Assembly (NCBI GenBank): GCA_963743615.1
Contig: CAVUQF010000003.1
Location: 60,999-124,998, forward strand
Source: an uncultured Nanoarchaeota archaeon
Lineage (GTDB): Archaea > Nanobdellota > Nanobdellia > Pacearchaeales > GW2011-AR1
Length of the DNA: 64,000 nucleotides
Direction of reading: 5' to 3'
Shown: positions 1-64,000 of the stretch, piece by piece
How the letters are laid out: every line of letters starts with the position of its first letter
Position numbering within the stretch: position 1 is the stretch's first letter
Program-made: the position numbers and the translations under genes
The notes under the pieces: generated by a model
Databases searched by the model: none
Seen by the model: the letters and a program-made list of their open reading frames with translations, nothing else
Told to the model about the DNA's origin: nothing

Positions 1-109
1 AGCAGTGATGGGGATGACGGCTGGTAAATAGTCATTTTCAAAGGTCTTCATTTGGATTTATATTTTTAGAGTGGGGTTTTCTTTTTATTATAATTAATTT
101 TAAATAGGG

Positions 110-457
110 GTGATTTTTTTGAAACTCATGATTAGTGATAAGAGATTAGAAGAATTGGCTAGGGGTTCACCTTGTGCACACGAATGGTGTTTCTATAAGG
201 AACTTATTTCTCATATGGAAAATGAACGGGATATAATTCAAGCTAGATTAATAATGGAGCTTAGATATTTCCGTTCTCGAGATAAGGGGACAAATCTTGG
301 CAAAGATGCGGAATTGGAATTTGTAAAGGAATATGCGAGAAAATATGCAGACGTTTATGACAATAATGATGGAGAGAATCTGACCTATGATGAAATATTT
401 GAAAGAGTGTTTGGATTCAAAAAGGTATATTTAGAGAATCCTATTTTATCTCCCTAA
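110..457 (+). CDS. hypothetical protein (115 aa)
   Basis: Intact ORF with no recognisable motif. The real start may be the downstream Met (MISDK...). Confidence 0.35.
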   Translation: MIFLKLMISDKRLEELARGSPCAHEWCFYKELISHMENERDIIQARLIMELRYFRSRDKGTNLGKDAELEFVKEYARKYADVYDNNDGENLTYDEIFERVFGFKKVYLENPILSP

Positions 458-491
458 TTAATCTTATAAACTTATTAATTCTAAAGGAAAT

Positions 492-755
492 ATGGACAAT
501 TTTCTTTACCATAATCTCTCTGAAGAAGAAAAGGAAAAGGTAAAAAGGGAAGCAAAAAAGATGCTAGATTCTTTTTCTGAGAAGATGTCTAAGGTAAAAG
601 TTTCTGATGAGGAACCCTCGGTGAGAAGAATGGATTTTGAAAGGGGAGAAAAAGATGGAGAGGAATGTGATTTATCTTTCAAAAAGATAATGTTTGATAA
701 TGCTCCAAATAAATCTGAAGATTTCATAATAGCTGAAAGGAAGAAATGGGAATGA
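492..755 (+). CDS. gatC: Possible Asp/Glu-tRNA amidotransferase subunit C (GatC-like, 87 aa)
   Basis: Small acidic protein with 'LSEEEKEKV...ML.SFSEKMSKVKVSDEEP', resembling the GatC consensus (LsEEE...l..il.yve.l.evd.egvep). It lies two genes upstream of gatA on the same strand. Confidence 0.45.
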   Translation: MDNFLYHNLSEEEKEKVKREAKKMLDSFSEKMSKVKVSDEEPSVRRMDFERGEKDGEECDLSFKKIMFDNAPNKSEDFIIAERKKWE

Positions 756-1156
756 AATATATAATCGCCTCCGGTCCAGTAATTATCGAGGATGGAAGAT
801 TGCTAGTTAATAGGGATGATAAGGATGATTTTTACAAACTTCCTGGTGGAACGATTGAGGAAGGTGTTGAAAGTTTGGAAGAGGCTTGTCACCGAGAAGT
901 TAAAGAGGAAAATAATGCAGTTATGAAAATTATAAAACCCCTACATCCCATGATTTTATGGAAGAATCCTCAAACAGTAGAAAAAATGTGCATACTTTTA
1001 ATTCACTACGAAGCTAAATTGCTTAATAGGGGAGAGATAAAACCAGTGTATCCAATTCAAGAAGTTAAATGGCGAGATATAGGAGACATAAAAAATGGGA
1101 AGTATAGTGTTGCACCTAACATAAAGTTTCTGATTGATAAAGGAGATATAAAATGA
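746..1156 (+). CDS. NUDIX hydrolase
   Basis: Nudix box 'PGGTIEEGVESLEEACHREVKEENN' (GX5EX7REVXEEXG). Overlaps the gatC-like stop and the gatA start, so it is probably co-transcribed. Confidence 0.7.
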   Translation: MGMKYIIASGPVIIEDGRLLVNRDDKDDFYKLPGGTIEEGVESLEEACHREVKEENNAVMKIIKPLHPMILWKNPQTVEKMCILLIHYEAKLLNRGEIKPVYPIQEVKWRDIGDIKNGKYSVAPNIKFLIDKGDIK

Positions 1157-2484
1157 CAACTGTTGAAAAACTAAAGAAGTATTTAGATGAAATAAAGAAA
1201 AATGATAAGCAAGGAAGCAAGATAAATGCCTTTTTGCATCTGCAGGATGAAAAAGAGTTGTTAAGGGAAGCAGAAGAGATTGATAAAAAAATGAAATCTG
1301 GAAAAGCGGGGAAGCTTGCAGGTAAAATTATTGCTGTAAAGTCTAATATAAATGTTAAAGGATTGATTGCTTCATGTGCGTCCCATGTTCTTGAAGATTA
1401 TAAGGCTCCTTACAATGCCACAGTCATTGAGAAAATTAGGAAAGAGGATGGGCTGATAATTGGCATGACAAATATGGATGAATTTGCTTCCGGAAGCAGT
1501 GGTGAAACCTCCGCATTTGGCCCAATAAAAAATCCAGTAAATTTAGAATTAATTCCAGGAGGTTCTTCAAGTGGGAGCGCCGCTTCAGTTGCAGCGGGTT
1601 TTTGTGATATGGCTTTGGGAAGTGATACAGGAGGAAGTATCAGGAATCCCGCGTCGCATTGCGGTGTTGTAGGAATAAAACCCACATATTCTTCTGTTTC
1701 AAGATATGGACTTATTGACTTGTCGATGAGTCTTGATCAGATTGGAACTCTTGCAAAGAATGTATCTGAAGCAGGTTTGTTATTGAGTGTTATAAAAGGA
1801 AAAGATGAAAGAGATTCAATATCCCAAGATTCTAAGGAAATTAATTTTGATGAAGTTGAAAGGATTTCCAAGAATTTTACGGTAGGTGTTTTAAATTTTG
1901 AATTGCAGAATAAGGAAATACAAAACCTAATTTTAAATAGAATAAATGAAACGGCTAAGAAGCATAATTGGAAAGTCGAAAATGTGACTATTAAAGATAT
2001 TGATTTAGCTATTGAAACTTATTATCCTCTTGTTTATGTAGAATTTTTTTCAGGGACAAGAAAATTTGATGGAAGAAGATATGGAAAGAAAATTGAAGAT
2101 GCTGCTGGAGAGGAAGTGTTAAGAAGGATTCTGGGGGGAAGTGAGATTTCCAAGGAAGAATATGGGAGTAGATATTACCAGATGTCTTTGAAAATCAAAA
2201 ATTTGATTGAAAAAGAGTTTTCTGAAATTTTTAAAAAAGTCGATTGCATTATTTCTCCTACTGTTTCAAAGTTGCCCCATAAAATAGGAACAAAAATTTC
2301 TGTGAAAGAAATGTATGAATATGATGCTTTGACGACTCCCTCCAACCTTGCTGGAAATTGTTCCATAAGTATTCCTGCAGGAAAGATTGGCGGAGTCCCT
2401 ATAGGAATGCAAATTATGTGTGACAAATTTCAAGAACAAAAGATGCTCCAAATTGCTAGAATGTTTGAGAAATCTTATTATTAG
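1153..2484 (+). CDS. gatA: Glu-tRNA(Gln)/Asp-tRNA(Asn) amidotransferase subunit A (amidase family)
   Basis: Amidase signature 'GGSSSGSAASVAAGFCDMALGSDTGGSIRNPASHCGVVGIKPTYSSVSRYG'; 443 aa. Confidence 0.85.
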   Translation: MTTVEKLKKYLDEIKKNDKQGSKINAFLHLQDEKELLREAEEIDKKMKSGKAGKLAGKIIAVKSNINVKGLIASCASHVLEDYKAPYNATVIEKIRKEDGLIIGMTNMDEFASGSSGETSAFGPIKNPVNLELIPGGSSSGSAASVAAGFCDMALGSDTGGSIRNPASHCGVVGIKPTYSSVSRYGLIDLSMSLDQIGTLAKNVSEAGLLLSVIKGKDERDSISQDSKEINFDEVERISKNFTVGVLNFELQNKEIQNLILNRINETAKKHNWKVENVTIKDIDLAIETYYPLVYVEFFSGTRKFDGRRYGKKIEDAAGEEVLRRILGGSEISKEEYGSRYYQMSLKIKNLIEKEFSEIFKKVDCIISPTVSKLPHKIGTKISVKEMYEYDALTTPSNLAGNCSISIPAGKIGGVPIGMQIMCDKFQEQKMLQIARMFEKSYY

Positions 2485-2529
2485 TTGTAGATAATAATCT
2501 TTAAAAATGAACTTCTGTTTTTTAGGATT

Positions 2530-3210
2530 ATGGATATTGGGGGAGTTAAGCTGGAATGGCTTGGACACGCTAGTTTTATGATAAAAAGTTTTGAAGGTAA
2601 GGTAATTTATATTGATCCTTATTTAATAAGTGAAAGTCTAGAAAAGGCGGATCTAATTTTAATAACTCATAGTCATCCTGATCATTGCAGTGTTGCAGAT
2701 ATAAATAAAGTAATAAAATCTAACTCAAGAATCGTTATTACTGCAGATTGCCAAAGTAAAGTTGTCAGAACAAATATTCCAATAAAAATTGAGATTACAG
2801 AACCAGGCAAAGAATTTGACTTTGGAAAAATAAGGATTTCAACAATTCCTGCTTATAATCTTACTAAGACCTTTCATCCAAAAAGTGAAGATTGGGTAGG
2901 TTATATAATCAAAGTTGATGGTGTTACAATTTATCACGCGGGAGATACAGATCTTATTCCAGAAATGCAAAAGCTTACAGGATATAAAAAACAGGGAACA
3001 GAATTTGTGGCTCTTCTTCCAATAGGAGGAAGGTATACTATGGATGTGGAAGAGGCATTAGAAGCGGTTAAGACCATAAAACCAAGTATTGTTATTCCAA
3101 TGCATTATGGCAACCAAATTGGTTCTCTTGAAGATGCAAAAGAATTTGTCAGATCTTGTGAAGAAGAAGGAATTAATGCAAAAATTCTCGAAATATTTAA
3201 CTCAAATTAA
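2530..3210 (+). CDS. Metallo-beta-lactamase-fold hydrolase (UPF0173-like)
   Basis: 'ITHSHPDHCS' HxHxDH metal-binding motif; 226 aa. Confidence 0.75.
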   Translation: MDIGGVKLEWLGHASFMIKSFEGKVIYIDPYLISESLEKADLILITHSHPDHCSVADINKVIKSNSRIVITADCQSKVVRTNIPIKIEITEPGKEFDFGKIRISTIPAYNLTKTFHPKSEDWVGYIIKVDGVTIYHAGDTDLIPEMQKLTGYKKQGTEFVALLPIGGRYTMDVEEALEAVKTIKPSIVIPMHYGNQIGSLEDAKEFVRSCEEEGINAKILEIFNSN

Positions 3211-3339
3211 TATCTTTTAGCTACCAATTTACTACAGAAGAATTTTTAAATAAGAAGCACCTCACTTCTTTAATATTAATTCAAACATCAAGTAGATTGG
3301 ATTAACGTTAGTTGATGAGGCGCTTTTTCTTTATAATAG

Positions 3340-3380
3340 TTGCAAATTTGCAAACTATTTAAACCTTTCTTGGAAAGGTT
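3340..3380. promoter_or_regulatory. ftsZ promoter region carrying two perfect palindromes that flank a TATA-like element
   Basis: TTGCAAATTTGCAA (3340-3353) is a perfect 14-bp palindrome. tatttaaa (3356-3363) is TATA-like. AACCTTTC-ttg-GAAAGGTT (3362-3380) is a perfect 8-bp inverted repeat. All lie 35-75 nt upstream of the ftsZ ATG. Confidence 0.4.
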
Positions 3381-3413
3381 TCAAAAAATTTGAAAGGAGG
3401 AAAAAAACAAAAG

Positions 3414-4499
3414 ATGGTACTAGACTTTGCAAAAGAAGCAATAGAAAATGCTGCTACTCATTCCATTAATTTTGATGACTTAAAGGCAGGAAAGGCAAAT
3501 ATCAAAGTTATTGGTGTTGGTGGATGCGGATGTAATACAGTAACATGGCTTTTTAACAAAGGTATTAATGGAGCAACTGTTTATGCAGTTAATACTGATG
3601 CTTTACACTTAAGTGTTACAAAGGCAGATGAAAAAGTTCTTATTGGAAAGGAATTGACAAGGGGACTTGGTGCAGGGGGTATGCCTTCAAAGGCACGTGA
3701 AGCTGCTAAAGAAGCTATTGTTGAGTTGAAAAAGGCTGTTGCCGGAGCAGATATGGTATTCGTTCTTGGCGGAATGGGTGGAGGTACTGGAACAGGTGCT
3801 GCACCAGTTGTCGCACAACTTGCAAAAGAATCAGGAGCTGTTGTTATTGGGGTTGTTACAATGCCTTTTGAAGCTGAAAAAGCAAGAATCGACAAAGCTG
3901 AGTTTGGTTTACAAGAGCTTAGAGAAACAACGGATACTACAATTGTTCTTGACAACAATAGACTTGTGGACATCGCAGGCCAACTTCCAATTGAAGCAGC
4001 TTTTGCTGTTGCTAATGAACTGGTCAGTACAATGGTAAAGGGAATTGTTGAAACAATTACTCTTCCAAGTTTAATTAACTTGGATTATGCAGATGTCTCT
4101 GCTATTATGAAAAATGGCGGAGTAGCTGTTATCGGAATTGGGGAGAGTGACTCTTCATCCCACAGAGTAACTGAAGCTGTTCAGCAAGCACTTACGAATC
4201 CTCTACTTGATGTGGATTACAAGGGTGCTACTGGAGCATTGATTCATGTTACATGTGGACCTGATTTGAAACTTGAAGAATTCGATACCATTGGAAGGAC
4301 TGTTTCAGAAAACTTGAACAATGAGGCAAATGTCATCATTGGAGCAAGAATCAATAAAGAATTCCAGGGAAAAGTTAGAGTTATTACAATTATGACTGGT
4401 GTTAAGTCTCCTTATGTGCTGGGAAGAGATGCAGATGAGGAGAGGAAGATTCCAGCTGCAAGGGAAATGTCTGACTTGGGAATAGAAGTTTGGAGATAG
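3414..4499 (+). CDS. ftsZ: Cell division protein FtsZ
   Basis: 'GVGGCGCNTV' and 'GGMGGGTGTGAAPVVAQLAKE' tubulin/FtsZ GTP-binding signatures. Start placed at the ATG at 3414, which follows GGAGG; an upstream in-frame ATG at 3390 is an alternative. Confidence 0.9.
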   Translation: MVLDFAKEAIENAATHSINFDDLKAGKANIKVIGVGGCGCNTVTWLFNKGINGATVYAVNTDALHLSVTKADEKVLIGKELTRGLGAGGMPSKAREAAKEAIVELKKAVAGADMVFVLGGMGGGTGTGAAPVVAQLAKESGAVVIGVVTMPFEAEKARIDKAEFGLQELRETTDTTIVLDNNRLVDIAGQLPIEAAFAVANELVSTMVKGIVETITLPSLINLDYADVSAIMKNGGVAVIGIGESDSSSHRVTEAVQQALTNPLLDVDYKGATGALIHVTCGPDLKLEEFDTIGRTVSENLNNEANVIIGARINKEFQGKVRVITIMTGVKSPYVLGRDADEERKIPAAREMSDLGIEVWR

Positions 4500-4534
4500 A
4501 AATCAAACAAAAATAAAATTAGTTTATTTGGTTG

Positions 4535-4568
4535 AACTCCGGAGAAATCCGGAGTTTTCTTTTTTTTA
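4535..4568 (+). terminator. Hairpin plus T-tract terminator after ftsZ
   Basis: AACTCCGGA-gaaa-TCCGGAGTT is a perfect 9-bp stem, followed by ttcttttttttaaa. Confidence 0.5.
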
Positions 4569-4593
4569 AATATTTAAAAATAGGGGAGATATA

Positions 4594-5034
4594 ATGTCCT
4601 TCATGGTGGACGTATTGACATTGGTCCTTGTTTCTCTTGTAGCAGTTTTATTTCTTGCAATTGGGTATTTTATAGGAAAAAAGATTACGGAACAGCTCGT
4701 TAAGAATAGTCTCCCAGGTATAAGGGAAGAAGCTATACAAAGATCACGGTCTGTTCTTGCTGGGCAATTTTCTGAACAATTGGCACCCTATCTTCCTGAT
4801 TTTCCTTTTAATCCTTCAGAAGCAAAGTTTATAGGAAAGCCAATTGATTTTATAGTCTTTAATGGAATGGATGAAAAAAATATTGATGAAGTTGTATTTG
4901 TTGAAGTTAAAAGCGGAAAATCTTCTCTGAATTCTAATGAAAGAAAGTTGAAAGAGACTATAAGGGAGAAGAGAGTGAGATGGGTAGAGTATAGAATTCC
5001 AGAAAATTTAACAAAAAGGAAATTTACAAATTAA
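4594..5034 (+). CDS. Membrane-anchored predicted endonuclease, archaeal Holliday-junction-resolvase-related (Endonuc_Holl/PF10107-like)
   Basis: N-terminal TM helix followed by 'SRSVLAGQFSEQLAPYLPDFPFNPSEAKFIGKPIDFIVFNG...VVFVEVKSGKSSLNSNERKLKETIREKRVRWVEY', collinear with the remembered family consensus. Confidence 0.55.
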   Translation: MSFMVDVLTLVLVSLVAVLFLAIGYFIGKKITEQLVKNSLPGIREEAIQRSRSVLAGQFSEQLAPYLPDFPFNPSEAKFIGKPIDFIVFNGMDEKNIDEVVFVEVKSGKSSLNSNERKLKETIREKRVRWVEYRIPENLTKRKFTN

Positions 5035-5585
5035 GTCTCAACACTGCGAGGAGTTTTCATCTTTTTATTTCCATGAGAATCAAAATATAAAATTTGGTCT
5101 ATTTCTATCTTCTTTCTTTTACTTGTTTTTCCAGAATCATATCCAATAGGGAAAACCGCTTCTAATTCCATTTTATCGGGGATTCTTAATGTTCTCTTTA
5201 TCATTTCATCATCAAAGTGACCAACCCAGCACGTGGATAATTTTTTATCTATCAAAGATAGCCAAAAATTTTCAATTGCAGCTCCTGCTTGTTGTCTAGA
5301 ATAAATTTTCCCCCTCTCTTTAAAGAGATTTGTCAATCTTGAAGGATCGGAGTAAACCACTACAAGATAATTTGCCGTTGCGATAAATGACTGCTCTGCG
5401 GCATCCGCAATTTTTTGTATTTTCTCCTTATCTTCTACGATGAGAAATTTCAACGTAAAATTACCTGCTGCACAAGGGGATGACCTTGCAGAATCAATCG
5501 CTTCAATAATTCTCCTCCAATCGGGTTTTTTGTTCTTGAAGTCTCGAACACTTTTTCTTGACTTTATTGCTTCGTCTATTTCCAT
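5031..5585 (-). CDS. Nitroreductase family protein
   Basis: 'KSRKSVRDF' N-terminal nitroreductase motif; 184 aa. Confidence 0.7.
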   Translation of the reverse strand: MEIDEAIKSRKSVRDFKNKKPDWRRIIEAIDSARSSPCAAGNFTLKFLIVEDKEKIQKIADAAEQSFIATANYLVVVYSDPSRLTNLFKERGKIYSRQQAGAAIENFWLSLIDKKLSTCWVGHFDDEMIKRTLRIPDKMELEAVFPIGYDSGKTSKRKKIEIDQILYFDSHGNKKMKTPRSVET

Positions 5586-5607
5586 AGCTTACTAAAGTAT
5601 TTTCTAT

Positions 5608-6726
5608 TTAAAAATTTATAACTCCTCCGCCAAGGACCTCTTTTCCCATATATATAACAATTGCCTGGCCCTCTGAAACTCCAGTTATCTCCTTTCCTAA
5701 AATAACTTCAAATCTTCTTTTATTCTTATTATAAAATAGACTAGATGGAATTAGTTCTCCAACTTGGCGGATTCTTGAATAAACTTTATATTTTTTATCT
5801 TCCCTAACAGGATTTATCCAATGAGGTTCTGTGATAATTATCTTTTTTCGATAAAGTAATGGATCTCCTTCAGGAGCAGCAATTATTATATTTTTTTTTG
5901 CATCTTTCCTTGCTACATACCATCTTTTGAGATTTTTCTTGTCCTTGCCTTTCCTATTGACTTCAAATCCATACCTCGGTCCGAGGCGCTGTCCTATTGT
6001 ATAATAGTAAATTCCATCATGCTCTCCGATTACATTTCCTAAGGGGTCAAGAATTTTACCTTTTTTTGGTTTTATTTTCTTTTTAAGGAAATCTTTGAGA
6101 TTTATTTTTCCAATAAAACAAATTCCCACTGTCGACTTTTTATTAAAATTTGGAAGGCCTGCCTTTTCTGCAATTTCTCTTACTTTCTTTTTAGTATAGT
6201 CTCCTATAGGAAATAAAGTATTTTTTAATTCTTCTTGTGTTAGTGTGTAAAGGAAATAGGATTGATCTTTTGATTCATCTTTTGCTCTTAGTAATTTAAA
6301 CTTCTTTCCAAATCTTTTGATTCTTCCATAGTGCCCGGTCACAATAAAGTCTGCGCCAATTTTCTTTGCCTCTTTTATTAAATTGGGAAATTTTATTTTT
6401 TTGTTGCAGTCAATATCAGGATTGGGAGTTATCCCTTTTTTATATTTCTTAAACATTTCTTCTATTACTTGTTTTTTATATTCTCTTTCATAATCAACGG
6501 TTATGAGGGGAATATCCAGCATTGAAGCAATTTTCACCGCCATTCTTCTTTCATCTTTCCAGCTGCATTCTCCAAATTCATTCTTGGTATCCGACCAGTT
6601 TTTCATAAAGACTCCAACAATTTCATATCCCTCCTTTTTCATAATTAGTGCAGCTACGCTAGAATCAACTCCTCCAGACATTGCAACTAGAATTTTTAAC
6701 TTTTTCATGATATAAATTTGGAACAA
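5608..6726 (-). CDS. mnmA: tRNA-specific 2-thiouridylase MnmA-like PP-loop ATPase
   Basis: 'KILVAMSGGVDSSVAA' PP-loop; 372 aa with the C-terminal MnmA-type domains. Confidence 0.8.
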   Translation of the reverse strand: MFQIYIMKKLKILVAMSGGVDSSVAALIMKKEGYEIVGVFMKNWSDTKNEFGECSWKDERRMAVKIASMLDIPLITVDYEREYKKQVIEEMFKKYKKGITPNPDIDCNKKIKFPNLIKEAKKIGADFIVTGHYGRIKRFGKKFKLLRAKDESKDQSYFLYTLTQEELKNTLFPIGDYTKKKVREIAEKAGLPNFNKKSTVGICFIGKINLKDFLKKKIKPKKGKILDPLGNVIGEHDGIYYYTIGQRLGPRYGFEVNRKGKDKKNLKRWYVARKDAKKNIIIAAPEGDPLLYRKKIIITEPHWINPVREDKKYKVYSRIRQVGELIPSSLFYNKNKRRFEVILGKEITGVSEGQAIVIYMGKEVLGGGVINF

Positions 6727-6760
6727 TAATCTATTTAAGAGTTACTTTTAAGGTAGTTTA

Positions 6761-7789
6761 ATGGGTTCCGCGAATGATTGGCTCGTTCCGCCTGCAATCC
6801 TTTATAATAATCCCGGAATAACTAAGGAAGAATTTGTTGATCTTCTTGATAAGACCAAGGCAGGAATTGGGAGTCTAGGGGATAATTTTGAAAATTGGAA
6901 AAAAGCTCCTTGGGATATTGATGGGAAGAATTTTGATTATCATAAGGGGTTGCATGGTCTGGCTGGAATTTTAGGTATGGACTATTCAGATGAGTTCAAG
7001 GCTATTTCTTGGAAAGATAAAGATTTAGAAGGATTTCCCTTATCTCCCCCTTATTTAGAAGTTAACCCTTTTTTTTCAGATTTTAAATGGCATTTGTCTT
7101 ATATGGTGCGTGTTCAAATTGGAAATGAGAATCCAAAGCAAAAGGAAGTGAAGGGATGGGAAAATAAATTTGTGAGGGAAGGAGATATTCTTACGGATGA
7201 TTATTACTTCGAATTTTTAGTAGACCAAGTTCTTGAAAGAAACCTTCTTTCAAGAGAAGATCGAGACGGGTGGGGAGAATTAAGACCCTTTCCAAGGAGA
7301 GTTGTAAAAATTTTAGGAAGGGAAGTTATACCTCAAGTGGAAAGTCATATCTTTTACTCTCTTCCATTATTATTAGAGAAGCACTCTTACTTTGATCCCA
7401 ACTTTATGTTTGATTTTTCTGCAGAGGCGGGAACATTTTCTAGCCGTCCTCTTACAAATGCGATGAATAAAAGGAGGGGTCTAAATTGGGAGCAAAGAAA
7501 TGGAAAGTATTATCTAGATATGAAAAAACTTCCAGCTATATCTTCATTCAACCCTGCTCAAGCAGGTTATACGGATTTGGTTGTGAGTTCGGAGGCTTTA
7601 AGGTTAAAAGCTTGGAAACTTTTTGCATTTCATGGGTATGAAAGAGACAGGACAGAATTTTTCTTTGAAGAATTTCCTGAAGCTAAAGAAGCGCATTCAA
7701 GGGCAGTTTGGGAGGGGTATACTTCAGAGTATGTAAGGAACAAAGGAATGACTATTAATGAATTCCTAAGATTTAGGATTGTTAGGTAA
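6761..7789 (+). CDS. hypothetical protein (342 aa, Trp/aromatic-rich, no signal peptide)
   Basis: Long intact ORF with no recognisable motif. Confidence 0.4.
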   Translation: MGSANDWLVPPAILYNNPGITKEEFVDLLDKTKAGIGSLGDNFENWKKAPWDIDGKNFDYHKGLHGLAGILGMDYSDEFKAISWKDKDLEGFPLSPPYLEVNPFFSDFKWHLSYMVRVQIGNENPKQKEVKGWENKFVREGDILTDDYYFEFLVDQVLERNLLSREDRDGWGELRPFPRRVVKILGREVIPQVESHIFYSLPLLLEKHSYFDPNFMFDFSAEAGTFSSRPLTNAMNKRRGLNWEQRNGKYYLDMKKLPAISSFNPAQAGYTDLVVSSEALRLKAWKLFAFHGYERDRTEFFFEEFPEAKEAHSRAVWEGYTSEYVRNKGMTINEFLRFRIVR

Positions 7790-7794
7790 ATAAG

Positions 7795-7867
7795 CGTCCC
7801 GGAGAGGACTCGAACCTCTGGCATCATGATTAACAGTCATGCGCTCTACCGACTGAGCTACCGGGAC
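7795..7867 (-). tRNA. tRNA-Asn (GUU)
   Basis: The reverse complement folds as a cloverleaf: acceptor GTCCCGG/CCGGGAC, D-arm GCTC..GAGC, anticodon stem CATGA/TCATG with loop CTGTTAA, T-arm AGAGG-TTCGAGT-CCTCT. Confidence 0.85.
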
Positions 7868-7914
7868 TTGTTTTTAGATGAAGAGATTATATATTTAAAA
7901 GTTTGTTTATTCTC

Positions 7915-8412
7915 TTATTTCAATCCTAAATCATTAATGGGCTTTATATGATGCTTTTCTAAGTATTTATAGACACTAGACTGTTTTGAACCTCTTATTA
8001 AACTTACAACTGCTTCTTGTGCAATTTTCATTTTTTCAGGACTTCCAATTATTCCAAGATCATTATTTCTTGCTTCAAAAAAACAGTCCGTAAGCTCTGC
8101 AAGCGTTCTTAGGGTTTTTCCTTTGGTTCCTATTACTCTTCCTCTTACTTCTCTCATATTTTTTCTTTTTGTAAAATCTTTTATACTTAAAATTTCTAGT
8201 GAAAGCTCCTTTTCTTTTATCATGATCGCAATTTCAGTCTTGAACCCAAAGTTTATTGCTTCTATTACCTTTTCGGCCTCATATTCATCTACGGGAGATC
8301 CATCAATAAAAAGCTCCTTGCCTCTATTAGATATTTTCACATTCAAGGCTGTTTCCAATTTTTCCTTTTCTTTTATGATGCTTCCGACTTTGTTTGATAT
8401 TATCTTTTTCAT
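7915..8412 (-). CDS. KH-domain RNA-binding protein (Dim2/Pno1/Krr1-like)
   Basis: KH motif 'GRVIGTKGKTLRTLAELTDC'; 165 aa. Confidence 0.55.
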   Translation of the reverse strand: MKKIISNKVGSIIKEKEKLETALNVKISNRGKELFIDGSPVDEYEAEKVIEAINFGFKTEIAIMIKEKELSLEILSIKDFTKRKNMREVRGRVIGTKGKTLRTLAELTDCFFEARNNDLGIIGSPEKMKIAQEAVVSLIRGSKQSSVYKYLEKHHIKPINDLGLK

Positions 8413-8855
8413 ATTAATCCTTCCTGTTCCAGAATTTCCTTGTGGTTATATGCAAGTTTCATCTCTTTTATTTCCTTAGGTTTAAACCATTTGACTTCAG
8501 AAGTCTCATCTTTAGGTTTTGGTTCTTCCAATATTTTGCAATAAACAGTAATGCTTAAACTTTGCTCGGGGTATTCTTTTGTTGGCAAATTCATAAGAGG
8601 TCTTCCATATTTGATAAATTTAGAATCTACTCCTAATTCTTCTTTCAATTCTCTTTCTATTGCTTGTTCAACTGTTTCACCATATTCTATCAAACCGCCA
8701 GGCAAACCCCAGTAATTTGGATAAGTTAACAAATTTTTGTCTCTTTTTCCTAAGAGTATTTCATCCTTTGAATTTCTTATTATTGCCGGTACACCCGGGG
8801 TTACCTTTTTATTGAAAAGAAGTTTCATACCCAATCTTAAAATCCCTTTAGACAT
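8409..8855 (-). CDS. NUDIX hydrolase
   Basis: Nudix box 'GLPGGLIEYGETVEQAIERELKEELG'. Confidence 0.7.
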   Translation of the reverse strand: MSKGILRLGMKLLFNKKVTPGVPAIIRNSKDEILLGKRDKNLLTYPNYWGLPGGLIEYGETVEQAIERELKEELGVDSKFIKYGRPLMNLPTKEYPEQSLSITVYCKILEEPKPKDETSEVKWFKPKEIKEMKLAYNHKEILEQEGLI

Positions 8856-8856
8856 T

Positions 8857-9210
8857 TTAGAATTCAGATGTTTCGTCTTTTAGATATCCTTCTTTTTTCA
8901 GCCAAGCAATCTGGTTTAGCCTGTATTTTAAGATAATGTCTGCCTTTTCTTTATCAAATTCCCATGGTTTTACAATGACAACATCTCCAGGACGTAACCA
9001 TAATTCTCTTTTCAATCTTCCTGGCACTCTACAATTCCTCGTTTTTCCATCAAGACAATTTACCATCATCTTATTTCCTCCTAATCTTTGTTCAACGATG
9101 CCAATGATTTCATCACCTTTTGGAAGAGGAGCTCTTGAGATGCTTTCTTGTTCTACTTCTCCACTTTTACCTTTGTTGAATTTCTTTCTTTCCATATTAT
9201 GATAAATCAC
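8857..9210 (-). CDS. eif1a: Translation initiation factor 1A (aIF-1A)
   Basis: S1-like OB fold: 'GKTRNCRVPGRLKRELWLRPGDVVIVKPWEFDKEKADIILKY'. Confidence 0.8.
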   Translation of the reverse strand: MIYHNMERKKFNKGKSGEVEQESISRAPLPKGDEIIGIVEQRLGGNKMMVNCLDGKTRNCRVPGRLKRELWLRPGDVVIVKPWEFDKEKADIILKYRLNQIAWLKKEGYLKDETSEF

Positions 9211-9247
9211 CGAGATGGGGATTTATAAAATTAAGTAATTGAATTTT

Positions 9248-9544
9248 TCACAATAATATCATAGTAAAGGGAATTCCTTGGATCTTTTTTACGCCTTCTT
9301 CCAGGACTATTCCTTGCTTTATTGCAAGTGCGACAGACTCTTTCCCAACTATGTTGAAGGTTGCATCCTCTCGAACCATTTTTTTTATTATTACAGAGGC
9401 TTCTTCTTCTGAAAGTTCTTCTCCTTTGTAAAAACTCTCTTTAACATCTAGTTGAAATGTTCCTTCTTCAAATTTCTTACCAATCAGTTCGGAGTCACAT
9501 ATTGCGACAATGTCACGGTGTGATCTTATGATTTTAACGAGCAT
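9248..9544 (-). CDS. Conserved hypothetical protein (98 aa)
   Basis: Intact ORF tightly packed between aIF-1A and a small Zn-ribbon gene. Confidence 0.4.
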   Translation of the reverse strand: MLVKIIRSHRDIVAICDSELIGKKFEEGTFQLDVKESFYKGEELSEEEASVIIKKMVREDATFNIVGKESVALAIKQGIVLEEGVKKIQGIPFTMILL

Positions 9545-9546
9545 TC

Positions 9547-9714
9547 TTATTTGATTTGTTTAGCTTGTTCTGCAGATAGGATCTTTGCCATATTTGTTCC
9601 GCATACAGCGCAGGTTCCTCTTGCCATGAAAGTTCCTCTGCTTGTCTTTTCTAACTTAACATTTTTCATTTCTCTCGATTCTTTACACTTCATACATCTT
9701 CCTTCTAGGGCCAT
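9547..9714 (-). CDS. Small zinc-ribbon protein (55 aa), absent from the ORF track because it is shorter than 60 aa
   Basis: Hand translation gives MALEGRCMKCKESREMKNVKLEKTSRGTFMARGTCAVCGTNMAKILSAEQAKQIK, with CxxC...CxxC. Confidence 0.4.
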   Translation of the reverse strand: MALEGRCMKCKESREMKNVKLEKTSRGTFMARGTCAVCGTNMAKILSAEQAKQIK

Positions 9715-9781
9715 TTTTTAACCTCCTTTGGTTTTTATTATGTTTTATTAGAAATTTTCTAGTTTTTTAAAGATTCTTATT

Positions 9782-10189
9782 TTATATTTTGCTTACGGGA
9801 CGTTTTGCTCCACATGCAAGGCAATGAATAAAAGTCATTCTGTCATCTTTTATTAACTCCGTGTCTGGTTTTCCACACTCTTTGCATAGCACAAATTCTC
9901 TTACATATACTTCGATTTTTTGATTAATTTTTGCACTTGGAACTTTTTGATTTAAAACTAATCTATCTCCCTCAATTTGCCCAGAGGATGCAAGCTCCTT
10001 CAGCAAAAATTTCTGAAAATGCTCCGGGTTTCTTCTTATATATGATGCTATCTGAAAAAAATTTGTTAATACTGTTTTCTTTCCCTCAAAGTGTCCCTCT
10101 ATTTTTGGAATTTCAAATCTTTCGCCATTTCCTTCTGGTTTTTTTATTTTTTTGAATGCATCTTCAAGTAGCTTTTCATAGGATTCCAT
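9782..10189 (-). CDS. eif2b: Translation initiation factor 2 beta subunit (aIF-2 beta)
   Basis: C4 zinc ribbon 'CKECGKPDTELIKDDRMTFIHCLACGA' and the eIF2beta/eIF5 domain. Confidence 0.8.
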   Translation of the reverse strand: MESYEKLLEDAFKKIKKPEGNGERFEIPKIEGHFEGKKTVLTNFFQIASYIRRNPEHFQKFLLKELASSGQIEGDRLVLNQKVPSAKINQKIEVYVREFVLCKECGKPDTELIKDDRMTFIHCLACGAKRPVSKI

Positions 10190-10254
10190 GATCTAGTTGT
10201 GGCAAGATAATTTATAAATGTTTTATAAGTTTAGCAGTATAATTTCGGGAAAGC

Positions 10255-11499
10255 TTAGAAGGAACCTGCAGGATACATTTGCCAAGAATTTCCTCCAGGG
10301 CATTCATAAGTGCCCCAACTTGAGGGGTCTGTTGCTTGCCAAATGCAATAATAGGAGTATACTGCACACCCAACTGGTCCTTTTGAGCTATATCCATTAG
10401 AAATTCCCCAATAAGTTCCATCGTTCTTGCAATATTCATATGTAACTCCGTTATTTGTTACACTACTTGTGCCGAAGGGGCAATTGGAGCAATCTGATCC
10501 AGACCATCCTTGACAATTCCCTGAGCCATCACAAGTTTCATCTGTACCGCAAGTTGTTCCTCTTGATAAATCGGAACTGGCACTTCCACTACATGTTCCA
10601 TCGCATCCGATTGTTTTTCCACCACAAATATCGCTTCCACAACTTTGTCCTAGATTAGAAGCGCAACATGAATATCCTTCATTAAGATCACCTTCTGGAG
10701 GGGGGAAATCATAAGAATTACCCCCTGCACAAGTCTTTCCACTTCCGCATGTTCCGCAGTTCAGAGTTCCTCCGCATCCATCACTAGACGTTCCACATGT
10801 ATCAACTAACTCTGAGCAGGTGTAACATGAACTAACACAATTCCCTGAGCCGTCACAGGTTGCATCTGTACCGCAACTTGTTCCTACTGATACATAAGAA
10901 GTTTCAGTACATGACCCATCACAAGCTGTTTTTCCATTGGTACAGGCATTTACCTGACAAGGGTTTCCCATATTAAAACTACAACAATTACCTCCCGCAT
11001 TACAACTCATCCCACTTCCAGTGCAAGTTCCACAAGTTCCTCCACATCCATCACTTCCACAATTTTTTCCAGTGCAGTCCGGAACACAGCAATAAGTTTT
11101 GCTATTGATTGCTTGTTGCAGACTTTCTCCCGATGCTAAATTAATTTCTGTAGCCAGATGACTTGGATTTGGAATGTTTACACTAGTGTAAGTTAATGGA
11201 CTAGAAGGATTGGGACAAAGCCTGTCTGGTGATTGTAGAGCTGAAAGAAGAGTCATTTCTCCATCCTTCACAGAAACCCAAATTTGGCTTGCATCATGTC
11301 CGGGATCAGGAGCAGTTCCTGCGGTATAAACATGAGTTTGTCCTAGAGTGCTAGATGTTATAGAGTTCAAATTTGTTGAAACTCCATCAATGCCCACAAC
11401 GACTTGATCTGCGGGGTGAGTTCCAGATGCGCTAATAAAAGTTATAAAGACAGAGACTAGCACTAAAGAAATTATCAGTATCCCCCTTTTATGGCTCAT
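10255..11499 (-). CDS. Secreted Cys/Gly/Thr-rich repetitive protein (414 aa)
   Basis: Signal peptide, then an N-terminal domain of roughly 150 aa, then more than 60 Cys in repeated modules (CGSDGCGGTCGTC, GTSCGTDATCDGSGNC, GTTCGTDETCDGSGNC). Confidence 0.6.
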   Translation of the reverse strand: MSHKRGILIISLVLVSVFITFISASGTHPADQVVVGIDGVSTNLNSITSSTLGQTHVYTAGTAPDPGHDASQIWVSVKDGEMTLLSALQSPDRLCPNPSSPLTYTSVNIPNPSHLATEINLASGESLQQAINSKTYCCVPDCTGKNCGSDGCGGTCGTCTGSGMSCNAGGNCCSFNMGNPCQVNACTNGKTACDGSCTETSYVSVGTSCGTDATCDGSGNCVSSCYTCSELVDTCGTSSDGCGGTLNCGTCGSGKTCAGGNSYDFPPPEGDLNEGYSCCASNLGQSCGSDICGGKTIGCDGTCSGSASSDLSRGTTCGTDETCDGSGNCQGWSGSDCSNCPFGTSSVTNNGVTYEYCKNDGTYWGISNGYSSKGPVGCAVYSYYCIWQATDPSSWGTYECPGGNSWQMYPAGSF

Positions 11500-11540
11500 G
11501 AAGATTATGACACCTTTTGACTTTTAATTCTTTTCTATTT

Positions 11541-12164
11541 TTATCCAAGATATCTTACTTTTCCGGGTCGGGGCTCAAATATGATTCCCTCTTCCAAAAA
11601 TTTTTGAATTTCTTGATTTATTATTTCTGCAGAAGTTTCTCTGTGGGCCATTATTATTTTGTCAACATAGACTCCCCCCTCTTCTTCTGACTTCTTTATA
11701 TCTTCCAAGATTTTGTCCCTTATTGATTCTTGTTGGCCTAAATTCTGAATTTTTGCAACCGGTGTTAATTTTTCAAGTTCTATCTTTCTTACAAGAAGAT
11801 ATTTAGGATCCTGAATTCTTACAATCTCTGGGGAGATGTAAACCTCATTATTGAAATTTCTTAAAACTCCTATAGTCACGATAGTCTGTCCTTGACTTAA
11901 ATTTTCTAGCCTTTCAATGTCATCCCCAAATGCTTTTATTTTTATTTGTCCAGATCCATCATCAAGCGTAAGGAAAGAGTATCTCTTCTCTCCTGTGCTG
12001 TCATATTTTTCTATTACGTTTCCAATAATATTTACTCTTATAATCCTTTTATCTCCTAATTCCAAGAATATGAATTTATCTGCTTCCATAATTGGCTTTC
12101 CAACTAGCAAATCTCCTATCCTTAACTTGTACGCGATGTTTCTTTTGAAATCTTGTTGTGCCAT
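11541..12164 (-). CDS. OB-fold protein, RPA2 (RPA32)-like with a C-terminal winged helix
   Basis: Central OB-fold pattern and a wH-like C-terminus; immediately downstream of mcm. Confidence 0.4.
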   Translation of the reverse strand: MAQQDFKRNIAYKLRIGDLLVGKPIMEADKFIFLELGDKRIIRVNIIGNVIEKYDSTGEKRYSFLTLDDGSGQIKIKAFGDDIERLENLSQGQTIVTIGVLRNFNNEVYISPEIVRIQDPKYLLVRKIELEKLTPVAKIQNLGQQESIRDKILEDIKKSEEEGGVYVDKIIMAHRETSAEIINQEIQKFLEEGIIFEPRPGKVRYLG

Positions 12165-12245
12165 GATTATATTTTTGCTAACTCTTGATTTATTATATCT
12201 CTTATAGATCTGTCTCCTGTTTCTTCTGATAATAATGGTTTCATT

Positions 12246-14291
12246 TTATATCTTCTGGATAAATCCTTGTTTGGGTTTAAATATAATACTGTTCTTTTCT
12301 AATTCTACTAAAGCATCCTCTATCTCACTTTGACTCATTCTATCTCCCAATTCTTTTTCTATTTCTTCTACAGGAATCATCTTCCCGATTTTTCCTTCAA
12401 GTTCTGAGATAATATCTCTTACTGCAAAAACTTTGTTCCTTTGTGAAGAGGTAATTCTGCTGCTAATTCTGTCAATGTCAAATGTTTTTGATTCATAATC
12501 ATATCCAACTTGCATAAGATAGTATTTCATAAGGTCAATGGCCCTTTTTGCATCTTCTTTTGTGGCGACTCCACTTAATCTTAATTTTGCAGAAGCTTCT
12601 GACATTCTTATTAGTGCCTCAAGTTGTCTTGCGGATATTGGAATGGGTCTCATTGCTCCTTCTGAAGCTATTGGAGTATTCCTTAATTCAACGTAAAATT
12701 TTTCTATCTCTTTCATTGCTTCCTGATTCAAAAGGGGTTTTATTTTTTGTCTTGCATATGCAATATATTTCCGGATAATACTTGTAGGAATAAGTGTTTC
12801 TGAAGATTCACTTTTTGTATGTTCATACAAAACATGCGCTGCGATTTTTTGATCTTTATCTCTATCGGGGATATCTCTTAATGTAAAAATAATGTCAAAT
12901 CGGTTTATCAGTGTTGGGGGTAGATCAATTTGCTGTGCAACGGGCTGATATGGATCGAACCTTCCAAATTTGGGATTTGCGGCTGCCAGAACGGAGGTCT
13001 CACTTCTTAATGTAGCTTGAATGTTTGCTTTTGAAATTGTAATCGTTTGTTGTTCCATGGCCTCGTGCATTGCACTTCTATCTTGGGGATCCATTTTTTC
13101 CAATTCATCTATACATATTATTCCTTTGTTTGCAAGAACCATTGCTCCCGCTTCAAGACTCCATCCTCGCAAATATTCATCCCTAACTACGGTAGCAGTT
13201 AATCCTGCACCGGATGCCGATTTTCCAACAACATATCTCCCTTTTGGAGAAATATCTGCAATATAACTTAGTGTTACTGATTTTGCGACTCCTGGATCAC
13301 CTATTAGCAATATATGAATATCCCCTCTCTTTTTTTGACCATCTGCGTATATTTTTCTTACTCCTCCAAATAACTGCAAAATTAGCGATTTTTTTATTTC
13401 CTCATAGCCCCAGACTCCTGGAACTATACTTTTTGCAAGATTATCAAATAAGTTAGGATCTTGCGATAATTCTATTATCTGCCTTTCATCTTCTTCAGAG
13501 ATATCCAATTCTTCAAAAGTTTCTTCCAAAGAGATTATATTATTTGTCTCAATTGCCAGTTCAAATCTTGTGGATACTCCTCCCCCCTGAAGAGGAACAG
13601 GAACTTCCTTCAAAACACCTATTACTTTTACTCTGCTTCCCGGTGTTGTTTTTTCTTCCATTTTTGGCTCAACTAAGTCCTCTTTTACAAAAACATTTAT
13701 TCTCTTGGGTTGTTCTCCTCCAGAAAGAGACTCGGGAGTTTCTTCTATTACTAATCTTTGCGTATCAACCATTTCTTTAGTTAGGAGTTTAAAACCTCCT
13801 CTTCTGCCGCAGGAACATCTCATTGGTTCTCTGAATTTTTTTTCAATTTGCAAAACAGAAAGTATTGTTCCACATGAAGGGCATTCAAATTTTGCATTTA
13901 CTACCTGTGGACGAACATCGGAAGATTGTTTTATTATTCCTTCCAAAATTATAAGTTCATCAAGATGTTTTGAACGGAGATCCCTTATTTTTAAACTTTG
14001 AGACTCTGGTAGATTGGTAAGTCTTACTCTTGGTTTGTTTATTAATCCTGACTCCTCTATTGCTATTTCAATAAGACTTAATGTTTCCTCAGGGGTTGCA
14101 AGAATTTCATCAGATAATTTATTTGAAAATTCAGTAATTTTCATAAAATCAAGGAAAATAACGTTATTTCCTTTTCTTATTGATTCTCCTAGCTCTTTTT
14201 TGTAGAAATCAAAGAAATTCTTTGCCTCAATAACAAGTTCATCCCTATTTGATTTTTTTGGCTCTCTTTTCTCTTCAATCTCTTCTTCCAT
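12246..14291 (-). CDS. mcm: Replicative helicase MCM
   Basis: Walker A 'GDPGVAKS', 'IDELEKMDPQDRSAMHEAMEQQTITISKANIQATL' (Walker B to sensor region), and Zn motif CPSCG...C..C. Confidence 0.9.
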   Translation of the reverse strand: MEEEIEEKREPKKSNRDELVIEAKNFFDFYKKELGESIRKGNNVIFLDFMKITEFSNKLSDEILATPEETLSLIEIAIEESGLINKPRVRLTNLPESQSLKIRDLRSKHLDELIILEGIIKQSSDVRPQVVNAKFECPSCGTILSVLQIEKKFREPMRCSCGRRGGFKLLTKEMVDTQRLVIEETPESLSGGEQPKRINVFVKEDLVEPKMEEKTTPGSRVKVIGVLKEVPVPLQGGGVSTRFELAIETNNIISLEETFEELDISEEDERQIIELSQDPNLFDNLAKSIVPGVWGYEEIKKSLILQLFGGVRKIYADGQKKRGDIHILLIGDPGVAKSVTLSYIADISPKGRYVVGKSASGAGLTATVVRDEYLRGWSLEAGAMVLANKGIICIDELEKMDPQDRSAMHEAMEQQTITISKANIQATLRSETSVLAAANPKFGRFDPYQPVAQQIDLPPTLINRFDIIFTLRDIPDRDKDQKIAAHVLYEHTKSESSETLIPTSIIRKYIAYARQKIKPLLNQEAMKEIEKFYVELRNTPIASEGAMRPIPISARQLEALIRMSEASAKLRLSGVATKEDAKRAIDLMKYYLMQVGYDYESKTFDIDRISSRITSSQRNKVFAVRDIISELEGKIGKMIPVEEIEKELGDRMSQSEIEDALVELEKNSIIFKPKQGFIQKI

Positions 14292-14403
14292 AAATAGACT
14301 GCAGTGTAGAGGTTTTTATAATTTTATATATAGAAATATAGCAAGATTCTTTCTACTAACAAAGCTTTTAAATAAGTTTTATACCTTATCTGGATAATGA
14401 TGT

Positions 14404-14525
14404 GAGCCTATAGCTCAGCCAGGTTAGAGCACCGCTCTTATATGATTGCAGTTCATATGAACTGCATCTCTCCCAGATATGTCTAAGAGAGGCGGGGGTC
14501 CACGGTTCAAATCCGTGTAGGCTCA
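14404..14525 (+). tRNA. tRNA-Ile (anticodon UAU) with a 47-nt intron at the canonical 37/38 position
   Basis: Acceptor GAGCCTA/TAGGCTC, D-arm GCTC-AGCCAGGTTA-GAGC, anticodon stem CCGCT/GGCGG, loop C-T-TAT-A with the intron at 14443-14489, T-arm CACGG-TTCAAAT-CCGTG. Confidence 0.7.
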
Positions 14526-14547
14526 TAAATTAACTATCAAAAAGGAG

Positions 14548-15030
14548 GTGAAAATGATAACAGGAAATGAGATTTTTGGGATGATGCAAAGTTATTCAAA
14601 TGGAATTTGGCCTGGAATGCAGGCGTGGGTAGCTCCCATGATTTTGGCATTTTCAGTGTTTTTTGCAATATTGGTTATTGGCGTCTGGATTTATACCTCT
14701 TTAGTGTATTCAGAGATTGCAAGGAAGCTTAAGTATAAAAAATCGTGGTTGGCTTGGATCCCTTTTGCAAGAAGTGCGATGATTCTTCAGATTGGAGGAT
14801 TTGATTGGCCTTTGGTCTTTTTGTTGCTTATCCCCATACTTGGATGGATTGCCGTGGGCATATTGTTGTTTATATCAAAATGGAGAATATTTGAGAAGAG
14901 GAAATATTCGGGTTGGCTCTCACTTATACCTCTGTTAGGTGTAATTCCTTACTTGCTAATTTTAGCAGAAATTGCCTCTTATGTAATCCTTGGATTTGTT
15001 GCATGGCAAGATAAAAAAGGTAGAAGATAA
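14548..15030 (+). CDS. Integral membrane protein (4 TM helices, 160 aa)
   Basis: Hydrophobic segments; no motif recognised. Confidence 0.5.
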   Translation: MKMITGNEIFGMMQSYSNGIWPGMQAWVAPMILAFSVFFAILVIGVWIYTSLVYSEIARKLKYKKSWLAWIPFARSAMILQIGGFDWPLVFLLLIPILGWIAVGILLFISKWRIFEKRKYSGWLSLIPLLGVIPYLLILAEIASYVILGFVAWQDKKGRR

Positions 15031-15117
15031 TTTTTACCTTTTTTTCTTTTTATTTTTTAGTTATATTTAAAAAGTTGTTAAAGGAAAGTTTGGTAAAGGA
15101 AATACGATGTCTTTTAC

Positions 15118-15190
15118 GCCCCGATAGTTCAGAGGCCAAGAATGCGGCCCTTTCACGGCCGTGACCCGAGTTCGAATCTCGGTCGGGGCA
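15118..15190 (+). tRNA. tRNA-Glu (UUC)
   Basis: Acceptor GCCCCGA/TCGGGGC, anticodon stem CGGCC/GGCCG with loop CTTTCAC, T-arm CCGAG-TTCGAAT-CTCGG. Confidence 0.85.
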
Positions 15191-15271
15191 TTAACTTTTA
15201 TAGATCTTGAAGATAGTTAGAGTCATGACAAAAAGATCAACAAACCCGGGTGGGCTTTTTTGACTACGAAC

Positions 15272-16624
15272 TCACCTTAAATGCTTTATCATATAAAATT
15301 CTTCTAAGCTGTAGCCTAATTTTCGATAATATTCACGTACTCCCACTCCAGATATTATTGATAACTTTCTGATATTATGTTGCCTTGTAATCTCTTCTGC
15401 TTTTTCCAGAAGCTTCTTCCCAAGCCCGATATGTTGTGTTGCATTCTCTTCTTTTTCTCCAATTTTAACTGAATGTCCGTAAACATGAAGTTCTCTTACA
15501 ATTGCGTTCCCATTTGAAATTCTTAATCTGAGCAAACCAAACAGAATATTGTTTTTATTTACAAATTGTAGGAAGAATTCTTTTCCATTTGAGGCATTGT
15601 ATTTTATAATATCCAGCTTTACTTTTGGATCTTCGTTTTTATTGAAGCCAACTTCTCTCATTCTTATTTCTTTTATCTTTTCTTTATTTTTCCTAAAGTT
15701 ATACTCAATATCTTTTCTTAGATCCAGTTTTTCAATTCCCTCTACTAATTTCTCTTTTGGAAATTCTCGTATTACTCTCATTACTCTACAATATTCTGGA
15801 ACTAGCCTCATCATTTTTTCAATAATTTCGCGCGTTTGTTCTTCTGTATATGGCTTGAAACCTATTATATTATAGGTTTTAGCAAGTGGAGAATCCTCAA
15901 TAATCTGACAAGGATAAATTTTTAGCTGATCTGGGCGGAATTCTTCATTGTCAAAGATTTGCTTGAATAATCTTAAATCTTTTTCAGGATTACTATAGGG
16001 GAGGCCGGGCATTATATGATATCCTAATTTGAAACCTGCATTCTTTAGGTTTTCGGATGCTTCTATTACATCTTTCACTTTATGTCCCCTATTTGTCTTT
16101 TTGTATATTTCATCATCAGGCATCTGAACTCCTATTTCAACTCTTGTGACTCCAAATTCAAGCATTCTCCTTATTTCTTCGGGGGAGCAAGTGTCCGGCC
16201 GGTTTTCTATACACATTGCGATGCATCTATGTTCTGCAGTTTCGTTCACTTTTTTTGCAGTTTCAAGATCAGGAGAATCAATTCCATTGAGTGCGTCATA
16301 GCATCTTTTTACGAATTCGTATTCATAATCTTTGGGATATTCTAAAAATGTTCCTCCAAGAATTATAATTTCAATTTTTTCTGTTGGATGGCCCATTTTA
16401 TTTAGTACATATAACCTGTTCTTTACCTGGGCATAGGGATCAAACTGCAAAGCTAAAGCTCTCATTATCGCAGGGCTTTTGTTTGTATAACTTTGGGGCA
16501 CATATTCTCCCCCGGGGCAGTAAATACATGTCCCGTGATTGCATTTTTTTGGTTTCAAAACAACGCTTAGGGGGGTTACTCCTGACATTGTTCTTACTGG
16601 TTTTTTTAATATTTTTTCTTCCAT
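15272..16624 (-). CDS. elp3: Elongator protein 3 homolog (tRNA U34 carboxymethyl-uridine synthase Elp3)
   Basis: Radical SAM cysteines 'CNHGTCIYCPGG' and a C-terminal GNAT motif 'QHIGLGKKLLEKAEE'. Confidence 0.75.
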   Translation of the reverse strand: MEEKILKKPVRTMSGVTPLSVVLKPKKCNHGTCIYCPGGEYVPQSYTNKSPAIMRALALQFDPYAQVKNRLYVLNKMGHPTEKIEIIILGGTFLEYPKDYEYEFVKRCYDALNGIDSPDLETAKKVNETAEHRCIAMCIENRPDTCSPEEIRRMLEFGVTRVEIGVQMPDDEIYKKTNRGHKVKDVIEASENLKNAGFKLGYHIMPGLPYSNPEKDLRLFKQIFDNEEFRPDQLKIYPCQIIEDSPLAKTYNIIGFKPYTEEQTREIIEKMMRLVPEYCRVMRVIREFPKEKLVEGIEKLDLRKDIEYNFRKNKEKIKEIRMREVGFNKNEDPKVKLDIIKYNASNGKEFFLQFVNKNNILFGLLRLRISNGNAIVRELHVYGHSVKIGEKEENATQHIGLGKKLLEKAEEITRQHNIRKLSIISGVGVREYYRKLGYSLEEFYMIKHLR

Positions 16625-16674
16625 AAATGTGCTTATTCAGAAACTCTTTTAAACTTTTTTAGTCTTTTAATTTT

Positions 16675-17310
16675 ATGAGAGTACCCAATCAAAGAATAGT
16701 TTGGAATAAAATCGCGGAGCCCTGGAAAAAGTTTAGAGTTAAACCAATTGAAGAAGTTACAGATTTCCTGAAAAATAAGAAGGGAAGGATCTTAGATCTG
16801 GGTTGCGGCAGCGGAAGAAACTTTTCCAGAATTGAAGGTATAACTTATGCGGTAGATTTCTCTAAAAGTATGATAGAATTTGCAAAACAATATGCGGATA
16901 AGGAAGGTTTTAATGTAGAATTAACAAAAGCTCAATCGGATGAATTACCTTTTTCAGATAATTTTTTTGATGATGCAATTTTTATTGCAGTTTTGCATTG
17001 TATTAAAGGGAGTAAAAAAAGGGAGAGGTCTTTAAGGGAATTATTTAGGGTGTTAAAACCAGATTCAGAAGCTTTTATAACAGTTTGGAATAAAAATCAG
17101 CAGAAATTTTCTGGCTCGAAAAAAGAGATTCTAATTCCCTGGAAACAGGATGGAGAAGAATATACTAGATATTACTATCTTTATGATAAAAATGAACTTG
17201 AAGAGTTGTTAAGGAAGGTTGGTTTCAAGATAGTGCAAATCAATGATGCTGAAAATCCTAGTGGACTATACTCAAAAAGGAATATTAATGTGATTGTGAA
17301 GAAGCCTTAA
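16675..17310 (+). CDS. Class I SAM-dependent methyltransferase
   Basis: 'ILDLGCGSGRN' motif I. Confidence 0.7.
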   Translation: MRVPNQRIVWNKIAEPWKKFRVKPIEEVTDFLKNKKGRILDLGCGSGRNFSRIEGITYAVDFSKSMIEFAKQYADKEGFNVELTKAQSDELPFSDNFFDDAIFIAVLHCIKGSKKRERSLRELFRVLKPDSEAFITVWNKNQQKFSGSKKEILIPWKQDGEEYTRYYYLYDKNELEELLRKVGFKIVQINDAENPSGLYSKRNINVIVKKP

Positions 17311-17810
17311 TTATTCTTTTTGAAAACATTAATCATATCAAAGAAGGACTTCTTTTGGAAATCAGTCATCTTATTTTCATCTAAACTTATTACAATTTTT
17401 AATAAACCAAACATTGAAAGGAAAACTGTTCCTGTCAAGAAGTTCTTCCCCTCTATTTTTTGCATTGAAAATATGAACTTTTGTATCCTGTTATTGACTT
17501 CCTGCTGCCTCATTTTTTCCATTATTTTATCTTGAATCTCTTCAAAGTCAAGATTGAAATCTACTATAATTTTTTCAGGAATTCTCTTATCCAGTAAATC
17601 CAAGGTTGCAAGCTTACCCTCTTCCTCCATCTGGAAACTGAATATTTTTTCTTTACCCGGAACGAAAAAATCTAAATGATGCTTGTTATCGTTTTCTTGC
17701 TTGTCTATAACAAAAAATCCCGAGCACAAATAAGCAGTTGGATTTTCTTTTATAAACTGTAAAAAGTCCTTTGACTTTTTGAGTTGTTCTAGATAATTTT
17801 GTATATTCAT
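17307..17810 (-). CDS. hypothetical protein (167 aa)
   Basis: Intact ORF overlapping the thrS start. Confidence 0.4.
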   Translation of the reverse strand: MNIQNYLEQLKKSKDFLQFIKENPTAYLCSGFFVIDKQENDNKHHLDFFVPGKEKIFSFQMEEEGKLATLDLLDKRIPEKIIVDFNLDFEEIQDKIMEKMRQQEVNNRIQKFIFSMQKIEGKNFLTGTVFLSMFGLLKIVISLDENKMTDFQKKSFFDMINVFKKNN

Positions 17811-19504
17811 TTTCTCTCTTTGATTTCTTCTTCTATTTTAGAGATAAAATCCTTAATTTTAAAGTTTTGTATCTTTGAATCTCCTCTTACTCTTGCAGCT
17901 ATTGTCTTATCTTTTTCCTCTTTGTCTCCGACAACAATTACGTATGGTATTCTCATGATTTCAGCCTCTTTGACTTTTGCAGATAAAGTAGTATTTCTAA
18001 AATCTGCATCTAACCTTATGTTGGGAATTTTATTGCCTATTTCTTCAACTACACTCTTGGCATATTTCTCGTTTCTATCTGTGAAGGATAAGACTCTTAC
18101 TTGGATAGGAGCAAGCCAAGTTGGCAAACGGCCGCTGGTATGCTCAATGAGAATTCCAATAAACCTCTCCAAACTTCCGTACTTAACAGTATGTAACATA
18201 ACAGGACGTTTTCTACTATTATCTTTGTCTACATATTCTAACTCAAATCTTTCTGGCATTGAAAAGTCCAACTGTATTGTTGATAATTGCCACGTTCTTC
18301 CTAGTGAATCTTTGACATGAAAGTCAATTTTAGGTCCATAAAAGGCTCCTTCGCCTTTATTGATTTGATATTTCATTTTTTTATTTTTAAGGACTTTTTC
18401 AAGGTTCTGTTCTGCCTTGTCCCACACTTCATCTGTCCCTATCCTTTTTTCAGGTCTTGTTGACAACTCTATATGATCAAATTCAAGATTGAACTTTTTA
18501 TAGAAAATATCAATTACTCTCATTATTTCAGAAATTTCATTCTCTATTTGCTCTTCTATACAAAAAATGTGTGCATCATCTTGGGTAAACTGTATTACTC
18601 TGAACAATCCTGCAAGAACACCAGACAGTTCAACTCTGTGCACTATTCCCATTTCTCCCACCCTCAATGGAAACTCCTTGTAGGATTTTGGCTTGTTTCT
18701 ATAAACAATCATCCCCCCTGGACAATTCATGGGCTTTACAAGGAATTTTCTTTTTTCATACTCTGTTGAAAAATTATTATCTTTATACTTTTCCCAATGT
18801 CCTGAAATTTGCCAGAGTCTTTGATCCATTATTTGGGGAGTCGATATTTCTACATATCCATTCCTTCTGTGAATCTCTCTCCAGAAATTTATCAGTTCAT
18901 TTTTTATTATTAATCCATTGTTATGCCAGAATACCATTCCAGGCGCAACTTCGTTAAAACTGTAAAGATCCATTTCATTACCTATTATTCTGTGGTCATT
19001 ATCTTTAAGCTTTGAATTATCAAGCTTCGTCTTTGAAATTTCTCTTAAGAGTTGCTTAGGGTCATACTGTTCATTTGTTCCTATTTTTGATTTTAGCTCT
19101 CTGCTGAGCTCTGATAAGGGATGTCCCTTTACTTTTAGTTCAAATTCTTTATAATACCCGAAAGGTGCCCTAATAACTTCAAAACCTTCCCTCTTTAATT
19201 TTTCCTCTGAATCTTTTAGAATTTTAATTGCTATGGCTGGAGCGGACAGATTTGATGATAAATGAGCATAAGGGTAGAGAACAATTCTGTTGGCATTAAC
19301 TTGTTTTGCAATCTCTTTTATATTTTTCACGTAGTCTTCGACTATTTCTTGATTATCTTCCTTTTCAACTGCGGTCAGAATGACAAGAGCTTCTTTTACC
19401 GTTTTTTCTTCTTTTTCCTTTTCTGAAAGGGGTTCAACATCTTTTAGCGCCTTTTTCAATGGTTTGAATTTTATGTAATCACAATGTAAACTTAAAAATT
19501 TCAT
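17807..19504 (-). CDS. thrS: Threonyl-tRNA synthetase, archaeal type with N-terminal DTD-like editing domain
   Basis: N-terminal 'MKFLSLHCDYIKFKP' editing-domain start; class II motifs 'FRVIQFTQDDAHIFC' and 'GAFYGPKIDF'; C-terminal anticodon-binding domain. Confidence 0.85.
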   Translation of the reverse strand: MKFLSLHCDYIKFKPLKKALKDVEPLSEKEKEEKTVKEALVILTAVEKEDNQEIVEDYVKNIKEIAKQVNANRIVLYPYAHLSSNLSAPAIAIKILKDSEEKLKREGFEVIRAPFGYYKEFELKVKGHPLSELSRELKSKIGTNEQYDPKQLLREISKTKLDNSKLKDNDHRIIGNEMDLYSFNEVAPGMVFWHNNGLIIKNELINFWREIHRRNGYVEISTPQIMDQRLWQISGHWEKYKDNNFSTEYEKRKFLVKPMNCPGGMIVYRNKPKSYKEFPLRVGEMGIVHRVELSGVLAGLFRVIQFTQDDAHIFCIEEQIENEISEIMRVIDIFYKKFNLEFDHIELSTRPEKRIGTDEVWDKAEQNLEKVLKNKKMKYQINKGEGAFYGPKIDFHVKDSLGRTWQLSTIQLDFSMPERFELEYVDKDNSRKRPVMLHTVKYGSLERFIGILIEHTSGRLPTWLAPIQVRVLSFTDRNEKYAKSVVEEIGNKIPNIRLDADFRNTTLSAKVKEAEIMRIPYVIVVGDKEEKDKTIAARVRGDSKIQNFKIKDFISKIEEEIKERK

Positions 19505-19590
19505 AGCAGAAGCAAAGTTGACAAGTTTATAAAATTAATTAGGATAAACTAAACAGAAACATTTAAAAGCATTTTTCTATCAAGGGATTT

Positions 19591-20205
19591 GTGAAAAAAA
19601 GTTCGTTGTTCACACTTTTATTTGCAATTAACAGTTTTATTCTGCCTTCTTTAGCAAGGGCTCCGCCAATGTCTGATTTGCCCCCTTTAGCTTATGAAAC
19701 TGGGCCCACATACGGTGGAGCTATTGAAAATTTTGTAAATGAGAAGAAAAACGAGGATTTTTTAAATTACAAGATTTATAATTTTAATAGCGATAGTGAT
19801 GATAGACTTTTGGCTAGGATGATCTTTGGAGAAGGGGAAAGTCTCAGCAGGGCGGAAAAAATCGAGATTGCCTATACAGCCATCCATAGGGTTGAGCAAG
19901 GGTATGATAAAAGTCTTAGAGGGGCTATACTCCGTCTTGATCAGTATTCTTGCTTTAATGAGGGTACAGATAATTCTATTTTCTTGAAGGACCCTCTAAG
20001 ACACAATCCGAAGGAGTTTTTTGCATCCTTAGAAATTGCGATAGGGATTTTGGAAGGTAAAATCAAAGATCCTAAGGATGGCGCAACTTATTATTATGAT
20101 CCTAAAGTGCTTAAGACTCCTCCAGAATGGACAAAAGGCTTAGAAGAAATCAAGAGACCTGGCTTTCATCATAGATATTATAAGGAGCGAAGGCTTAGCG
20201 CTTAA
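19591..20205 (+). CDS. Secreted cell-wall (peptidoglycan) hydrolase, SleB/Hydrolase_2 family
   Basis: GTG start, signal peptide, and 'LLARMIFGEGES...AIHRV...QYSCFN...GATYYYDP...HRYYK', collinear with the SleB domain. Confidence 0.65.
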   Translation: MKKSSLFTLLFAINSFILPSLARAPPMSDLPPLAYETGPTYGGAIENFVNEKKNEDFLNYKIYNFNSDSDDRLLARMIFGEGESLSRAEKIEIAYTAIHRVEQGYDKSLRGAILRLDQYSCFNEGTDNSIFLKDPLRHNPKEFFASLEIAIGILEGKIKDPKDGATYYYDPKVLKTPPEWTKGLEEIKRPGFHHRYYKERRLSA

Positions 20206-21322
20206 TCAAAAATTTCTCGATATCCTTTTTGGCTCCTTCTCTTTTTTTCTGGTGTTCTTGCAAAAATTTGTTTATCTTCTCTATTAGAATTTCTTTCAGT
20301 TCAGAGGTCATGAGAGTTCCAGATTTATAATTTTCATAAATTTTTTCAAGTTTTTTATCATCTGATTCAAAAAACATTTTTAGATACTGGAATGAAACAT
20401 CAATGTCTGGATTACCTCCCAGCTTTCTATGTTCTTCCAAAGTATCTCTCCCTCCAGAGAATGCATATTTCTTTATTTTTGTTTCAACTTCTTTTGGGGA
20501 ATCTGTTAGGGCAATGAAAGAATTTGGTTCTGAAGAGGACATTTTCCCTCCGCCGAGTCCTGGCATGAAAAGATGGTAGGTGGAACTTAGTTGCATGAAT
20601 TTAAAATCTTTAATTCTCTGGCTCATGTCTCTTGCTAATCTTATATGAGGATCTTGATCTATTCCTACCGGAACGATCACGGGGCAGGTCCCCTCAAGTT
20701 CGGGTAGCTGGACATGAAGCATGTCTGATGCTTGAAGTATTGATGAAATCATCTTTCCAGGACTTATCTCTCCATATATTGCCTTAAACTCACTGAAAGT
20801 GGAATACTTTGCAAGAAGGTTTTGAAGTCTGTAATATGCATTTGATTTTTTTGCATCTTTACTTCTCTCACTTTGGAAATATATTTCACATTTTTCAGGT
20901 TTTAATCCTAAGGCAATATAGTTGGTTATATACTGATCGATTGCAATCTTCCTGCTTTCTTCCAAACTTTGGCCTCTTGTGTTATATGCTTCTATATCTG
21001 CAACTGCAATGTAGATTTTTGCTCCTAACTTTTGATAAAAAATCATCTGCTGAGCAAGGATCATGTGTCCTAAGTGAAATTTTCCCGTAGGCATCAGTCC
21101 GGTCATCATAACAAATTTTCTTTTGTCCTTTATGGCATCCATAATTTTTTGTATATCTCTATGAGCAAAAATAATTTTTCTTCTAAATAGGACATTTTTG
21201 TTGAAAACTTCGGGTAATTCTTTTATTTGGGAAATTCCAAATTCTTTTATTAATTTTTCATAGTTTACATTTCCAGAAACTTCCCAAGGAGTGAAGTTGA
21301 TTTTTTTCTCCTTATTCATCAT
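20195..21322 (-). CDS. trpS: Tryptophanyl-tRNA synthetase (archaeal/eukaryal type)
   Basis: 'GKFHLGHM' (HIGH) and 'KMSSS' (KMSKS); N-terminal 'TPWEVSG'; 375 aa favours TrpRS over TyrRS. Confidence 0.7.
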   Translation of the reverse strand: MMNKEKKINFTPWEVSGNVNYEKLIKEFGISQIKELPEVFNKNVLFRRKIIFAHRDIQKIMDAIKDKRKFVMMTGLMPTGKFHLGHMILAQQMIFYQKLGAKIYIAVADIEAYNTRGQSLEESRKIAIDQYITNYIALGLKPEKCEIYFQSERSKDAKKSNAYYRLQNLLAKYSTFSEFKAIYGEISPGKMISSILQASDMLHVQLPELEGTCPVIVPVGIDQDPHIRLARDMSQRIKDFKFMQLSSTYHLFMPGLGGGKMSSSEPNSFIALTDSPKEVETKIKKYAFSGGRDTLEEHRKLGGNPDIDVSFQYLKMFFESDDKKLEKIYENYKSGTLMTSELKEILIEKINKFLQEHQKKREGAKKDIEKFLIKR

Positions 21323-21394
21323 TTCATCTCAATGTGAAATTTCTTTTTAAAATTATCCACAAATATATTTATAAATAATAATTCTATTATAAAA

Positions 21395-23446
21395 TTGGTA
21401 AAAATGAGGAAGATAATTTTTAGTTTGGTAATTGTATTTTCGTTGGTGTTCTTTTCTCATTCGGTTTTAGCTCTTCCTTCTTTTAATTCTCCACTTAATA
21501 GCATATACAACCTTGGAGATTTTGCTAATACTTCTTTGACTATTGATCAAGGCGGCAATTTTTCGGTGAATTTAATTTGTAATGGTGTTACCGAAAGGTT
21601 GAGTCCTCCCATCTTTGCCAGTCTGCCATCTATGAATATGCCCCCTATTCCTATACAGTTACAATTGACTTCTAGTCTCGTTGGGGCTAATTCCACTTCA
21701 TGCCAGTTGGAAGCTTCATTAAATGGGAACGCTATTTCTTCAAATGTTTTTCAAGTTTCAAACTTAGTTCAGGTTACAGTTTCTTCCAATGATACAGAGT
21801 TTAAGCCAGGAGATCAAGTTTCTATTCAAGGTGATGCTGTGAAAGTAAATGGACAGAGTCTTAATGGCATCGTTGGTTTGAATGTTTTAGGTCCAGGAAA
21901 CACTTCAATCTATCAAATTTCTAACTCGGTAAGTAACGGATATTTCTCATTTAATTTCTCTCTTCCTTCGGAGATTGCTGCAGGGCAGTATTTTGTTGTT
22001 TTGAATGCATATGAAACAGATCCATCTGGAGCTGAAACGAATGTTGGCTATTATAATTTTAATATACTTGTGGATCAAGTACCAACTAGCCTTAATTTGG
22101 TTCCTCAGAATACTGTTCAGAGCATCTCTCCCGGGCAAGGATACAGTGTTGAAGCCATTTTGTACGACCAGACTGGACAGGAAATGAATTCACTTGTCAA
22201 TTTCACGATAAATGAGACGAACGGGGGAATTATGCGTCAACAGGTAAGCACGGGGCAGTTTATTGAGATTCCTGTTAGTTATAATGATGCTCCGGGCACG
22301 TGGACAGTTTTTGCAAAGTCTAATAATCTTGATTCCCAGTTGAGCTTCGGGGTCTTAGAAAATAAAAATATTACCATCTCTGTACTGAATAGCACACTTT
22401 TAGTAACTAATGAAGGCAATGTTCCTTACACTGACCCAATTACAGTTAATTTTGGAAATCAATCTCTTGTCTTCAATGTTTCGCTAGGGGTCGGGCAGAG
22501 TCAAAAATATGTTTTAAATGCACCTAATGGAGATTACAATGTTGAAGTATCTAGTCTTGGAAGCAATTTATATTCTGGAGATCTATTCCTTACTGGAAAT
22601 GTTGTGAATGTCCAGCAGGCTTCGAAAGGAGTAGTAAGTTTTGTTCAATATCCCCTTGTTTGGATAGTTCTTATAATTATTTTGGTTGTGTTGATCTTCT
22701 TTTTCCTCAAGAAGTTGTATAAGAAGAAGTTCATGAGAAAGATAAACTTGAATAAGAGTTTTAAGTTAAGGGATGGAATTGTGATTAGCGAGGGGAAAGA
22801 TACTAGTTCAAATGGTCCTAAGTTTGTGAACAGCAGGAATGTTGCTGAACTTTCGCTATCTTTACAGGGGACTAAACACGGTTCAACTATTGTCTGCTTG
22901 GGAATAAGAAATTTTGCCGAGATAAAATCTGGGAAAGGAGGGGTAAACGAGACTATGAATAGGATAAGATCCATTTCAGACGAATTCAAGGCAGCGGTTT
23001 ACGAAAATGGGGCAAATATCTTCCTGATCTTTTCTCCAATGAAGACTAAATCTCAAAATAACGATTTAACTGCAATAAAGGCTGCAGAGCAGATTCAGAG
23101 AGTTTTACAAGACCACAACAAATTACTAAAGCAGAAAATAGACTTTGGAATTTCCATACATTATGGGATGATTGTTGCAAAGTTAGGAGTGAACAGCATG
23201 AAATTCATGAGTTTGGGCAATGTGATTTCAACAGCAAAGAAGCTTGCAGCCATCTCTCAAGGGCAAGTTTTCCTTAGTAAAGAAGTTAGGGATAGAATTG
23301 CCACAGATGTTAAGACTGAAATGCATTCCAGCGGAGATATGAGTTACTACACTCTTCTTGAAATAAGAGATAGAGAGAAAAATCAGAAATTCATCAAAGA
23401 TTTCATGAATAAAATGGATAAAGAAGAGAAAGAGAACAAATCTTAA
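21395..23446 (+). CDS. Surface protein (683 aa) with an N-glycosylation-rich ectodomain, one TM helix, and a cytoplasmic nucleotide-cyclase (CHD/GGDEF palm)-like domain that is probably catalytically degenerate
   Basis: Signal peptide; many N-x-S/T sequons; TM 'LVWIVLIIILVVLIFFFL'. The C-terminal 'STIVCLGIRNFAEI ... IDFGISIHYGMIVAKLGVNSMKFMSLGNVISTAKKLAAISQGQVFLSKEV' is collinear with the class III cyclase consensus but lacks the metal-binding Asp residues. Confidence 0.5.
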   Translation: MVKMRKIIFSLVIVFSLVFFSHSVLALPSFNSPLNSIYNLGDFANTSLTIDQGGNFSVNLICNGVTERLSPPIFASLPSMNMPPIPIQLQLTSSLVGANSTSCQLEASLNGNAISSNVFQVSNLVQVTVSSNDTEFKPGDQVSIQGDAVKVNGQSLNGIVGLNVLGPGNTSIYQISNSVSNGYFSFNFSLPSEIAAGQYFVVLNAYETDPSGAETNVGYYNFNILVDQVPTSLNLVPQNTVQSISPGQGYSVEAILYDQTGQEMNSLVNFTINETNGGIMRQQVSTGQFIEIPVSYNDAPGTWTVFAKSNNLDSQLSFGVLENKNITISVLNSTLLVTNEGNVPYTDPITVNFGNQSLVFNVSLGVGQSQKYVLNAPNGDYNVEVSSLGSNLYSGDLFLTGNVVNVQQASKGVVSFVQYPLVWIVLIIILVVLIFFFLKKLYKKKFMRKINLNKSFKLRDGIVISEGKDTSSNGPKFVNSRNVAELSLSLQGTKHGSTIVCLGIRNFAEIKSGKGGVNETMNRIRSISDEFKAAVYENGANIFLIFSPMKTKSQNNDLTAIKAAEQIQRVLQDHNKLLKQKIDFGISIHYGMIVAKLGVNSMKFMSLGNVISTAKKLAAISQGQVFLSKEVRDRIATDVKTEMHSSGDMSYYTLLEIRDREKNQKFIKDFMNKMDKEEKENKS

Positions 23447-25080
23447 TTCTTTAGTTTTTCTACTATCTTATCGAAGTTAATTTCGCACAATGCGACGGGC
23501 ATTCTTATTTTCCAATTCTTTAATATCTTTGGATGTACTTCCCCAACAAACCCTATTTTTTCATCTTCAAGTATTATTTCTCCAACTCTCCCGTCAATAA
23601 AGTAAGTTGGGGGATCCTTTGGCTCATTGAATTTTGCTTTTAGGTCCAACATCTTAAATAAATAGTTCAAACTCTGTTTTATCTCTGTGAAATTACCTGG
23701 GGAAATTGCAATTGAGAGACTATTCTCCTCTTTTATATTTTCACCGTACTTGAAGACTTTGCCTACCTCGAATATCCTTTGAGGGAAATCATTGTTAACA
23801 TTTTCAGAAAATATCTTTAGCAGATAATGAGTTAAATTCTCCCTAAGGATGTTATAATCTGTTTTGGAATTTTCAATAGGGATGTACTTAACTTTTTCAT
23901 TTATACCCATTTTTTCGAATTGATCTTTTAGGGTTGTTAAATGATAATTTGATACTTCTTGCACATTCAGCCCGGTTAATATTTCAGATATTTTCCTTTT
24001 TATTATTTCTTTCGGATTCTCCTGGCCTATTGTGGATATTTCTGGAATTTCCGGAATTAGTTTTTCATACCCATAAGCAATAGCAATATCTTCTATTAAA
24101 TCAACCTCCTGGAGTATGTCTATTCTCCAAGGAGGTATCTCAACAGTATTCTTATTGCAATTGTATCCCATCTTTTCAAGTAATTTTTTCACATCATTTT
24201 CCTTTAAGTTAAGTCCTAATAGTTTGTTTACATTTTCAATATTAATCAATTTCTTTTCAGTTTCAAAGTTTGGGAATATCTTTTTCTCTTTTCCATAATC
24301 TACTTCAACTTCATATATCTCCCCCCCCATATCTGCAAGGGCAGATACTAAAATATTCAAACATTTTTCCAAAACATTAAGTTCGAATCCGGAACATTCA
24401 ACGAAGACATCCTTTGTTTTTTCCGTAACTCTCCCTGTTGTTTGAGAATTTATTATAGGGGGCATGCTTAGTACTCTATTTTCAGCATCGACAAATATTG
24501 GAAATTTGGCTTTTCCAGATAACAAATAGGCATACTCTTTTCCTGTCGGGTGTTTTTGTAATATTTCCAGTCCAGACATTTCTCTATCAGATTCCAATGG
24601 GATAAATTTGATTTTATCAGGTTCAAGCGCTTTGAAAGTTACGGGGAATTTTATCTTTTCCAATGGATAGATACCTATTGCTAATTTTCTTCTTTTTCTT
24701 CCAAGGGTTATATGCAGCTTTTCTTGAATTTCAATCAATTCTTTTATCTTATCAGAATCTAATTTTATATTTTTTATAACTACACATGCTGTGTAAGGTC
24801 TTATCTCTTTCAGAGAATTGTCCACGATAATTTTATAGTCCGATTTGTTTATCCTGTATTGGATAAGGCCCATCTTTTTTTCCAAAAATGCTAAGAATGC
24901 CCTTTTGAATCCGTGATAAGATAGTAGGTCTGGCCTGTTTGGGAATATTTCTATCTGCAGTTCTTCATTAGTAACTTTATCGATTGGTGTTCCAAACAAT
25001 GCAATCCTTTCTTCCATTTTCTCGTCAAATTTCCCAATTTCTTTTTCGAATTGCCGTCTGTTTAAAGTTACAATTGCCAT
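23443..25080 (-). CDS. pheT: Phenylalanyl-tRNA synthetase beta subunit (archaeal)
   Basis: 545 aa with B3/B4 and catalytic-like domains; adjacent to pheS. Confidence 0.8.
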   Translation of the reverse strand: MAIVTLNRRQFEKEIGKFDEKMEERIALFGTPIDKVTNEELQIEIFPNRPDLLSYHGFKRAFLAFLEKKMGLIQYRINKSDYKIIVDNSLKEIRPYTACVVIKNIKLDSDKIKELIEIQEKLHITLGRKRRKLAIGIYPLEKIKFPVTFKALEPDKIKFIPLESDREMSGLEILQKHPTGKEYAYLLSGKAKFPIFVDAENRVLSMPPIINSQTTGRVTEKTKDVFVECSGFELNVLEKCLNILVSALADMGGEIYEVEVDYGKEKKIFPNFETEKKLINIENVNKLLGLNLKENDVKKLLEKMGYNCNKNTVEIPPWRIDILQEVDLIEDIAIAYGYEKLIPEIPEISTIGQENPKEIIKRKISEILTGLNVQEVSNYHLTTLKDQFEKMGINEKVKYIPIENSKTDYNILRENLTHYLLKIFSENVNNDFPQRIFEVGKVFKYGENIKEENSLSIAISPGNFTEIKQSLNYLFKMLDLKAKFNEPKDPPTYFIDGRVGEIILEDEKIGFVGEVHPKILKNWKIRMPVALCEINFDKIVEKLKN

Positions 25081-25081
25081 T

Positions 25082-25528
25082 TTATTTCCTTATCTCTTCT
25101 CCAAGTTTTTTTAGTTCTTCAATTGATTTTTGCGGGCCTAATTGTGTTGAAATATAACCCTCATACTTTTCAAAGAATACTTTATCTTTTGCCCACATTT
25201 CTTTAAATTTTTCGTCAAGTCCATGAATAGGATATAATTTTACGTGAACATGATTTATTCCCAAACCTTCCATGACTATTGCTACCCTTTTTACTTTCAG
25301 TTTCTTTTCCAATAGCTTTGCGACTTTTTTTGTAGCCATCATTAAGGCTACATAATCCTTCTCAGACATATCTGTTGCGTCACTATCATAATGAGACTTT
25401 GTTATAACTAAAGTGACTCCTTTAGTATTTGGGTTAATATCCAATATTGCAATGTGCTTTTCATCTTCCCAAATCTTTATAGAGGGCATTTCACCCTCTA
25501 TTATTTTACAGAATATACAATTTTCCAT
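25082..25528 (-). CDS. HIT family (histidine triad) nucleotide hydrolase
   Basis: 'NCIFCKII' and the 'GINHVHVKLYP' histidine triad. Confidence 0.7.
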   Translation of the reverse strand: MENCIFCKIIEGEMPSIKIWEDEKHIAILDINPNTKGVTLVITKSHYDSDATDMSEKDYVALMMATKKVAKLLEKKLKVKRVAIVMEGLGINHVHVKLYPIHGLDEKFKEMWAKDKVFFEKYEGYISTQLGPQKSIEELKKLGEEIRK

Positions 25529-27045
25529 TATGTTTTAGTCCAGAATTTTATTTCTCTAAGCATTTTCAAATCATTTTTGTACAGTTCTCTTAGATCTTTT
25601 ATTTTATAGTAATCGATCAAAATTCTGTCAAATCCGGGTCCCCATGCAAGTACAGGTATACTCTCTCCCAGGAGAGGTATTGTGACTTCCGGTCTAAATA
25701 TTCCTGCTCCTCCTAGTTCTAACCAAACTTTTCTGTCGGAGTTCCAAGCATCTATTTCTACGCTGGGCTCCGTATAAGGGAAGTAACTTGGTCTGAATCT
25801 AATTTTCTCAAAACCCATTTTTTCGAAGAATTGTTTTAAATAGCCTAATAAGTGTCTGAAATTTGCATTTCTATCTACAACTATACCTTCCGTTTGATTG
25901 AATTCAAATCCATGACTCCAATCTACTGTTTCATTTCTAAAACATTTTCCCAGTGCAAAAAATTTCTGGGGCAGTTCAGAAATTTTTAGTTTTGAGAGTG
26001 TTTGCGCGGAGATACATGTTGTGTGTGTCCTTAAGACGACTTTTTTTGCCTCTTCTTCATCCCAAGAGTACTGCCATCCCTTGCTTCCATCTATTCCTTT
26101 TTCATGACTTTCTTTTATTCTCCTTACAATTTCTTTTTCAGGAAGAGTAGTTTTTTTATTAATAAAGAAAGTATCTTGCATTTCTCTTACAGGATGATCT
26201 TGTGCTGTGAATAGGGCATCAAAATTCCAGAATGAACTTACGACAATATCTCCACTCATTTCTCTGAATCCCATTTCTGTCCAAATTTTTCTTGCGTAGT
26301 CTGAGGCCTGATTTACGAAGTGCCTTTTTCCTCCGTTTATCTCTGGGACAGGGGAAACTACATCATATGTCCTAAATTTTTTACCTTTCCATAATTTTTC
26401 AGATTTTATAATCCCTGGAGTCAGTTGTTCTATCAAATTTTCTGACTTTATCCTAGATTTTATCAGTTGCTTTCCCTTATCTGTCACTTTTAGTCTTATG
26501 TCCTTTTCTTCCCTTATTTCAATGATATTCCTTCTTTTTTGCAATTCTTTGAATATAATTACCTGTTCGGGGGATAATGAATTTTGATTTAGAGGCAGGC
26601 TCTCAATAAATATCTCTTCAGGCATTTTTTTTGATGATTCATCATTTCCAGAATTTAGAATTATTCTATTATTTACAATATCTATCAAGGATTTTCTTTT
26701 TAGGGCTCCTAAAGACACTCTAAACTCATCATCAGAGAGATTGCTTTGCTTTTGTGTATCTTCTAGAGGTAGTATCCTTTTTTCCTTCAAAAGGCTTAAT
26801 AGCCTTCTTTCTGGCAAGCCCTTTTTTTTGTATAGTATCCCGTTTACCCCAAGATCAATAATCTTTTTTTTATCATATTCTAAAGTTACAATCTCTTTAT
26901 TTTTTAGATATTCTAGGGACCTTATAACTGAAGTTTTATCTAGATTTGATTTTTTGCAGATGGAGACTATATTTTTGTCTTCCAAATAAGGTAATATCTT
27001 AATTTCATTTGGGCTTAAAGATTCCAAAACTTTTTTTATATCCAT
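25528..27045 (-). CDS. pheS: Phenylalanyl-tRNA synthetase alpha subunit
   Basis: Class II motifs including 'FRPSYFPYTEPSVE' and 'GAGIFRPEV'. Confidence 0.85.
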   Translation of the reverse strand: MDIKKVLESLSPNEIKILPYLEDKNIVSICKKSNLDKTSVIRSLEYLKNKEIVTLEYDKKKIIDLGVNGILYKKKGLPERRLLSLLKEKRILPLEDTQKQSNLSDDEFRVSLGALKRKSLIDIVNNRIILNSGNDESSKKMPEEIFIESLPLNQNSLSPEQVIIFKELQKRRNIIEIREEKDIRLKVTDKGKQLIKSRIKSENLIEQLTPGIIKSEKLWKGKKFRTYDVVSPVPEINGGKRHFVNQASDYARKIWTEMGFREMSGDIVVSSFWNFDALFTAQDHPVREMQDTFFINKKTTLPEKEIVRRIKESHEKGIDGSKGWQYSWDEEEAKKVVLRTHTTCISAQTLSKLKISELPQKFFALGKCFRNETVDWSHGFEFNQTEGIVVDRNANFRHLLGYLKQFFEKMGFEKIRFRPSYFPYTEPSVEIDAWNSDRKVWLELGGAGIFRPEVTIPLLGESIPVLAWGPGFDRILIDYYKIKDLRELYKNDLKMLREIKFWTKT

Positions 27046-27067
27046 TAAAAACTAACAAGTCATTATT

Positions 27068-27514
27068 TTATAAATCTTTTATCATCCAGGTGGGCATTCC
27101 AAGTGAAAGACCCAGAGATTGCAAATCATACTTACTTCTTTGGTTGCTGACAGATATAAATTCCATATTTAATTTTTCCTTGCTGCAGATTCTTATATTT
27201 TGTTTTATTCTTGAGATTATTTCTGATTTTTCATTTCCCTTTGAGTCTATTATTTCATCTAAGAAGATCCCAATCTGAATCTTATTATTTTTTGCAATTT
27301 TAGACATAACTGAATTTAATCCGGAATTCCTCTGCTTTTGCCGATCTTTTCTTCCCTTTTGTTTTATTAACAATAAGGAAATTTTCTCTTTCTCTAAAAT
27401 TTTTCTGTTTAATTCGTCATTGTTGCTCGTAAAAACTATTCTATTTTGGTTATTATCTTTTATCGCCTTTCTTGCCTTGTCAAAATTATTTTCTTCTATA
27501 ATTATAGAGCTCAT
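27068..27514 (-). CDS. hypothetical protein; possibly a reduced RNase P protein subunit Rpp30-like fold
   Basis: Pattern 'IQIGIFLDEII...NIRICSKEKLNMEFISVS...LGLSLG' loosely resembles the p30 C-terminal half. This is weak. Confidence 0.3.
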   Translation of the reverse strand: MSSIIIEENNFDKARKAIKDNNQNRIVFTSNNDELNRKILEKEKISLLLIKQKGRKDRQKQRNSGLNSVMSKIAKNNKIQIGIFLDEIIDSKGNEKSEIISRIKQNIRICSKEKLNMEFISVSNQRSKYDLQSLGLSLGMPTWMIKDL

Positions 27515-28191
27515 TTTTCCTTATTTTTTACATCCAATTTTTTAATTGTAATATTGGAACCATCTTGTTTGGAAGATGTTTCATGAACCTTAAAATCTTT
27601 CTTAAATAATTTAATAGCTAATCCAATCATGAAGATAACCGCCCCAATTATAATCATTCTTGTAAACTCGTAATGGGACTGGGAGAAAAACAATGAACCT
27701 ACTGATGAAACTAGTGAATTAGAGAACTTAGACAGTATTTGGTTTATTAACAATAAAGGTAAAGAAGCAATGATGATCAAACTTCCCACTATAAAAAACA
27801 GGTTATATTTTTTCTCTACTAATAATAATACTATGGCTACAATTAGCGCAGAGATAGCTAGAAATATGTAGGTTAGGTTACTCCAGTAGTTATCCGATTT
27901 TTCAGATACTAGAAATGTTGCAGAATAATTGCTAAAACATTTCCAATATGAACAGTTATAATTTGTATAATACCAATTTTTTACAAAGCTACTTATTAAG
28001 GCAGAGTCATTGGTTACCTGTTTAGGCAGATCAAACTGTTGGATTATAACCTGAGAAAGGGAAGGTATTTGATTTTGTATATTACTATATTTTAGGGAAG
28101 AAGATAAATCCCAAGATATTCCTAGAGAAATTAAGGACAAGAGTAATAATATAGTAAATAAGCTCAGAAAGAGTTTTCTTATCATCCTCAC
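27511..28191 (-). CDS. Membrane protein (226 aa)
   Basis: N-terminal signal/TM and C-terminal TM helices. Confidence 0.5.
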   Translation of the reverse strand: MRMIRKLFLSLFTILLLLSLISLGISWDLSSSLKYSNIQNQIPSLSQVIIQQFDLPKQVTNDSALISSFVKNWYYTNYNCSYWKCFSNYSATFLVSEKSDNYWSNLTYIFLAISALIVAIVLLLVEKKYNLFFIVGSLIIIASLPLLLINQILSKFSNSLVSSVGSLFFSQSHYEFTRMIIIGAVIFMIGLAIKLFKKDFKVHETSSKQDGSNITIKKLDVKNKEK

Positions 28192-28217
28192 TCAAATTTA
28201 TTTTAATTTATAAATCA

Positions 28218-29093
28218 TTACATTCTTTCTAGGACTTCAATCCTTTTTTCTATCGGAGGATGTGTAGATCCTAAATTTTTTAATGGACTTGAAAAAAATA
28301 GAGGAGCTATAGCCTTTGAAACTTTTTTCTCAGGTTGGTTTTCTGCTTTAATTTTCTTTAATGCATCAATAAGTCCTCTTGGATATCTTGTGAACTTAAC
28401 TGCAGAAGCATCTGCCGTGTATTCTCTCTTCCTTGAAATTGCTAGTTGAACAAAATACACTGCAATAGGAGCGATTATTGCAAGAACTACTCCAATTAAA
28501 ATAAATAACCCCTCATTCTTTCTATTATTTCCATTTTGGAACCACAAACTTCTGAGAAATATCTGAGATATTATTGAAATCATCCCGATCATTACTGCTG
28601 CTAAAGTCATATATCTTATATCATAATTTGCAATGTGTGACATTTCATGAGCCAGTACTCCTTCAAGTTCTTTTTTTTCAAGTTTATCTAGTGCCCCCTG
28701 TGTTACACAGACAACAGCGTGTTTTGGGTCTCTTCCGGAAGCAAATGCATTTATTTGGGGAGAGTTCATGACATATAATTTCGGCATTGGCAACCCACTT
28801 GCAATTGTCAAGGATTCCACAACGTCATAGAACTGCTTGTGCTTTATTTTGTCTGCTTCTTTTGCGCCAACACTTGAAATCGCTATTTTATCCGAGTGAT
28901 AGTAATTTACTATTATGTAAAATATAGAAAAGATTATTGCAATTATCATGATAAGGAAAAAATAGCTGGGATCAAATGCAAGAGATATGACATATCCAAG
29001 TAAAATCAAAACCGCAAAGACACAGATTATCAAAAGGAAGGATTTTATCTTATTTCTAGATATTTGATCCCTAAAATCAATGTGCTCCGGCAT
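28218..29093 (-). CDS. htpX: Zinc metalloprotease HtpX (M48 family)
   Basis: 'HEMSHIANYD' HExxH motif with flanking TM helices. Confidence 0.85.
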   Translation of the reverse strand: MPEHIDFRDQISRNKIKSFLLIICVFAVLILLGYVISLAFDPSYFFLIMIIAIIFSIFYIIVNYYHSDKIAISSVGAKEADKIKHKQFYDVVESLTIASGLPMPKLYVMNSPQINAFASGRDPKHAVVCVTQGALDKLEKKELEGVLAHEMSHIANYDIRYMTLAAVMIGMISIISQIFLRSLWFQNGNNRKNEGLFILIGVVLAIIAPIAVYFVQLAISRKREYTADASAVKFTRYPRGLIDALKKIKAENQPEKKVSKAIAPLFFSSPLKNLGSTHPPIEKRIEVLERM

Positions 29094-29176
29094 GAGGTAA
29101 AAATCCTATTTTGATTTATTAATCTATTGTATAAATAAATTTAATAAGTTCTTTATCTTGCTTAAATGTAGGTTAT

Positions 29177-29617
29177 ATGGAAATAAAAAGCGTCTTTGAA
29201 GATGGCGAGCAAATTCCAGTTAGATATACTTGTGATGGGGAAGACATTAGTCCTCCTTTAGAATTCTTGAGTGTTCCCTCAAATGCAAGAAGCCTTTTGT
29301 TAATTATTGATGACCCAGATTCTCCTTCAAGAGTCTGGACACACTGGATATTGTGGAATATTAGCCCTGATATGAGAGAAATTGAAGAAGGTACCATCCC
29401 TGAAGGGGCGGAAGAAGGGATCAATGATTTTGGGAATTGTGGATATGGGGGACCGTGTCCTCACTCTGGAACCCATAAATATCAATTTAAACTTTATGCC
29501 TTGGATACTTTAATTAGTCTGTCTCCTGGTTCTACAAAAGGGGAAGTTGAAGAAACGGTAAAAGGGCATATAATTGATAAAGCACTTCTGGTCGGATTGT
29601 ATTCTCGAAACAGCTAG
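29177..29617 (+). CDS. YbhB/YbcL (PEBP/RKIP) family protein
   Basis: 'DPDSPSRVWTHWILWNI' and 'GPCPHSGTHKYQFKLYALD'. Confidence 0.8.
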   Translation: MEIKSVFEDGEQIPVRYTCDGEDISPPLEFLSVPSNARSLLLIIDDPDSPSRVWTHWILWNISPDMREIEEGTIPEGAEEGINDFGNCGYGGPCPHSGTHKYQFKLYALDTLISLSPGSTKGEVEETVKGHIIDKALLVGLYSRNS

Positions 29618-29625
29618 AGTAAGTT

Positions 29626-29636
29626 TTATAAACCAA
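29626..29636 (+). promoter_or_regulatory. TATA-like box (ttttataaacc) about 20 nt upstream of the L41e ATG; implies a leaderless or short-leader transcript
   Basis: AT-rich TATA-like motif at archaeal promoter spacing. Confidence 0.3.
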
Positions 29637-29654
29637 AATTCAAATTCTATTAAC

Positions 29655-29771
29655 ATGAAACGTTCTAGTCGTAGATGGAAGAAAAAGCATCAAATGAGAT
29701 GGAAGTGGCAAAGGAAGAGACTTAGAAAGGAAAAGAGAAAGCGTAGACTGAAGAGAGAGAGAAGTAAGTAA
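29655..29771 (+). CDS. rpl41e: Ribosomal protein L41e (38 aa, extremely basic)
   Basis: Hand translation gives MKRSSRRWKKKHQMRWKWQRKRLRKEKRKRRLKRERSK, which matches the archaeal L41e pattern (MKRRxRKWKKKxRMRWKW.KKR.RRLKR.R). The ORF track instead shows a 65-aa ORF starting upstream. Confidence 0.6.
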   Translation: MKRSSRRWKKKHQMRWKWQRKRLRKEKRKRRLKRERSK

Positions 29772-29849
29772 ACTTTCCATATTTTGGTTTGTTGGGCTAT
29801 AATCTATTCTTAATACAATAATCTTTATAAGTTTCTTTGGAAAAGTTAT

Positions 29850-30815
29850 ATGATGGTTAGCGAAATCTGGACTGAGAAATATAGGCCTGTTAAATTTTCT
29901 GAAATGGTTGGGCAAGATATGGTTGTAAGCAGAGTTGAATCACTTACAAAAACAATGAATATCCCTCATCTTCTTTTTGCGGGGCCTGCGGGAACGGGAA
30001 AGTCAACTTTAGCCCTGATTATTGTCAAGGATTTATTCAAGGAAAACTGGAAGGATAATTATCTTGAGTTGAATGCTTCTGATGAGAGAGGTATAAATGT
30101 TGTAAGGGATAAAGTTAAGAGTTTTGCTAAGACAAAATCAATTGAATCAGTTCCATTCAAAGTGATATTCCTTGATGAAGCCGATGCTCTTACGCCTGAA
30201 GCTCAGCAGGCATTGAGAAGAACTATGGAAAATTATTCATCTACCTGTAGGTTTATTTTGTCATGCAATTATTCCACCAAGATTATTGATCCTATTCAGT
30301 CAAGATGTGCTATTTTTAGATTTAAGCTTCTCGAAAAGAAAGATATAGAGAAAGTTATACAGAAGATTGTTGAAAAAGAGAAGTTTACTATAACTCCAGA
30401 GTGCACAGAGGTTTTGTATGAAGGGAGTGAGGGGGATTGCAGAAGATGCATTAATTTGCTTCAGGCTACGGCAGCAATTTCTCCATCGATAACTATTGAT
30501 CTTGTCTCAACTGTGGTTTCAAATACAAAGCCAAAAGATGTCAAAGTTGTTTTGGATTATGCAATTTCGGGAGATTTTCAGACTGCTAAGGAGAAGCTTT
30601 TTGATATAATGCTTAAAGAATCTGTTTCTGGCCAGGATGTTATTAAGTCGATTCAAAAAGAGATCTGGAGTCTTCCTGTCGAACCTGAGATTAAAGTTAA
30701 GCTTACAGAAAAAACAGGTGATGCGGAATTTAGGATTGTTGAAGGTAGTGATCCTTTCATTCAGCTTCAAGCTCTTCTTGCAAGTTTTGTTCTTGCAGGT
30801 TTGGGAAAGGGGTAA
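29850..30815 (+). CDS. rfcS: Replication factor C small subunit
   Basis: 'FAGPAGTGKST' Walker A, 'DEAD' Walker B, SRC motif 'SRCAIFRF'. Confidence 0.9.
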   Translation: MMVSEIWTEKYRPVKFSEMVGQDMVVSRVESLTKTMNIPHLLFAGPAGTGKSTLALIIVKDLFKENWKDNYLELNASDERGINVVRDKVKSFAKTKSIESVPFKVIFLDEADALTPEAQQALRRTMENYSSTCRFILSCNYSTKIIDPIQSRCAIFRFKLLEKKDIEKVIQKIVEKEKFTITPECTEVLYEGSEGDCRRCINLLQATAAISPSITIDLVSTVVSNTKPKDVKVVLDYAISGDFQTAKEKLFDIMLKESVSGQDVIKSIQKEIWSLPVEPEIKVKLTEKTGDAEFRIVEGSDPFIQLQALLASFVLAGLGKG

Positions 30816-30889
30816 AATGGTACAATTTTCAAGGCTGTATTCTGGAACAATTGAAAAGTTAACTAAACAGGGATGTTGCTCTTACTAAA

Positions 30890-32059
30890 ATGCCTTGGGT
30901 TGAGAGATATAGGCCGAGGAAGTTTTCTGAGATTAAAGGGCAGGAAAATGCAATAGATAAGCTTAAATCTTTTATCAAAAATTTTGGGAAAGGAAAGAAT
31001 GCGATGATTCTTTATGGCCCTCCGGGAACAGGTAAAACAACTCTTGCATATGTTGCTGCAGGCGAAACAAATTCTGAAATTTTCGAATTAAATGCCTCTG
31101 ACTTAAGGAATAAAGATAGATTAAGTGAAGTCCTTAGACCTGCATTGGAACAAAAGTCTCTTAGTAATGATAAAAAAATCATTCTTGTTGATGAAGTTGA
31201 TGGGATATCAAAAGAAGATTGGGGGGGATTACCTGAGCTTACAGATTTAATTGAATCGGCCTCCTGGCCAATTGTATTAACTGCAAATGACATCTGGGAC
31301 AAGAATTTTGCAAAGTTAAGGAAGAGTTGTGAAATTGTGCAACTGAAAGAGATTGATTACAAAACGATAAAGGATGTTTTGATTAATATATTGAAAAAAG
31401 AGAATAAATTACTGGATTTAAACTTACTAACAGGGATTTCTGTAAAAGCTAAAGGTGATTTACGGGCGGCTATAAATGATTTGCAGATTGCTTCAGGGAT
31501 GGAAGATCCATCTAAGATACTTGAAGATGAAAGAAATAAAGAGACAGATATATTTAATGCATTAAGATTAATATTTAAAGAAAAACCAACGGAAAATACT
31601 CTTAAGATTTTTGATTCTGTTAATATGCCTATTGATCAAATCATGCTTTGGATTGAAGAAAATATCCCTACAGAGTACAAAAATGAAGAACTGCAGAAAG
31701 CTTATGACGCTTTGAGCATGGCAGACGTCTTTAAGGGAAGAATATACAAGCAGCAGTACTGGAGATTTCTTGTTTATGAAAATATCTTATTAAGTTATGG
31801 AATTGCGTCTGCTAAGGAGGGGGTAAAAAGAGGATTTACTAGCTACAAGAAACCAGATAGAGTTCTTAAGATTTGGCTTAATAATCAGAAGACTGCTAAG
31901 AAAAAATCAATTGCGCAAAAGTATGCAGAATATGTTCACGTCGGGGAAAAGCGAGCAATGTTTGAGTTTCCTCTCATCAAATTGATACTAAAAAATCCAA
32001 GCATCAGGAAAGAGCTGAAGTTGAATACTGAAGAAGAAGAGTATCTGGATAAACCCTAA
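30890..32059 (+). CDS. rfcL: Replication factor C large subunit
   Basis: '[10 protein letters not shown]' and 'LVDEVDG'; 389 aa. Confidence 0.8.
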   Translation: MPWVERYRPRKFSEIKGQENAIDKLKSFIKNFGKGKNAMILYGPPGTGKTTLAYVAAGETNSEIFELNASDLRNKDRLSEVLRPALEQKSLSNDKKIILVDEVDGISKEDWGGLPELTDLIESASWPIVLTANDIWDKNFAKLRKSCEIVQLKEIDYKTIKDVLINILKKENKLLDLNLLTGISVKAKGDLRAAINDLQIASGMEDPSKILEDERNKETDIFNALRLIFKEKPTENTLKIFDSVNMPIDQIMLWIEENIPTEYKNEELQKAYDALSMADVFKGRIYKQQYWRFLVYENILLSYGIASAKEGVKRGFTSYKKPDRVLKIWLNNQKTAKKKSIAQKYAEYVHVGEKRAMFEFPLIKLILKNPSIRKELKLNTEEEEYLDKP

Positions 32060-32412
32060 TTAAGAGGAATAGCTCCTTCAAGGAGATATTTTCCATCCTC
32101 AGTAGCGTAAATTGGCAGGACTTCATTCTGATATGAAACATATATTTGGTAGACTCCACTCATTTCTGTTACATTCTTGAGTTGTATTGAGCTATTGGTT
32201 TCTGAGTTAAGGAAAGCTATTGCCTTTTGTCCTGCCTGATTTGGCGAAATTTTCTGTGCATTAAACTGACTGACTCCCATTATGGAAAATACTATGAAAA
32301 TTATCGCAACAAGGAGAAGTACTCCCAAGATTAATATAAGAACTATAAGAGGATTTTTTGGAAGCTTTATCTTTACGTATTCTTCACCCATTTTTATCTT
32401 AATCTTATGCAA
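32056..32412 (-). CDS. Membrane-anchored small protein (118 aa)
   Basis: One N-terminal TM helix followed by an extracytoplasmic domain. Confidence 0.45.
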   Translation of the reverse strand: MHKIKIKMGEEYVKIKLPKNPLIVLILILGVLLLVAIIFIVFSIMGVSQFNAQKISPNQAGQKAIAFLNSETNSSIQLKNVTEMSGVYQIYVSYQNEVLPIYATEDGKYLLEGAIPLN

Positions 32413-32467
32413 CTTTAAAAGCTTTTTGTATCAATAATTTTTTATACTTGTTAATGCTTTATTTATT

Positions 32468-33508
32468 ATGGGATTAAATATAAGTGATATAATTCCTAGA
32501 GAAGAGATAGAGATTTCTGATTTAAAAGGAAAGACTCTTTGTGTTGATGCTTTTAATACTTTATACCAATTTTTATCAAGTATCAGACAACCGGATGGGA
32601 CTCCTCTTATGGATAGTAAAGGAAGGATTACAAGTTATTTGTCTGGGATATTTTATAGAAATATAAGTCTGCTTTCAGAAGGGATTAAACTGGTATATGT
32701 TTTTGATGGAAAGCCTCCAGATTTAAAATATAAGACTCATGCAAAGAGAAAAGAGAAAAGAGATATTTCTGAGGAGAGATATGAAGAGGCAAAGCAGGAA
32801 GAAAATATTTCCGATATGAGGAGATATAGTAGCCAGCTTGTTAGGCTTAATAGCGAAATGATTGAAGAGAGCAAAGAGCTGCTGATCGCTATGGGAATTG
32901 CAGTTGTGCAGGCTCCAGGAGAAGGAGAAGCTGAAGCATCATACCTTGCAAGGATAAAAGAGGGTGTTTATGCAAGTGCAAGTCAAGATTATGATAGCTT
33001 ATTATTTGGAACTCCAAGATTAGTAAGAAATCTTACTCTTGCAAGAAAAAGAAAAACTCTTAGAGGGTGGGTTGAAGTAAGTCCGGAGATAATTGATTTA
33101 GAAAAAGTTTTCAATTCTCTTAATCTTAATCTTGATCAGTTAATCTGCCTTGGAATTTTAGTTGGGACAGATTATAACCCTAAAGGAATTCCTGGTATAG
33201 GGCAGAAAAAGGCTCTACAGATCGTTCAGAAGCATAAACAGCCCATTATGATATTCAAAAGCGTTGAGGAGCAACTTAACAATCTTAGTGAGGAAGATAA
33301 ATTTGACTGGAGAGAAATTTTTTCATTATTTCATAAAGCGGATGTTAGTGATGCTAATATCAAATTTAGTAAGCTAAACAAATCGAAGATAAAGAAAATA
33401 CTAGTTGAGGAGCATGATTTTTCTGAGGAGAGAGTAGATAAACAGTTGGAGAGACTGGAAGAAATTGAAGAAAAGAGTAAGCAGAAGGATTTGAAGAAGT
33501 GGTTTTGA
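32468..33508 (+). CDS. fen: Flap endonuclease FEN-1
   Basis: XPG-N/XPG-I motifs 'DAFNTLYQF' and 'APGEGEAEASYL', plus the H3TH region 'LGILVGTDYNPKGIPGIG'. Confidence 0.85.
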   Translation: MGLNISDIIPREEIEISDLKGKTLCVDAFNTLYQFLSSIRQPDGTPLMDSKGRITSYLSGIFYRNISLLSEGIKLVYVFDGKPPDLKYKTHAKRKEKRDISEERYEEAKQEENISDMRRYSSQLVRLNSEMIEESKELLIAMGIAVVQAPGEGEAEASYLARIKEGVYASASQDYDSLLFGTPRLVRNLTLARKRKTLRGWVEVSPEIIDLEKVFNSLNLNLDQLICLGILVGTDYNPKGIPGIGQKKALQIVQKHKQPIMIFKSVEEQLNNLSEEDKFDWREIFSLFHKADVSDANIKFSKLNKSKIKKILVEEHDFSEERVDKQLERLEEIEEKSKQKDLKKWF

Positions 33509-34483
33509 TTACTTTTGGCTTTTTAATCTTTTAATCTCATCTCTTACTCGTACCATCTCCTCGAATATATCTCTTAATTTTGGATCAGTAGGATTTAGTT
33601 TTTGAACATCATTGTAAGAAATTTGAAGTTGATTGTAAGCCTGTATCAGGGAACCCAAACCTGCAGTGGAAGTAATTTGTTTTCGAAGATTTTGTTCTGA
33701 CTGCTGTTCTTGTTGTACCTTCTGATTCTCCTCCGCCATTTTTCTTTGTTCTTGGGCCTTTATAGCTGCTTCTTGTTTTGCATAATCTTCCGCAGCTACT
33801 GCCATTCCTTTTGCTCTTACTTCCTCGTTTCTTTCATCTCTAAGGTATCCTATGTCTTTTCTTTCGATTTTTTTGAGGTTTTGCTCTTGTCTTTCTTTCT
33901 TCTTCAGATTTAGGTTTATGTTAAAAGAAGGTCCTTGTACTTTTAGATCTGGAACTTCTCTTCTTCCTACTACTACTTTTTTTTTAAATAGAAATGCTAT
34001 TAGCCAAATGGCGAGAAGTCCTAGTCCAATATATGTAGCGAGTTCTGTTGAGTAAATTAAGCCGGAGCCTGCTAATCCTAAAAATACTAAACCCAAGATG
34101 AAGAGTGCCCATAACTTAAGTTTTATTAGCAGAAAAATAATGAATGCAACGGCAAGTATCGTTGCAATGGTATAAAGTGTATCATTAGAAATTCCAAATC
34201 CTGAAAATATATTCTGTACATTCGTTGCACTATTTATACCATAAACAATTAGTAATGATACACATATAGAGATTACAGCCGGAACTCCTTTGTTCCCTTT
34301 GAACATTTTGGATGTTGCAAAATATATTATCGCGAAGAATAAAATGAAAAGGACAGATAACAATACTGTGCTTGGGTCTATGGTTGAAAGAAAATCACTC
34401 AAAGAAAAAGTTTGGGCTGAGATGAATCCTATTGAAAATAAGGACATGATAATACCACTGAAAATCAGACCTTTTTTACCCAT
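33509..34483 (-). CDS. Membrane protein with C-terminal coiled-coil region (324 aa)
   Basis: Four N-terminal TM helices and a K/E/Q-rich coiled-coil tail. Confidence 0.5.
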   Translation of the reverse strand: MGKKGLIFSGIIMSLFSIGFISAQTFSLSDFLSTIDPSTVLLSVLFILFFAIIYFATSKMFKGNKGVPAVISICVSLLIVYGINSATNVQNIFSGFGISNDTLYTIATILAVAFIIFLLIKLKLWALFILGLVFLGLAGSGLIYSTELATYIGLGLLAIWLIAFLFKKKVVVGRREVPDLKVQGPSFNINLNLKKKERQEQNLKKIERKDIGYLRDERNEEVRAKGMAVAAEDYAKQEAAIKAQEQRKMAEENQKVQQEQQSEQNLRKQITSTAGLGSLIQAYNQLQISYNDVQKLNPTDPKLRDIFEEMVRVRDEIKRLKSQK

Positions 34484-34564
34484 CTACTAAAATAATCTGC
34501 TGTTTTTATAAATCTTGTCTTTAACGCACAATAGCTTTTTAATAAATGGATTATATACTACGCT

Positions 34565-35350
34565 ATGGTTAATGGTTCATTTGATATTCTTGGAAATATA
34601 GCTATCGCCAAATTTCCGGATAGGACTAAAGTTATTGACAAGAAGTCTTTTGCCAAAGATTTAATCAACAGAAACAAATCAATTAAGACTGTTTTAGAAA
34701 AAACAGGGAAATTCAAAGGTAGATTGAGGAAACAGAAGACAAAATATCTCTTTGGTGAAAGAACAAAAGAGGCTCTATACCATGAAAACGGTTGCGTATT
34801 TAGGTTTAATGTAGACGATGCTTATTTTTCTCCAAGATTAAGTAATGAAAGACTTGAAATTGCAAAGAAAATAAGAAATGGAGATAAAGTACTTGTTATG
34901 TTTGCGGGGGTGGCTCCTTATTCCATTGTTATTGCAAAGCTTTCTAGGGCAAAGGTTGTTTATTCCAATGAGATAAATAAAAGAGCAAATGATTATGCAA
35001 AACTTAATATAAATTTGAATAAGCTTAAGGAGAGAATAGTTCTGGTCTCGGGGGATATAAAAAGAGTTGCAGATAAACTTTTTCATGAAAAGGAATTTTT
35101 CAATGTTATTGTTATGCCTCGCCCACAATTAAAAGACAATTTTTTAAGAGAGGCTTTTATGGTGAGTGTTAAAAATACGATAATCTACTATTATGATTTC
35201 TGTAAGCAGGATGAAATAAGTTCAGTGAAAAATATGATTGAAAGGGAGGCTAAAAAAAATAAGAAAAAGATTAAAATTTTGAATGTCAAAAAAGCAGGTG
35301 AGATTTCCCCTTATAAGTACAGAATAAGAGTTGATTTTAAAGTAGTTTGA
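34565..35350 (+). CDS. Trm5/Taw2 (Met-10+) family tRNA methyltransferase
   Basis: 'FDILGNIAIAKFPD' and the Met-10+ SAM fold 'VLVMFAGVAPYSIVIA'. Confidence 0.65.
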   Translation: MVNGSFDILGNIAIAKFPDRTKVIDKKSFAKDLINRNKSIKTVLEKTGKFKGRLRKQKTKYLFGERTKEALYHENGCVFRFNVDDAYFSPRLSNERLEIAKKIRNGDKVLVMFAGVAPYSIVIAKLSRAKVVYSNEINKRANDYAKLNINLNKLKERIVLVSGDIKRVADKLFHEKEFFNVIVMPRPQLKDNFLREAFMVSVKNTIIYYYDFCKQDEISSVKNMIEREAKKNKKKIKILNVKKAGEISPYKYRIRVDFKVV

Positions 35351-35414
35351 ATGTATTTACTTTATAATAGTAACATTAAGAAAGATTTATAAATCAAATA
35401 ATTCTTCATTTTTT

Positions 35415-35876
35415 ATGAGTAATAATAAGAGTGTTGAACAAAGGGTTCATGAGCTTTATGACAATGTTAGGAATTTGCCTAATCAAGATTCCCCTGATGT
35501 AAATTCTCCAAGGGCTTATTTTAATCTTTTAAGTTCAAAAGTAGGGGATAGAATCTCTTTTGGAAGTCAGGAAGTAAAAGGTAGAGAAAGTTCTTTTAGA
35601 CTGGGAATTTCAGGATCATTTCTATCTTCTGAAAGATTGAGCCCCTCTGAAAGGTTAAGGGCTTATCAAAATTATATACTCCCTTTATATGAAGCCTCGG
35701 GGTTGGAAGGTTTTGCCAAACAAGGTAGTGTTCAGGAGTCTAGGGCATGTAATAACCTTCTTAGTAGTGTAATTTATGTGAATACTGGTGAAACTGAATT
35801 AGTGATAAGAAGCCCAAAGTTTGGATATTTTCCTCTTTTAGGTAATAGAGTTATAGGCAGAATTAGGAGAGTTTAG
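35415..35876 (+). CDS. hypothetical protein (153 aa)
   Basis: Intact ORF convergent with the HerA-like gene. Confidence 0.4.
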   Translation: MSNNKSVEQRVHELYDNVRNLPNQDSPDVNSPRAYFNLLSSKVGDRISFGSQEVKGRESSFRLGISGSFLSSERLSPSERLRAYQNYILPLYEASGLEGFAKQGSVQESRACNNLLSSVIYVNTGETELVIRSPKFGYFPLLGNRVIGRIRRV

Positions 35877-37186
35877 TACAGCCCTTTTTCTGTGCTTATT
35901 GCAGTTGGAGCTTCTCCGCCATGCCAGGTGAATCTTGGACGAACTCTCATAGGATAAATTCTTTCGGAGTTGTCATCTAGAATTATTGCAGAACCTTTCA
36001 ATGATGGTAAGTCGTTCATATATTTGTTTATACTGTCTGTGAGATAGCTTTGCATTATATAACTTAATGCGTCCAAATCTGGTTTTGCAGTAACCCTATG
36101 TGAGATAACAATATCTGATTGAGTCATAACATCTTTATGGATTTGACCTGGTTGTTGTGTTGCCAAAACAAGAGAAACTCCGGGTTGTCTTCCCTCTCTT
36201 AATAACTGTATTAAGGCATCTGTCGCAGCAGTCTTTCCATTAAGCGGGAGGAATTCATGAGCTTCATCAATGAAAATCCAGGTTAAGGGGGTGTCTTTTA
36301 TGCTTGTGGAAGAAAGATAATTTGCTCCTTTTCCTATTGCATCAATTTCTTCTTTTTTTCTAGAGTCCATTCTTTCATTGAAAATTTTCCTGCAGATCAA
36401 ACTGATTACCAGAGCTCTTACATTAAATGTTCCTATAGAATTGTAAACACTCAAATCTAGGATAGATGTTGTTCCTGAAGGAATTAAATCTCTTATCTGA
36501 GTTGCATCTTTTCCTTTTTCAGAAAAGACTCCCCATGTTCGTGCCGCCTCAAATAAGGATATGGCTGCATTTTTAATCTCTTGGGGAGATTTATCATCTT
36601 CTTTAAATTGCTCAATTATATCCCCTACTCCAAATCTCCCTTTAGACTTTAATCCGGTTATTGTTCTTTCAATCAAAACTGAAATTGGATTTATCATATT
36701 AAGCTCAAAAGTTATAATCCAATCCTCTGGATTTAATTCTGTTACGTCAAGAGCAAATCTTTCGTCAACAGGAACCCCTTTTTGCACATAACTATCATAG
36801 TGACCGAAGGGAACAAATACTTTTGCTGGCAGACTTTTTGTTTTGAGTCCCCATTCTTGCAATAAATCCCTATCTTTTTCATTTCTAAATTTCATTGTCC
36901 AGTAAATGCCCATAGTGTCAAAAATTAATGATGCAATATTTTGGTTAATCTCTTTTGGAAGGTTTGTGAGCTCTTCCGCAATTGCCCCTAAAGTATAACT
37001 TTTTCCTGAGCCTCTTTTTCCAGCGACTAGAACAACATGACTTCTTACAACATCCATGAGAATTCTGTTGCTTAGAGAAGTGTACTGTCCCATCTTTACA
37101 AACCCTTTTCCTATAAAAACGAGTCCTCTATCACCAAACTTTTGTTTGTCTGAGGCATCTCTGCCGATTATAATATCGTATGGCAT
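35873..37186 (-). CDS. HerA-like (DUF87/COG0433) P-loop ATPase, short form
   Basis: HAS-barrel-like N-terminus 'IIIGRD...', Walker A 'GKRGSGKSYT', Walker B 'WIFIDEAHEFL', and 'LLREGRQPGVSLVLATQQP'. Confidence 0.65.
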   Translation of the reverse strand: MPYDIIIGRDASDKQKFGDRGLVFIGKGFVKMGQYTSLSNRILMDVVRSHVVLVAGKRGSGKSYTLGAIAEELTNLPKEINQNIASLIFDTMGIYWTMKFRNEKDRDLLQEWGLKTKSLPAKVFVPFGHYDSYVQKGVPVDERFALDVTELNPEDWIITFELNMINPISVLIERTITGLKSKGRFGVGDIIEQFKEDDKSPQEIKNAAISLFEAARTWGVFSEKGKDATQIRDLIPSGTTSILDLSVYNSIGTFNVRALVISLICRKIFNERMDSRKKEEIDAIGKGANYLSSTSIKDTPLTWIFIDEAHEFLPLNGKTAATDALIQLLREGRQPGVSLVLATQQPGQIHKDVMTQSDIVISHRVTAKPDLDALSYIMQSYLTDSINKYMNDLPSLKGSAIILDDNSERIYPMRVRPRFTWHGGEAPTAISTEKGLY

Positions 37187-37253
37187 ATAATAACGAATCG
37201 GTTTTTATTTATCAAACTTTCCTTTTTAGACTTAGAAAAGACGATTTTAAATC

Positions 37254-37529
37254 TTATTCTCTTCTATTTCTTTCTTCTTGGTAAGCTTCTCTCTGCATAT
37301 TTCTAAGACCCTCTAAAATCTCTCTCAATTTAGGGTCTTTGCTTCCACTTAGTTCCACTATATTATCTATACTCATTCCATGAGCTGTTAAGATTTCTGA
37401 TTTTGGTCCGAATCCGTTCACTCTATATCTTCTAAGTTCTCTATTAAATTCTCTATTTGCTAGGACGTGTCCAGGCACTCCGCTATAATCGTCGTTAGTG
37501 CTGTCAATATTATTCGGTAAATCTTCCAT
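37254..37529 (-). CDS. hypothetical small protein (91 aa), upstream of and co-directional with the HerA-like gene
   Basis: Intact ORF ending 68 nt upstream of the ATPase gene. Confidence 0.4.
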   Translation of the reverse strand: MEDLPNNIDSTNDDYSGVPGHVLANREFNRELRRYRVNGFGPKSEILTAHGMSIDNIVELSGSKDPKLREILEGLRNMQREAYQEERNRRE

Positions 37530-37608
37530 GTAATTTAAGGAAATTAATCATTTTTAAGCTTTGTGAACTTTGGCTTAATTTTAAATAATTCTAATATTAT
37601 TCTCCATT

Positions 37609-40062
37609 ATGAAAACTAAGTTTATTCCTGTAGATTATGACTATTTTGACTTTGAAGGAAGGAATTATGCTAAAATTATTGGGAGAGATGATGCCGGAAA
37701 AAGAGTGTGCCTTATCGATTCCTGTGATGTGTATTTTTGGGCAGTTTTAAGGGACAATGTAAATGAAAAGCAAATCCAGAAACTTAAAGATAGAATAGAA
37801 AAGATACAATTAAGCATAAAAGGGAGAAGGACAAAAGTCGAGAATGTTGAGTTACATAGCAAGAAGTTTTTAGGCAAAGAGGTTAAGGCTCTTAAAATAT
37901 TTGCCACAAACTATAAAGATCTCCATGACATTGCGGATGAACTTGGAATGGATGAGATAGAAAAAAGGAGAGGTTATGATTTAGGTTTTGTAACCCATTA
38001 TATAATTGAGAAGAAAATTGTGCCTTTGAATTGGTATGAAATTGAAGGAGAAATTTTGAATAATAGTCAAGAGTTTGGAGGAATTGATTCCGCTTTGGAT
38101 GTGGATTTATGTGTTAAATTAACTTCTTCTAAGGAAATTGATAAGAGAGAATTTAGTCCCAAAGTTTTAGCTTTTGATATTGAGACAGATGAATTTAGGA
38201 TAGGAAAGGGAAAAATTTTAATGATTTCTCTTATTTCAGATAATTTTAAGAAAGTTATAACTTGGAAAAGAGTAAAAGAAAAAATAGATTTTGTCGAATA
38301 TGTAAAAGATGAAGCGGAGTTAATTGAAAAATTTGTCGAATATGTAAAAAAAATTTCTCCTGATTTTATCACAGGATATTTTAGTGATGGATTTGATATG
38401 CCCTATCTCAAAGCAAGGGCTGAGGAGAATGGAGTAAAGCTATCTATTGGACTTGATGGGAGCCAGCCTATTTTTCACAGAGGTAATATTCTTACTTGCA
38501 AGGTTGATGGAATTGTCCATATTGATTTGTTGAGATTTGTTAATACAGCATACTCTCAATATATGCAGTCTGAGACACTATCCTTGAATGATGTTGCAAA
38601 AGAGTTTCTTGGCGATACCAAGAAGGGGTTTGAGTTTAAATCAACTTCAGAAATGTCTGAATCGGATTGGAAAGATTATTTTGGATATAATCTCCATGAT
38701 TCAACTCTTACTTACAAATTATTTTTAAAATTTTGGCCTGATTTGCTGGAATTCTCAAGGGTAATGCAGGAGCCCACTTTTGATGTTTCGAGAAATGGAA
38801 TGTCCAAGAATGTTGAAGATTATATTATACATAACCTTAGTAAGTTCAATGAAATCCCTGAGAAGAGGCCAGGACATGATGAAATTGGAAAGAGAAGAGT
38901 AAGAGAAAAGTATGAAGGAGCTTTTGTATTTCAGCCAACGCCAGGATTGTATGAGGATGTGGTCTTCTTTGATTTTACGAGTTATTGGCCAAGTATAATT
39001 GTTACATTTAATCTCTCTTCTTCCACGCTTCTTGAAAAAAAGGAGAAGGATTCTTTAGAAGTTAATATAGGAAATGATAAGATTTATTTCAGCAAGAAGC
39101 CTGGGTTTTTTCCAGAAATGCTGAAAGAGATTATTCTTCTAAGAAAGAAGTATAAAGCGGAATTAAAGAAAAAAGAAGATGCAATTACAAAGGCAAGAAG
39201 CAATGCTTTCAAACTTCTCGCAAATGCATCTTATGGATATCAAGGATTTTTTGGGGCTAGATATTATTGCCCCGAGGCTTCTGCTGCTACAACTTCTATA
39301 AGCAGAGATTTTATTAAAAAGATGATTGAGGATATTGACAAATCAAAGTTTAAGACGGTATATTCTGATACAGATTCTATTGCCTTCTTAAAAAATGGCA
39401 AAACAAAAAAAGAAGTTTCTGATATTTTGGAAAAACTTAACAATATGCTTCCAGGTATAATGGAGCTCGAAATAGAAGATTTCTACAAAAGAGGGATATG
39501 GGTTACAAAGAGGACTGGAGAATTTGGAGCAAAGAAAAAATATGCTCTTATTGGAGAGGAAGGGAAGCTGAAAATAAGGGGATTTGAAACCGTCAGAAGA
39601 GATTGGTGTGATCTAGCAAGAGAAACTCAGAATAAAGTTTTGAGGATGATACTTGAAGATGGAAATGAGATTCGGGCCCTAAATTTTGTAAAAGAAGTTT
39701 CCAGGAAGCTCAAGGATAGAAAAATAGACAAGAAAGAGATTTTGGTCAGAACTCAGCTTAAGAAGCCGATTTCGGAGTATAAAGCTATCTCTCCCCATGT
39801 TATTGCAGCTAAAAAAATGGAGGAACAAAAGATTCCAATAGACGAGGGGGCCTTAATAGAGTATTATATCGCGGACACTGGCGAAAAGAAGAAATTAGTA
39901 AGAGATAGGGTAAAGCTGGCACATGAAGATGCAGATTATGATATTGACTATTACCTAGAGCATCAAATTCTTCCTGCTGTTGAAAATATTTTTCAAGTAT
40001 TTAATATAAATATTAATACAATTTTGAATAATAAGAAACAAACTACCTTGGAAGGGTTTTAA
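37609..40062 (+). CDS. polB: Family B DNA polymerase (PolB)
   Basis: Exo I 'FDIETD', motif B 'KLLANASYGY', motif C 'YSDTDSI'. Confidence 0.9.
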   Translation: MKTKFIPVDYDYFDFEGRNYAKIIGRDDAGKRVCLIDSCDVYFWAVLRDNVNEKQIQKLKDRIEKIQLSIKGRRTKVENVELHSKKFLGKEVKALKIFATNYKDLHDIADELGMDEIEKRRGYDLGFVTHYIIEKKIVPLNWYEIEGEILNNSQEFGGIDSALDVDLCVKLTSSKEIDKREFSPKVLAFDIETDEFRIGKGKILMISLISDNFKKVITWKRVKEKIDFVEYVKDEAELIEKFVEYVKKISPDFITGYFSDGFDMPYLKARAEENGVKLSIGLDGSQPIFHRGNILTCKVDGIVHIDLLRFVNTAYSQYMQSETLSLNDVAKEFLGDTKKGFEFKSTSEMSESDWKDYFGYNLHDSTLTYKLFLKFWPDLLEFSRVMQEPTFDVSRNGMSKNVEDYIIHNLSKFNEIPEKRPGHDEIGKRRVREKYEGAFVFQPTPGLYEDVVFFDFTSYWPSIIVTFNLSSSTLLEKKEKDSLEVNIGNDKIYFSKKPGFFPEMLKEIILLRKKYKAELKKKEDAITKARSNAFKLLANASYGYQGFFGARYYCPEASAATTSISRDFIKKMIEDIDKSKFKTVYSDTDSIAFLKNGKTKKEVSDILEKLNNMLPGIMELEIEDFYKRGIWVTKRTGEFGAKKKYALIGEEGKLKIRGFETVRRDWCDLARETQNKVLRMILEDGNEIRALNFVKEVSRKLKDRKIDKKEILVRTQLKKPISEYKAISPHVIAAKKMEEQKIPIDEGALIEYYIADTGEKKKLVRDRVKLAHEDADYDIDYYLEHQILPAVENIFQVFNININTILNNKKQTTLEGF

Positions 40063-40502
40063 TGTGCTCCGGCCATTGATTTTTCTATTTTATCTGACGC
40101 AGCTTTATCGAGGTTTGCCTCAGATTTTTCTCTTTTTCGTGCATTTATCTGTCTTTCATTTTCGAGATATCTACTTATCCAATTGTTCAATACTCCTCTG
40201 TACTCCCCTTCCGCATTAACTTTTGGATTATAACGAGCATAACTATTAATAGCATTAACTCTATTGATTATATCCTTCTCTGTGTCTTTTAATACTTTTA
40301 GTGGATTGTATCCTTCCTTTAGCTCATGCTCTTTTCTTATACAATGCCCAAGATCTCGATAATTTCTGGATTCTGCATAAAACAGATTTCCTACGATTCC
40401 CATCTCTATGTATCCTTCTTCAAACATTATATACTCAAGTGGAAGGTTATTTGATCCTATTATTGCATTTATTCTTCTTTCTTTAAGGTTAGTTAAGTCC
40501 AT
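40059..40502 (-). CDS. hypothetical protein (147 aa)
   Basis: Intact ORF. Confidence 0.4.
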   Translation of the reverse strand: MDLTNLKERRINAIIGSNNLPLEYIMFEEGYIEMGIVGNLFYAESRNYRDLGHCIRKEHELKEGYNPLKVLKDTEKDIINRVNAINSYARYNPKVNAEGEYRGVLNNWISRYLENERQINARKREKSEANLDKAASDKIEKSMAGAH

Positions 40503-40556
40503 TTTATAACTACTATAAAGTGACTATTTAAAGCTTATGATTTTCGAATTTTGTCC

Positions 40557-41414
40557 TTATTTAATCCAGTGTAAACCTTCAAAATCAAACTTGAAATCAA
40601 TGCATCTAATCCCGAAAGCTTTCTTAATTTTTTGCTTATCCCCAAAGAAAAGAATACATCCCCCCCCTCCAGAGCCACAGATTTTTGCAGCAGTTGCTCC
40701 ATTTTGCTTTCCTAACCTTATCATTTTCTGAATATTTTTTGGGACAATGGTTGGGTTAAGTTTTGCTCTTTCTTCTGTTTCTTTATTCAATAATTCTGCA
40801 AATCTTGTCAAATCCTCTTTTTCGAGTGCATCTTTCATCTGGATTGCAATTTCTTTTATTCTTAGAAAATTTTTGACTTTTTTGCCCTTTTTCAGACCTT
40901 CAATCATTTTACCATTTGTGTTTCCCGAGAAATGTGGTTTTCCTGTATAGACTAGGATCAATTTGCTTTCAAGCTCTTTTATCAATGAAGGCTTTAGCTT
41001 TAACCTGTGAATTATAACCTTATTGTCTTTGAATTCAAGAAAATTTATCCCCCCCAATGCTCCTGCATATTGATCCTGCTTTCCGCCAACAAGTCCCATG
41101 GCTTGTTCTAATTTATATGCTTCTTCGGCTAGGGCAATTTTATCGCTTTCATTTTCAAACTTTTTTTTGACAATAAGAGAAAGCCAAACTAGGTTCATTA
41201 CCCCGCTGGTTCCTAATCCGGAAGATGTGGGGATGTTTCCCGAATAAGATAAAGAGACTCTTTCATCACTTGCTGAAAGTTCCCCCGTAATATATCGATT
41301 TATTGCGGCGTTTAATACTGCTCCACCGTACATTTTTGGGAAAGGCTGGACATCTGTTGTTCCGCCCCCAAAGTCAAATCTTACAGGAGCTTTAACTCTT
41401 TTTACCTCTTTCAT
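40557..41414 (-). CDS. GHMP-family sugar kinase (HddA/fucokinase-like)
   Basis: N-terminal 'APVRFDFGGGTTD', GHMP motif 'PTSSGLGTSG', and C-terminal 'KICGSGGGGCILFF'. Confidence 0.55.
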   Translation of the reverse strand: MKEVKRVKAPVRFDFGGGTTDVQPFPKMYGGAVLNAAINRYITGELSASDERVSLSYSGNIPTSSGLGTSGVMNLVWLSLIVKKKFENESDKIALAEEAYKLEQAMGLVGGKQDQYAGALGGINFLEFKDNKVIIHRLKLKPSLIKELESKLILVYTGKPHFSGNTNGKMIEGLKKGKKVKNFLRIKEIAIQMKDALEKEDLTRFAELLNKETEERAKLNPTIVPKNIQKMIRLGKQNGATAAKICGSGGGGCILFFGDKQKIKKAFGIRCIDFKFDFEGLHWIK

Positions 41415-41447
41415 TAAGTTATTAAATACCCTGCCTTTTTATTTTTT

Positions 41448-42401
41448 ATGCAAAAATACCCATTGAAGCAAATGTTTGAAGAGAGAATGAAATTATTACT
41501 TGGAGATGAATTTGAACAATTTACTGAATCTTTGAATAAGGAACCAATATGTTCAATAAGAGTAAATGAGCTTAAAACTTCTGTATCAGAATTGAAGAGA
41601 AAACTTGAAGAGAAAGGATGGAAAATTTCTCAACCGATTAAATCTCGCCCAGAAATAATTACTGTTGATTCCAAATTAGAGCCGGGAGAATTGGGCAGAA
41701 CTTTCGAACATCTATTAGGGTATTATTATGTTCAAGAAATTTCCAGTATGCTTCCAGTTATTGTTTTAAATCCTAAACCAGATGAGAGAATATTAGATTT
41801 GTGCGCTTCACCGGGAAGCAAAACAACGCAAATAGCTTCGTTTATGAAAAATTCTGGTACAATCATTGCAAATGAGCCAGACTTTGGAAGAATGAAAATT
41901 CTTTCTTCAAACCTTGAAAGATGTGGGGTTAGCAATGCAATTATTACGAGAAGAGAAGGAAGCAGGCTTTGTGACGAACTTTATGAAAATGGATTTGTTT
42001 TCGATAAGATCCTTGTTGATGCTCCCTGTTCTGGAGAGGGAACTATGAGAACTAATCCAAAAACTGCAAAAATGTGGAATGCATATGGAATGAAGAAGAT
42101 GTCTTTTATACAGAAGAAGCTTATCTCTTCCGCAATAAAGCTTCTTAAAGTTGGAGGAGAATTAGTTTATTCAACCTGCACTTACGCTCCTGAAGAAGAT
42201 GAGGAAATAATTGATTTTGTTCTCAGGAGATTTCCAGAGATAAAGATTGAGAAAGTGTCTTTGCCTATAAGACACCACACAGGCATTCTTAAGTGGCAAG
42301 ATAAAGAGTATTTGGAAGATGTTAAATCTTCATGCAGGATTTTTCCTTTTGATGAAAATACAGAGGGATTTTTTATAACTAAACTTAGGAAAGTAAAATG
42401 A
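41448..42401 (+). CDS. NOL1/NOP2/Sun-family RNA (cytosine-C5) methyltransferase
   Basis: 'DLCASPGSKTTQIA' and 'DAPCSGEGT'. Confidence 0.8.
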   Translation: MQKYPLKQMFEERMKLLLGDEFEQFTESLNKEPICSIRVNELKTSVSELKRKLEEKGWKISQPIKSRPEIITVDSKLEPGELGRTFEHLLGYYYVQEISSMLPVIVLNPKPDERILDLCASPGSKTTQIASFMKNSGTIIANEPDFGRMKILSSNLERCGVSNAIITRREGSRLCDELYENGFVFDKILVDAPCSGEGTMRTNPKTAKMWNAYGMKKMSFIQKKLISSAIKLLKVGGELVYSTCTYAPEEDEEIIDFVLRRFPEIKIEKVSLPIRHHTGILKWQDKEYLEDVKSSCRIFPFDENTEGFFITKLRKVK

Positions 42402-42865
42402 TACAAGTATTAAATCAGAAGCAGATACAAGAAGTCCACAGAAGTCTTAGAGAACAATTTGGAATAGACAAGATTCCCGGGAGAATCATGAAACTTGGTG
42501 AGGAAAAGCTATTCTTATTTACAGGGGACGCAGCCGATGAGGAGATAAAGAAACTTGAAAATATAGTTCCCGTAGAAAGACTTGGAGTTTATTTTGCCAA
42601 AATTATAAGGGAAGATGTGAAATTAAGTATAGAGGGTTCTCAGATTTTGAAGGAGCAGGTTAAAAAGAATATATTTGAGTTGGATGATGAACAGGCCGAA
42701 AAGTGGATGATGGGTCAGGAATTGAATCTTAAGTCTGGGAAGAAAGGATTTGTTGTTATGAAATATGAAGATAATTTTCTAGGGTGCGGAAAGGCTTCCG
42801 AAGAAAAGATCAGCAATTTTGTTCCAAAAATGCGAAGATTAAAAAATAGAGAAGTGAGAATATAA
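42398..42865 (+). CDS. Possible Nip7-like protein (N-domain plus PUA-like C-terminus)
   Basis: 155 aa overlapping the NSUN stop; the C-terminal 'KKGFVVMKYEDNFLGCGKA' looks PUA-like. Nip7 partners Nop2 in eukaryotes. Confidence 0.4.
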   Translation: MIQVLNQKQIQEVHRSLREQFGIDKIPGRIMKLGEEKLFLFTGDAADEEIKKLENIVPVERLGVYFAKIIREDVKLSIEGSQILKEQVKKNIFELDDEQAEKWMMGQELNLKSGKKGFVVMKYEDNFLGCGKASEEKISNFVPKMRRLKNREVRI

Positions 42866-42867
42866 TA

Positions 42868-43872
42868 ATGACCGAAAAAAATTACGGAGGAGCAGCTCCT
42901 TTCAGGAAGCAGGGGAAAGGCGTGAAGGAAGTATCAGGGACTAAATTTATGGAGAGGGAAAAAAAGGTAAGAATGGAGTCAGAAGAGTCTGACTTTGAGA
43001 AGCAAAAGATTCTGAAGGCGGGAAAAATAGCTTCGGAAGTTAGAGAATATATAAAACAGATTGTGAAAAAAGATGCTCTTCTTTTTGATATTGCAGAAAA
43101 AATTGAAGGAAAAATAAAAGAACTTGGGGGAAAGCCTGCATTTCCCACTAATTTGAGTATCAATGATATTGCAGCCCATTATACTCCCTCTTTTGATGAT
43201 AAAACAAAGGCTTATGGATTATTGAAGATTGATTTTGGAGTTCATGTTGATGGATGGGTTGCAGATACCTCGATTTCAATGGATCTTGATAATACTGAAG
43301 AGAATAAAATATTGATCAAGGCTGCGGAAGAGGCTTTGGCAAATGCGCTTAGAATTGCAAAAAGTGGAATAATGTTTAGCGAAATTGGAAAAGAGATAGA
43401 GAAGACAATTGGATCTTATAAGGCTAATCCAATAATTAACTTAACAGGACATTCAATTTCTCATTATGACTTGCATTCTGGTGCGACCATACCAAATTAT
43501 GACAATGGGTCAAAGAGTATTATGGAAGAAGGAACATATGCAATAGAGCCTTTTACCACTTTTGGAAACGGGAGAGTTTATGATGGAAAACCTTCCGGAA
43601 TATATTCTTTGGTTGATGAGAAGAATGTTAGGAGCCCTATCGCCAGAATGGTTCTTGATCTTGTGATTCGAGAGTACTCTACTTTGCCTTTTTGTTCTAG
43701 GTGGATTGTTAAAGAATTAGGTCAGAGTGCATTGTTTGGACTTAAGCAGTTGGAAGACAATGGCAATCTCACGCAGTTTGATCAGTTGATTGAAGTTTCT
43801 CATAGAAATGTAGCTCAGGCAGAGCATACCTTAATTATTGAGAAGGATAAAACTCTAGTTACAACAAAATAA
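42868..43872 (+). CDS. map: Methionine aminopeptidase type 2
   Basis: 'DFGVHVDGWVADTSISM' and 'HSISHYDLH' pita-bread metal ligands. Confidence 0.85.
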   Translation: MTEKNYGGAAPFRKQGKGVKEVSGTKFMEREKKVRMESEESDFEKQKILKAGKIASEVREYIKQIVKKDALLFDIAEKIEGKIKELGGKPAFPTNLSINDIAAHYTPSFDDKTKAYGLLKIDFGVHVDGWVADTSISMDLDNTEENKILIKAAEEALANALRIAKSGIMFSEIGKEIEKTIGSYKANPIINLTGHSISHYDLHSGATIPNYDNGSKSIMEEGTYAIEPFTTFGNGRVYDGKPSGIYSLVDEKNVRSPIARMVLDLVIREYSTLPFCSRWIVKELGQSALFGLKQLEDNGNLTQFDQLIEVSHRNVAQAEHTLIIEKDKTLVTTK

Positions 43873-43874
43873 TT

Positions 43875-44729
43875 TTATTTGATAAATTTTATCTTGTTGA
43901 TTTTGCCTTTTTTGTCATCCAAGTCTATTACCACCGCTCTTCCATCATGAGCTGCTCCCGGGTTTACGCAAACAGTTTTTCCTACTTTTTGCTCTCCATA
44001 AGATTCATGAATATGGCCCCCAAGATGCAGTAATGGCTGATATTTTTCTACCATTTCTCTTGCAAGTTTAGAACCTGCATGTTTATTCCTTGCTTCTTTA
44101 TGAGCTTCTTTAGATGTTATTTTATCAAGTTTGGTATGATATATAATGTTGTGAGATACAAAAATTATTCTTTTTAGTTTGTTTTCGTTTTTAAATTTTC
44201 TAAAAAGCTTTTCCAACTTTTCTTTATGATTTCTGTAATTTTTACCTTTTGGTTCTCCCGGAGCACTATGCCCCCTCATTCCAATAAAAATATAATTTCC
44301 AAATTTGAAATAGGAATAATCAAATCTTTTTATCCTCTTATATTTCTTAATTATATCTGGAAAAGCATTATATTCCATCCAATTTGGCATTGATCTTTCT
44401 CTTTTCTCAGGCATATCGTAGACATCAGGAGGAGGATAGTCCACATTCCCAAGAACAGTGTATACTGGAATATTGAGACTGTTTAATTCCTTTAATGGTT
44501 TTTCACCAAGTCTAAAATCTTCAAGAACTAATTTTCTGTATTTTTTCTTTCCTATGAATTCCCATAACTCTTTCTCGTTTCCGTAACAATATTTGAACCA
44601 GATTTTTCGATAATGAAAAGGAGGGAAATCTCCTATAGAAATAATTAAATCAATTTTTTGATTTTTTATAATCTTCTTGAATTTGGAAGGGAACTCTCCA
44701 TGGAAATCCCCAATAACAAGAGCTTTCAT
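43875..44729 (-). CDS. Calcineurin-like metallophosphoesterase
   Basis: 'LVIGDFHGEF' and 'GGHIHESYG'. Confidence 0.7.
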   Translation of the reverse strand: MKALVIGDFHGEFPSKFKKIIKNQKIDLIISIGDFPPFHYRKIWFKYCYGNEKELWEFIGKKKYRKLVLEDFRLGEKPLKELNSLNIPVYTVLGNVDYPPPDVYDMPEKRERSMPNWMEYNAFPDIIKKYKRIKRFDYSYFKFGNYIFIGMRGHSAPGEPKGKNYRNHKEKLEKLFRKFKNENKLKRIIFVSHNIIYHTKLDKITSKEAHKEARNKHAGSKLAREMVEKYQPLLHLGGHIHESYGEQKVGKTVCVNPGAAHDGRAVVIDLDDKKGKINKIKFIK

Positions 44730-44801
44730 AGAGGATTAATTTAGTAAATGTTTTTAACTCTTTCTCATAAGGTAAAAATATCCTTTTTGATGGTATTTTA
44801 A

Positions 44802-47138
44802 TTATCCTAGATAACTTCCACCAGAAGGGATTGAAACTCTTGCAGATCTTATGAAATTTTCTTCCATCTTTTTATATACTTCAAATGTTGATTTTGTCAC
44901 ACTTGGACGAACTTTATTTAGCGCTTCTTCAAAATGTTTCTTTTGAACATATTTTGCATCAGGGGACTCTCTTAGCGAAAGCATAGCGGCCTCTCTAGCG
45001 AATGCTTCCAGATCAGCGCCAGTATATCCTTCTGTTTGCTTGCTAAATTCTTTGAGTAACTCTTCTCTTTCTTTTTCGTTCAATAATTTCTTTCCATCCC
45101 CCAGGGGCATTTTTGCAGTATGAATTTTAAGGATGTTTTCTCTTGCTTTTTCAGTTGGAGCATCAACTAGCAAGATTTTATCAAATCTTCCTGGTCTTAG
45201 TAGTGCAGAATCAAGCATATCTGGACGGTTTGTAGCTCCAATAATAATAACATTATTCAAATTCTCTAGACCATCCATTTCTGCAAGCAACTGATTAAGG
45301 ACACGCTCTGTAACTTTTGTGCCCGTATCCATCCCCCTCTTTCCTGCTAATGCGTCTATTTCATCAAAGAAAATTATGCAAGGAGCAACCTGACGAGCTC
45401 TTTCAAATATTTTTCTGACCCCTTCTTCAGATTTTCCAACCCACATACTCAATAATGATGGACCTTTTACCTGAATGAAGTTTGCTTCTGATTCTGTTGC
45501 AACAGCTTTTGCTAACAGAGTTTTACCTGTTCCAGGAGGACCATAGAGAAGGATTCCTCTGGATGGACGAATTCCCATTCTTTCGAAACTTTCAGCACGT
45601 TTCATAGGCCATTCAACAGCTTCTTTAAGTTCTTGTTTGATGTTATCCAATCCTCCAACACTTTCCCATTCAATATTTGGATTCTCAACAAGAACTTCTC
45701 TCATTGCGCTAGGTCTGACTATTTTTAGGGCTTCTACAAAATCTTCATGTTTAACAATCATTTTTTCCAAAACTTCAGGGGGAATTTCTTCCTCCTTGTC
45801 GAGTTTTATTTGGGGGAGGAATTTTCTAAGAACATTCATTGCTGCCTCTTTTGTCAAGGCTTCCAGATCTGCTCCGACAAATCCATGAGTTACACTTGCC
45901 AATTCATTAAGATTTACGTTCTTTGCCATTGGCACACCTCTTGTATGAATCTTGAGAATTGATAATCTTCCTTCTTTTCTTGGAACATTTATTTCTATTT
46001 CTCTATCAAATCTTCCAGGCCTACGTAATGCAGGATCAATAGAATTAACTCTATTTGTAGCTCCAATAACAACAACTTTTCCTCTCGATTTTAATCCGTC
46101 CATCATGGTTAGTATCTGTGATACAACTCTTCTTTCGACTTCTCCAGTTGTTTCTTCTCTTTTTGGGGCAATTGCATCAATTTCATCTATGAATATGATC
46201 GATGGAGCTGTTTTTTCTGCTTCTTCAAATATATCTCTAATTTTCTTTTCAGATTCACCGTAGAACTTTGACATTATTTCCGGACCATTGAGAAGAATGA
46301 AGTTTGCTTCTGATTCTGTTGCAACAGCTTTTGCTAACAGAGTTTTACCTGTTCCAGGAGGACCATGAAGCAGGACTCCTTTTGGAGCTTCTATCCCTAA
46401 CTTTCTGAACAGTTCTGGGTGCTTTAATGGAATTTCCACCATTTCTCTTATTTTTCTTATTTCCTCACTTAACCCTCCAATATCCTCATAGTTTATCTCT
46501 GGGATATTTTCTTCTGAAACCTCCACAGCTTTTGAATTTAGAGTGACTTCTGTGTTTTCAGTTATTTTAACTGGTTGATTTGGATTTGTTGAAACAACGA
46601 TGAATCTTATTTGTGTTATTCCTCCACTGAAATTTCCAAAGCCCATTTTTCCAAGAATATCATTTAAATCTCCGAAAATGTCTCCCATGTCTCCAATGTC
46701 ATCAGACATCATATCCCTTCTTCTTTGAACTCCCCCCAATGCGATGATATCCCCTTTCATTACTGGCCTTCCTAGCAGTCCTCTTTTCAATCCTTCAGAA
46801 TCGCCCTGGATCATAACTCCTTGCTGTGCCGGTGCTATAATTATTTTTTTTGCTTCTTTGACATCTGCTTTTAGAACTGTTATGACATCACCGATTCCTG
46901 TTTTAGCATTCTTTCTCATGATTCCATCAATTCTTATTATCCCTTCTCCTACATCTGCAGGATATGCACGGTCTGCAATTGCAATTGTCTCCCTTCCACC
47001 TTTGATTATTATTGGATCTCCTCTTCGGATGTCCAACTCTCTCATGATTTCTGAGTCTATCCTTGCGACCCCCTTATATGCATCGTCTTGCAATGCTTCC
47101 ACAACTTTCAATTGAATATTTTCTTTTTTAGTTGCCAT
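44802..47138 (-). CDS. cdc48: Cdc48/VCP-like AAA+ ATPase (double AAA)
   Basis: Two '[17 protein letters not shown]' Walker A motifs, two DExx boxes, and an N-terminal double-psi barrel. Confidence 0.9.
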
Positions 47139-47496
47139 GTTTTATCTCCCCTTTTGCGAGTTCCTCAAAGTTTAGCGAAATTCTTCCTATATCTTCAAAG
47201 CATAATCTTACCATATCGTTCATCATTTTTCTTTGTGATTCCATAAAAGATACAATTTCCTTTGGAATTGAAACTGCGTAGCTGTTTCCGACAAGCCTCA
47301 TTTTGACACTAAACTCTTTATTTCTTAGCCCCATAAATTTATTGTATTCTTCCATATCATGTGGATGAAATATTCTATCATTACACTTTGGGCATACGAC
47401 TGCTCTTAATAGAAATCCGTTCTTCGCTACGCTTACCTTTTTCATCTCCGTATTGCATTTGTTGCAAAGTATGGTATTGTCGAATACGTCTGCCAT
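47128..47496 (-). CDS. Zn-ribbon plus SpoVT/AbrB-like putative transcription regulator (122 aa); overlaps cdc48 by 11 nt
   Basis: 'CNKCNTE...CPKCN' zinc ribbon followed by 'VKMRLVGNSYAVSIPKEIV', a swapped-hairpin AbrB-like segment. The upstream part of the listed 168-aa ORF is a translated promoter repeat. Confidence 0.5.
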   Translation of the reverse strand: MADVFDNTILCNKCNTEMKKVSVAKNGFLLRAVVCPKCNDRIFHPHDMEEYNKFMGLRNKEFSVKMRLVGNSYAVSIPKEIVSFMESQRKMMNDMVRLCFEDIGRISLNFEELAKGEIKHGN

Positions 47497-47529
47497 TGTG
47501 TATATGTTTATGTATACACATGGTTGGAT

Positions 47530-47543
47530 ATATTTATAAATAT
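47530..47543 (-). promoter_or_regulatory. Palindromic TATA-like element ATATTTATAAATAT, 34-47 nt upstream of the regulator ATG
   Basis: Perfect 14-bp palindrome containing a TTTATAAAT TATA box. Confidence 0.4.
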
Positions 47544-47560
47544 TTCGGTGCGGGTGGCTT

Positions 47561-47611
47561 TGCATATAAATGTGATTCTGCACATAAATGAAGATAGTTT
47601 GCACATAAATA
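47561..47611. promoter_or_regulatory. Three direct repeats TGCA(Y)ATAAAT(G/A) spaced 18 and 21 bp apart, upstream of the regulator/cdc48 operon
   Basis: The three copies are at 47561-47572, 47579-47590 and 47600-47611. Confidence 0.45.
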
Positions 47612-47826
47612 ATAGAACTTAAAATTTGAGGCAAAGAGATTTTGCGCGTCGGATTGGATGCTTGAAACTTGTCCGCTAATCCGATATTTATCCCTTCTCC
47701 TAGCGTAGGAGATAAATGCTTACTGAAATGCCTAACCTTACCGCGATTTCACGCGCGTATATACAACCATAAGAATTTCCTCCTATCTTTGTGATTTAGG
47801 TACAAAGCTCAATTTCTTTATAAATA

Positions 47827-48024
47827 TTATTTCTTTCTTTTATTCCTAATTAGGAGAATACATATGACTACTGCCAATATAGAAATTCCAAACATAATCC
47901 AAGAGTATAAAATTGGATTACGACCTTGAATAATTTTCCAAACATTGATTATACTCATAAGACCAACACCTATCCAGAAAGCAACAGCCCATTCTAATTG
48001 TCTTTTGTTTTTCATTACCAGCAA
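47827..48024 (-). CDS. Small membrane protein (65 aa, 2 TM helices)
   Basis: Hydrophobic ORF. Confidence 0.4.
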   Translation of the reverse strand: MLVMKNKRQLEWAVAFWIGVGLMSIINVWKIIQGRNPILYSWIMFGISILAVVICILLIRNKRKK

Positions 48025-48298
48025 ATTAAGATAGGGTATTTTAAAAAGCTGTCTAAAATCTACAGCTTCTTTTTTGGAAGAAGCCTCTTTACTAGTCTAA
48101 TTTTATCTCTTTTATTTCTAGCCTTGATTTTTCTCATGAAGACTTTTCTTGATTCTCTCCTTCCGCCTGTTTTGAGTTTCATTTTATTTGCAATAAATCT
48201 CCATTTAATAATTTAATGTTTCCAACTTTTAATTGAATTTCTTTGTTTATGGATTTATAATCCAAAATTATTAAAAGGTTAGAAGTGTCTTTTTATAA

Positions 48299-49093
48299 AT
48301 GGAAGCTCACATGGAGCCAGTCAATAAGGTAGAAGAGAAGATTATTGAAATAGGAATAAAGATAGCCAGACGAGGAGAAGGGGCAGTATTCATTCTTGGA
48401 GACAAGCTAAAGAATTACAAGTTTCTTGTTCCTCAAGATGTAAGGTCATTTAGCATAATTGATAATCCTAAGACTGCGGAATCGCTTGCATTACAGGATG
48501 GATGCGTGTGGGTTGATCAAATGGGAATTTTGAAAGGGTATGGAATAGCTATGACCAGACTTAATCCCATAATGAATAAAGGTACCAGACATGCCAGCGC
48601 TTCTTACGCTTCCAAACAGGGGAATAAAGTATTTTTGATCTCCCAGGAAGACAAAAAAATAAAGATTTTTATTAAAGGCAAAATAGTCATGGAGATAGAT
48701 GCTCTTGAAAAAGGAATAGAGAAAAAAACCAGTGAGATAGTGAGCATTTTCGAGAGTTTGGGCGCGGGAACATTAAGTGTTATGATAATGGGGGCTGCTT
48801 CCGCATTGATACCCTCTTTGTCTATGTTTGCATTTCCAATCTTGCCAGGGATAACTATCTTTACTTCGCTTTATGCATCTGCAAAGTCTATAAGGAATCT
48901 CCCTCCTGAGGGGGGCGAGAAGAAAAGAAGGATAATGAAGATTGTTATAGGAGGTATTGTTATAATCTTAGGTGTTGGAATTATGTTGATCCGTTCCAGT
49001 GTGGATATAAGACTGCGTTTGCTGACTGGAGGGGTTATCTCAGTTATTGGTTTCTTTGTCGCTTTTACGAGTAGAAAAAGGAAAGTAGAATGA
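48299..49093 (+). CDS. DAC (diadenylate cyclase, DisA_N)-domain protein with a C-terminal triple-TM anchor
   Basis: 'GAVFILGD' is followed 39 aa later by 'DGC', then 25 aa later by 'GTRHASA', then 'KVFLISQEDKKIKIF'. Spacing and motifs mirror CdaA (GALIV...HDGA...GTRHRAA...VVVSEETG). Three C-terminal TM helices follow. Confidence 0.65.
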   Translation: MEAHMEPVNKVEEKIIEIGIKIARRGEGAVFILGDKLKNYKFLVPQDVRSFSIIDNPKTAESLALQDGCVWVDQMGILKGYGIAMTRLNPIMNKGTRHASASYASKQGNKVFLISQEDKKIKIFIKGKIVMEIDALEKGIEKKTSEIVSIFESLGAGTLSVMIMGAASALIPSLSMFAFPILPGITIFTSLYASAKSIRNLPPEGGEKKRRIMKIVIGGIVIILGVGIMLIRSSVDIRLRLLTGGVISVIGFFVAFTSRKRKVE

Positions 49094-49725
49094 GCTCCAA
49101 GAAGGTGAAGAATTTTTTTAAAAAATTCTGGTTTTTACTTTGGAAAGATAATAGTTTCAAAGGATGGATTTTCTCTCTGATGTTTATTTTTGTTTTTATA
49201 AGATTTCTTTTCTTTCCTTTGCTTGCTTTAACGACAGGGACCTCTCTTCCTCTTGCAATTGTTGAATCGTGCAGTATGTATCACCAAGGGAATATTTTTT
49301 CTGACTTTAATTCTTGGTTTCAGAGGCATGATTTGAAGTATGAAGCATTAAATATAACAGAACAACAATTTGATAGATTCAGTTTGCATAATGGATTTGG
49401 TAAAGGAGATATTCTCTTTATTGTGGTGGTAAAACCGCAAAATATTCATGTTGGAGATATAATAGTGTATAATGCGCAGCAGCAGGCTCCAATTATTCAT
49501 AGAGTTATAAATATCACCAATAATAGTGGGACGTATTTCTTTTCGACAGAAGGAGATAATAATAACGGGCAGCTGAGTTTTGAGAATGGAATAAACCAGA
49601 ATCAAATTATTGGAAAAGCTTCATTTATGGTGGCTCCTTATATTGGATGGATAAAACTGATATTTTATCAAAATCAAGAGCCAGTTTATGAGAGGGGCTC
49701 TTGTTCGGAAACTCCCTCAAGTTGA
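49090..49725 (+). CDS. Signal peptidase I (archaeal Sec11/S26-like)
   Basis: N-terminal TM helix; 'ESCSMYHQG' SxSMxP-like catalytic Ser box; 'GDIIVY' box. The start overlaps the DAC gene stop (ATGA). Confidence 0.6.
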   Translation: MSSKKVKNFFKKFWFLLWKDNSFKGWIFSLMFIFVFIRFLFFPLLALTTGTSLPLAIVESCSMYHQGNIFSDFNSWFQRHDLKYEALNITEQQFDRFSLHNGFGKGDILFIVVVKPQNIHVGDIIVYNAQQQAPIIHRVINITNNSGTYFFSTEGDNNNGQLSFENGINQNQIIGKASFMVAPYIGWIKLIFYQNQEPVYERGSCSETPSS

Positions 49726-49780
49726 TAAACAAACATTTTTAAATAAATTCCCCTCATTAAGGAATATTATTTTATCTAAA

Positions 49781-50098
49781 ATGGAATTTTGTCCTAAGTG
49801 CGGAGCTGTTTTGATTGAAAAAACAAAAAATCTGGGTTGTCCTAGGTGTGGATACTCTAGCAAGACCAGCAAGGCAAAGGGTAAAATCACAACTTCAGAA
49901 AAGATGGTAGAACATGAAGATATAGGGGTAGTTTCGGATAAGGGAGAACAACCTTTGCCAGTAGTTCTGTTTAATTGTAGAAAATGCGGAAATGACAAGG
50001 CATATTTTTGGACAATTCAGACACGTTCTGGTGATGAGGCTGAGACAAAGTTCTTTAAGTGTACAAAGTGCGGGAATACTGTTAGGGAATATAGATGA
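49781..50098 (+). CDS. tfs: Transcription factor S (TFS)
   Basis: N-terminal Zn ribbon 'CPKCGAVL...CPRCG' and a C-terminal TFIIS-type ribbon 'CRKCGNDKAYFWTIQTRSGDEAETKFFKCTKCG'. Start placed at MEFCPKCG inside the longer ORF. Confidence 0.8.
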   Translation: MEFCPKCGAVLIEKTKNLGCPRCGYSSKTSKAKGKITTSEKMVEHEDIGVVSDKGEQPLPVVLFNCRKCGNDKAYFWTIQTRSGDEAETKFFKCTKCGNTVREYR

Positions 50099-50099
50099 T

Positions 50100-50531
50100 T
50101 TATTTTAACTTATCCTTATACAGTCTAAAAAATTCTGGCTCTAAAGAGTGCAATGGACTTGGTAGATTATCTAAGGTGAACCATCCTATTTCGTCAAATT
50201 TATGAGGCTCACCATTTTTTACCTTATTTTTGTCAACTAGAACAGAGAAGTCCAAAGTGATCCAATGAGTCTTTTTTCCTTCATTTAATCTATGGCAGTC
50301 TCGATATCCAAGAAATTTGTAACTCAAAACATCCGTGCTATACTCCTCTAATATTTCTTTTTTAAGAGTATGTTCTACACTATCATGAACTTCGAGAGCT
50401 CCTCCTCCAATATCCCATCTCCCTTGCTCATCCCTACAATTTTTGGAGCGCTTGTTCATTAAAAAGTTTCCCTCATTATCATGACAAAGAAATACTACTG
50501 AAATTCCAGTGTAATCTATCCCAACTTCCAT
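50100..50531 (-). CDS. NUDIX hydrolase
   Basis: Nudix box 'GGGALEVHDSVEHTLKKEILEE'. Confidence 0.7.
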   Translation of the reverse strand: MEVGIDYTGISVVFLCHDNEGNFLMNKRSKNCRDEQGRWDIGGGALEVHDSVEHTLKKEILEEYSTDVLSYKFLGYRDCHRLNEGKKTHWITLDFSVLVDKNKVKNGEPHKFDEIGWFTLDNLPSPLHSLEPEFFRLYKDKLK

Positions 50532-50573
50532 GACTAATCTCTTTTAAGAATTGGATATAAATATTTCTATACT

Positions 50574-50843
50574 CTAGGTTGTTTTCTTTTCTATTCTTTC
50601 GGCATACCCACATTTGCCACATTTTATCATGACTAAGTCACTTTCATCAGAATACTGGGCCCCTAAATCAAGCAACTCCGCTTTTCCATAACCGCACTTC
50701 TTGCATTTGTGATTAAATGTTGCAAATATATCTTCATCTTTAACTACTCCTTCTCCTATTTTTTTGTGTCTGATCCTCTCCTTTTCAATTATTTTGTGCG
50801 GCATTTTTGTAGTAAGAGATAGATATTTAAAGAATTTTCCCAA
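50574..50843 (-). CDS. Possible transcription elongation factor Elf1-like zinc-ribbon protein
   Basis: Basic N-terminus followed by C-x2-C-x23-C-x2-C, matching Elf1 organisation. The true start may be the internal Met (MPHKII...). Confidence 0.4.
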   Translation of the reverse strand: MGKFFKYLSLTTKMPHKIIEKERIRHKKIGEGVVKDEDIFATFNHKCKKCGYGKAELLDLGAQYSDESDLVMIKCGKCGYAERIEKKTT

Positions 50844-50855
50844 ATTTTATTGCAT

Positions 50856-50929
50856 GGTTCCGTAGCTCAGCTTGGTAGAGCACTGGACTCTTAATCCAGG
50901 TGTCGGGGGTCCAAATCCCCTCGGGACCA
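50856..50929 (+). tRNA. tRNA-Lys (CUU)
   Basis: Acceptor GGTTCCG/CGGGACC with a U-G pair, D-arm GCTC..GAGC, anticodon stem CTGGA/TCCAG with loop CTCTTAA, T-arm GGGGG-TCCAAAT-CCCCT (C at position 55). Confidence 0.7.
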
Positions 50930-50932
50930 CTT

Positions 50933-51268
50933 TTAATCTTCTTCTGCCTTTGTATCCTTGTTTTTTAGCTTGTCCCAGAATTCTGCTCTTTCTATGCCTG
51001 CATAAAAATGACTTTTTCCCTCTTTTCTAAGCCTCCAATAAATCAAATTACCATTAACGGTATCAATCCTTCTTGCAACTTTTATCAAGGCTCTTTTTGC
51101 TGCGGATAGGGCTTGAGGTTTGGAATTTGGGTTTTTTAGTCTCTTCTCCTCTTCTTTCTTCCATTTCAAAACTTCCTTCATTTCTTCTTGCGCTTCTTTA
51201 TATTTTTCTTCAATCTCAGTTTTGGTTAGAGGGGGAAATTTTATTCCTCTGTATCCATTATTGACCAT
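50933..51268 (-). CDS. hypothetical protein (111 aa, charged)
   Basis: Intact ORF. Confidence 0.4.
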   Translation of the reverse strand: MVNNGYRGIKFPPLTKTEIEEKYKEAQEEMKEVLKWKKEEEKRLKNPNSKPQALSAAKRALIKVARRIDTVNGNLIYWRLRKEGKSHFYAGIERAEFWDKLKNKDTKAEED

Positions 51269-51300
51269 TATAAGATAAAGGAGATATTTCTTTTAAAATC

Positions 51301-51492
51301 TTAGTGGTGCTTGAAGAATTCTATCTGCCTAAAACGTTTTAAGACTTTATCATAAGGTCCTTCTTCAACCAAGACTTTTGTTTGGGCTTCATTTAATAGT
51401 CTAAAAGTATAATCTTCAACAGATCCTTCAATTTTTTCTTTTCCTGGATATTTCTTCCATCTTCCACCACCTTTTCTGTATTGGAGAACCAT
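51301..51492 (-). CDS. hypothetical small protein (63 aa)
   Basis: Intact ORF. Confidence 0.3.
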   Translation of the reverse strand: MVLQYRKGGGRWKKYPGKEKIEGSVEDYTFRLLNEAQTKVLVEEGPYDKVLKRFRQIEFFKHH

Positions 51493-51522
51493 AATTATCT
51501 CAGATGAATATTATATATAAAA

Positions 51523-52266
51523 TTAATCTAAGTCCTTGACTTTTCCGAAATCATATACTTCATCTTTTCCTATTACAAAAATTTCAGAATTAAGAACAGC
51601 TTCTTTTGGGAGTATAGAAAAATATTTCTGGTAATCTTCCTTGTAATCATTTACGCTCGTTCCTTCTATTATTTCAAAAAAGCTTGGAAGTATAATAATC
51701 TCTTTTTTTTGGAATTGTGTTACTAAAAAACATTTGAATTTCTCTCTTTTTACATTTGCTTGATCTGAAATTATAACAGAAGGATGCATATGCCCCATTA
51801 CGATTGTCTTTATTCTTTCATCATAGATTTCGGGAAAGGACATATGTCCGTGGATAAAGCAGACATCATCTTTTATGTAATAATTTTTCATCTTTTTTCC
51901 AGAATAGTCTATTTTGTCATGATTTCCTTTTATAAGGATAATCTCATTATCATCAAAATATTTTTTAAGAAAATCTAAAACTTCATCAAACATTCTTCTT
52001 TCACCGAATTCAAATCCAAAATAGTGCTTTATATCCCCTAGAAAGACTATTTTTTTCATTTCAAATCCTTTCTCTTTTATTGCGGTGAAAATTTTTTTTA
52101 AGTCTTCTATAGTTTCTTTTGTCTGGCTTTCGGGAATTGCCACTCCGGACTGCCTGAGCATTAGTTCATAACCTAAATGTAAATCTCCAACAGCCAGAAT
52201 TCCGCTTTTTGGGAAAAATACAGTTTTGTCTATGAAGGTATAATCTTTTGGTTCTTGTTTTCTCAT
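51523..52266 (-). CDS. Calcineurin-like metallophosphoesterase (ICC-like)
   Basis: 'AVGDLHLG', 'GNHD' and 'GHMH' motifs. Confidence 0.7.
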   Translation of the reverse strand: MRKQEPKDYTFIDKTVFFPKSGILAVGDLHLGYELMLRQSGVAIPESQTKETIEDLKKIFTAIKEKGFEMKKIVFLGDIKHYFGFEFGERRMFDEVLDFLKKYFDDNEIILIKGNHDKIDYSGKKMKNYYIKDDVCFIHGHMSFPEIYDERIKTIVMGHMHPSVIISDQANVKREKFKCFLVTQFQKKEIIILPSFFEIIEGTSVNDYKEDYQKYFSILPKEAVLNSEIFVIGKDEVYDFGKVKDLD

Positions 52267-52514
52267 ATGAAATTTCCTTTCCTAATATTTATATACTTCA
52301 CTGTCTTTTGTAAGTTATGAGATTTTTACAGCAATGTAGAAGTCTGAAGTGCAGAAGGCCTTTCGGAATTTTGCCGGAAATGATAAAGGGAAATATCTCT
52401 AAGACAGTAAATTGTCCTCACTGCGGGCATAGTAATAAGATAACAAATCTGACCTTACAACGGTTTAAACTTATGTTCTGATTAAATTTATAAACTTATT
52501 TTTTATAATTCTGT

Positions 52515-52637
52515 TATGGCATCGACACCAAAAGGTCCTCAAAAGATGAAGCTAGACTACAATATTGATAGGCAGACTTATGACGATTTTGTGAGAGCAT
52601 GCAGCAGAAAAGGCCTTGCCCCCCAAATTGTTGTTGA
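52515..52637 (+). pseudogene. Small RHH-like ORF interrupted at a C7 homopolymer. It reads 40 aa as given. With 6 C it would read a 53-aa MASTPKGPQKMKLDYNIDRQTYDDFVRACSRKGLAPQIVVEKLMKKFTETGQM ending at 52677
   Basis: Hand translation; the poly-C tract is at 52618-52624. Confidence 0.25.
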
Positions 52638-52683
52638 AAAGTTAATGAAGAAATTTACTGAAACTGGACAGATGTAAGTTTAG

Positions 52684-55281
52684 CTAGTATTCTAGACCCA
52701 TGCTCCTACTGATTTCTTTAAGATGGAGTTCATGCATTCTTCTAAGGAAAGCTTGCTTATCTTCTATTCTTATCAAATCTGAATACCCCTGAATAATTAA
52801 ATTTGTTGCGAATGGGGATGGGATAATTGTATCAATGAATTTTATTTTTACTTTCCCCTCTTTTATCCAGCCTATAACTTTTTTTGCATTTTCAATATCC
52901 ATCAAATCTTCCAGGACTTCTCTTCTTGCCTCCCTTAAAATTGGAAATTCGTTTGTTATCTTTTTTACAGCGTGAAGAAGGAAATGGCTTTTCATTTGCT
53001 GCTTTCCTACGGTCTTGTTCATTCCCTTGTAATTTCTTAGAATCATAAGAGAACGAGTTGCACAGTGTCGGAATCTTCTTGCAAGTACATCTGTTTTTTC
53101 AATTGCTTCTTTTAAGACTTCATCAAGCTTGTCTGGAGTCAGATAATTAAGTGCCTTGTCAATGTTTAGCTTTTCTCCTGCAAGGTAAAATCCATTATCA
53201 TTTATTCCCACTTCGACATCTCTGCTTCCATCTTGCCCTACAAGGAAGCCCAAGGCACGTGACAGGGCATCATTTACACGCCTGCCATACATGCTATGGA
53301 AGATAAGAGATTTTTTCTCGGCTCTATATCTTTCGACAATCATAAGCTTTTCATTTGGGATTCCCATAAATTTATGCTGTTCATAAAAATATTCATAAAT
53401 CTTCTTTGCGGTATCCTTTGGAACATACAAATATTCGCAGATAGAATCTTCGATTTCTCCTCTTTCCTTCTTGGCTGAAAATTTCTCATGCATTAACAAT
53501 CTGAATTTGTTTATTTCCAATCCAGAATCAAAACTAAGGGGAAGCATTTCAGAAAACCAGGAAGGAATTGTTGGGGAGAGCTGTTCTGCAGAGTTTACGT
53601 AAAGATTCATTCCCCGGGAGTATGAATATTGATACTTCCTTCCTCCGAGAACAAATACATCCCCTTTTTTCATTCTCTCCATAAATCCTTCATCAATGAA
53701 TCCAAGCTGTTCTTGAGTTTTTGCATTTTTTACAGTTATGAACGATTCATCTGGAATTGTTCCTATATTTGTCATGTAAAGAACTCTAGCCATTTTTCCT
53801 TTTTTCCCAATCTGTTTTGTGGTTTCATCATACCAGATTTTTCCGTAAACATAATTCTTTTCAAGATCATAATCTCCTGAAAGGTAGCTTATAATATCCA
53901 GGAAATCTTTTCTCTCAAGAGTGGAGTAACAGTAACTTCTTTTTATCGTTGTAAATAGCTCCTCTATATCCCAGATTTTGTAAATTGCCATGCCATAAAT
54001 TTGCTGTGCAAGCACGTCAAGGCAATTTCTTGGAAATTTGATTTTGTTTATTTTTCTTTCAATCATCTCTTTCTGAATTACCGAACACTCAACTAAATCA
54101 TCCCTATCTGTTACAATGAATCTTCCCTTTGCCGTATCATGAAACTTGTGCCCGGATCTTCCAAGTCTCTGCAGGGCTCTTGCGCTTGATTTTGGTGAAC
54201 CAATCATGATTACTAGGTCAATATATCCGATATCAATTCCAAGCTCCAAACTTGTGGAACAAACGACAACTTTCAATTCTCCATTTCTTAATCTTTCTTC
54301 AACATCAAACCTATGACTTTTTGAAAGCGATGAGTGGTGTGCTGCTATATTGCTATCTCCATATTCTGTAGGAAATTTCTCTTTTAAAGTGCTTACAATT
54401 CTTTCTGTTGCGGAACGGGTATTTGTGAAAATAAGTGTTGTTTTATGCTCTTTTATCAGTTTTCCTAACAGATCATACATGCTATTGAAAATATTTACAT
54501 CTTCAATCAGATTATTTGTTGGAGTGAGAACGGCAATGTCTAATTTTTTGGCCATTGGAACACGGGCAATCAAAACTTCTCTATCCGCTCCTTCTCCAAC
54601 CAAAAATTTTCCAACTTCTTCCATTGGTTCTATTGTTGCACTTAGCCCTATTTTTGTAGGCCAGATGTTGCTTATTTCATTTAGCCTTTCCATTGTAATG
54701 TTGAGATAAGTTCCTCTTTTGTTGTCAAATGCATGAATTTCATCTATTATGAAGAATTCAACGGCTTTCAGGTTTTCTACGAATTTTGGGCTGGTTAAGA
54801 CGATAGCGAGAGATTCTGGGGTGGTTACAAGAATATGTGGTGACTTTCTTGCCATCTTTGCCCTTTCTGCAACAGTAGTATCTCCCGTTCTTAATCCAAT
54901 TCTAATCGGTTGAAGCTTGATATTCTTTTTTTCAGCCAGTGCCTTTATCTCTTCAAGAGGCTCTATCAAGTTTTTGTGAATATCATTACTAAGAGCCTTC
55001 AAAGGAGAGGTATAAACGGCATAAACTCTATCCTCAAGGCTTCCGTTCTCTGCCTGGATGATTAAGTAATTCAAGATAGACAAGAAAGCTGTTAGGGTCT
55101 TAGTACCCCCTGTTGGGGCGGATATAAGAATGTCCTTCCTATTCCAAATATTCAAAACACCATATTCTTGGGTTGGTGAAAGGGCTTCAAACTTTGAAAA
55201 GAACCATTCTCTAACCAAAGGGTGAAGTATTTCCTTTGTTTCTTTTGTTGAGTTTCTCTCTGCCTGTATTATTTTTACCAT
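52684..55281 (-). CDS. lhr: Lhr-like SF2 (DExH) ATP-dependent helicase
   Basis: 'APTGGTKTLTAFLSILN' (Lhr-type motif I), 'DEIH' motif II, 'SAT' motif III, helicase C domain and a long C-terminal region; 865 aa. Confidence 0.7.
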   Translation of the reverse strand: MVKIIQAERNSTKETKEILHPLVREWFFSKFEALSPTQEYGVLNIWNRKDILISAPTGGTKTLTAFLSILNYLIIQAENGSLEDRVYAVYTSPLKALSNDIHKNLIEPLEEIKALAEKKNIKLQPIRIGLRTGDTTVAERAKMARKSPHILVTTPESLAIVLTSPKFVENLKAVEFFIIDEIHAFDNKRGTYLNITMERLNEISNIWPTKIGLSATIEPMEEVGKFLVGEGADREVLIARVPMAKKLDIAVLTPTNNLIEDVNIFNSMYDLLGKLIKEHKTTLIFTNTRSATERIVSTLKEKFPTEYGDSNIAAHHSSLSKSHRFDVEERLRNGELKVVVCSTSLELGIDIGYIDLVIMIGSPKSSARALQRLGRSGHKFHDTAKGRFIVTDRDDLVECSVIQKEMIERKINKIKFPRNCLDVLAQQIYGMAIYKIWDIEELFTTIKRSYCYSTLERKDFLDIISYLSGDYDLEKNYVYGKIWYDETTKQIGKKGKMARVLYMTNIGTIPDESFITVKNAKTQEQLGFIDEGFMERMKKGDVFVLGGRKYQYSYSRGMNLYVNSAEQLSPTIPSWFSEMLPLSFDSGLEINKFRLLMHEKFSAKKERGEIEDSICEYLYVPKDTAKKIYEYFYEQHKFMGIPNEKLMIVERYRAEKKSLIFHSMYGRRVNDALSRALGFLVGQDGSRDVEVGINDNGFYLAGEKLNIDKALNYLTPDKLDEVLKEAIEKTDVLARRFRHCATRSLMILRNYKGMNKTVGKQQMKSHFLLHAVKKITNEFPILREARREVLEDLMDIENAKKVIGWIKEGKVKIKFIDTIIPSPFATNLIIQGYSDLIRIEDKQAFLRRMHELHLKEISRSMGLEY

Positions 55282-55342
55282 AGAATCTTAGTTATATATT
55301 TTCAATTATATAAGTGTTTCAAGTTCTATACAAGGCGAGATT

Positions 55343-55609
55343 TTATTTGACAAGATTTTGTATAAGCTCAATGTGATCAGCTACTTCTTTTCCTTTCTTT
55401 GTAAGCTTTATCAGCTTTACTCGCCCCTTTTTCTCAAACAGAACTAGCCCTAATTTTTCAAGGGTTTGCAAAATCTTTACAGCGTGGCTGTAAGTGCAGT
55501 CAACTTCTTTTGCAAGAATGCTGCCATATCTCATCCTTGTATTCTTCTTCAAGAAAACCAGCATCAAGGCAGGCTTTCTCCTGAAAAAAATGTCGAAATT
55601 GTCTTTCAT
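55343..55609 (-). CDS. Winged-helix transcription regulator (small, MarR/PadR-like)
   Basis: 'GSILAKEVDCTYSHAVKILQTLEKLGLV' HTH followed by a wing; divergent from the SGNH gene pair. Confidence 0.5.
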   Translation of the reverse strand: MKDNFDIFFRRKPALMLVFLKKNTRMRYGSILAKEVDCTYSHAVKILQTLEKLGLVLFEKKGRVKLIKLTKKGKEVADHIELIQNLVK

Positions 55610-55789
55610 TTTGAGATATGTTTTTTAATGTATATATCCAGATGGTAGGGTCCTTTTAAATCTTTCGAACTATTCGGCTTTGTAAATTAAGTCGATAATT
55701 TAAGGGACTTTTTTTACAGAAGTTACTTTATTTACAGAGCTAAAATATTAAATAAATTTAAATAATTTGGGCATATTTTAGGTACGAAA

Positions 55790-57133
55790 ATGAGAAAAGA
55801 AATGGCCAAAAAAGAAGTGAGCAAAAAACAGAAAGCAATGAGATATTTTCTCTGGACCATTCTGGGAGTTGTTGCAATAATAGGGATGATTGCAGCACAG
55901 ACTATAATTTCTGATCAGCAAGTCCAGACTGATTACATAAATGCTTCAAATATAAGTTATAATGGCGGGCAACTGGGTTTAAATCCAAGCAATGGGGTTC
56001 TCATTGGAGATAGCACAACAGCTGCTTATGTAGGTCAGAATAATATTGCATATTATCTTCTCACAAATGCAGATACTTTAATGGGAACAACTATCACGAC
56101 GGATGCAGTTCCTGGGCAAACAATTCAGCAGCAGCAGGCGGTATGGGACGCAGATGCAAACAAGGCAAATTATGATTGGATAATTGTCATGGTTGGATTA
56201 AATGACTGCATAAATTATAGTGATACTTCTGCCAATATCCTCTCAAGATATCAGACCTTTATCAATGATATTGATTCAAGCAAGAAATCAAGTGCTATCG
56301 TTATAATCGCAACAATGACACCTGCAAGACAGCGTTTTTATGATTTATACGGCTCGGTAAATGGATCGATAGATTATCAATTGTGGCTTGATGTGAATAA
56401 TGGAATAATGGGCAACGGGGCAAATGCTATACAAAATGTTTCTTACAGAATAGATGAGCATACTATTGCATTAAATGACGGAAATGGAAGTCTTGCTTCT
56501 TTCTATAATGTAAGCGATAATGTTCACGAGAACAATCTTGGAAGGCAGTTAGTAGCAAACGCATTCAGGAAAACATTAAACCAGGCAGGTTATTTAACTA
56601 ATGTCCCAAGTGAGATTATCGATAATTATTTCGGGAACATAAACAATACGATCTACCTTAAAGGGGGATGGTTAAATTACTTGCAGATTCAATCAAATTC
56701 AAGTGCAGGAACAGAACCAAGCGGAGATATTATTCAGCTTCGTGTCGGAAATTGGAATACTGGAGGTAACTCTGGAATCTCGATAAGCAGACCTGCAAAT
56801 TACAGGACTTCTGGATTGTATTTCCAGACGGGAACAACTAATGATTGGTTTATAGGAACTCCTTACAATGGAGGTGCTGCAAGCACTTCTTTGACAATAG
56901 GAAGCTCTGCAGCCATTTCGGCTGAAAAGATGATAATAACAAATTCAGGAGATGTTGGAATAAATACAATCTCTCCGAATGAGACTCTATCAATAAATGG
57001 AATGATGCAGTTAAATGAGACCTTATCTCCCCCATCATGCACCGCAACTTCCAACGGGAGCATTGCAAGAAATGCAACTGGTTTAATATATTGCAATCTC
57101 GTAGGTAATTGGGTTTATCTGTATACAGGATAA
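55790..57133 (+). CDS. Membrane-anchored extracellular SGNH/GDSL hydrolase with a fibre-like C-terminal region and a Cys-containing terminal knob (paralog 1)
   Basis: Signal anchor; SGNH blocks 'LIGDSTT', 'GLNDC' and 'DNVHEN'; C-terminal 'SGDVGINTISPNETLSINGMMQLN' and 'PPSCTATSNGSIARNATGLIYCNLVGNWVYL'. Confidence 0.6.
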   Translation: MRKEMAKKEVSKKQKAMRYFLWTILGVVAIIGMIAAQTIISDQQVQTDYINASNISYNGGQLGLNPSNGVLIGDSTTAAYVGQNNIAYYLLTNADTLMGTTITTDAVPGQTIQQQQAVWDADANKANYDWIIVMVGLNDCINYSDTSANILSRYQTFINDIDSSKKSSAIVIIATMTPARQRFYDLYGSVNGSIDYQLWLDVNNGIMGNGANAIQNVSYRIDEHTIALNDGNGSLASFYNVSDNVHENNLGRQLVANAFRKTLNQAGYLTNVPSEIIDNYFGNINNTIYLKGGWLNYLQIQSNSSAGTEPSGDIIQLRVGNWNTGGNSGISISRPANYRTSGLYFQTGTTNDWFIGTPYNGGAASTSLTIGSSAAISAEKMIITNSGDVGINTISPNETLSINGMMQLNETLSPPSCTATSNGSIARNATGLIYCNLVGNWVYLYTG

Positions 57134-57137
57134 AAAA

Positions 57138-58364
57138 ATGGATGAAATAAAAACTAAGCATAAAGTATTAAGATATTCTCTCTTTACATTATTTGGAATT
57201 CTTTTGCTGGTTGTAGGAGTTTATGCTACCACAATAATCTCGGATCAGCAAACTTCTACTCCTTATATAAATGCTTCAAATATCTCATGGATTACGAATA
57301 ATAACAAAGAAGTTGTATTCGAGGGCGATAGCATTACTGATTATGTCAATAAGCCAAACTCGACATGGAGCTTGAATGTTTCTAACTCTTCCTTGTTTGC
57401 TGATGCAGTTTTTTATAATGTTGCAATGACTGGAGATACTGTCTGTAATATGACGACAGAATATGCTTCTCAAGTCCATCCTCTCGCTCCAAAGAATAAT
57501 CAGACAAATGCGTACTTCTTTTTATGGGCCGGAACAAATGATCTTTATTATGATTCAAACTCTTCAACCATTCTCTCTTGCCTTGAGATAGAATGGGCTA
57601 TGGCTCGTGCAGATGGATTTAAAGTCGTTGCGGTTACAATCACAAATAGATCGGGAGTATATATCTTAAATGGAACACAAGAGAGCAATAGAACTGCATT
57701 GAACGGAGGAATAATAGCAGCTTCTTCCCAATATGATTATTTGATAAGAGCCGATTTGATTCTTCCAGATCCAACAAACACAACCTACTTTGTTGATGGA
57801 TTGCATCCAACTCCCGCAGGTTCTTATCTTATAGCTTCGAATTTTGTCAATAACTTTTATTCTAATCCTTATAATGAACTGAATAACTGGGAGGGAAATC
57901 TAGGAATTGGAACAACAACTCCCCCAACTGCATTAACTATAGTTGCCCCAGAAAGTTCAACCAATGGAATATTAAAGTTGCAAGTTCAGAATGGTCAGCC
58001 ATTCGATTTTGCAGGAATTTCTTTCTTTGCAAAAAGTCAATCTCCGACAGCAGGATCTCTTAATTGGATGATTTCAACAAATTATAACCAATATGGAGAG
58101 CTTAATTTTCTTAGAAGCACCAGTTCATCAACAAATCCTACAATAAGCACTTTAGATCTTATGAGTAGCGGAAATGTTGGAGTGAATACAACAGCTCCAA
58201 TTTCAACTTTGGAAGTAAATGGAAATGCAACAATAGACCAGCTTATGAATCTCTCTGTGATGAATATTCCCCCATGTGGAGCTTCGACTAATGGAAGCAT
58301 AGCTCGAAATTCAAGTGGAGATTATGTATGCGGAGCAAACGGAGTATGGAAGTTCTTGGGATAA
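57138..58364 (+). CDS. Membrane-anchored extracellular SGNH/GDSL hydrolase with a fibre-like C-terminal region (paralog 2)
   Basis: Shares with paralog 1 the N-terminal 'TIISDQQ..T.YINASNIS' and the C-terminal 'SGNVGVNTTAPISTLEVNGN' and 'PPCGASTNGSIARNSSGDYVCGANGVWKFL'. SGNH blocks 'FEGDSIT', 'GTNDL' and 'DGLHPT'. Confidence 0.6.
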   Translation: MDEIKTKHKVLRYSLFTLFGILLLVVGVYATTIISDQQTSTPYINASNISWITNNNKEVVFEGDSITDYVNKPNSTWSLNVSNSSLFADAVFYNVAMTGDTVCNMTTEYASQVHPLAPKNNQTNAYFFLWAGTNDLYYDSNSSTILSCLEIEWAMARADGFKVVAVTITNRSGVYILNGTQESNRTALNGGIIAASSQYDYLIRADLILPDPTNTTYFVDGLHPTPAGSYLIASNFVNNFYSNPYNELNNWEGNLGIGTTTPPTALTIVAPESSTNGILKLQVQNGQPFDFAGISFFAKSQSPTAGSLNWMISTNYNQYGELNFLRSTSSSTNPTISTLDLMSSGNVGVNTTAPISTLEVNGNATIDQLMNLSVMNIPPCGASTNGSIARNSSGDYVCGANGVWKFLG

Positions 58365-58365
58365 G

Positions 58366-59439
58366 ATGGAAACTAATTTAAAAAAAAAGACTGAACTGAT
58401 TTTTCTTTTAGCTTTTGCCTGCCTGATAATTCCTCTTGCTTCTGCCGTAACTTTAAGTTCTGGGGTATTCTTTGTAAGTGGGTTAAATTCTAGCATAACT
58501 ATTAATTTTCCCGTGGCTTTTGATTTATTAAACATCTCTAACGACTCTATAGTTTTTTACAATCTTAGTTATGTTCATCCTTCTAGCTGTAATGGGCAAT
58601 CTTCATTTTATAATGTTTATAGTTATGCTACTTCAAATCAAAATACTACTCTAGACCAGGTATTGCCTAGTATATCTTGTGTTGTGACCGCTAATAGCTC
58701 TTCTTCGGGGTCTGGATCAGGGGTAACTAATTATCCTCTGCTTACAACAGTTAATTCTTCCCAATCCAACGAAGCAAATTTTTCTTTAAGTACGTCCGTG
58801 TTACAAGTATTACCAATAATAAATGAGAGCCAACTTACAACAATAGAATTAGGTAATTTTTCTGGGAGTTTGACTCGAGTGGATATTATCACAAACTATA
58901 CTGTTTCAAATGTTTCTGTAAATATTTCACAAGTAAGTATAATATATCCCAATTTAGAGATAAATATTTCCGGATTTAATTATCAGTCCTTCAAAATTAC
59001 AACTCTTGGGATAAATGATTCATTAATAAAAAGTGTAACGCTGGATTTTCGTGTGAACAAAAGTTGGATTATCGTTAATAAGCTGAATTTTTCTAAGGTA
59101 ATACTACTTAGGAATACGGGGGGTGTCAAATGGATGCAATTGCAGACGATCTTTAATTCAAATGATTCTAACTATTATTATTATAATGCTACCTCTCCTG
59201 GATTTTCAAGTTATACCATATTTGCTCCATTAATTAATCCGGTATTTATTGGAGGCAGCGGGAATCGTCTGAATAATAACCTGGGAGTTATTGTCTCTAT
59301 TTTGGCAATAGTTTTTATAATTATTTGGGAGATTTTACAAATGAGGAAAAGGATATTATTCGGCAGTTCTCACAGCTTTCTTAAATTTATTAAAAAAAGA
59401 CATTATAAAAAGTTTTCTTTGAGAAAGAAGTGGAAGTAA
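58366..59439 (+). CDS. N-glycosylation-rich surface protein with signal peptide and a C-terminal TM anchor plus basic tail
   Basis: Starts 'METNLKKKTELIFLLAFACLIIPLASA'; many N-x-S/T sequons; C-terminal 'GVIVSILAIVFIIIWEIL' followed by K/R-rich residues. Confidence 0.55.
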   Translation: METNLKKKTELIFLLAFACLIIPLASAVTLSSGVFFVSGLNSSITINFPVAFDLLNISNDSIVFYNLSYVHPSSCNGQSSFYNVYSYATSNQNTTLDQVLPSISCVVTANSSSSGSGSGVTNYPLLTTVNSSQSNEANFSLSTSVLQVLPIINESQLTTIELGNFSGSLTRVDIITNYTVSNVSVNISQVSIIYPNLEINISGFNYQSFKITTLGINDSLIKSVTLDFRVNKSWIIVNKLNFSKVILLRNTGGVKWMQLQTIFNSNDSNYYYYNATSPGFSSYTIFAPLINPVFIGGSGNRLNNNLGVIVSILAIVFIIIWEILQMRKRILFGSSHSFLKFIKKRHYKKFSLRKKWK

Positions 59440-59470
59440 GTTTTATTAAATCTTAGTAGTTTTTTATAAT

Positions 59471-60085
59471 ATGACTCAGAAAAAGTCCAGAATTTTGGCG
59501 GTAGGGGATATTCATGGAAATACTCGCTTTGTGAGACAGCTAGCTGAGAAAGTTAAGGAACAAAATATTGATTTAGTGATATTGGCTGGAGATCTTGTTC
59601 TTTCAGAAGATCAGGTAACAGGCATTATTGGTCCCTTTGCAAAGTTCAAAAAGAAAGTTCTTTTGATTCCCGGGAATCATGAAACTCCGGCAACAATTGA
59701 TTTTCTTGCGGGAATGTATAACAATGTAAAAAATATTCATGGATACTCTTTTGTGAAAGATGATCTAGGGATATTTGGAGCGGGAGGAGCAGATATGGGA
59801 ATAAATATGATAAGTGATTCTGAGATCTTTTATTTATTAAAGAGAGGATATGAAGGAGTTAAAGGCCTGAAGAAAAAAATAATGGTAACACATATGCATC
59901 CCCAAGGAAGTAAATCAGAATTTTCGGGGTTTGAGGGTTCGGAGGCAATAAGAAATGCAATAAAATATTTTCAACCAGACATTTTAATTAACTCACATAT
60001 ACATGAGGCAGGGGGTATGGAAGAAACAATTGGCAAGACTAAGGTGATAAATGTTTCTGGAAAAGAGGCAATTTTTGAAATATAA
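59471..60085 (+). CDS. Calcineurin-like metallophosphoesterase
   Basis: 'AVGDIHGN', 'GNHE' and 'THMHPQG'. Confidence 0.7.
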   Translation: MTQKKSRILAVGDIHGNTRFVRQLAEKVKEQNIDLVILAGDLVLSEDQVTGIIGPFAKFKKKVLLIPGNHETPATIDFLAGMYNNVKNIHGYSFVKDDLGIFGAGGADMGINMISDSEIFYLLKRGYEGVKGLKKKIMVTHMHPQGSKSEFSGFEGSEAIRNAIKYFQPDILINSHIHEAGGMEETIGKTKVINVSGKEAIFEI

Positions 60086-60133
60086 CCTTTAAATTGTAAT
60101 AAAGAATATAAACACAATAAATCCCCCTCTTAT

Positions 60134-60688
60134 ATGGGTGAAGAAGTAGAAGTTAAGTATTTGATTAAAGAGGGGAGTAGTTTATTTGCAACGGATACGT
60201 TTCGTTCGCTTTATGGGTCCGTTCATGGTCTGGAAAATGATGTTTTAACTAATGGGGATCACATTAAGCAAGGCTATCTTGATTTGCCTACAGGAATTTT
60301 TGTAGCAAGAGGATTAGGATTAAGTTATGACTTTAATCCAACCGAAGCGCGTCTCAGATATAGAGAAGGAAAGTTTTATTTTACCTTAAAAGGAGAAGGA
60401 GGGACAAGCCGACCGGAAGAGGAAGTGGGAATTGAAGAATCTGTTTTTAATTGCTATTGGAATTCTACTTTGGGAAGAAGAATTGAAAAGTTTAGACTTG
60501 TTAAAAGCTATGAACCTATTCCTGAACTTAATGTTGAATTTGATGTGTTTATTGATGGCAGAGATCTTGTTTTGGGTGAAATAGAAGTCCCTTCGTTGGA
60601 AACATTAAAATTATTAAAACCATTAGGTGAAGATGTTAGTGAAGAGCCTAAATACAAAAATAAAAATTTAGCTCATTTTTGGAGTTAG
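60134..60688 (+). CDS. CYTH-domain (triphosphate tunnel metalloenzyme, CyaB/ThTPase-like) protein
   Basis: N-terminal 'EVEVKYLI' ExExK motif; size of about 180 aa typical of standalone CYTH. Confidence 0.45.
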   Translation: MGEEVEVKYLIKEGSSLFATDTFRSLYGSVHGLENDVLTNGDHIKQGYLDLPTGIFVARGLGLSYDFNPTEARLRYREGKFYFTLKGEGGTSRPEEEVGIEESVFNCYWNSTLGRRIEKFRLVKSYEPIPELNVEFDVFIDGRDLVLGEIEVPSLETLKLLKPLGEDVSEEPKYKNKNLAHFWS

Positions 60689-60711
60689 ACTCCAATTTGT
60701 ATAAAAACTAT

Positions 60712-61215
60712 CTACTTTACGTATAAATAAACATGACCCAGTCTTTTTTTAGGTTCCCATTTTGGGAATGTCCAGGTGTTTGAAATTATTTTCGTTCCTT
60801 TTTTCAATTCTTTTCTAAGCTTCTCTTCAAGTTCCGGCATTATGTAACTTATTTGGAAGGAAGTGATTATGTTGAATTTTGAAAAATCTTGCTTGAAGAA
60901 ATTTTTCCAATGTATAAATGCATTATTTTGCAGCCCTAATTTCTTTATCTTCATTTTGGAAAGCCAGACAAGGAAGGGATTTATTTCAAAACCGTGGGCC
61001 TCTGCCCCATATTTTGCAAATTCAATTACAATTTTTCCGTCTCCAGAACCAAGATCCGCCATTTTCTGTCCTTTCTTTATATCTGCAAGTTTAATTATCT
61101 CTTCCACTGCTTTGTTTGAGCTTGGCTGAAAGGGAGCTCCAAAGAAAAATGAGGAGAGCCATGAAAAGAAAATTAGGAGTATTATTATAAGAATAACAAG
61201 CAGGATGTTAAACAT
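60712..61215 (-). CDS. Membrane-anchored class I SAM-dependent methyltransferase (167 aa)
   Basis: N-terminal TM helix then 'ADLGSGDGKIVIE' motif I. The ORF-track extension to 61500 overlaps the topA start and is discounted. Confidence 0.55.
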   Translation of the reverse strand: MFNILLVILIIILLIFFSWLSSFFFGAPFQPSSNKAVEEIIKLADIKKGQKMADLGSGDGKIVIEFAKYGAEAHGFEINPFLVWLSKMKIKKLGLQNNAFIHWKNFFKQDFSKFNIITSFQISYIMPELEEKLRKELKKGTKIISNTWTFPKWEPKKRLGHVYLYVK

Positions 61216-61287
61216 TTTTAATAATAGTCGTGTTGATTTAAAAATCTTTATAATAAAGTTAAAAAAGCCCGTTTTTATATTAGAAAC

Positions 61288-63588
61288 ATGCATAAAAAGC
61301 AAATAAAGACGCGCGCAGAGGCAACTGCAGAAGAATATTTTCCTGTTGGTCAGAAGGATATAAAGCATGCTGTTGAAAAGAAGTATGGTGAAGAAACTAG
61401 TCCTGTATCGGAGATAAAAAAGCGTAAAGTTGTAAAAAGGACTGTTAAGAAAAAAGCGGCAAGATCTACTAAAAAAGGAAGTACAACATTTGAACCCCAA
61501 AAAGTAAAACTAAAAAAAGAGGGCTATGAATTGATTATAACCGAAAAGCCCCAGGCTGCCGGTAAGATTGCAACTTCTCTAGGTAAATCTGTTTCAAGAA
61601 ATATTGGTGGAGTTTCATATTATGAAGTTGAAAGGAATGGAAGAAAAATCTTGGTTGCATGTGCTGTAGGACATCTCTTTACACTTACTCAGAAGAATTC
61701 TGGCTCTCAGATTCCCGTTTTTGATTTGTATTGGGCTCCAAATTATCTTGTAAGAAAAAAAGATTTTACAAAGAGATATTATGATGTAATTTCAAGACTT
61801 GTAAAGGGGGCTTCTTCTGTTACAATAGCAACAGATTATGATATAGAAGGAGAGGTTATTGGATTGAATATTGTAAGATATTTGTGCGGTCAGGAAGATG
61901 CAAACAGAATGAAATTTTCAACACTTACAACATCAGAACTTAATTCATCCTATGAAAGCAAATCTCCAACTTTAAATTGGGGCCAAGCAATTGCAGGAGA
62001 AACTAGGCATTATTTAGATTGGATCTACGGAATAAATCTCTCTAGGGCCTTGATGGATGCAATAAAAACAACTGGAACATTCAAGATAATGTCCATTGGA
62101 AGAGTTCAAGGGCCTACACTTAATATTATTGTGCAAAAGGACAGACAGATTGAAGAGTTTAAATCGCAGAAGTACTGGCAGGTTTTTATTAGTGTCAAAA
62201 ATTCTCACACATTAGAATTGAAATATGACAAGGATATATTTGATAAGAAAGAACTTGATAAGTTTGATAAATTAAAGGGAAGAAAAATTTTGTTAAAGAC
62301 AGAAAAGAAGAGCCAGATTCTTCCCCCAAATCCTCCGTTTAATTTGACTGTTCTGCAGACAGAATCATACAGACTTTTTGGATTTACTCCTTCAAGAACT
62401 TTGCAGATAGCTCAATCTCTTTATCTTGGAGGAATGATTTCTTACCCTAGAACTTCAAGTCAGAAACTTCCATTCTCAGTTGAATATAAAGAAATACTGA
62501 AAAAATTATTAAAAAATTACAAGATTGCGAAATTAGCGGTGAGAGATAAGCCTGTAGAAGGTGGGAAGAATGATCCTGCGCATCCTTCAATTTTTCCAAC
62601 AGGAGAAAATATGGATGCAAACCTTGGAAGTGATGAAGCTAAAGTTTATGATTTAATTGTTAGAAGATTTATTTCCGTCTTCTGTGATGATGCCGTTGTT
62701 GATAAAAAAACAATCTCCGGAGTTGTTGATAATCTCAGATTTTTAACTAGCGGTTCTTCTGTGAAGAAAAAAGGATGGATTGAAGTTTATCCAATAAAAA
62801 TTGATGAAAGAGAAATTCCGGATGCGAATGGTGAATTTGAAATAATGAATGTAAGAAATGAAGAAAAGGAAACACAACCCCCAAGAAGATATTCTCCTGC
62901 TTCTATTTTAACTGAACTTGAAAAGAGAAATCTAGGAACAAAGGCGACTAGGGCAGCGATACTTGAAACTTTATATGATCGAAGTTATATTCAAAATAAC
63001 CGGAGTATCGAAGCCACACCCTTGGGAATGTCTCTTATTTCAACACTTGAAAAGTACTCTCCTATTATAATTGACGAAAAACTGACAAGACAATTCGAGA
63101 AGGAGATGGATTCAATACAAAATTCGCACAAAGGGTTTGTAGAAAAAGAAAATAAGATTATTGATGAAGCAAAAACTTCCTTGAACAAAATTCTTGATAA
63201 TTTCAATGAAAACAAAGGTAAGATAGGTAAGGAATTATTAGAAGCAAATTTAGATTTAAGAGAGCAGCAAAAAAGGGAAAATTTACTCAACTTATGTCCA
63301 AAGTGCAAGCAAGGGAATTTAACAATAATGTATTCAAAGAAGACCAGGAAGTATTTTGTTGCATGCAATAAATATCCCGATTGTAAGAATACTTACACTT
63401 TGCCGCCTAATGGAATAATAAAAAAGACAGATAAAATATGCGAAGAATGCGGCTTTCCAATGCTGATGAGAATTTCCAAAGGAAAGAGACCATGGATTTT
63501 CTGCTTTAATCCAGAATGTATTACCAACAAAAAAAGAATTGAGGATTACAGAATGAAAAAAGAAGCTGAGGGTAATACTAGTAATTAA
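61288..63588 (+). CDS. topA: Type IA DNA topoisomerase (topoisomerase I/III) with C-terminal zinc ribbons
   Basis: Toprim 'ELIITEKPQAAGKIA', the catalytic-Tyr region 'GGMISYPRTSSQ', and C-terminal 'CPKCKQG...CNKYPDC' and 'CEECGF...CFNPEC'. The Lys-rich 80-aa N-terminal extension is unusual. Confidence 0.85.
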   Translation: MHKKQIKTRAEATAEEYFPVGQKDIKHAVEKKYGEETSPVSEIKKRKVVKRTVKKKAARSTKKGSTTFEPQKVKLKKEGYELIITEKPQAAGKIATSLGKSVSRNIGGVSYYEVERNGRKILVACAVGHLFTLTQKNSGSQIPVFDLYWAPNYLVRKKDFTKRYYDVISRLVKGASSVTIATDYDIEGEVIGLNIVRYLCGQEDANRMKFSTLTTSELNSSYESKSPTLNWGQAIAGETRHYLDWIYGINLSRALMDAIKTTGTFKIMSIGRVQGPTLNIIVQKDRQIEEFKSQKYWQVFISVKNSHTLELKYDKDIFDKKELDKFDKLKGRKILLKTEKKSQILPPNPPFNLTVLQTESYRLFGFTPSRTLQIAQSLYLGGMISYPRTSSQKLPFSVEYKEILKKLLKNYKIAKLAVRDKPVEGGKNDPAHPSIFPTGENMDANLGSDEAKVYDLIVRRFISVFCDDAVVDKKTISGVVDNLRFLTSGSSVKKKGWIEVYPIKIDEREIPDANGEFEIMNVRNEEKETQPPRRYSPASILTELEKRNLGTKATRAAILETLYDRSYIQNNRSIEATPLGMSLISTLEKYSPIIIDEKLTRQFEKEMDSIQNSHKGFVEKENKIIDEAKTSLNKILDNFNENKGKIGKELLEANLDLREQQKRENLLNLCPKCKQGNLTIMYSKKTRKYFVACNKYPDCKNTYTLPPNGIIKKTDKICEECGFPMLMRISKGKRPWIFCFNPECITNKKRIEDYRMKKEAEGNTSN

Positions 63589-63591
63589 GAT

Positions 63592-64000
63592 CTATTCTAC
63601 TGTTACAGATTTCGCAAGGTTTCGGGGTTTGTCCACATCTAGTCCTTTTAGATCTGCAATAGAATATGCAAGAATCTGAAGAGGAATCACATTAAGTATT
63701 GGAGATAATTCTTCTAATGTTTCTGGAACCTCAATTGTATAATCTGCAATTTTTTTAATTTCAGAGTTATTTTCATTTGTTATTGCTATTATAACTCCAT
63801 TTCTTGCTCGGACTTCTTGCATATTGCTTAGTATCTTGCTAGAAGTGTCTGATTTTGTAGCAATAAATACAGTTGGCATATTTTCATCAACTAGGGCAAT
63901 AGGTCCGTGTTTCATTTCTGCGGCAGGGTATCCTTCTGCGTGGATATATGAAATTTCTTTTAACTTCAGCGCACCTTCCAATGCTACTGGGAAATTTATC
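63592..64000 (-). CDS. glmS: Glucosamine-6-phosphate synthase (GlmS), C-terminal SIS domain; gene truncated by the window edge
   Basis: '[20 protein letters not shown]' and the characteristic C-terminal end '...[11 protein letters not shown]'. Confidence 0.75.

Follow-up and report, generated by a model that had tools for sequence, protein, structure and literature searches.

The locus considered here raises the question of what a presumably exported, cysteine-rich protein outside the known families does for a tiny, symbiotic DPANN archaeon. Archaea of this group are mostly uncultured, those brought into culture need contact with host cells, and to our knowledge the proteins by which they recognize their hosts are largely unknown. 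The DNA analyzed, called the window below, is a stretch of 64,000 nucleotides whose source organism is, on sequence evidence, a DPANN archaeon (Nanoarchaeia/Woesearchaeota-like). The answer favored here, with moderate confidence, is a modular protein, exported by Sec, that acts at the surface or in attachment. With its fixed locus, its predicted export, a conserved head joined to exchanged tails of adhesion type, fast evolution and no annotation, the gene is a candidate, open to testing, for a determinant by which Woesearchaeales and Pacearchaeales recognize hosts or surfaces.

The open reading frame that an earlier, sequence-only reading had placed at this position is present, and its 414-residue product is divided as listed in Table 1. 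Public metagenome assemblies contain a near-identical cluster representative whose sole difference is A389T. The product has 28 aromatic residues, four CxxC motifs and 40 cysteines (9.7%), of which 33 fall within residues 137-329; the earlier figure of more than 60 cysteines was overstated by half. Its description as belonging to no known family, which a clear match to a well-characterized family was to overturn, stands, as no such match appeared. Searches of the whole protein gave nothing significant in Pfam, NCBIfam or PHROGs, and no match at E<=10 to the Pfam models for TSP1, EGF-like, laminin-EGF and furin-like domains. Compared with PDB sequences, the full-length protein, two profiles of the N-domain and one of module A returned chance-level matches only, and a Foldseek comparison of the full-length model with the PDB yielded nothing significant (best E 1.4). 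No account of the family was found in the literature on DGCGG-type motifs and on cysteine-rich, thrombospondin and adhesion proteins of DPANN archaea.

Table 1. Coordinates of the gene and of the segments of its product, numbered from the first nucleotide of the window
Feature	Coordinates	Strand	Basis
Complete CDS, 414 aa + stop	10255..11499	minus	ORF list
Predicted signal peptide, residues 1-24 (MSHKRG / ILIISLVLVSVFITF / ISA↓S)	11428..11499	minus	Sole hydrophobic segment
N-terminal family-defining domain, residues 25-137 (113 aa)	11089..11427	minus	AF2, profile search
N-domain repeat unit 1, residues 27-66 (H28-P-A-D-Q-V ...)	11302..11421	minus	hhalign, AF2
N-domain repeat unit 2, residues 67-112 (G-H68-D-A-S-Q-I-W-V-S-V-K-D-G-E-M-T-L-L-S-A-L)	11164..11301	minus	hhalign
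N-domain repeat unit 3, residues 113-138 (S-H114-L-A-T-E-I ... S-L-Q-Q-A-I)	11086..11163	minus	hhalign
Cysteine module A1, residues 137-172 (CCVPDCTGKNCGSDGCGGTCGTCTGSGMSCNAGGNC)	10984..11091	minus	Consensus match
Cysteine module B1, residues 173-225 (CSFNMGNPC...GTSCGTDATCDGSGNCVSSC)	10825..10983	minus	B1 vs B2 alignment
Cysteine module A2 + Pro/acidic linker, residues 226-277	10669..10824	minus	A1 vs A2 alignment
Cysteine module B2, residues 278-329	10513..10668	minus	Alignment + DNA repeat
C-terminal aromatic-rich beta domain, residues 330-414 (GWSGSDCSNCPFG ... SWQMYPAGSF), 85 aa	10258..10512	minus	AF2, profile

The protein begins with MSHKRG followed by 18 hydrophobic residues and then ISA↓S, which is the layout of a predicted Sec-type signal and agrees with the signal peptide proposed earlier. 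The Kyte-Doolittle maximum (2.65) lies at residues 6-24, and a hydrophobic stretch occurs nowhere else in the protein. An (I/V)-(S/N)-A motif immediately ahead of the N-domain is conserved in relatives. In a check for class III signal motifs, K-R-G-I-L at residues 4-8 matches the [KR]-[GA] pattern; this type of motif is missing in many relatives (e.g. MNRNRKKRYVIF..., MKRGKNLLL...), and a signal-peptidase-I-like (I/V)-x-A site ends the hydrophobic segment in all of them. Because this site is conserved, a Sec signal peptide is favored over a type IV pilin-like N-terminus, and the protein is predicted to be exported by Sec and cleaved. The 414 residues contain neither a membrane anchor nor a known sorting signal that would explain retention, and the protein could be released from the cell. 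N-X-S/T sequons number 0 against 6.0 expected (P ~2e-4) and are halved across the N-domain family, which fits an exported protein pressed to remain unglycosylated.

The N-terminal domain of about 150 residues described earlier exists at a smaller size, as a 24-residue signal and a 113-residue domain. This N-domain consists of three homologous units, each some 38 residues long (GH-x-A-x-x-I ... TLQxAI), with H-x-A-x-x-(I/V) and then L-Q-x-A-I as the unit motif across the family. The units are related to one another by hhalign with probabilities of 97-98% (units 1 and 2, 98.3% and E 2e-14; units 1 and 3, E 6e-12; units 2 and 3, E 1e-11). The AlphaFold2 model of the domain has a pLDDT of 91.7 and a pTM of 0.86, and shows unit 1 as a beta-hairpin with a short helix. 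Neither Pfam, NCBIfam, PHROGs and PDB sequences nor fold comparison gave a match for the N-domain. A profile search with it retrieved 431 clusters among 1.84 billion representatives (E<=1e-3), the query itself scoring E 1.6e-45 and having the domain at residues 26-138, and among the matches listed the domain directly follows the signal segment, with a median start at residue 26 (140 members). H28, H68 and H114 are positional counterparts in the three units, conserved at 80%, 100% (141 of 141 family domains) and 92%; Q128 and I131 vary little or not at all, and C95 and C137 are ~90% conserved. Family members are mostly unnamed metagenome proteins, and the taxonomic range is read from the named ones, which all belong to Nanoarchaeia, Woesearchaeota or Pacearchaeota except P0254, a weak match labeled Methanococcoides sp. 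SA1. The N-domain defines a modular family, apparently restricted to DPANN (Nanoarchaeota sensu GTDB), that matches no Pfam, NCBIfam or PHROGs model. A metal site of the histidine-brace or ATCUN type at the N-terminus was considered and set aside, as the distance from the first histidine to the predicted cleavage site varies in the family.

The middle region is an (A-B)x2 duplication with 108 residues per A-B pair, and the imperfect tandem modules reported earlier are borne out, all four quoted motifs being present. Against composition-preserving shuffles, alignment of the two halves gives z = 12; against shuffles, the local alignment of B1 with B2 gives z = 12.1 and that of A1 with A2 gives z = 6.0. 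The duplication is also visible in the DNA as a 64-nt repeat (10513-10576 and 10837-10900, 86% identity, 324 nt apart), and a further repeat, D6, lies in the A2 region (95% identity over 21 nt). Over residues 138-172, A1 matches all 13 invariant columns of CxPxCxGKxCGxDGCGGxCGTCxxGxxCxxxGxC, and it has the eight cysteines at fixed spacing and P3, G11, G14, G17 and G20; A2 (residues 235-257) retains just the core CG..DGCGG..CGTC. No Pfam model was found for module A (CxPxCxGKxCGxDGCGGxCGxC), and it appears that the libraries searched miss two domain models, one for the triple-repeat N-domain and one for this CGxDGCGG cysteine module. The cysteines are presumed to be disulfide-bonded outside the cell, a point against the reading favored here in what is probably an anaerobic organism. 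The full-length AF2 model is poor over the cysteine modules and over the C-terminal domain, with pLDDT values of 25-70.

A regular expression for module A has 188 matches (overlaps counted; 187 distinct sequences) in 51 of the proteins retrieved, and the module is far commoner in bacteria. Bacterial secreted proteins, from organisms labeled Myxococcales, Polyangiaceae and Deltaproteobacteria, carry it in tandem beside TIG, polysaccharide deacetylase, trypsin, CBM and GH8 domains, so that it behaves as a generic extracellular spacer widespread in bacterial secreted enzymes. The bacterial proteins, found in Myxococcota and others, resemble the window protein in placing the module after a signal peptide and beside binding or enzyme domains. 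They differ in having up to nine repeats joined to enzymes or TIG domains, whereas the window protein has two copies, the second degenerate, which alternate with module B and are joined to an apparently DPANN-specific N-domain. Giardia VSPs and furin-like and laminin-EGF repeats are also similar, being fast-evolving extracellular ectodomains with about 10% cysteine and CxxC motifs. The window protein differs from them in its lack of a Pfam match and of a transmembrane anchor, and from the VSPs in being present as one copy per locus rather than as a switching gene family; the module A profile found nothing of the EGF-like, laminin-EGF or furin-like kind in the PDB. The N-domain triple repeat that defines the DPANN family, the duplicated 108-residue cysteine pair and the wide occurrence of module A in bacteria had all been missed by the sequence-only reading.

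The C-terminal 85 residues contain 9 Tyr, 5 Trp and 13 Gly, in keeping with the Tyr/Trp/Gly-rich module described earlier, and AF2 places seven beta strands there (pLDDT about 45-70). A profile of this domain matches 25 of 238 sequences, all 25 of which also have the N-domain, and relatives usually end in W-x-I-K-P. The window protein's own tail matched no binding-domain family in Pfam, NCBIfam or the PDB sequences. At the syntenic locus between TBP and MCM, the tails are wholly different between genomes. Adhesion modules are the commonest tails in the N-domain family: TSP1 repeats occur in 20 of 135 members, other tails include BNR/sortilin, He_PIG, Big_9, Lcl_C and Ig-like domains, and in P0219 (Pacearchaeota PIO07627.1) a near full-length phage tail-fiber adhesin, Gp38, stands right after the N-domain (Pfam E 9e-21; PHROG tail fiber E 3e-32). 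Three functions had been proposed from the sequence, namely adhesin, metal-binding protein and toxin. A disulfide-stabilized adhesin fits best because family members bear TSP1, Gp38-adhesin, BNR and Ig-like tails, and the other two gained no positive support for this protein.

Gp38 (PF05268) and other modular receptor-binding proteins follow the same plan as the window protein: the N-terminal part is conserved, and the distal binding part varies and is rich in Gly and aromatic residues. The differences are that P0219 alone matches Gp38, with no such match for the window protein in Pfam or PHROGs, that the window gene is chromosomal and lies in a housekeeping block rather than in a virus, and that its tail is marked by cysteines rather than built as a polyglycine sandwich. 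TSP1 proteins likewise use small, disulfide-stabilized extracellular adhesion repeats, which take the place of the cysteine modules in the relatives that have them. The window protein nevertheless matches none of the TSP1 models PF00090, PF19028 and PF19030 (E<=10), and the W-x-x-W / C-S-x-x-C-G signature is missing from both module A and module B.

In the proposed attachment protein, signal cleavage would leave at the mature N-terminus a compact domain of three beta-hairpin-plus-helix units, the constant part of the family, which most likely either oligomerizes the protein or docks it on some conserved structure in the envelope of the archaeon itself. The 193 residues that follow, with their two A-B pairs and 33 cysteines, would serve as a disulfide-braced spacer whose length may shift through gain or loss of whole 108-residue units. 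The aromatic-rich C-terminal beta domain would form the exposed end, which changes fast and touches a ligand carried by a different cell or surface. Both the choice of this end as the distal one and the role in attachment are presumptive. A C-terminal hydrophobic anchor is present in two relatives and would make the N-domain distal, the reverse of the proposed polarity. Attachment is a candidate function, and no homolog of known function covers any part of the window protein. A bolder form of the proposal, which is distinctly doubtful, takes the N-domain for a new fold, a single-chain pseudo-trimer with a three-histidine metal site, that acts as a universal Nanoarchaeota plug, on a conserved surface structure, for interchangeable receptor-binding cassettes (cysteine modules, TSP1, phage-type Gp38 adhesin, propellers). 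If this were true, the locus would set the host range of these episymbionts, analogous to the tip of a phage tail fiber.

The history of the gene bears on the strongest competitor, in which the protein is a structural component of the envelope, a rigid, disulfide-rich part or decoration of the cell wall or S-layer without a specific external ligand, and its variability reflects weak constraint. The gene sits within a conserved replication/translation gene block and is co-directional with it in related genomes; its position and orientation are conserved in 11 of 19 related loci (L003-L021), the other eight having no flanking marker. Syntenic orthologs occur in Nanoarchaeia and Woesearchaeota MAGs, no paralogs were found within the window, and the gene looks single-copy and vertically transmitted, as an envelope component might be. 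Relative to the L003 ortholog, dN/dS is 0.34 overall (N-domain 0.21, remainder 0.45) against 0.013-0.10 for six neighbors at an equal dS of about 1, so that the gene evolves ~3-26x faster than they do by this measure; a dN/dS <1 fits relaxed constraint as well as it fits diversifying selection. The L003 ortholog has 306 residues and is 108 residues (324 nt) shorter, exactly one A-B pair fewer. This housekeeping setting, the dN/dS below 1 and the use of the cysteine module as a generic spacer in bacteria all suit a structural role. Against it, the tails joined to the same N-domain are modules of typical ligand-binding kinds, a phage receptor-binding adhesin included, and S-layer proteins tend to be larger and to carry glycans, whereas the window protein avoids sequons. 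A purely structural role is judged unlikely, and would make the protein of modest interest.

It is improbable that the protein binds or sequesters metal outside the cell, whether through its cysteine clusters (CxxC, CC) or through the histidine at the start of each of the three N-domain repeats. The density of 33 cysteines in 193 residues, the four CxxC motifs and the equivalence and conservation of those histidines would suit such a role. The cysteines, however, follow a signal peptide, keep fixed spacing with conserved Gly, Asp and Pro, and make up 9.7% of the protein overall; module A is a spacer in the bacterial secreted enzymes named above, and no metal-binding family in Pfam or NCBIfam was matched. 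Metallothioneins, which share the clustering of cysteines, are small cytosolic proteins, poor in aromatics, whose 20-30% Cys forms C-x-C / C-C clusters. The window protein departs from them in its 414 residues, signal peptide, lower cysteine content, 28 aromatics, conserved structural Gly and Pro, and absence of a family match.

A secreted effector or polymorphic-toxin-like protein, with the N-domain for export or delivery and a variable C-terminal part acting on a host or competitor, is about as improbable. At a fixed locus, a conserved N-terminus paired with a hypervariable C-terminus is the pattern to be seen in such proteins, and Hint or pre-toxin-HINT-like modules occur in 2 of 135 family members. 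The window protein, by contrast, has no toxin or enzyme domain in Pfam or NCBIfam searches, at its C-terminus or elsewhere, and adhesion modules are the commonest tails. Nor was a conserved, adjacent immunity-like gene found in the window, L003 or L005, where the downstream genes are housekeeping or unrelated (aIF2-beta in the window, a HAD-like ORF on the opposite strand in L003 and an unrelated 201-aa ORF in L005).

The elevated local GC content noted in the sequence-only reading is real, at 0.42-0.44 for 10255-11499 against 0.30-0.37 (about 0.34) across most of the window. Of the two sources offered for it, codon usage and foreign origin, only the first held up in the comparison with flanking genes that had been suggested. 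GC at codon position 2 is 0.60, against 0.27-0.35 in five neighboring genes, and GC3 is native (0.248 against 0.23-0.30 in neighbors); an excess confined to position 2 points to Gly/Cys/Ser/Thr codons and away from foreign DNA. Horizontal acquisition or a viral source, which the GC patch, the greater frequency of module A in bacteria and the Gp38-like domain of one family member might suggest, is very improbable, being contradicted by codon-position GC and by the conserved position and orientation in the housekeeping block; in addition, IMG/VR contigs yielded no relatives, and the window protein has no PHROG match. The FtsZ gene (3501-4500) likewise has a GC content of 0.40-0.42.

The cysteine-rich window protein is very probably a secreted modular protein of a family defined by its confidently modelled triple-repeat N-terminal domain (N-domain, residues 25-137). 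Glycine makes up 14.7% of its residues, serine 14.3%, threonine 10.1% and cysteine 9.7%, and the pI of the mature protein is ~4.05. The sequence-only reading had put the cysteines above 60; there are 40, of which residues 137-329 hold 33, the last 85 residues 6 and residues 25-136 1, while the signal segment has none. The four cysteine motifs that it quoted are all present. The signal segment (residues 1-24) consists of the basic MSHKRG, 18 hydrophobic residues and I-S-A|S, and is the sole hydrophobic segment; no second one, lipobox or C-terminal sorting signal was found in the window protein sequence. An (I/V)-(S/N)-A motif preceding the N-domain is conserved among relatives. The segment is best taken as a Sec-type signal peptide that signal peptidase I would remove, with a class III (pilin-type) signal also conceivable given K-R-G-I-L, and the protein may be either kept on the cell or released. 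The mature protein has 0 N-X-S/T sequons versus 6.0 expected from shuffles (P ~2e-4), and 159 family proteins have 251, less than half of the 584 expected.

Features with their coordinates (window positions unless a locus is named)
Feature	Positions	Strand	Remarks
CDS of window protein	10255-11499	minus	ATG start, 414 aa
Mature window protein	10258-11427	minus	
Codon of residue 389	10333-10335	minus	A389T relative to P0001
Segment upstream of aIF2-beta	10190-10254	minus	TATA-like box
Block around the family gene	8857-14291		Gene in RPA/aIF2-beta slot, as in L003
FtsZ gene	3390-4499		GC bump
ORF with PF07486 domain	19591-20205	plus	204 aa
ORF with MG2/Ig-like domain	21395-23446	plus	683 aa
'VICTELY' entry, locus L013	1769-3178		

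The N-domain is modelled by AlphaFold2 with a pLDDT of ~90 in the full-length protein, and with a pLDDT of 91.7 and a pTM of 0.86 when folded alone with 46 sequences. The model contains three units, each of which combines a beta-hairpin and a short helix with a tight turn region at H-x-A. The units are homologous by profile-profile comparison (probability 97-98%, E 2e-14 to 1e-11) and share the consensus pGH-x-A-x-x-I-x-V-x-V-dG-x-E-x-T-L-Q-x-A-I-x-x-G-x-F-C. Across 141 family domains, H68 and Q128 are invariant, I131 is present in 140, and H114 and H28 are conserved in 92% and 80%, respectively. C95 and C137, each ~90% conserved in the same set, probably form a disulfide. A Foldseek search of the full-length model against the PDB returned no match below E = 1, and the N-domain may represent a new fold.

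Residues 137-329 comprise two copies of a pair of cysteine modules (A1-B1-A2-B2). Against composition-preserving shuffles, the repeat scores reach z = 12.4 for the two halves, 12.1 for B1/B2 and 6.0 for A1/A2, and the gene contains a 64-nt DNA repeat of 86% identity at a spacing of 324 nt. Module A has the consensus CxPxCxGKxCGxDGCGGxCGTCxxGxxCxxxGxC with 13 invariant positions, and a corresponding regular expression gives 188 matches (overlaps counted; 187 distinct sequences) in 51 collected proteins, with at most 9 per protein. It is not specific to archaea: most of the proteins are unlabelled, and the few organism labels name bacteria (Myxococcales, Polyangiaceae, Deltaproteobacteria). The accompanying domains are TIG, polysaccharide deacetylase, trypsin, CBM, GH8, peptidase M4/M43 and F5/8-type C. 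No Pfam model for module A was found and a PDB profile search with it gave no match; from its sequence contexts, the module appears to behave as a generic disulfide-rich extracellular spacer. The C-terminal domain (residues 330-414) contains 9 Tyr, 5 Trp, 13 Gly and 6 Cys, and is predicted by AlphaFold2, at low to moderate confidence, to form seven beta strands.

Searching 1.84 billion representative proteins with the N-domain profile gave 431 clusters at E<=1e-3, of which 251 reach E<=1e-10 and 55 reach E<=1e-30. Among the matches listed, the domain starts at a median residue of 26, directly behind a signal-like segment, and no Pfam match covers it in any family protein scanned. As far as its members are named, the family is one of DPANN archaea, and none of the libraries searched has a model that matches it. 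Relatives in species-representative genomes come from a 'Candidatus Nanoarchaeia archaeon' MAG (locus L003) and a 'Candidatus Woesearchaeota archaeon' MAG (locus L004), and further named members from Pacearchaeota and Nanoarchaeia. The sole named non-DPANN source is that of P0254, a protein with a weak match (E 9e-13) on a 569-kb contig labelled 'Methanococcoides sp. SA1', which may be a mixed assembly.

Among 140 members with a tail of at least 40 residues, the tail is at least 8% cysteine in 102, ends in a W-x-I-K-P-like sequence in 23 and carries a C-terminal hydrophobic anchor in 2. Pfam scans behind the N-domain of 135 members found TSP1 repeats in 20, BNR/sortilin propellers and Hint modules in 2 each, and He_PIG, Big_9, Lcl_C and Gly_rich_2 in 1 each. 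This survey describes the N-domain as a constant head on exchangeable tails, mostly of binding type. In P0219 (Pacearchaeota PIO07627.1), residues 174-391 match the phage tail-fibre adhesin Gp38 at near full length (Pfam E 9e-21) and a PHROG tail-fibre family (E 3e-32). This DPANN chromosomal protein joins the family N-domain to a phage-type Gp38 domain. In an entry of locus L013 and in P0013, P0014, P0015, P0020 and P0053, a 'VICTELY...' domain (~120 aa, without a Pfam match) takes the place of the C-terminal beta domain. A membrane anchor follows it in L013, P0013 and P0014, which implies a reversed topology that puts the N-domain at the distal end.

By sequence, the window protein belongs to two sets defined in this analysis: the family of the DPANN triple-repeat N-domain, and the proteins with the CGxDGCGG cysteine module. 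No Pfam model was found for either. It lacks the defining features of metallothioneins, EGF-type repeat proteins and polymorphic toxins. The closest working analogy may be with phage Gp38-type and TSP1-repeat adhesins, in which a constant attachment part bears variable tips, but neither family has a model that matches the window protein, which therefore lies outside both.

The protein would be exported with cleavage of its signal peptide, and the cysteine modules, if disulfide-bonded, would make a stiff spacer whose length can be adjusted. The conserved N-domain would dock on a conserved self structure or oligomerise, and the variable C-terminal domain would contact an external ligand, attaching the cell to a host cell or surface. 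This whole reading of stalk, docking head and ligand-contacting tail stands at about even chances. Its polarity is challenged by the two relatives anchored at the C-terminus, in which the N-domain would be distal. Set beside the many swapped tails that appear from their sequences to be adhesion or receptor-binding modules, a purely structural envelope protein is an unlikely description. Despite the cysteine content, a metal-binding protein is very improbable, and the same low standing is given to a secreted effector or polymorphic-toxin-like protein. On the attachment reading, the window protein is a plausible candidate for recognising a host or surface in uncultured DPANN lineages, and one that can be tested.

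The gene is flanked by archaeal housekeeping genes (MCM, RPA-like OB-fold, aIF2-beta, DUF424, aIF1A, NUDIX and KH), and the window also encodes ThrRS with an archaeal editing domain, TyrRS/TrpRS, PheRS, PolB, Cdc48, Lhr, topoisomerase and FtsZ. Together with the labels of the relatives, these genes assign the window to a DPANN archaeon of ~34% G+C. Locus L003, which carries a syntenic ortholog, has the same order (MCM - OB-fold - gene - aIF2-beta - DUF424 - aIF1A - NUDIX - KH). The family gene is co-directional inside an L15e - DNA ligase - TBP - MCM - RPA(OB) - aIF2-beta - DUF424 - aIF1A block in 11 of 19 related loci, the other 8 having no flanking marker. It occupies the TBP/MCM slot in eight loci, which represent fewer independent genomes (L005, L006, L015 and L016 are one sequence), the MCM/RPA slot in L007, and the RPA/aIF2-beta slot in the window and L003. 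A fast-evolving gene for a probably exported protein is tied to this housekeeping block, in three different slots. Tails at the syntenic locus are wholly unlike between genomes; among them are TSP1-like repeats, cysteine modules that end in W-x-I-K-P, the 'VICTELY' domain with membrane anchor, and an acidic tail.

The sequence-only reading had also noted a local G+C rise, which is borne out (0.42-0.44 at the gene versus ~0.30-0.37), and had offered codon composition or foreign origin as its cause. The former holds: GC at codon position 2 is 0.60 versus 0.27-0.35 in five neighbouring genes, while GC3 is 0.248 versus 0.23-0.30, so the excess lies wholly at position 2 and comes from Gly/Cys/Ser/Thr codons. 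The FtsZ gene makes a comparable bump. Foreign or viral origin, contradicted by both codon-position GC and synteny, is scarcely credible; a search of IMG/VR viral contigs turned up no relatives, and there is no second copy within the window. The gene is thus a native one with a conserved position. A single residue (A389T) separates the window protein from P0001, the representative of its public cluster, which makes the window a very close, non-identical variant of ENA contig ERZ25039473:contig_106971.

Divergence between window and L003 gene pairs (dS ~1 throughout)
Gene or part	aa identity	dN/dS
MCM	95%	0.025
OB-fold (RPA-like)	91%	0.048
aIF2-beta	95%	0.032
aIF1A	95%	0.013
KH	87%	0.062
DUF424	74%	0.10
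Window protein, whole	57%	0.34
Window protein, N-domain	68%	0.21
Window protein, remainder	51%	0.45

The window protein gene has the highest dN/dS in its block, reflecting either diversifying selection or relaxed constraint. The L003 ortholog (306 aa) is shorter by exactly 108 aa, or 324 nt, the length of one A-B pair.

Between the cysteine-rich gene and aIF2-beta, ~27 nt ahead of the aIF2-beta start, there is a canonical archaeal TATA-like box (TTTATAAA). It points to a separate promoter for aIF2-beta just downstream of the cysteine-rich gene, with a transcript that would be near-leaderless. Elsewhere in the window, a SleB-type 'Cell Wall Hydrolase' domain (PF07486, E 9.5e-8) occurs in one ORF; the enzymes of this family are directed at peptidoglycan, and the genome here is archaeal (DPANN). 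Another ORF, with an MG2 (alpha-2-macroglobulin-like) / Ig-like domain, may encode a further surface protein.

Follow-up and report, generated by a model that had tools for sequence, protein, structure and literature searches.

Positions 14404 to 14525 (+ strand) of the window, as we call the whole 64-kb stretch of DNA that was analysed, contain a real intron-interrupted archaeal tRNA-Ile(UAU) gene. It very probably encodes a functional minor tRNA that is spliced at a BHB motif and reads AUA in place of tRNA-Ile2(CAU) and the TiaS/agmatidine system. Decoding AUA while leaving AUG alone is a classic problem that each domain of life has solved differently, and here the "eukaryote-like" solution, a UAU anticodon in an intron-containing precursor, is the rule in a large lineage of uncultured DPANN archaea rather than a peculiarity of two or three genomes.

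In the pathway that we propose, a 122-nt precursor body would be transcribed in which a 47-nt intron interrupts the anticodon loop after position 37. Positions 32 to 35 (CUUA, which includes the first two anticodon bases) would pair with UAAG close to the intron's 3' end, and the resulting 4-bp helix with its two 3-nt bulges would be cut by the archaeal splicing endonuclease at 14442/14443 and 14489/14490. An RtcB-type ligase would join the exons into a tRNA of 75 nt before CCA addition, IleRS would charge the spliced product, and AUA would be read through a U34-A pair, so that the UAU tRNA substitutes for the usual archaeal tRNA-Ile2(CAU) plus TiaS/agmatidine system. The gene itself would be a tRNA-Ile(GAU) paralogue whose G34 changed to U. 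Cleavage and ligation, as well as the absence of TiaS and tRNA-Ile2, are steps that we infer.

The gene and its genomic setting

The Rfam tRNA model (RF00005) matches 14404-14525 on the + strand with 54.6 bits, against a gathering score of 29 (E = 5e-9, whole window). The alignment spans model positions 1-71 of 71 with a single 48-nt insertion after ...CUCUUAUA, which places the insertion after CCGCU-CUUAUA, i.e., after position 37. ARAGORN calls no gene at 14404-14525 with its default settings because intron detection is off; with introns allowed, its call is tRNA-Ile (tat), spanning 14403-14526, and the 47-nt intron starts at position 41, corresponding to 14443. The gene is made up of the following parts.

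14404..14442, + strand: 5' exon of tRNA-Ile(UAU), tRNA positions 1-37 (Rfam alignment, ARAGORN, BHB scan)
14439..14441, + strand: anticodon TAT (UAU), cognate to codon AUA (Rfam, ARAGORN, sequence)
14443..14489, + strand: intron of 47 nt between positions 37 and 38 (ARAGORN, BHB scan, homologues)
14490..14525, + strand: 3' exon, positions 38-73 (Rfam alignment, sequence)
14366..14383, + strand: A/T boxes, a candidate archaeal TATA promoter element, TTTTAAATA (-38..-30) and TTTTATA (-27..-21), identified by eye

The 5' exon supplies the acceptor strand GAGCCUA, the D arm, the 5' strand of the anticodon stem (CCGCU), and loop nucleotides C32 U33 U34 A35 U36 A37. The 3' exon supplies A38, the 3' strand of the anticodon stem (GGCGG), the variable loop GGGUC, the T arm, the 3' acceptor strand, and A73. 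This discriminator base is the last base of the gene, and CCA is not encoded. After splicing, the anticodon loop reads C32 U33 U34 A35 U36 A37 A38, a 7-nt loop with U33 and a purine at position 37. A sequence-only reading had placed a 47-nt intron at 14443-14489, between positions 37 and 38, and the Rfam alignment, ARAGORN, and the BHB scan show this placement to be exact to the base. Upstream of the gene, the TTTTAAATA box appears to resemble an archaeal TATA element, and TTTAAATA-like boxes lie at a roughly equal distance upstream in many homologous loci.

Genes are densely packed in the window, whose G+C content is 34%. Its archaeal proteins include MCM with an archaeal winged helix and ThrRS with an archaea-specific editing domain, together with a family B DNA polymerase (PolB), Cdc48, RFC, FEN1, TFS, and aIF2-beta. 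The MCM gene lies on the opposite strand, 112 nt from tRNA-Ile(UAU). Its closest relatives among GTDB species representatives come from Nanoarchaeota, Pacearchaeota, and Woesearchaeota MAGs (64-89% identity), and ENA and Logan metagenome contigs encode MCM proteins identical to it. The DPANN-like affiliation that had been proposed from the letters alone therefore holds. Three further genes of the window bear on the discussion below.

15118..15190, + strand: tRNA-Glu(UUC), neighbor of tRNA-Ile(UAU) (ARAGORN)
15272-16624: Elp3-like gene (radical SAM + GNAT), 750 bp from tRNA-Ile(UAU)
5608-6726: MnmA-like gene, elsewhere in the window

The tRNA-Glu(UUC) gene is linked to tRNA-Ile(UAU) in six related MAG loci and accounts for 41 ARAGORN calls in the 120 metagenome loci listed. 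Elp3 homologues are found 0.05 to 7 kb from the tRNA in six other loci.

Predicted splice sites, homologues, and competing readings of the gene

We scanned 14404-14525 for the hBHBh' motif, in which a 4-bp helix stands between two 3-nt bulges and is flanked on each side by an outer helix. The scan finds one strong motif, in which h is the 5-bp anticodon stem CCGCU/GGCGG. Its remaining elements are as follows.

14437..14440, + strand: exon strand of the BHB central helix H, CUUA, positions 32-35, paired with UAAG at 14484-14487
14484..14487, + strand: intron strand of H, UAAG (BHB scan)
14441..14443, + strand: 5' bulge U36-A37-U(i1), predicted cut 14442/14443
14488..14490, + strand: 3' bulge A-G-A38, predicted cut 14489/14490
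14444..14446, + strand: 5' strand of outer helix h', GAU, 3 bp with GUC at 14481-14483

The archaeal splicing endonuclease cleaves after the second nucleotide of each bulge; when this rule is applied to the BHB bulges, the segment predicted to be excised is exactly 14443-14489. Both flanking helices of the motif have at least 2 bp (5 bp in h and 3 bp in h'), and a strict BHB in the same register arises in just 5 of 2,000 shuffled introns. A BHB-motif search had been named as a way to confirm the junctions, and it returns this single strong motif; the only other BHB-like match in the window gene is a weak one with 2-bp flanking helices, and splicing in that register would destroy the T arm.

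The gene has many relatives. In six related GTDB MAGs (L003-L007 and L009), tRNA-Ile(UAU) likewise adjoins MCM, with introns of 47-66 nt, an identical BHB, and the loop CUUAUA/A. We also scanned metagenome contigs with a pattern for the D arm and anticodon arm that allowed A, C, or T at position 34, which returned at least 120 stretches. Together with the earlier loci, the scan yields at least 108 distinct UAU tRNAs. At least 64 distinct sequences combine a DPANN-type backbone with an intron, which always sits at 37/38 and is 44-158 nt long (mode, 46-48 nt); among the matches listed, seven have the DPANN-type backbone and no intron. A further 34 of the matches listed are 74-nt intronless UAU tRNAs with a different backbone, and where their loci were checked they lie beside bacterial genes, e.g., FtsH and VanW with a peptidoglycan-binding domain.

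The six MAGs and the at least 64 metagenome sequences show that tRNA-Ile(UAU) is common in this uncultured DPANN lineage, while it is rare in cultured or complete archaeal genomes. It has been reported in 2 of 167 archaeal genomes (PMC6000648), and the tRNAscan-SE 2.0 study names the same two organisms, Nanoarchaeum equitans and Korarchaeum cryptofilum (PMC8450103). The sequence-only reading, which had named these two precedents, was right about them, and its description of the gene as a rarity is apt for cultured and complete genomes; it does not extend to ARMAN (PMC3239211), to the six MAGs, or to the metagenome sequences.

Conservation among these homologues follows the BHB motif. In alignment A1, which comprises 35 homologues whose introns do not exceed 49 nt, 95.7% of the cells of helix H and 100% of those of the anticodon stem are paired. 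The intron strand of H among the 64 homologues in the matches listed is UAAG in 51, GAAG in 7, UGAG in 3, and UAGG in 3, and 63 of these 64 carry GA at i2-i3. Helix h' is paired in 75% of cells in the 35 homologues, with 12 to 14 of the 35 unpaired at its second and third positions; in many homologues it is just 1 bp long, which makes a relaxed motif.

Could a different splicing register give the tRNA another anticodon or identity? ARAGORN with introns allowed does label the orthologues differently, as tRNA-Ser(UGA) in L005 and L006 and as tRNA-Glu(CUC) in L007, and a UGA triplet lies directly downstream of the anticodon in ...CUUAUAUGA.... However, ARAGORN does not check for a BHB when placing introns. 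In all three loci, the only BHB built on a 5-bp anticodon stem is the one at 37/38 with the loop CUUAUA/A; the remaining BHB-like matches have flanks of 2-4 bp and would delete parts of the D or T arm. The exons of L005-L007 are, moreover, near-identical to those of the window gene and to tRNA-Ile(GAU), unlike class II tRNA-Ser. The BHB scan and this exon identity mark the Ser(UGA) and Glu(CUC) labels as artefacts of intron placement. Since the anticodon precedes the 5' splice site, no shift of the 3' register would affect it, and we regard a different register as extremely unlikely. Because default ARAGORN misses this gene and ARAGORN with introns allowed mislabels some orthologues, genome annotations could falsely report a missing AUA decoder.

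The gene could also be thought a decaying, nonfunctional pseudogene with a chance insertion, in keeping with the lack of a default ARAGORN call and with a minimum free energy (MFE) fold that differs from the BHB. Indeed, when the anticodon arm and intron are constrained to the BHB, the window fold is 6.1 kcal/mol less stable than the MFE. The same deviation is seen in 62 homologues, by 3.5 kcal/mol on average, and in none of them (0/62) is the BHB fold the MFE. A departure of about 2 kcal/mol from the BHB is also found in other intron-containing pre-tRNAs of related loci, and a non-BHB MFE fold is therefore not disqualifying for tRNA-Ile(UAU). We accordingly discarded MFE folding as an uninformative test of the BHB. 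Decay is further contradicted by the at least 64 distinct intron-containing homologues, in which all stems are kept and the CUUAUA...A loop is invariant, and by compensatory changes in both the intron hairpin and the anticodon stem (at 28:42, CG in 19 and UA in 16). TATA-like boxes are conserved upstream, and AUA is a very frequent codon for which a decoder is required. A pseudogene is thus very improbable, and a functional, spliced tRNA remains the preferred reading. As for the processing enzymes, the roughly 60 ORFs of the 64-kb window contain no Pfam match to a splicing endonuclease, RtcB, or a pseudouridine synthase.

Isoleucine identity and the decoding of AUA

The spliced tRNA-Ile(UAU) is identical at 70 of 75 positions, A73 and the acceptor stem included, to the tRNA-Ile(GAU) of a related locus (L028). 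The two differ at five positions, by G34U and by a pair of compensatory base pair changes, from G-C to A-U at 7:66 and from U-A to C-G at 28:42. The Met, Asn, Glu, and Lys tRNAs are far less similar to the spliced tRNA (43-49/75 identical). The match to tRNA-Ile(GAU) indicates that the UAU gene is a GAU paralogue with an altered wobble base, the same origin that has been proposed for the tRNA-Ile(UAU) of Korarchaeum (PMC6000648).

Codon usage and protein conservation speak for the same identity. In 17 genes of the window, ATA accounts for 36.8 of every 1,000 codons and for 39% of those for Ile. The window MCM has 33 ATA positions, at which 78 orthologues have Ile in 63% of cases, Val in 18%, Leu in 12%, and Met in 1.8%. 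The residue profile at ATT/ATC positions of MCM is the same as at ATA, and ATG positions are 69% Met. The Ile-like profile at AUA positions indicates that AUA encodes isoleucine and that tRNA-Ile(UAU) is its cognate reader. The loop C-U-UAU-A-A and the tRNA-Ile(UAU) assignment, both already drawn from the letters alone, are thus borne out by Rfam, ARAGORN, the 70/75 match to tRNA-Ile(GAU), and the meaning of AUA in MCM.

The same data weigh on the idea that the tRNA reassigns AUA, e.g., to Met as in mitochondria, or that it reads AUG too. A U34 wobble with G is possible, and an engineered haloarchaeal tRNA-Ile with U34 was found to bind AUG and AUU as well (PMC3895270), so decoding fidelity here needs some further factor. 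Nevertheless, the AUA positions are Ile-like in the 78 MCM orthologues, with so little Met, and the backbone is that of tRNA-Ile(GAU). We give reassignment or regular reading of AUG hardly any credence; low-level misreading of AUG by tRNA-Ile(UAU) is possible. Both the charging by IleRS and the modification state of U34 are, for this isoleucine tRNA, matters that we infer. The Elp3-like and MnmA-like genes of the window give the setting for a U34 that may be unmodified, Psi, or xm5U and that would have to avoid misreading of AUG.

The UAU tRNA might instead coexist with TiaS and tRNA-Ile2(CAU), as a redundant AUA reader rather than a replacement. The window covers 64 kb of the genome, and TiaS could lie elsewhere. 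Within it, neither the roughly 60 ORFs nor a re-scan, at E ≤ 0.05, of those left unannotated gives a TiaS-like Pfam match, and no tRNA-Ile2(CAU) is present; the tRNAs that the window encodes are those for Asn, Ile(UAU), Glu, and Lys only. The metagenome pattern allowed C34, yet the matches listed include no DPANN-type CAU tRNA, and the only two C34 tRNAs among them both have a bacterial-type backbone. In the literature that could be searched, no paper connects TiaS or agmatidine with Woesearchaeota, Pacearchaeota, Nanoarchaeota, or DPANN. Because 64 kb is a small fraction of a genome, the case for absence draws on precedent: the archaea reported to carry tRNA-Ile(UAU) are all without tRNA-Ile(CAU) (PMC3239211, PMC8450103, PMC3575796), and ARMAN have no TiaS homologues. 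By analogy, this genome probably has neither TiaS nor tRNA-Ile2(CAU), and coexistence is unlikely. Replacement of the CAU system by the UAU tRNA is the reading that we carry forward.

Intron architecture and relation to known systems

Beyond the BHB, the intron contains two further helices.

14447..14466, + strand: intron hairpin 1, 8 bp of UGCAGUUC/GAACUGCA with tetraloop AUAU
14468..14472, + strand: CUCUC, 5' strand of helix X, complementary to GAGAG at 14487-14491 and just 3' of hairpin 1

In the 35 homologues of alignment A1, all 8 pairs of hairpin 1 have changed on both sides, and 88.6% of cells are paired, compared with 39-47% in slid controls. The hairpin also appears in the RNAalifold consensus.

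Helix X joins the intron to the 3' splice site. Its 3' strand, GAGAG at 14487-14491, comprises the final base of H, the two bulge nucleotides that belong to the intron, A38, and G39. The bulge dinucleotide varies among the 64 homologues listed (AA in 35, AG in 20, UG in 5, GG in 3, and GA in 1), and the 5-mer varies with it, reading in turn CUUUC, CUCUC, CUCAC/CUCGC/CUUGC, and CUCUC/AUCCC. All 5 pairs can form in 36 of 62 homologues and 4 pairs in another 15 of 62. In the MAFFT alignment, helix X is only 73% paired, because differing hairpin lengths let its register slip, and RNAalifold run on that alignment does not recover it; permutation tests were therefore used for scoring. Permuting the 3' 5-mers among the sequences, with kinship ignored, reached the observed pairing in 0 of 2,000 trials. 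If only the constant partners are used to fix the register, 30 of 55 sequences form both variable pairs, compared with 18.5 ± 2.2 after permutation, a count matched by 0 of 5,000 permutations (kinship again ignored).

The MFE fold of the window precursor includes helix X. In the MFE folds of 54 of 62 homologues, pairing takes in at least 2 of the 3 bulge nucleotides; among other intron-containing pre-tRNAs of related loci, this holds for 6 of 13. As helix X pairs the 3' bulge, it is incompatible with the unpaired bulge that the endonuclease needs. The excised or circular intron was considered as the setting of helix X and rejected: position 2 of the 5-mer is U where pairing is found, and this U would have A38 as its partner in the precursor but would fall opposite i1 after circularisation, and i1 is mostly U in the group with an AG bulge. 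From these sequence patterns, we favor the precursor as the setting in which helix X would form. A box C/D guide is not apparent in the intron, as neither C (RUGAUGA) nor D (CUGA) boxes occur in its 47-nt sequence, and no Rfam family besides tRNA matches 14350-14580 at E < 0.3.

It is conceivable, if somewhat doubtful, that the intron is a conserved structured element of about 46 nt, built from the GA at i2-i3, hairpin 1, and the covarying 5-mer, and that it lets the precursor switch between two folds. In the first, the anticodon would be paired with the intron and the BHB formed; in the second, a helix would cover the 3' splice site and leave the anticodon free. The switch could set when splicing occurs with respect to modification of the anticodon, and it could either shield U34 from the neighboring Elp3-type enzyme or permit an intron-dependent modification as in yeast, where the tRNA-Ile(UAU) intron is required for Pus1-dependent Psi34/Psi36 and blocks Elp-dependent ncm5U34 (PMC11408192, PMC6582322). 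Among the genes listed, the intron is kept in 90% of DPANN-type UAU genes but in only 8 of 19 GAU genes (Fisher p = 3e-5, with unequal sampling), and a fold switch, if true, would account for the retention in UAU genes. By analogy, the proximity of Elp3 and the retention of the intron fit a yeast-like role in modification, which we regard as a lead.

The closest known counterpart is found in ARMAN. ARMAN-2, -4, and -5 have tRNA-Ile(UAU) and are without TiaS and tRNA-Ile(CAU), and the ARMAN-2 pre-tRNA-Ile(UAU), which has a 25-nt intron at 37/38 and a strict hBHBh' motif, was cut in vitro by that organism's own endonuclease (Fujishima et al. 2011, PMC3239211). The window gene shares with ARMAN the DPANN affiliation, the UAU anticodon, the 37/38 intron, and the strict hBHBh', and the ARMAN gene has likewise been read as a substitute for TiaS and tRNA-Ile(CAU). 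It differs in lineage, which here is Nanoarchaeota/Pacearchaeota/Woesearchaeota-like, and in its intron, which is 47 nt long and carries the conserved 8-bp hairpin 1 together with the covarying helix X, unlike the 25-nt intron of ARMAN-2 as described.

The gene also resembles the "Ile3" tRNAs of N. equitans and K. cryptofilum, archaeal UAU tRNAs that replace tRNA-Ile2(CAU), and in K. cryptofilum the UAU gene likewise has an intron that its tRNA-Ile(GAU) paralogue lacks (PMC8450103, PMC6000648). Those two organisms are the only cases in 167-217 complete archaeal genomes, whereas the gene is widespread in the window lineage. As in Mycoplasma mobile, Bifidobacterium, and Neorickettsia, a genome-encoded UAU anticodon reads AUA, here probably also with no C34-modifying enzyme, but the bacterial tRNA-Ile(UAU) has no intron and an unrelated backbone, and its U34 is unmodified in M. 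mobile (PMC3575796).

The eukaryotic nuclear tRNA-Ile(UAU) is similar in its UAU anticodon, 37/38 intron, and anticodon-intron helix (PMC11408192, PMC6582322). Unlike the eukaryotic system, archaeal splicing recognises the BHB and uses no ruler mechanism. The pre-tRNA-Trp of Haloferax contains an intron-encoded box C/D guide and offers a possible further parallel, as a structured archaeal 37/38 intron that is functional beyond its removal; the window intron differs in having no C/D boxes and, at 47 nt, is too short for a complete C/D guide. The intron architecture and the alternative pairing are the sole elements of this gene that go beyond published knowledge and, if real, would give a handle on the persistence of introns in the tRNA-Ile(UAU) genes of archaea and eukaryotes.

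Architecture of the tRNA-Ile(UAU) intron

The intron of the window's tRNA-Ile(UAU) (14443-14489) has an architecture that is conserved in homologues from the related MAG loci (L003-L009) and from metagenome stretches matched by pattern scan (L083-L202). Its second and third nucleotides are GA (63 of 64 homologues), followed by an 8-bp hairpin whose tetraloop is mostly GNNA/GUUA. In these homologues a 5-mer 3' of the hairpin covaries with the dinucleotide of the 3' bulge, defining a pairing that we call helix X; in the window, CUCUC (14468-14472) pairs with GAGAG (14487-14491). Helix X is an alternative fold of the tRNA-Ile(UAU) precursor, in which the 3' splice site is buried.

Among the matches listed, the modal intron length is 46 to 48 nt, and longer introns carry their extra sequence downstream of the 5-mer. 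Two otherwise different metagenome introns have in common a near-identical insert of ~45 nt, AUCGGUUGC[G/A]GGAUUCAUAAAAACCCGCUGGAGGUUUUUAUUC.

Larger tRNA-Ile(UAU) introns
L123, 94 nt, insert immediately 5' to the UAAG strand (intron strand of the bulge-helix-bulge [BHB] central helix)
L140, 92 nt, insert in the same position
L150, 158 nt

This common insert, together with the L150 intron, suggests that small insertions spread between introns.

ARAGORN with default settings does not call the UAU tRNA gene at all. With introns allowed, it mislabels orthologues because its intron placement ignores the BHB.

UAU-tRNA orthologues mislabelled by ARAGORN
L005, 3826-3948, labelled tRNA-Ser(UGA)
L006, 5734-5876, labelled tRNA-Ser(UGA)
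L007, 2321-2447, labelled tRNA-Glu(CUC)

In automated annotations, such genomes may therefore seem to lack an AUA decoder.

Genes near the tRNA

Two window genes encode enzyme types that act on the wobble uridine, and a tRNA-Glu(UUC) lies close by.

Candidate wobble-U34 modification genes and tRNA-Glu in the window
5608-6726, minus strand, full-length MnmA-type tRNA 2-thiouridylase (PF03054, E 2e-74, plus PRC-barrel and C-terminal domains)
15118-15190, plus strand, tRNA-Glu(UUC)
15272-16624, minus strand, Elp3-like gene (radical SAM, Radical_SAM_C and GNAT domains)

Elp3-type enzymes modify wobble U34. The Elp3-like gene is separated by 80 bp from tRNA-Glu(UUC) and by 750 bp from tRNA-Ile(UAU). 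Six further loci (L005, L006, L093, L100, L138 and L144) have an Elp3 homologue 0.05 to 7 kb from their tRNA-Ile(UAU). Linkage of tRNA-Glu(UUC) to the UAU tRNA is seen in six MAG loci, and ARAGORN calls at least 41 tRNA-Glu(UUC) genes across the metagenome loci. Archaeal s2U34 usually comes from Ncs6/NcsA-type enzymes; the window's MnmA-type gene may have been acquired from bacteria, with an effect on the chemistry of the wobble U.

Of four sizeable window ORFs, three are without any Pfam hit at E ≤ 0.05, and the fourth has one that is faint and non-significant.

Window ORFs
6761-7789, plus strand, 342 aa, no match
10255-11499, minus strand, 414 aa, no match
33509-34483, minus strand, 324 aa, no match
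58315-59439, plus strand, 374 aa, DUF5963 only (E 0.041, non-significant)

The 414-aa ORF is conserved beside MCM and an OB-fold protein on identical metagenome contigs (L001, L002).

Other isoleucine tRNA genes

At least 34 distinct metagenomic tRNA-Ile(UAU) genes are intronless, 74 nt long, and have a backbone unlike that of the window's gene (GCGCC/GGGCG..., T loop GGTTCRAGTCC). They occur in L086, L088, L094, L099, L110, L120, L125 (a 976-kb contig), L139, L143 and about 25 further loci. Their neighbours in the loci checked are bacterial genes (FtsH, VanW with a peptidoglycan-binding domain, and ValRS), and UAU-using uncultured bacteria therefore seem numerous.

The minus strand of L172, a 191-nt stretch, carries a tRNA-Ile(UAU)-like gene that is interrupted in its anticodon loop by another, a whole bacterial-type tRNA-Ile(UAU) gene; the order is 5' half, full tRNA, spacer, 3' half. 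Either a nested duplication or an error of assembly could account for this arrangement.

Introns at position 37/38 also occur in 8 of 19 tRNA-Ile(GAU) genes of related MAGs (loci L012, L028, L032, L034, L039, L043 and L053). These introns are short (17 to 44 nt) and lack the architecture of the UAU intron.

Follow-up and report, generated by a model that had tools for sequence, protein, structure and literature searches.

The hydrolase gene lies in a window of 64,000 nucleotides (the whole stretch of DNA that was analysed), and the source chromosome was confirmed to be archaeal, belonging to the class Nanoarchaeia within the DPANN. The archaeal markers detected in the window comprise a threonyl-tRNA synthetase (ThrRS) with the archaea-specific editing domain, MCM, RFC, FEN1, PolB and CDC48. 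A tRNA of 122 nt, which probably contains an intron, was also found, and the genome nearest to it bears the label Candidatus Nanoarchaeia archaeon.

The coordinates of the gene, its domains and its neighbours are given in Table 1. The open reading frame and the GTG start codon reported in the preliminary description were confirmed, the start being supported by the orthologues, which begin with ATG at the homologous position. The putative promoter element recurs at other loci: a TTTAAAA-type box was found at equal distance in the window and in L001, L038 (as TTAAAAA), L039, L042 and L043, and was absent from L040 and L041. The conserved membrane protein encoded downstream travels together with the hydrolase in synteny, any functional link between the two being putative, and no sequence match to its C-terminal domain was found in the PDB. 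The window also encodes membrane-anchored GDSL/SGNH hydrolases (55790–58364), which are candidates for peptidoglycan O-acetyl esterases, an activity needed by lytic transglycosylases when the murein is O-acetylated.

Table 1. Features of the hydrolase locus (positions within the window)
Feature	Position	Strand	Remarks
Archaeal ThrRS with archaea-specific editing domain	17807..19504	-	Divergent neighbour; syntenic marker, no functional implication
TATA-like box TTTAAAAG	19562..19569	+	About 25 nt 5' of the GTG; putative promoter of archaeal type, giving a transcript with a short leader or none
Hydrolase_2 (SleB-fold) protein of 204 aa, predicted to be exported; complete gene	19591..20205	+	GTG start
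Predicted export signal / membrane anchor	19591..19662	+	Residues 1–24: MKK, hydrophobic SSLFTLLFAINSFILPSL and ARA, then PP
Linker, variable, low-confidence	19663..19767	+	Residues 25–59, including a short helix (42–54); pLDDT about 50–78
SleB-fold catalytic domain	19768..20190	+	Residues 60–200; pLDDT, Foldseek, profile alignment with 4FET/4F55
Codon of the predicted catalytic glutamate E81	19831..19833	+	First E of GEGE; invariance and alignment to SleB
TrpRS	20195..21322	-	Convergent neighbour and syntenic marker; shares 11 nt at its 3' end with the hydrolase gene
Membrane protein of 683 aa	21395..23446	+	Signal peptide and MG2/Ig-like ectodomain, then a TM at about residue 410 and, in the cytoplasm, a C-terminal domain of no recognised family

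Family and fold of the hydrolase

The preliminary description had assigned the protein to the SleB/Hydrolase_2 family from a series of motifs. All of them were found, namely LLARMIFGEGES (residues 73–84), AIHRV (97–101), QYSCFN (118–123), GATYYYDP (164–171) and HRYYK (194–198), and the assignment was borne out by both sequence and structure comparison. In Pfam, the match to Hydrolase_2 (PF07486) reached 33.0 bits, above the gathering threshold of 27 bits (E 9.5e-8, residues 90–192). It is the sole Pfam domain of the protein, in which PG_binding_1, any other wall-binding domain and SLT were searched for and not found. Matches were also obtained to the PHROG endolysin families 15649 and 938 (E 9.2e-9 and 1.8e-8). 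Searching the PDB with the profile of the 109-sequence family retrieved the catalytic domains of SleB only (4FET, 1.8e-7; 4F55, 2.5e-7), which were aligned end to end. The AF2 model, with pLDDT of 92–98 over residues 61–200, recovered the same two structures in Foldseek (probability 1.00, target TM 0.66–0.76, ~130 columns) and nothing else below E=1. In BFVD, 20 phage structures annotated as 'SleB cell wall hydrolase' were found at E ≤ 1e-3. The 204-aa protein is a genuine SleB-fold Hydrolase_2 protein.

Relatives were collected by sequence search, which returned three with the single sequence and 399 with an alignment of the domain only. The full-length alignment of 59 sequences used as query gave four relatives among 8000 scored, probably as a result of variable N-termini. 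PF07486 was the precomputed annotation on all 120 relatives among the matches listed, and SH3_3 or LysM wall-binding domains are present in three relatives. Conservation was evaluated in two alignments of 59 (A3) and 109 (A5) sequences. The linker differs in both length and sequence among the relatives, and the mature domain of the window protein is only weakly basic, with a pI of about 8.0 (family median 9.0).

Bacillus SleB and CwlJ (PF07486; 4F55, 4FET) share with the archaeal hydrolase the fold, the Pfam family and a single catalytic glutamate in the equivalent helix, and the C-terminal motifs DPT-G-A-x-Y-[FY]-x-P ... W ... H-x-F are common to them. The identity is, however, only 17–20% (~18% for the spore SleB of Bacillus), and the NCBIfam equivalog model spore_SleB (TIGR02869) scored 23.3 bits, far below its cut-off of 236.5. 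Strict likeness to SleB, as first suggested by the collinear motifs, was thus not upheld. The archaeal protein has no N-terminal PG-binding domain (PG_binding_1), no spore context and no YpeB partner, displays a signal or anchor instead, and is nearer to the phage and prophage endolysins of Gram-negative bacteria. Its substrate cannot be the spore cortex.

Catalytic glutamate and predicted chemistry

E81, which ends the first long helix, was aligned opposite the glutamate of the 'YGE' motif of SleB and showed no exception among the relatives in either A3 or A5. The catalytic glutamate of the GEGE block, for which a check had been proposed, is therefore retained and invariant in the 109 relatives. 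The other positions that are invariant in this larger set are F65, D68, R76, G80, R100, L114, Y119, P135 and P178. The hydrolase is most likely a lytic transglycosylase. Enzymes of this class, to which it is assigned purely by homology to SleB, break the MurNAc-beta-1,4-GlcNAc bond without hydrolysis and leave 1,6-anhydroMurNAc. Bacillus SleB requires muramic-delta-lactam, a modification that vegetative murein does not contain, and the specificity of SleB is for this reason not transferable by homology. Murein as the substrate, enzymatic activity and biological role are all predictions drawn from sequence. A catalytic glutamate is described as indispensable both for SleB and for a T6SS toxin resembling it (PMC12331253, PMC11148199), and the exchange E108Q as abolishing the toxicity of a SleB-like T6SS effector (PMC11148199).

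Export signal and topology

The N-terminal 24 residues of the hydrolase start with MKK, followed by a hydrophobic stretch of 18 residues (1.85 in a Kyte–Doolittle window of 15 aa). An N-terminal K/R with a hydrophobic segment was also present in 90 of the 109 relatives. The A-R-A site of the hydrolase is followed by a proline at position +1, and the motif (A/V)-x-A-P occurred in 33 out of 109 relatives, as compared to a mean of 15.5 and a maximum of 25 in shuffled sequences. Cleavage of the signal is uncertain because of this proline. The signal peptide of the preliminary description thus stands as a predicted export signal which is found family-wide. With a conserved proline after the predicted A-x-A, it may either be cleaved, giving a secreted enzyme, or be kept as a membrane anchor. 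The hydrolase is predicted to be exported and is possibly tethered to the membrane.

Distribution, synteny and ancestry

The usual genomic slot of the gene is ThrRS, hydrolase, TrpRS and MG2-like membrane protein, in this order, and it was found in lineages that are only 40–62% identical, on contigs of up to 652 kb. Complete or near-complete contigs with the gene include JGI Ga0315284_10000002 (581 kb), Ga0315274_10000003 (652 kb) and GCA_049288015.1. Among the contigs read, an identical protein with identical neighbours was present on 12 contigs from independent assemblies. Of the 29 GTDB loci, 26 carry one of the labels Nanoarchaeota, Woesearchaeota and Pacearchaeota; another two are archaeal according to their neighbour genes or label. 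All database relatives with taxonomic names are archaeal. The genome scans used clade-specific patterns derived from DPANN sequences, so that the near-confinement to archaea is in part a product of the search and the distribution of the whole superfamily is out of their reach. Within this scope, the gene is an old and stably inherited fixture of the lineage and belongs to a large clade that is almost confined to Woese-, Pace- and Nanoarchaeota.

Two candidates were rejected in the course of the analysis. A 'Dojkabacteria' sequence had been considered as a bacterial (CPR) member of the clade; it is flanked by ThrRS and TrpRS genes of archaeal type (~65% identity), and the contig is thus regarded as mis-binned. 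P0002 had been considered as a pseudogenised close relative; it comes from the same strain and carries a 2-nt lesion beside an A-run, which is most likely an assembly error.

The composition of the hydrolase gene (GC 0.384, GC3 0.337) is within about 1.4 SD of the genes of the window. The dN/dS against a syntenic orthologue was about 0.22, an approximate value as dS is near saturation (1.25). The nearest non-archaeal relatives were SleB-type endolysins of phages of Gram-negative bacteria (for example Pseudomonas phage PAJU2 and Stenotrophomonas Menderavirus phages), which are also the closest annotated ones, with 27–33% identity over the domain (tblastn), and a prophage lysin in Tectomicrobia. 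Horizontal acquisition, as raised in the preliminary description, is consistent with this bacterial or phage-like ancestry, but not as a recent event. The conserved slot at 40–62% identity, the host-like GC, the recurrent TATA-like box and the purifying selection indicate that the transfer, if any, was ancient and was followed by vertical inheritance.

The phage endolysins and the archaeal hydrolase both have a single domain of ~140 aa and display the motifs GEA/GEARGE, Q[YF]SC[FW]N, DPTxGATHY and PxWA. Some of the endolysins also have an N-terminal hydrophobic signal (Bhz51). Unlike them, the archaeal hydrolase is encoded on the chromosome between aminoacyl-tRNA synthetase genes rather than in a lysis cassette, and has an extra linker. 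It is also proposed to act on a foreign cell from outside, whereas the phage endolysin acts from inside its producer.

Relation to other murein-acting enzymes

Murein hydrolases in DPANN and other archaea have already been published. The large 'murein-like lytic transglycosylase' surface proteins (GH23) of Woese- and Pacearchaeota (Castelle et al. 2021, PMC8204110; Vigneron et al. 2022, PMC9723730) occur in the same organisms and have the same proposed substrate, chemistry and ecology as the hydrolase described here. They display the unrelated SLT/GH23 fold and reach up to ~3000 aa (fam00969, PMC8204110), in contrast to the single domain of the 204-aa hydrolase. According to the literature, Woese- and Pacearchaeota possess murein-acting enzymes other than the hydrolase, and it is proposed there that they live as episymbionts on bacteria or prey on them.

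Archaea were also found to carry modular peptidoglycan hydrolases (PGHs), murein hydrolases of bacterial type that frequently have a signal peptide. They are interpreted as anti-bacterial, and for part of them such an action, including the killing of bacteria, was demonstrated (PLoS Biol 2025, PMC12352652). The transfer of a GH25 lysozyme to Aciduliprofundum is known from Metcalf et al. (2014), as cited in PMC12352652. That survey (PMC12352652) considered proteins with at least one catalytic and at least one cell-wall-binding domain, a definition which leaves out the window hydrolase, and PF07486 was not found in its text and supplements. The modular PGHs are patchy and plasmid-biased, while the archaeal Hydrolase_2 gene is syntenic and vertically inherited.

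In two other settings a protein of this type is directed against bacteria or was adopted by a recipient without murein. The T6SS effector T6EC3 (PMC11148199) has a SleB-like fold turned on vegetative bacteria, delivered by T6SS injection. The cwh genes of ladybirds (PMC7807722) encode Hydrolase_2 proteins that were domesticated in a murein-less recipient, where signal peptides were gained, in a setting of insect immunity; these PF07486 proteins restrict the growth of B. subtilis.

Proposed function and alternative explanations

A role against bacterial murein would be the best explanation of the data, and predation on, or attachment to, bacteria may be its context. The hydrolase is likely to be an exported, single-domain, SleB-fold enzyme which cleaves murein with E81 as acid/base, originates from an ancient phage-type capture and acts on the murein of bacteria. 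The Sec-type N-terminal signal would place the catalytic domain outside the archaeal membrane. There, the enzyme would either be released or be held at the surface by an uncleaved signal anchor and the flexible linker of ~35 residues, the anchor being considered because of the conserved proline after the A-x-A site. The single domain would cut the glycan strands of peptidoglycan, with E81 serving as the single catalytic acid/base. The substrate would be bacterial murein, present either in a host or prey cell where it is touched by the archaeon or in wall debris that is scavenged. As murein is absent from the archaeon itself, an immunity protein would be unnecessary. The gene would derive from a lineage of phage- or prophage-type endolysins in Gram-negative bacteria. 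An ancestral member of the Woese-, Pace- and Nanoarchaeota would have acquired it in the distant past, and since then it would have been inherited vertically on the chromosome under an archaeal promoter. Some points speak against this reading. The murein of Gram-negative bacteria lies behind the outer membrane, so that access to it needs direct contact or a helper. The hydrolase of the window has no recognisable wall-binding domain and only a weakly basic mature domain. Vertical inheritance in a syntenic slot under purifying selection would equally suit a housekeeping function on the cell's own envelope.

A more specific scenario is conceivable, although doubtful in its entirety. In it, the gene would be a vertically inherited tool that defines the lineage of Woese-, Pace- and Nanoarchaeota. 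The scenario would combine one capture from a phage of a Gram-negative bacterium, fixation between ThrRS and TrpRS, and a signal-anchored enzyme (A-x-A-P) that opens the murein sacculus of a host bacterium where the two cells touch.

It is unlikely that bacterial murein is cleaved for nutrition only, with wall debris feeding amino-sugar and amino-acid salvage and no part in attachment or killing. The muramoyl-tetrapeptide carboxypeptidase, which frees alanine from murein fragments, is reported as abundant in Pacearchaeota genomes, and these genomes have a reduced biosynthetic capacity. Furthermore, no toxin, immunity or secretion-system gene adjoining the hydrolase was found in the window and the syntenic loci. 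However, a small and maybe tethered enzyme would be a poor scavenger of distant insoluble sacculi. The biochemistry would be the same as in the preferred explanation, and sequence data cannot separate the two.

A housekeeping autolysin, whose target would be a so far undescribed layer of glycan in the archaeal envelope itself, remodelled as the cell grows or divides, and not bacteria, is improbable. Vertical inheritance, synteny with core genes and purifying selection are more typical of housekeeping than of the patchy, weapon-like PGHs, and the hydrolase may be tethered to the membrane. Against it, no wall-synthesis genes were found within the 64-kb window. In the literature searched, a pseudomurein wall is described only in Methanobacteriales and Methanopyrales, and no report of DPANN archaea making murein or pseudomurein themselves was found, the latter being absence of evidence only. 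The relatives bearing SH3_3 or LysM and those among the phage endolysins also point to true murein.

There is little probability that the target is another beta-1,4-linked amino-sugar polymer (chitin, chito-oligosaccharides) or the glycans of an archaeal host, since murein is the substrate of every characterised or annotated relative. It is true that the hydrolase of the window has no wall-binding domain that would fix the substrate, and chitin is also cleaved by some lysozyme-like folds. In pseudomurein, the links are beta-1,3 and the N-acetyltalosaminuronic acid has a carboxylate at C6; a lytic transglycosylase would therefore be unable to form its 1,6-anhydro product there. A partnership of Woesearchaeota with methanogens, which would favour archaeal glycans as target, is proposed in PMC7844129.

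Finally, contamination of the assembly by bacterial or phage DNA, an endolysin belonging to an integrated virus or a recent horizontal transfer can be dismissed as most improbable: phage and prophage lysins are indeed the nearest non-archaeal homologues and PHROG endolysin families were matched, but these options are effectively refuted by the ThrRS–TrpRS position in many divergent DPANN genomes, and further ruled out by recovery in multiple independent assemblies (the 12 contigs), the host-like composition, the lack of any holin, tail or capsid gene near the hydrolase and the IMG/VR scan, in which no close viral relatives were found.

Significance for the biology of DPANN archaea

While GH23 proteins and modular PGHs are established in archaea, the archaeal Hydrolase_2 clade was not found in the literature searched. 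The archaeal PGH repertoire is probably underestimated, as the design of the main survey (PMC12352652) left out PGHs with a single domain. The present case indicates that in archaea a gene for a peptidoglycan hydrolase can evolve into a stable one that is inherited vertically, unlike the patchy, plasmid-biased and weapon-like PGHs.

Woese- and Pacearchaeota make up a very large part of archaeal diversity, and the proposal that their hosts are bacteria has been based mainly on GH23 genes. The presence of the hydrolase fits the published idea of DPANN archaea living on or off bacteria. As a second and unrelated murein-type enzyme, conserved in the lineage and located on the core chromosome, it strengthens the proposal of bacterial hosts, and its small size and easy expression make it a practical experimental handle. 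If the scenario of an anchored enzyme opening the sacculus of a bacterial host were true, the hydrolase would be a genomic marker indicating that the episymbiosis of archaea on bacteria is ancestral and widespread in a large DPANN radiation, and it would offer a handle for finding the hosts of this radiation.

Genomic context of the hydrolase gene

The hydrolase gene was recovered exactly as put forward in the preliminary description, with the same position, GTG start and every quoted motif; it encodes 204 aa. A gap of 86 bp separates it from the ThrRS gene. Elsewhere the window encodes MCM, two RFC subunits, FEN1/XPG, a family-B DNA polymerase, CDC48, an Lhr helicase, topoisomerase IA, FtsZ, GatA, PheRS alpha and beta, and tRNA/rRNA modification enzymes, a gene content typical of an archaeal core chromosome. 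The GC content stays at 31-39% over the whole length. The nearest public genome (GCA_049288015.1) is labelled 'Candidatus Nanoarchaeia archaeon', identifying the host as a DPANN archaeon. Four tRNAs are present in the window; the 122-nt tRNA detected with Rfam only fits an intron-containing archaeal tRNA, since an intron is expected to hide it from ARAGORN.

Two further proteins of the window were recorded. The 414-aa protein begins with a signal-like segment, matches no Pfam family and exceeds all other window ORFs in GC (0.428, mean 0.347); it may be another surface protein. The 264-aa protein with a DAC (diadenylate-cyclase) domain (Pfam 27.6 bits, threshold 27) carries hydrophobic segments at its C-terminus and suggests c-di-AMP signalling in the reduced genome.

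Features of the window with coordinates and strand
Feature	Position	Strand	Remarks
414-aa protein	10255-11499	-	
tRNA, 122 nt	14404-14525	+	Rfam 54.6 bits; missed by ARAGORN
ThrRS	17807-19504	-	archaea-specific editing domain; divergent neighbour of hydrolase
TATA-like box	19562-19569		TTTAAAAG
Hydrolase	19591-20205	+	GTG start, 204 aa
Codon of E81	19831-19833	+	
TrpRS	20195-21322	-	convergent neighbour; 3' end overlaps hydrolase gene by 11 nt
MG2-like membrane protein, 683 aa	21395-23446	+	always after TrpRS in conserved block
264-aa DAC-domain protein	48299-49093	+	
GDSL/SGNH hydrolase, 447 aa	55790-57133	+	N-terminal membrane anchor
GDSL/SGNH hydrolase, 408 aa	57138-58364	+	N-terminal membrane anchor; in tandem with preceding gene
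Membrane protein, 374 aa	58315-59439	+	no family assigned; after the two tandem GDSL/SGNH genes

Family, fold and catalytic residue

The protein belongs to the SleB/Hydrolase_2 family. The Hydrolase_2 domain proposed earlier was confirmed with Pfam (PF07486, 33.0 bits, gathering cut-off 27), and PHROG endolysin families matched at E about 1e-8. As a single sequence the protein gave a marginal match to PDB sequences (4F55, E=0.15). A profile of 109 relatives retrieved two PDB sequences only, the catalytic domains of SleB from B. cereus and from B. anthracis (1.8e-7 and 2.5e-7), with alignments extending from the first helix through to the C-terminus. The AlphaFold2 model obtained from the same alignment reached a pLDDT of 92-98 over residues 61-200. 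In the PDB, Foldseek matched this model to SleB structures only (probability 1.00, target-normalised TM 0.66-0.76, ~130 columns), the first hit beyond them being at E=1.6, and in BFVD to 20 phage 'SleB cell wall hydrolase' models (E<=1e-3). Strict identity with SleB did not hold, and orthology was rejected: the spore_SleB equivalog model scored 23 bits against a cut-off of 236.5, and Pfam detected no N-terminal peptidoglycan-binding domain as in SleB.

Since the Pfam model begins just past the catalytic helix, the catalytic residue was checked through PDB alignments. E81, the first Glu of the GEGE block, aligned to the Glu of SleB 'YGE' and does not vary in either alignment of relatives (59 and 109 sequences); the catalytic glutamate sought in this block is thus retained. 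According to secondary literature, this glutamate is essential for SleB to act as a lytic transglycosylase (PMC12331253, PMC11148199), and a SleB-like T6SS effector lost its toxicity with the equivalent change E108Q (PMC11148199).

Start, promoter and export signal

The N-terminus displays the layout of a Sec signal, with MKK followed by 18 mostly hydrophobic residues and ARA-PP. A hydrophobic window (Kyte-Doolittle >=1.6 over 15 residues) preceded by 2-3 Lys/Arg was found in 90 of the 109 relatives, which makes predicted export a family-wide property. At seven other loci the orthologues begin with ATG at the homologous position, and six of the eight loci compared, the window among them, have a TATA-like box placed about 25 nt upstream of the start. 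This spacing is that of a putative archaeal promoter whose leader is very short or absent. Both the GTG start and the signal noted initially thus have good support.

Within the sub-clade of the window protein, a recurrent (A/V)-x-A-P motif closes the hydrophobic stretch; it is present in 33 of the 109 sequences against 15.5 +/- 3.5 (maximum 25) in shuffles. Type I signal peptidases disfavour proline directly after an A-x-A site; the signal may thus remain as a membrane anchor, and might tether the catalytic domain via a linker of ~35 residues, which was modelled with low confidence. Of the proposed secretion, the predicted exported topology stands, and the signal may be either cleaved or kept as a surface anchor. 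Whether secreted or surface-tethered, the catalytic domain is predicted to face outward.

Relatives and taxonomic spread

When 1.84 billion cluster representatives were searched exhaustively with a profile, 2192 proteins passed E<=1e-3; of these, 392 passed <=1e-10 and 52 passed <=1e-30. Nearly all of the best matches are 180-280 aa long and share the layout of the window protein, i.e. a signal, a variable linker and a domain of ~140 aa. Longer members of the same clade were also seen: P0108 and P0145 combine SH3_3 and P0119 LysM with Hydrolase_2, all three on short contigs without taxonomic assignment, and P0080 (516 aa, locus L043) has a large unannotated N-terminal extension and adjoins TrpRS like the window gene. 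From a word-indexed database, a profile limited to the domain recovered 399 proteins, and all those with a taxonomic name are archaeal (Nanoarchaeota or Pacearchaeota).

A GTDB scan with one genome per species gave 29 confirmed loci, 26 of which are labelled Nanoarchaeota, Woesearchaeota, Pacearchaeota or uncultured archaeon; as its patterns were built from DPANN sequences, it reveals a large DPANN clade and not the spread of all Hydrolase_2 proteins. Bacterial (CPR) membership was rejected for the 'Candidatus Dojkabacteria' locus (JAFCCB010000031.1, 7 kb, 29% GC), where archaeal-type ThrRS and TrpRS, ~65% identical to those of the window, flank the hydrolase and indicate that the contig is from a DPANN archaeon and was wrongly binned into a CPR MAG. 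The label 'uncultured Methanosarcinales' of CAZFJK010000004.1 is doubtful, given its 35% GC and an Lhr-type helicase N-terminus resembling the window's. One locus of the 29 is truly bacterial, a Tectomicrobia contig of 66% GC; its version (143 aa, no signal) lies among tape-measure and tail-like genes, pointing to a prophage lysin.

Origin and inheritance

In sequenced phages, the protein was matched best by proteins of Pseudomonas and Stenotrophomonas phages annotated as endolysins (27-33% identity; 17-20% with Bacillus SleB), which share the motifs GEARGE, Q[FY]SC[WF]N, DPTxGATHY and PxWA. IMG/VR yielded no close relatives. The archaeal sequences formed one clade in a rough neighbour-joining tree (sparse outgroup, support values not computed), with the Tectomicrobia prophage lysin as sister, followed outward by the Pseudomonas phage endolysins, and SleB outside. 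These data agree with an origin in a phage-type endolysin lineage; phage and prophage lysins are the nearest non-archaeal kin.

The order ThrRS(-), Hydrolase_2(+), TrpRS(-) and MG2-like membrane protein(+, ~650-690 aa) is conserved. It is complete around a 62%-identical orthologue and recurs around members of 40-47% identity on contigs of 581, 652, 97 and 22 kb. TrpRS and the MG2-like gene are retained beside the hydrolase in a Pacearchaeota genome, TrpRS beside the 516-aa member with expanded N-terminus, and at least one conserved neighbour at 20 of the 29 GTDB loci (tblastn). GC (0.384; window genes 0.347 +/- 0.027) and GC3 (0.337; 0.286 +/- 0.039) of the hydrolase are within about 1.4 SD. 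Compared with the syntenic orthologue, dN/dS is about 0.22 for the hydrolase, at a dS of 1.25 that is near saturation, and is similar for TrpRS (0.19) and the MG2-like gene (0.14). On 12 contigs from independent assemblies, both the protein and its neighbours are identical. All these observations rule out contamination, prophage or recent transfer. Synteny, composition and dN/dS together indicate that the gene was acquired long ago and then passed on vertically within Woese-/Pace-/Nanoarchaeota. Of the horizontal acquisition first suggested, an ancient bacterial or phage-type origin is thus consistent with the data, and a recent event is not, given the conserved slot and host-like GC.

In one contig of the same strain (L048, ENA ERZ25039472 contig_109816) a 2-nt lesion adjoining an A6 run (window about 19856-19863) breaks the hydrolase into ORFs of 90 and 125 aa, the DNA being otherwise 100% identical. 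ThrRS is likewise split in another sample's assembly (L007, 6216-7914). Both are probably homopolymer assembly errors and not pseudogenes.

Neighbouring genes

Depending on the genome, the syntenic slot holds one of two TrpRS types (window; L001, L010-L014, L023, L025, L038-L042). The window TrpRS is 44-46% identical to that of the closest relative, although ThrRS reaches 82% and PheRS-beta 87%, and 71-80% identical to those of more distant genomes (ThrRS 73%). This discordance suggests xenologous replacement in situ in some lineages. In the MG2-like protein, a signal peptide and an MG2/Ig-like ectodomain (Pfam MG2, 40 bits) are combined with a TM segment near residue 410 and a cytoplasmic C-terminal domain of ~240 aa, for which neither Pfam nor PDB sequences gave a match. 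The protein may serve as a surface receptor or adhesin. On O-acetylated murein, lytic transglycosylases depend on peptidoglycan O-acetyl esterases, which belong to the SGNH esterases; the tandem GDSL/SGNH pair could encode such enzymes or equally lipases.

Function and substrate

The protein thus combines a conserved SleB-fold domain and its catalytic Glu with export predicted from the signal. Once exported, the enzyme would act on murein outside the archaeal cell and cut its MurNAc-GlcNAc bond, probably by a SleB-type lytic-transglycosylase mechanism. Murein as substrate is inferred from the phage-endolysin kin, the SH3_3 or LysM wall-binding domains fused to some family members, and the activity of the fold on vegetative bacteria, seen in a T6SS effector (PMC11148199) and in ladybird cwh proteins acting on B. 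subtilis (PMC7807722). The catalytic domains of the family are mostly basic (median pI 9.0; near 8 in the window protein), like those of many lysins acting from outside. Pseudomurein contains N-acetyltalosaminuronic acid with a C6 carboxylate and beta-1,3 links, so that a 1,6-anhydro product cannot form; on this established chemistry it is an unlikely substrate.

The main rival, a housekeeping autolysin for some endogenous archaeal glycan, would suit the vertical, syntenic inheritance and purifying selection, but no report of murein-like synthesis in DPANN was found in the literature, and we regard it as quite improbable. Wall-synthesis genes are absent from the 64-kb window. No genes for an immunity protein, holin or secretion-system partner were found in any genomic context examined, and a producer devoid of murein needs no immunity protein, which fits a solitary gene. 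Of the bacteria-directed role proposed at the outset, a bacterial target is upheld as likely, with murein as the predicted substrate. The enzyme could open the wall of a bacterial host at the contact site, kill competitors or digest wall debris for salvage. Bacterial hosts or prey have been proposed for these archaea from GH23 transglycosylases, pore-forming toxins and LdcA carboxypeptidase (PMC8204110, PMC9723730 among sources).

Murein hydrolases in archaea are already established. Archaeal PGHs kill bacteria and are prominent in Nanoarchaeota, as reported in a 2025 study of modular enzymes only (catalytic plus binding domain), in which PF07486 is absent from text and supplements (PMC12352652), and large GH23 transglycosylase proteins were described in Woese-/Pacearchaeota (PMC8204110, PMC9723730). 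In the literature searched, no paper combined SleB with DPANN, and the four naming PF07486 alongside archaea appear to concern phages, viruses or insects. Some family members are already labelled 'cell wall hydrolase' at NCBI. The Hydrolase_2 clade adds a further predicted murein-hydrolase family to DPANN. Its enzyme is small, has a single domain, occurs across the lineage and keeps a fixed slot in the core chromosome, in contrast to weapon-like archaeal PGHs, whose distribution is reported as patchy and plasmid-biased (PMC12352652). While revealing no new kind of system, it strengthens the case for bacteria-directed lifestyles of Woese-/Pacearchaeota and offers a handle for experiments.
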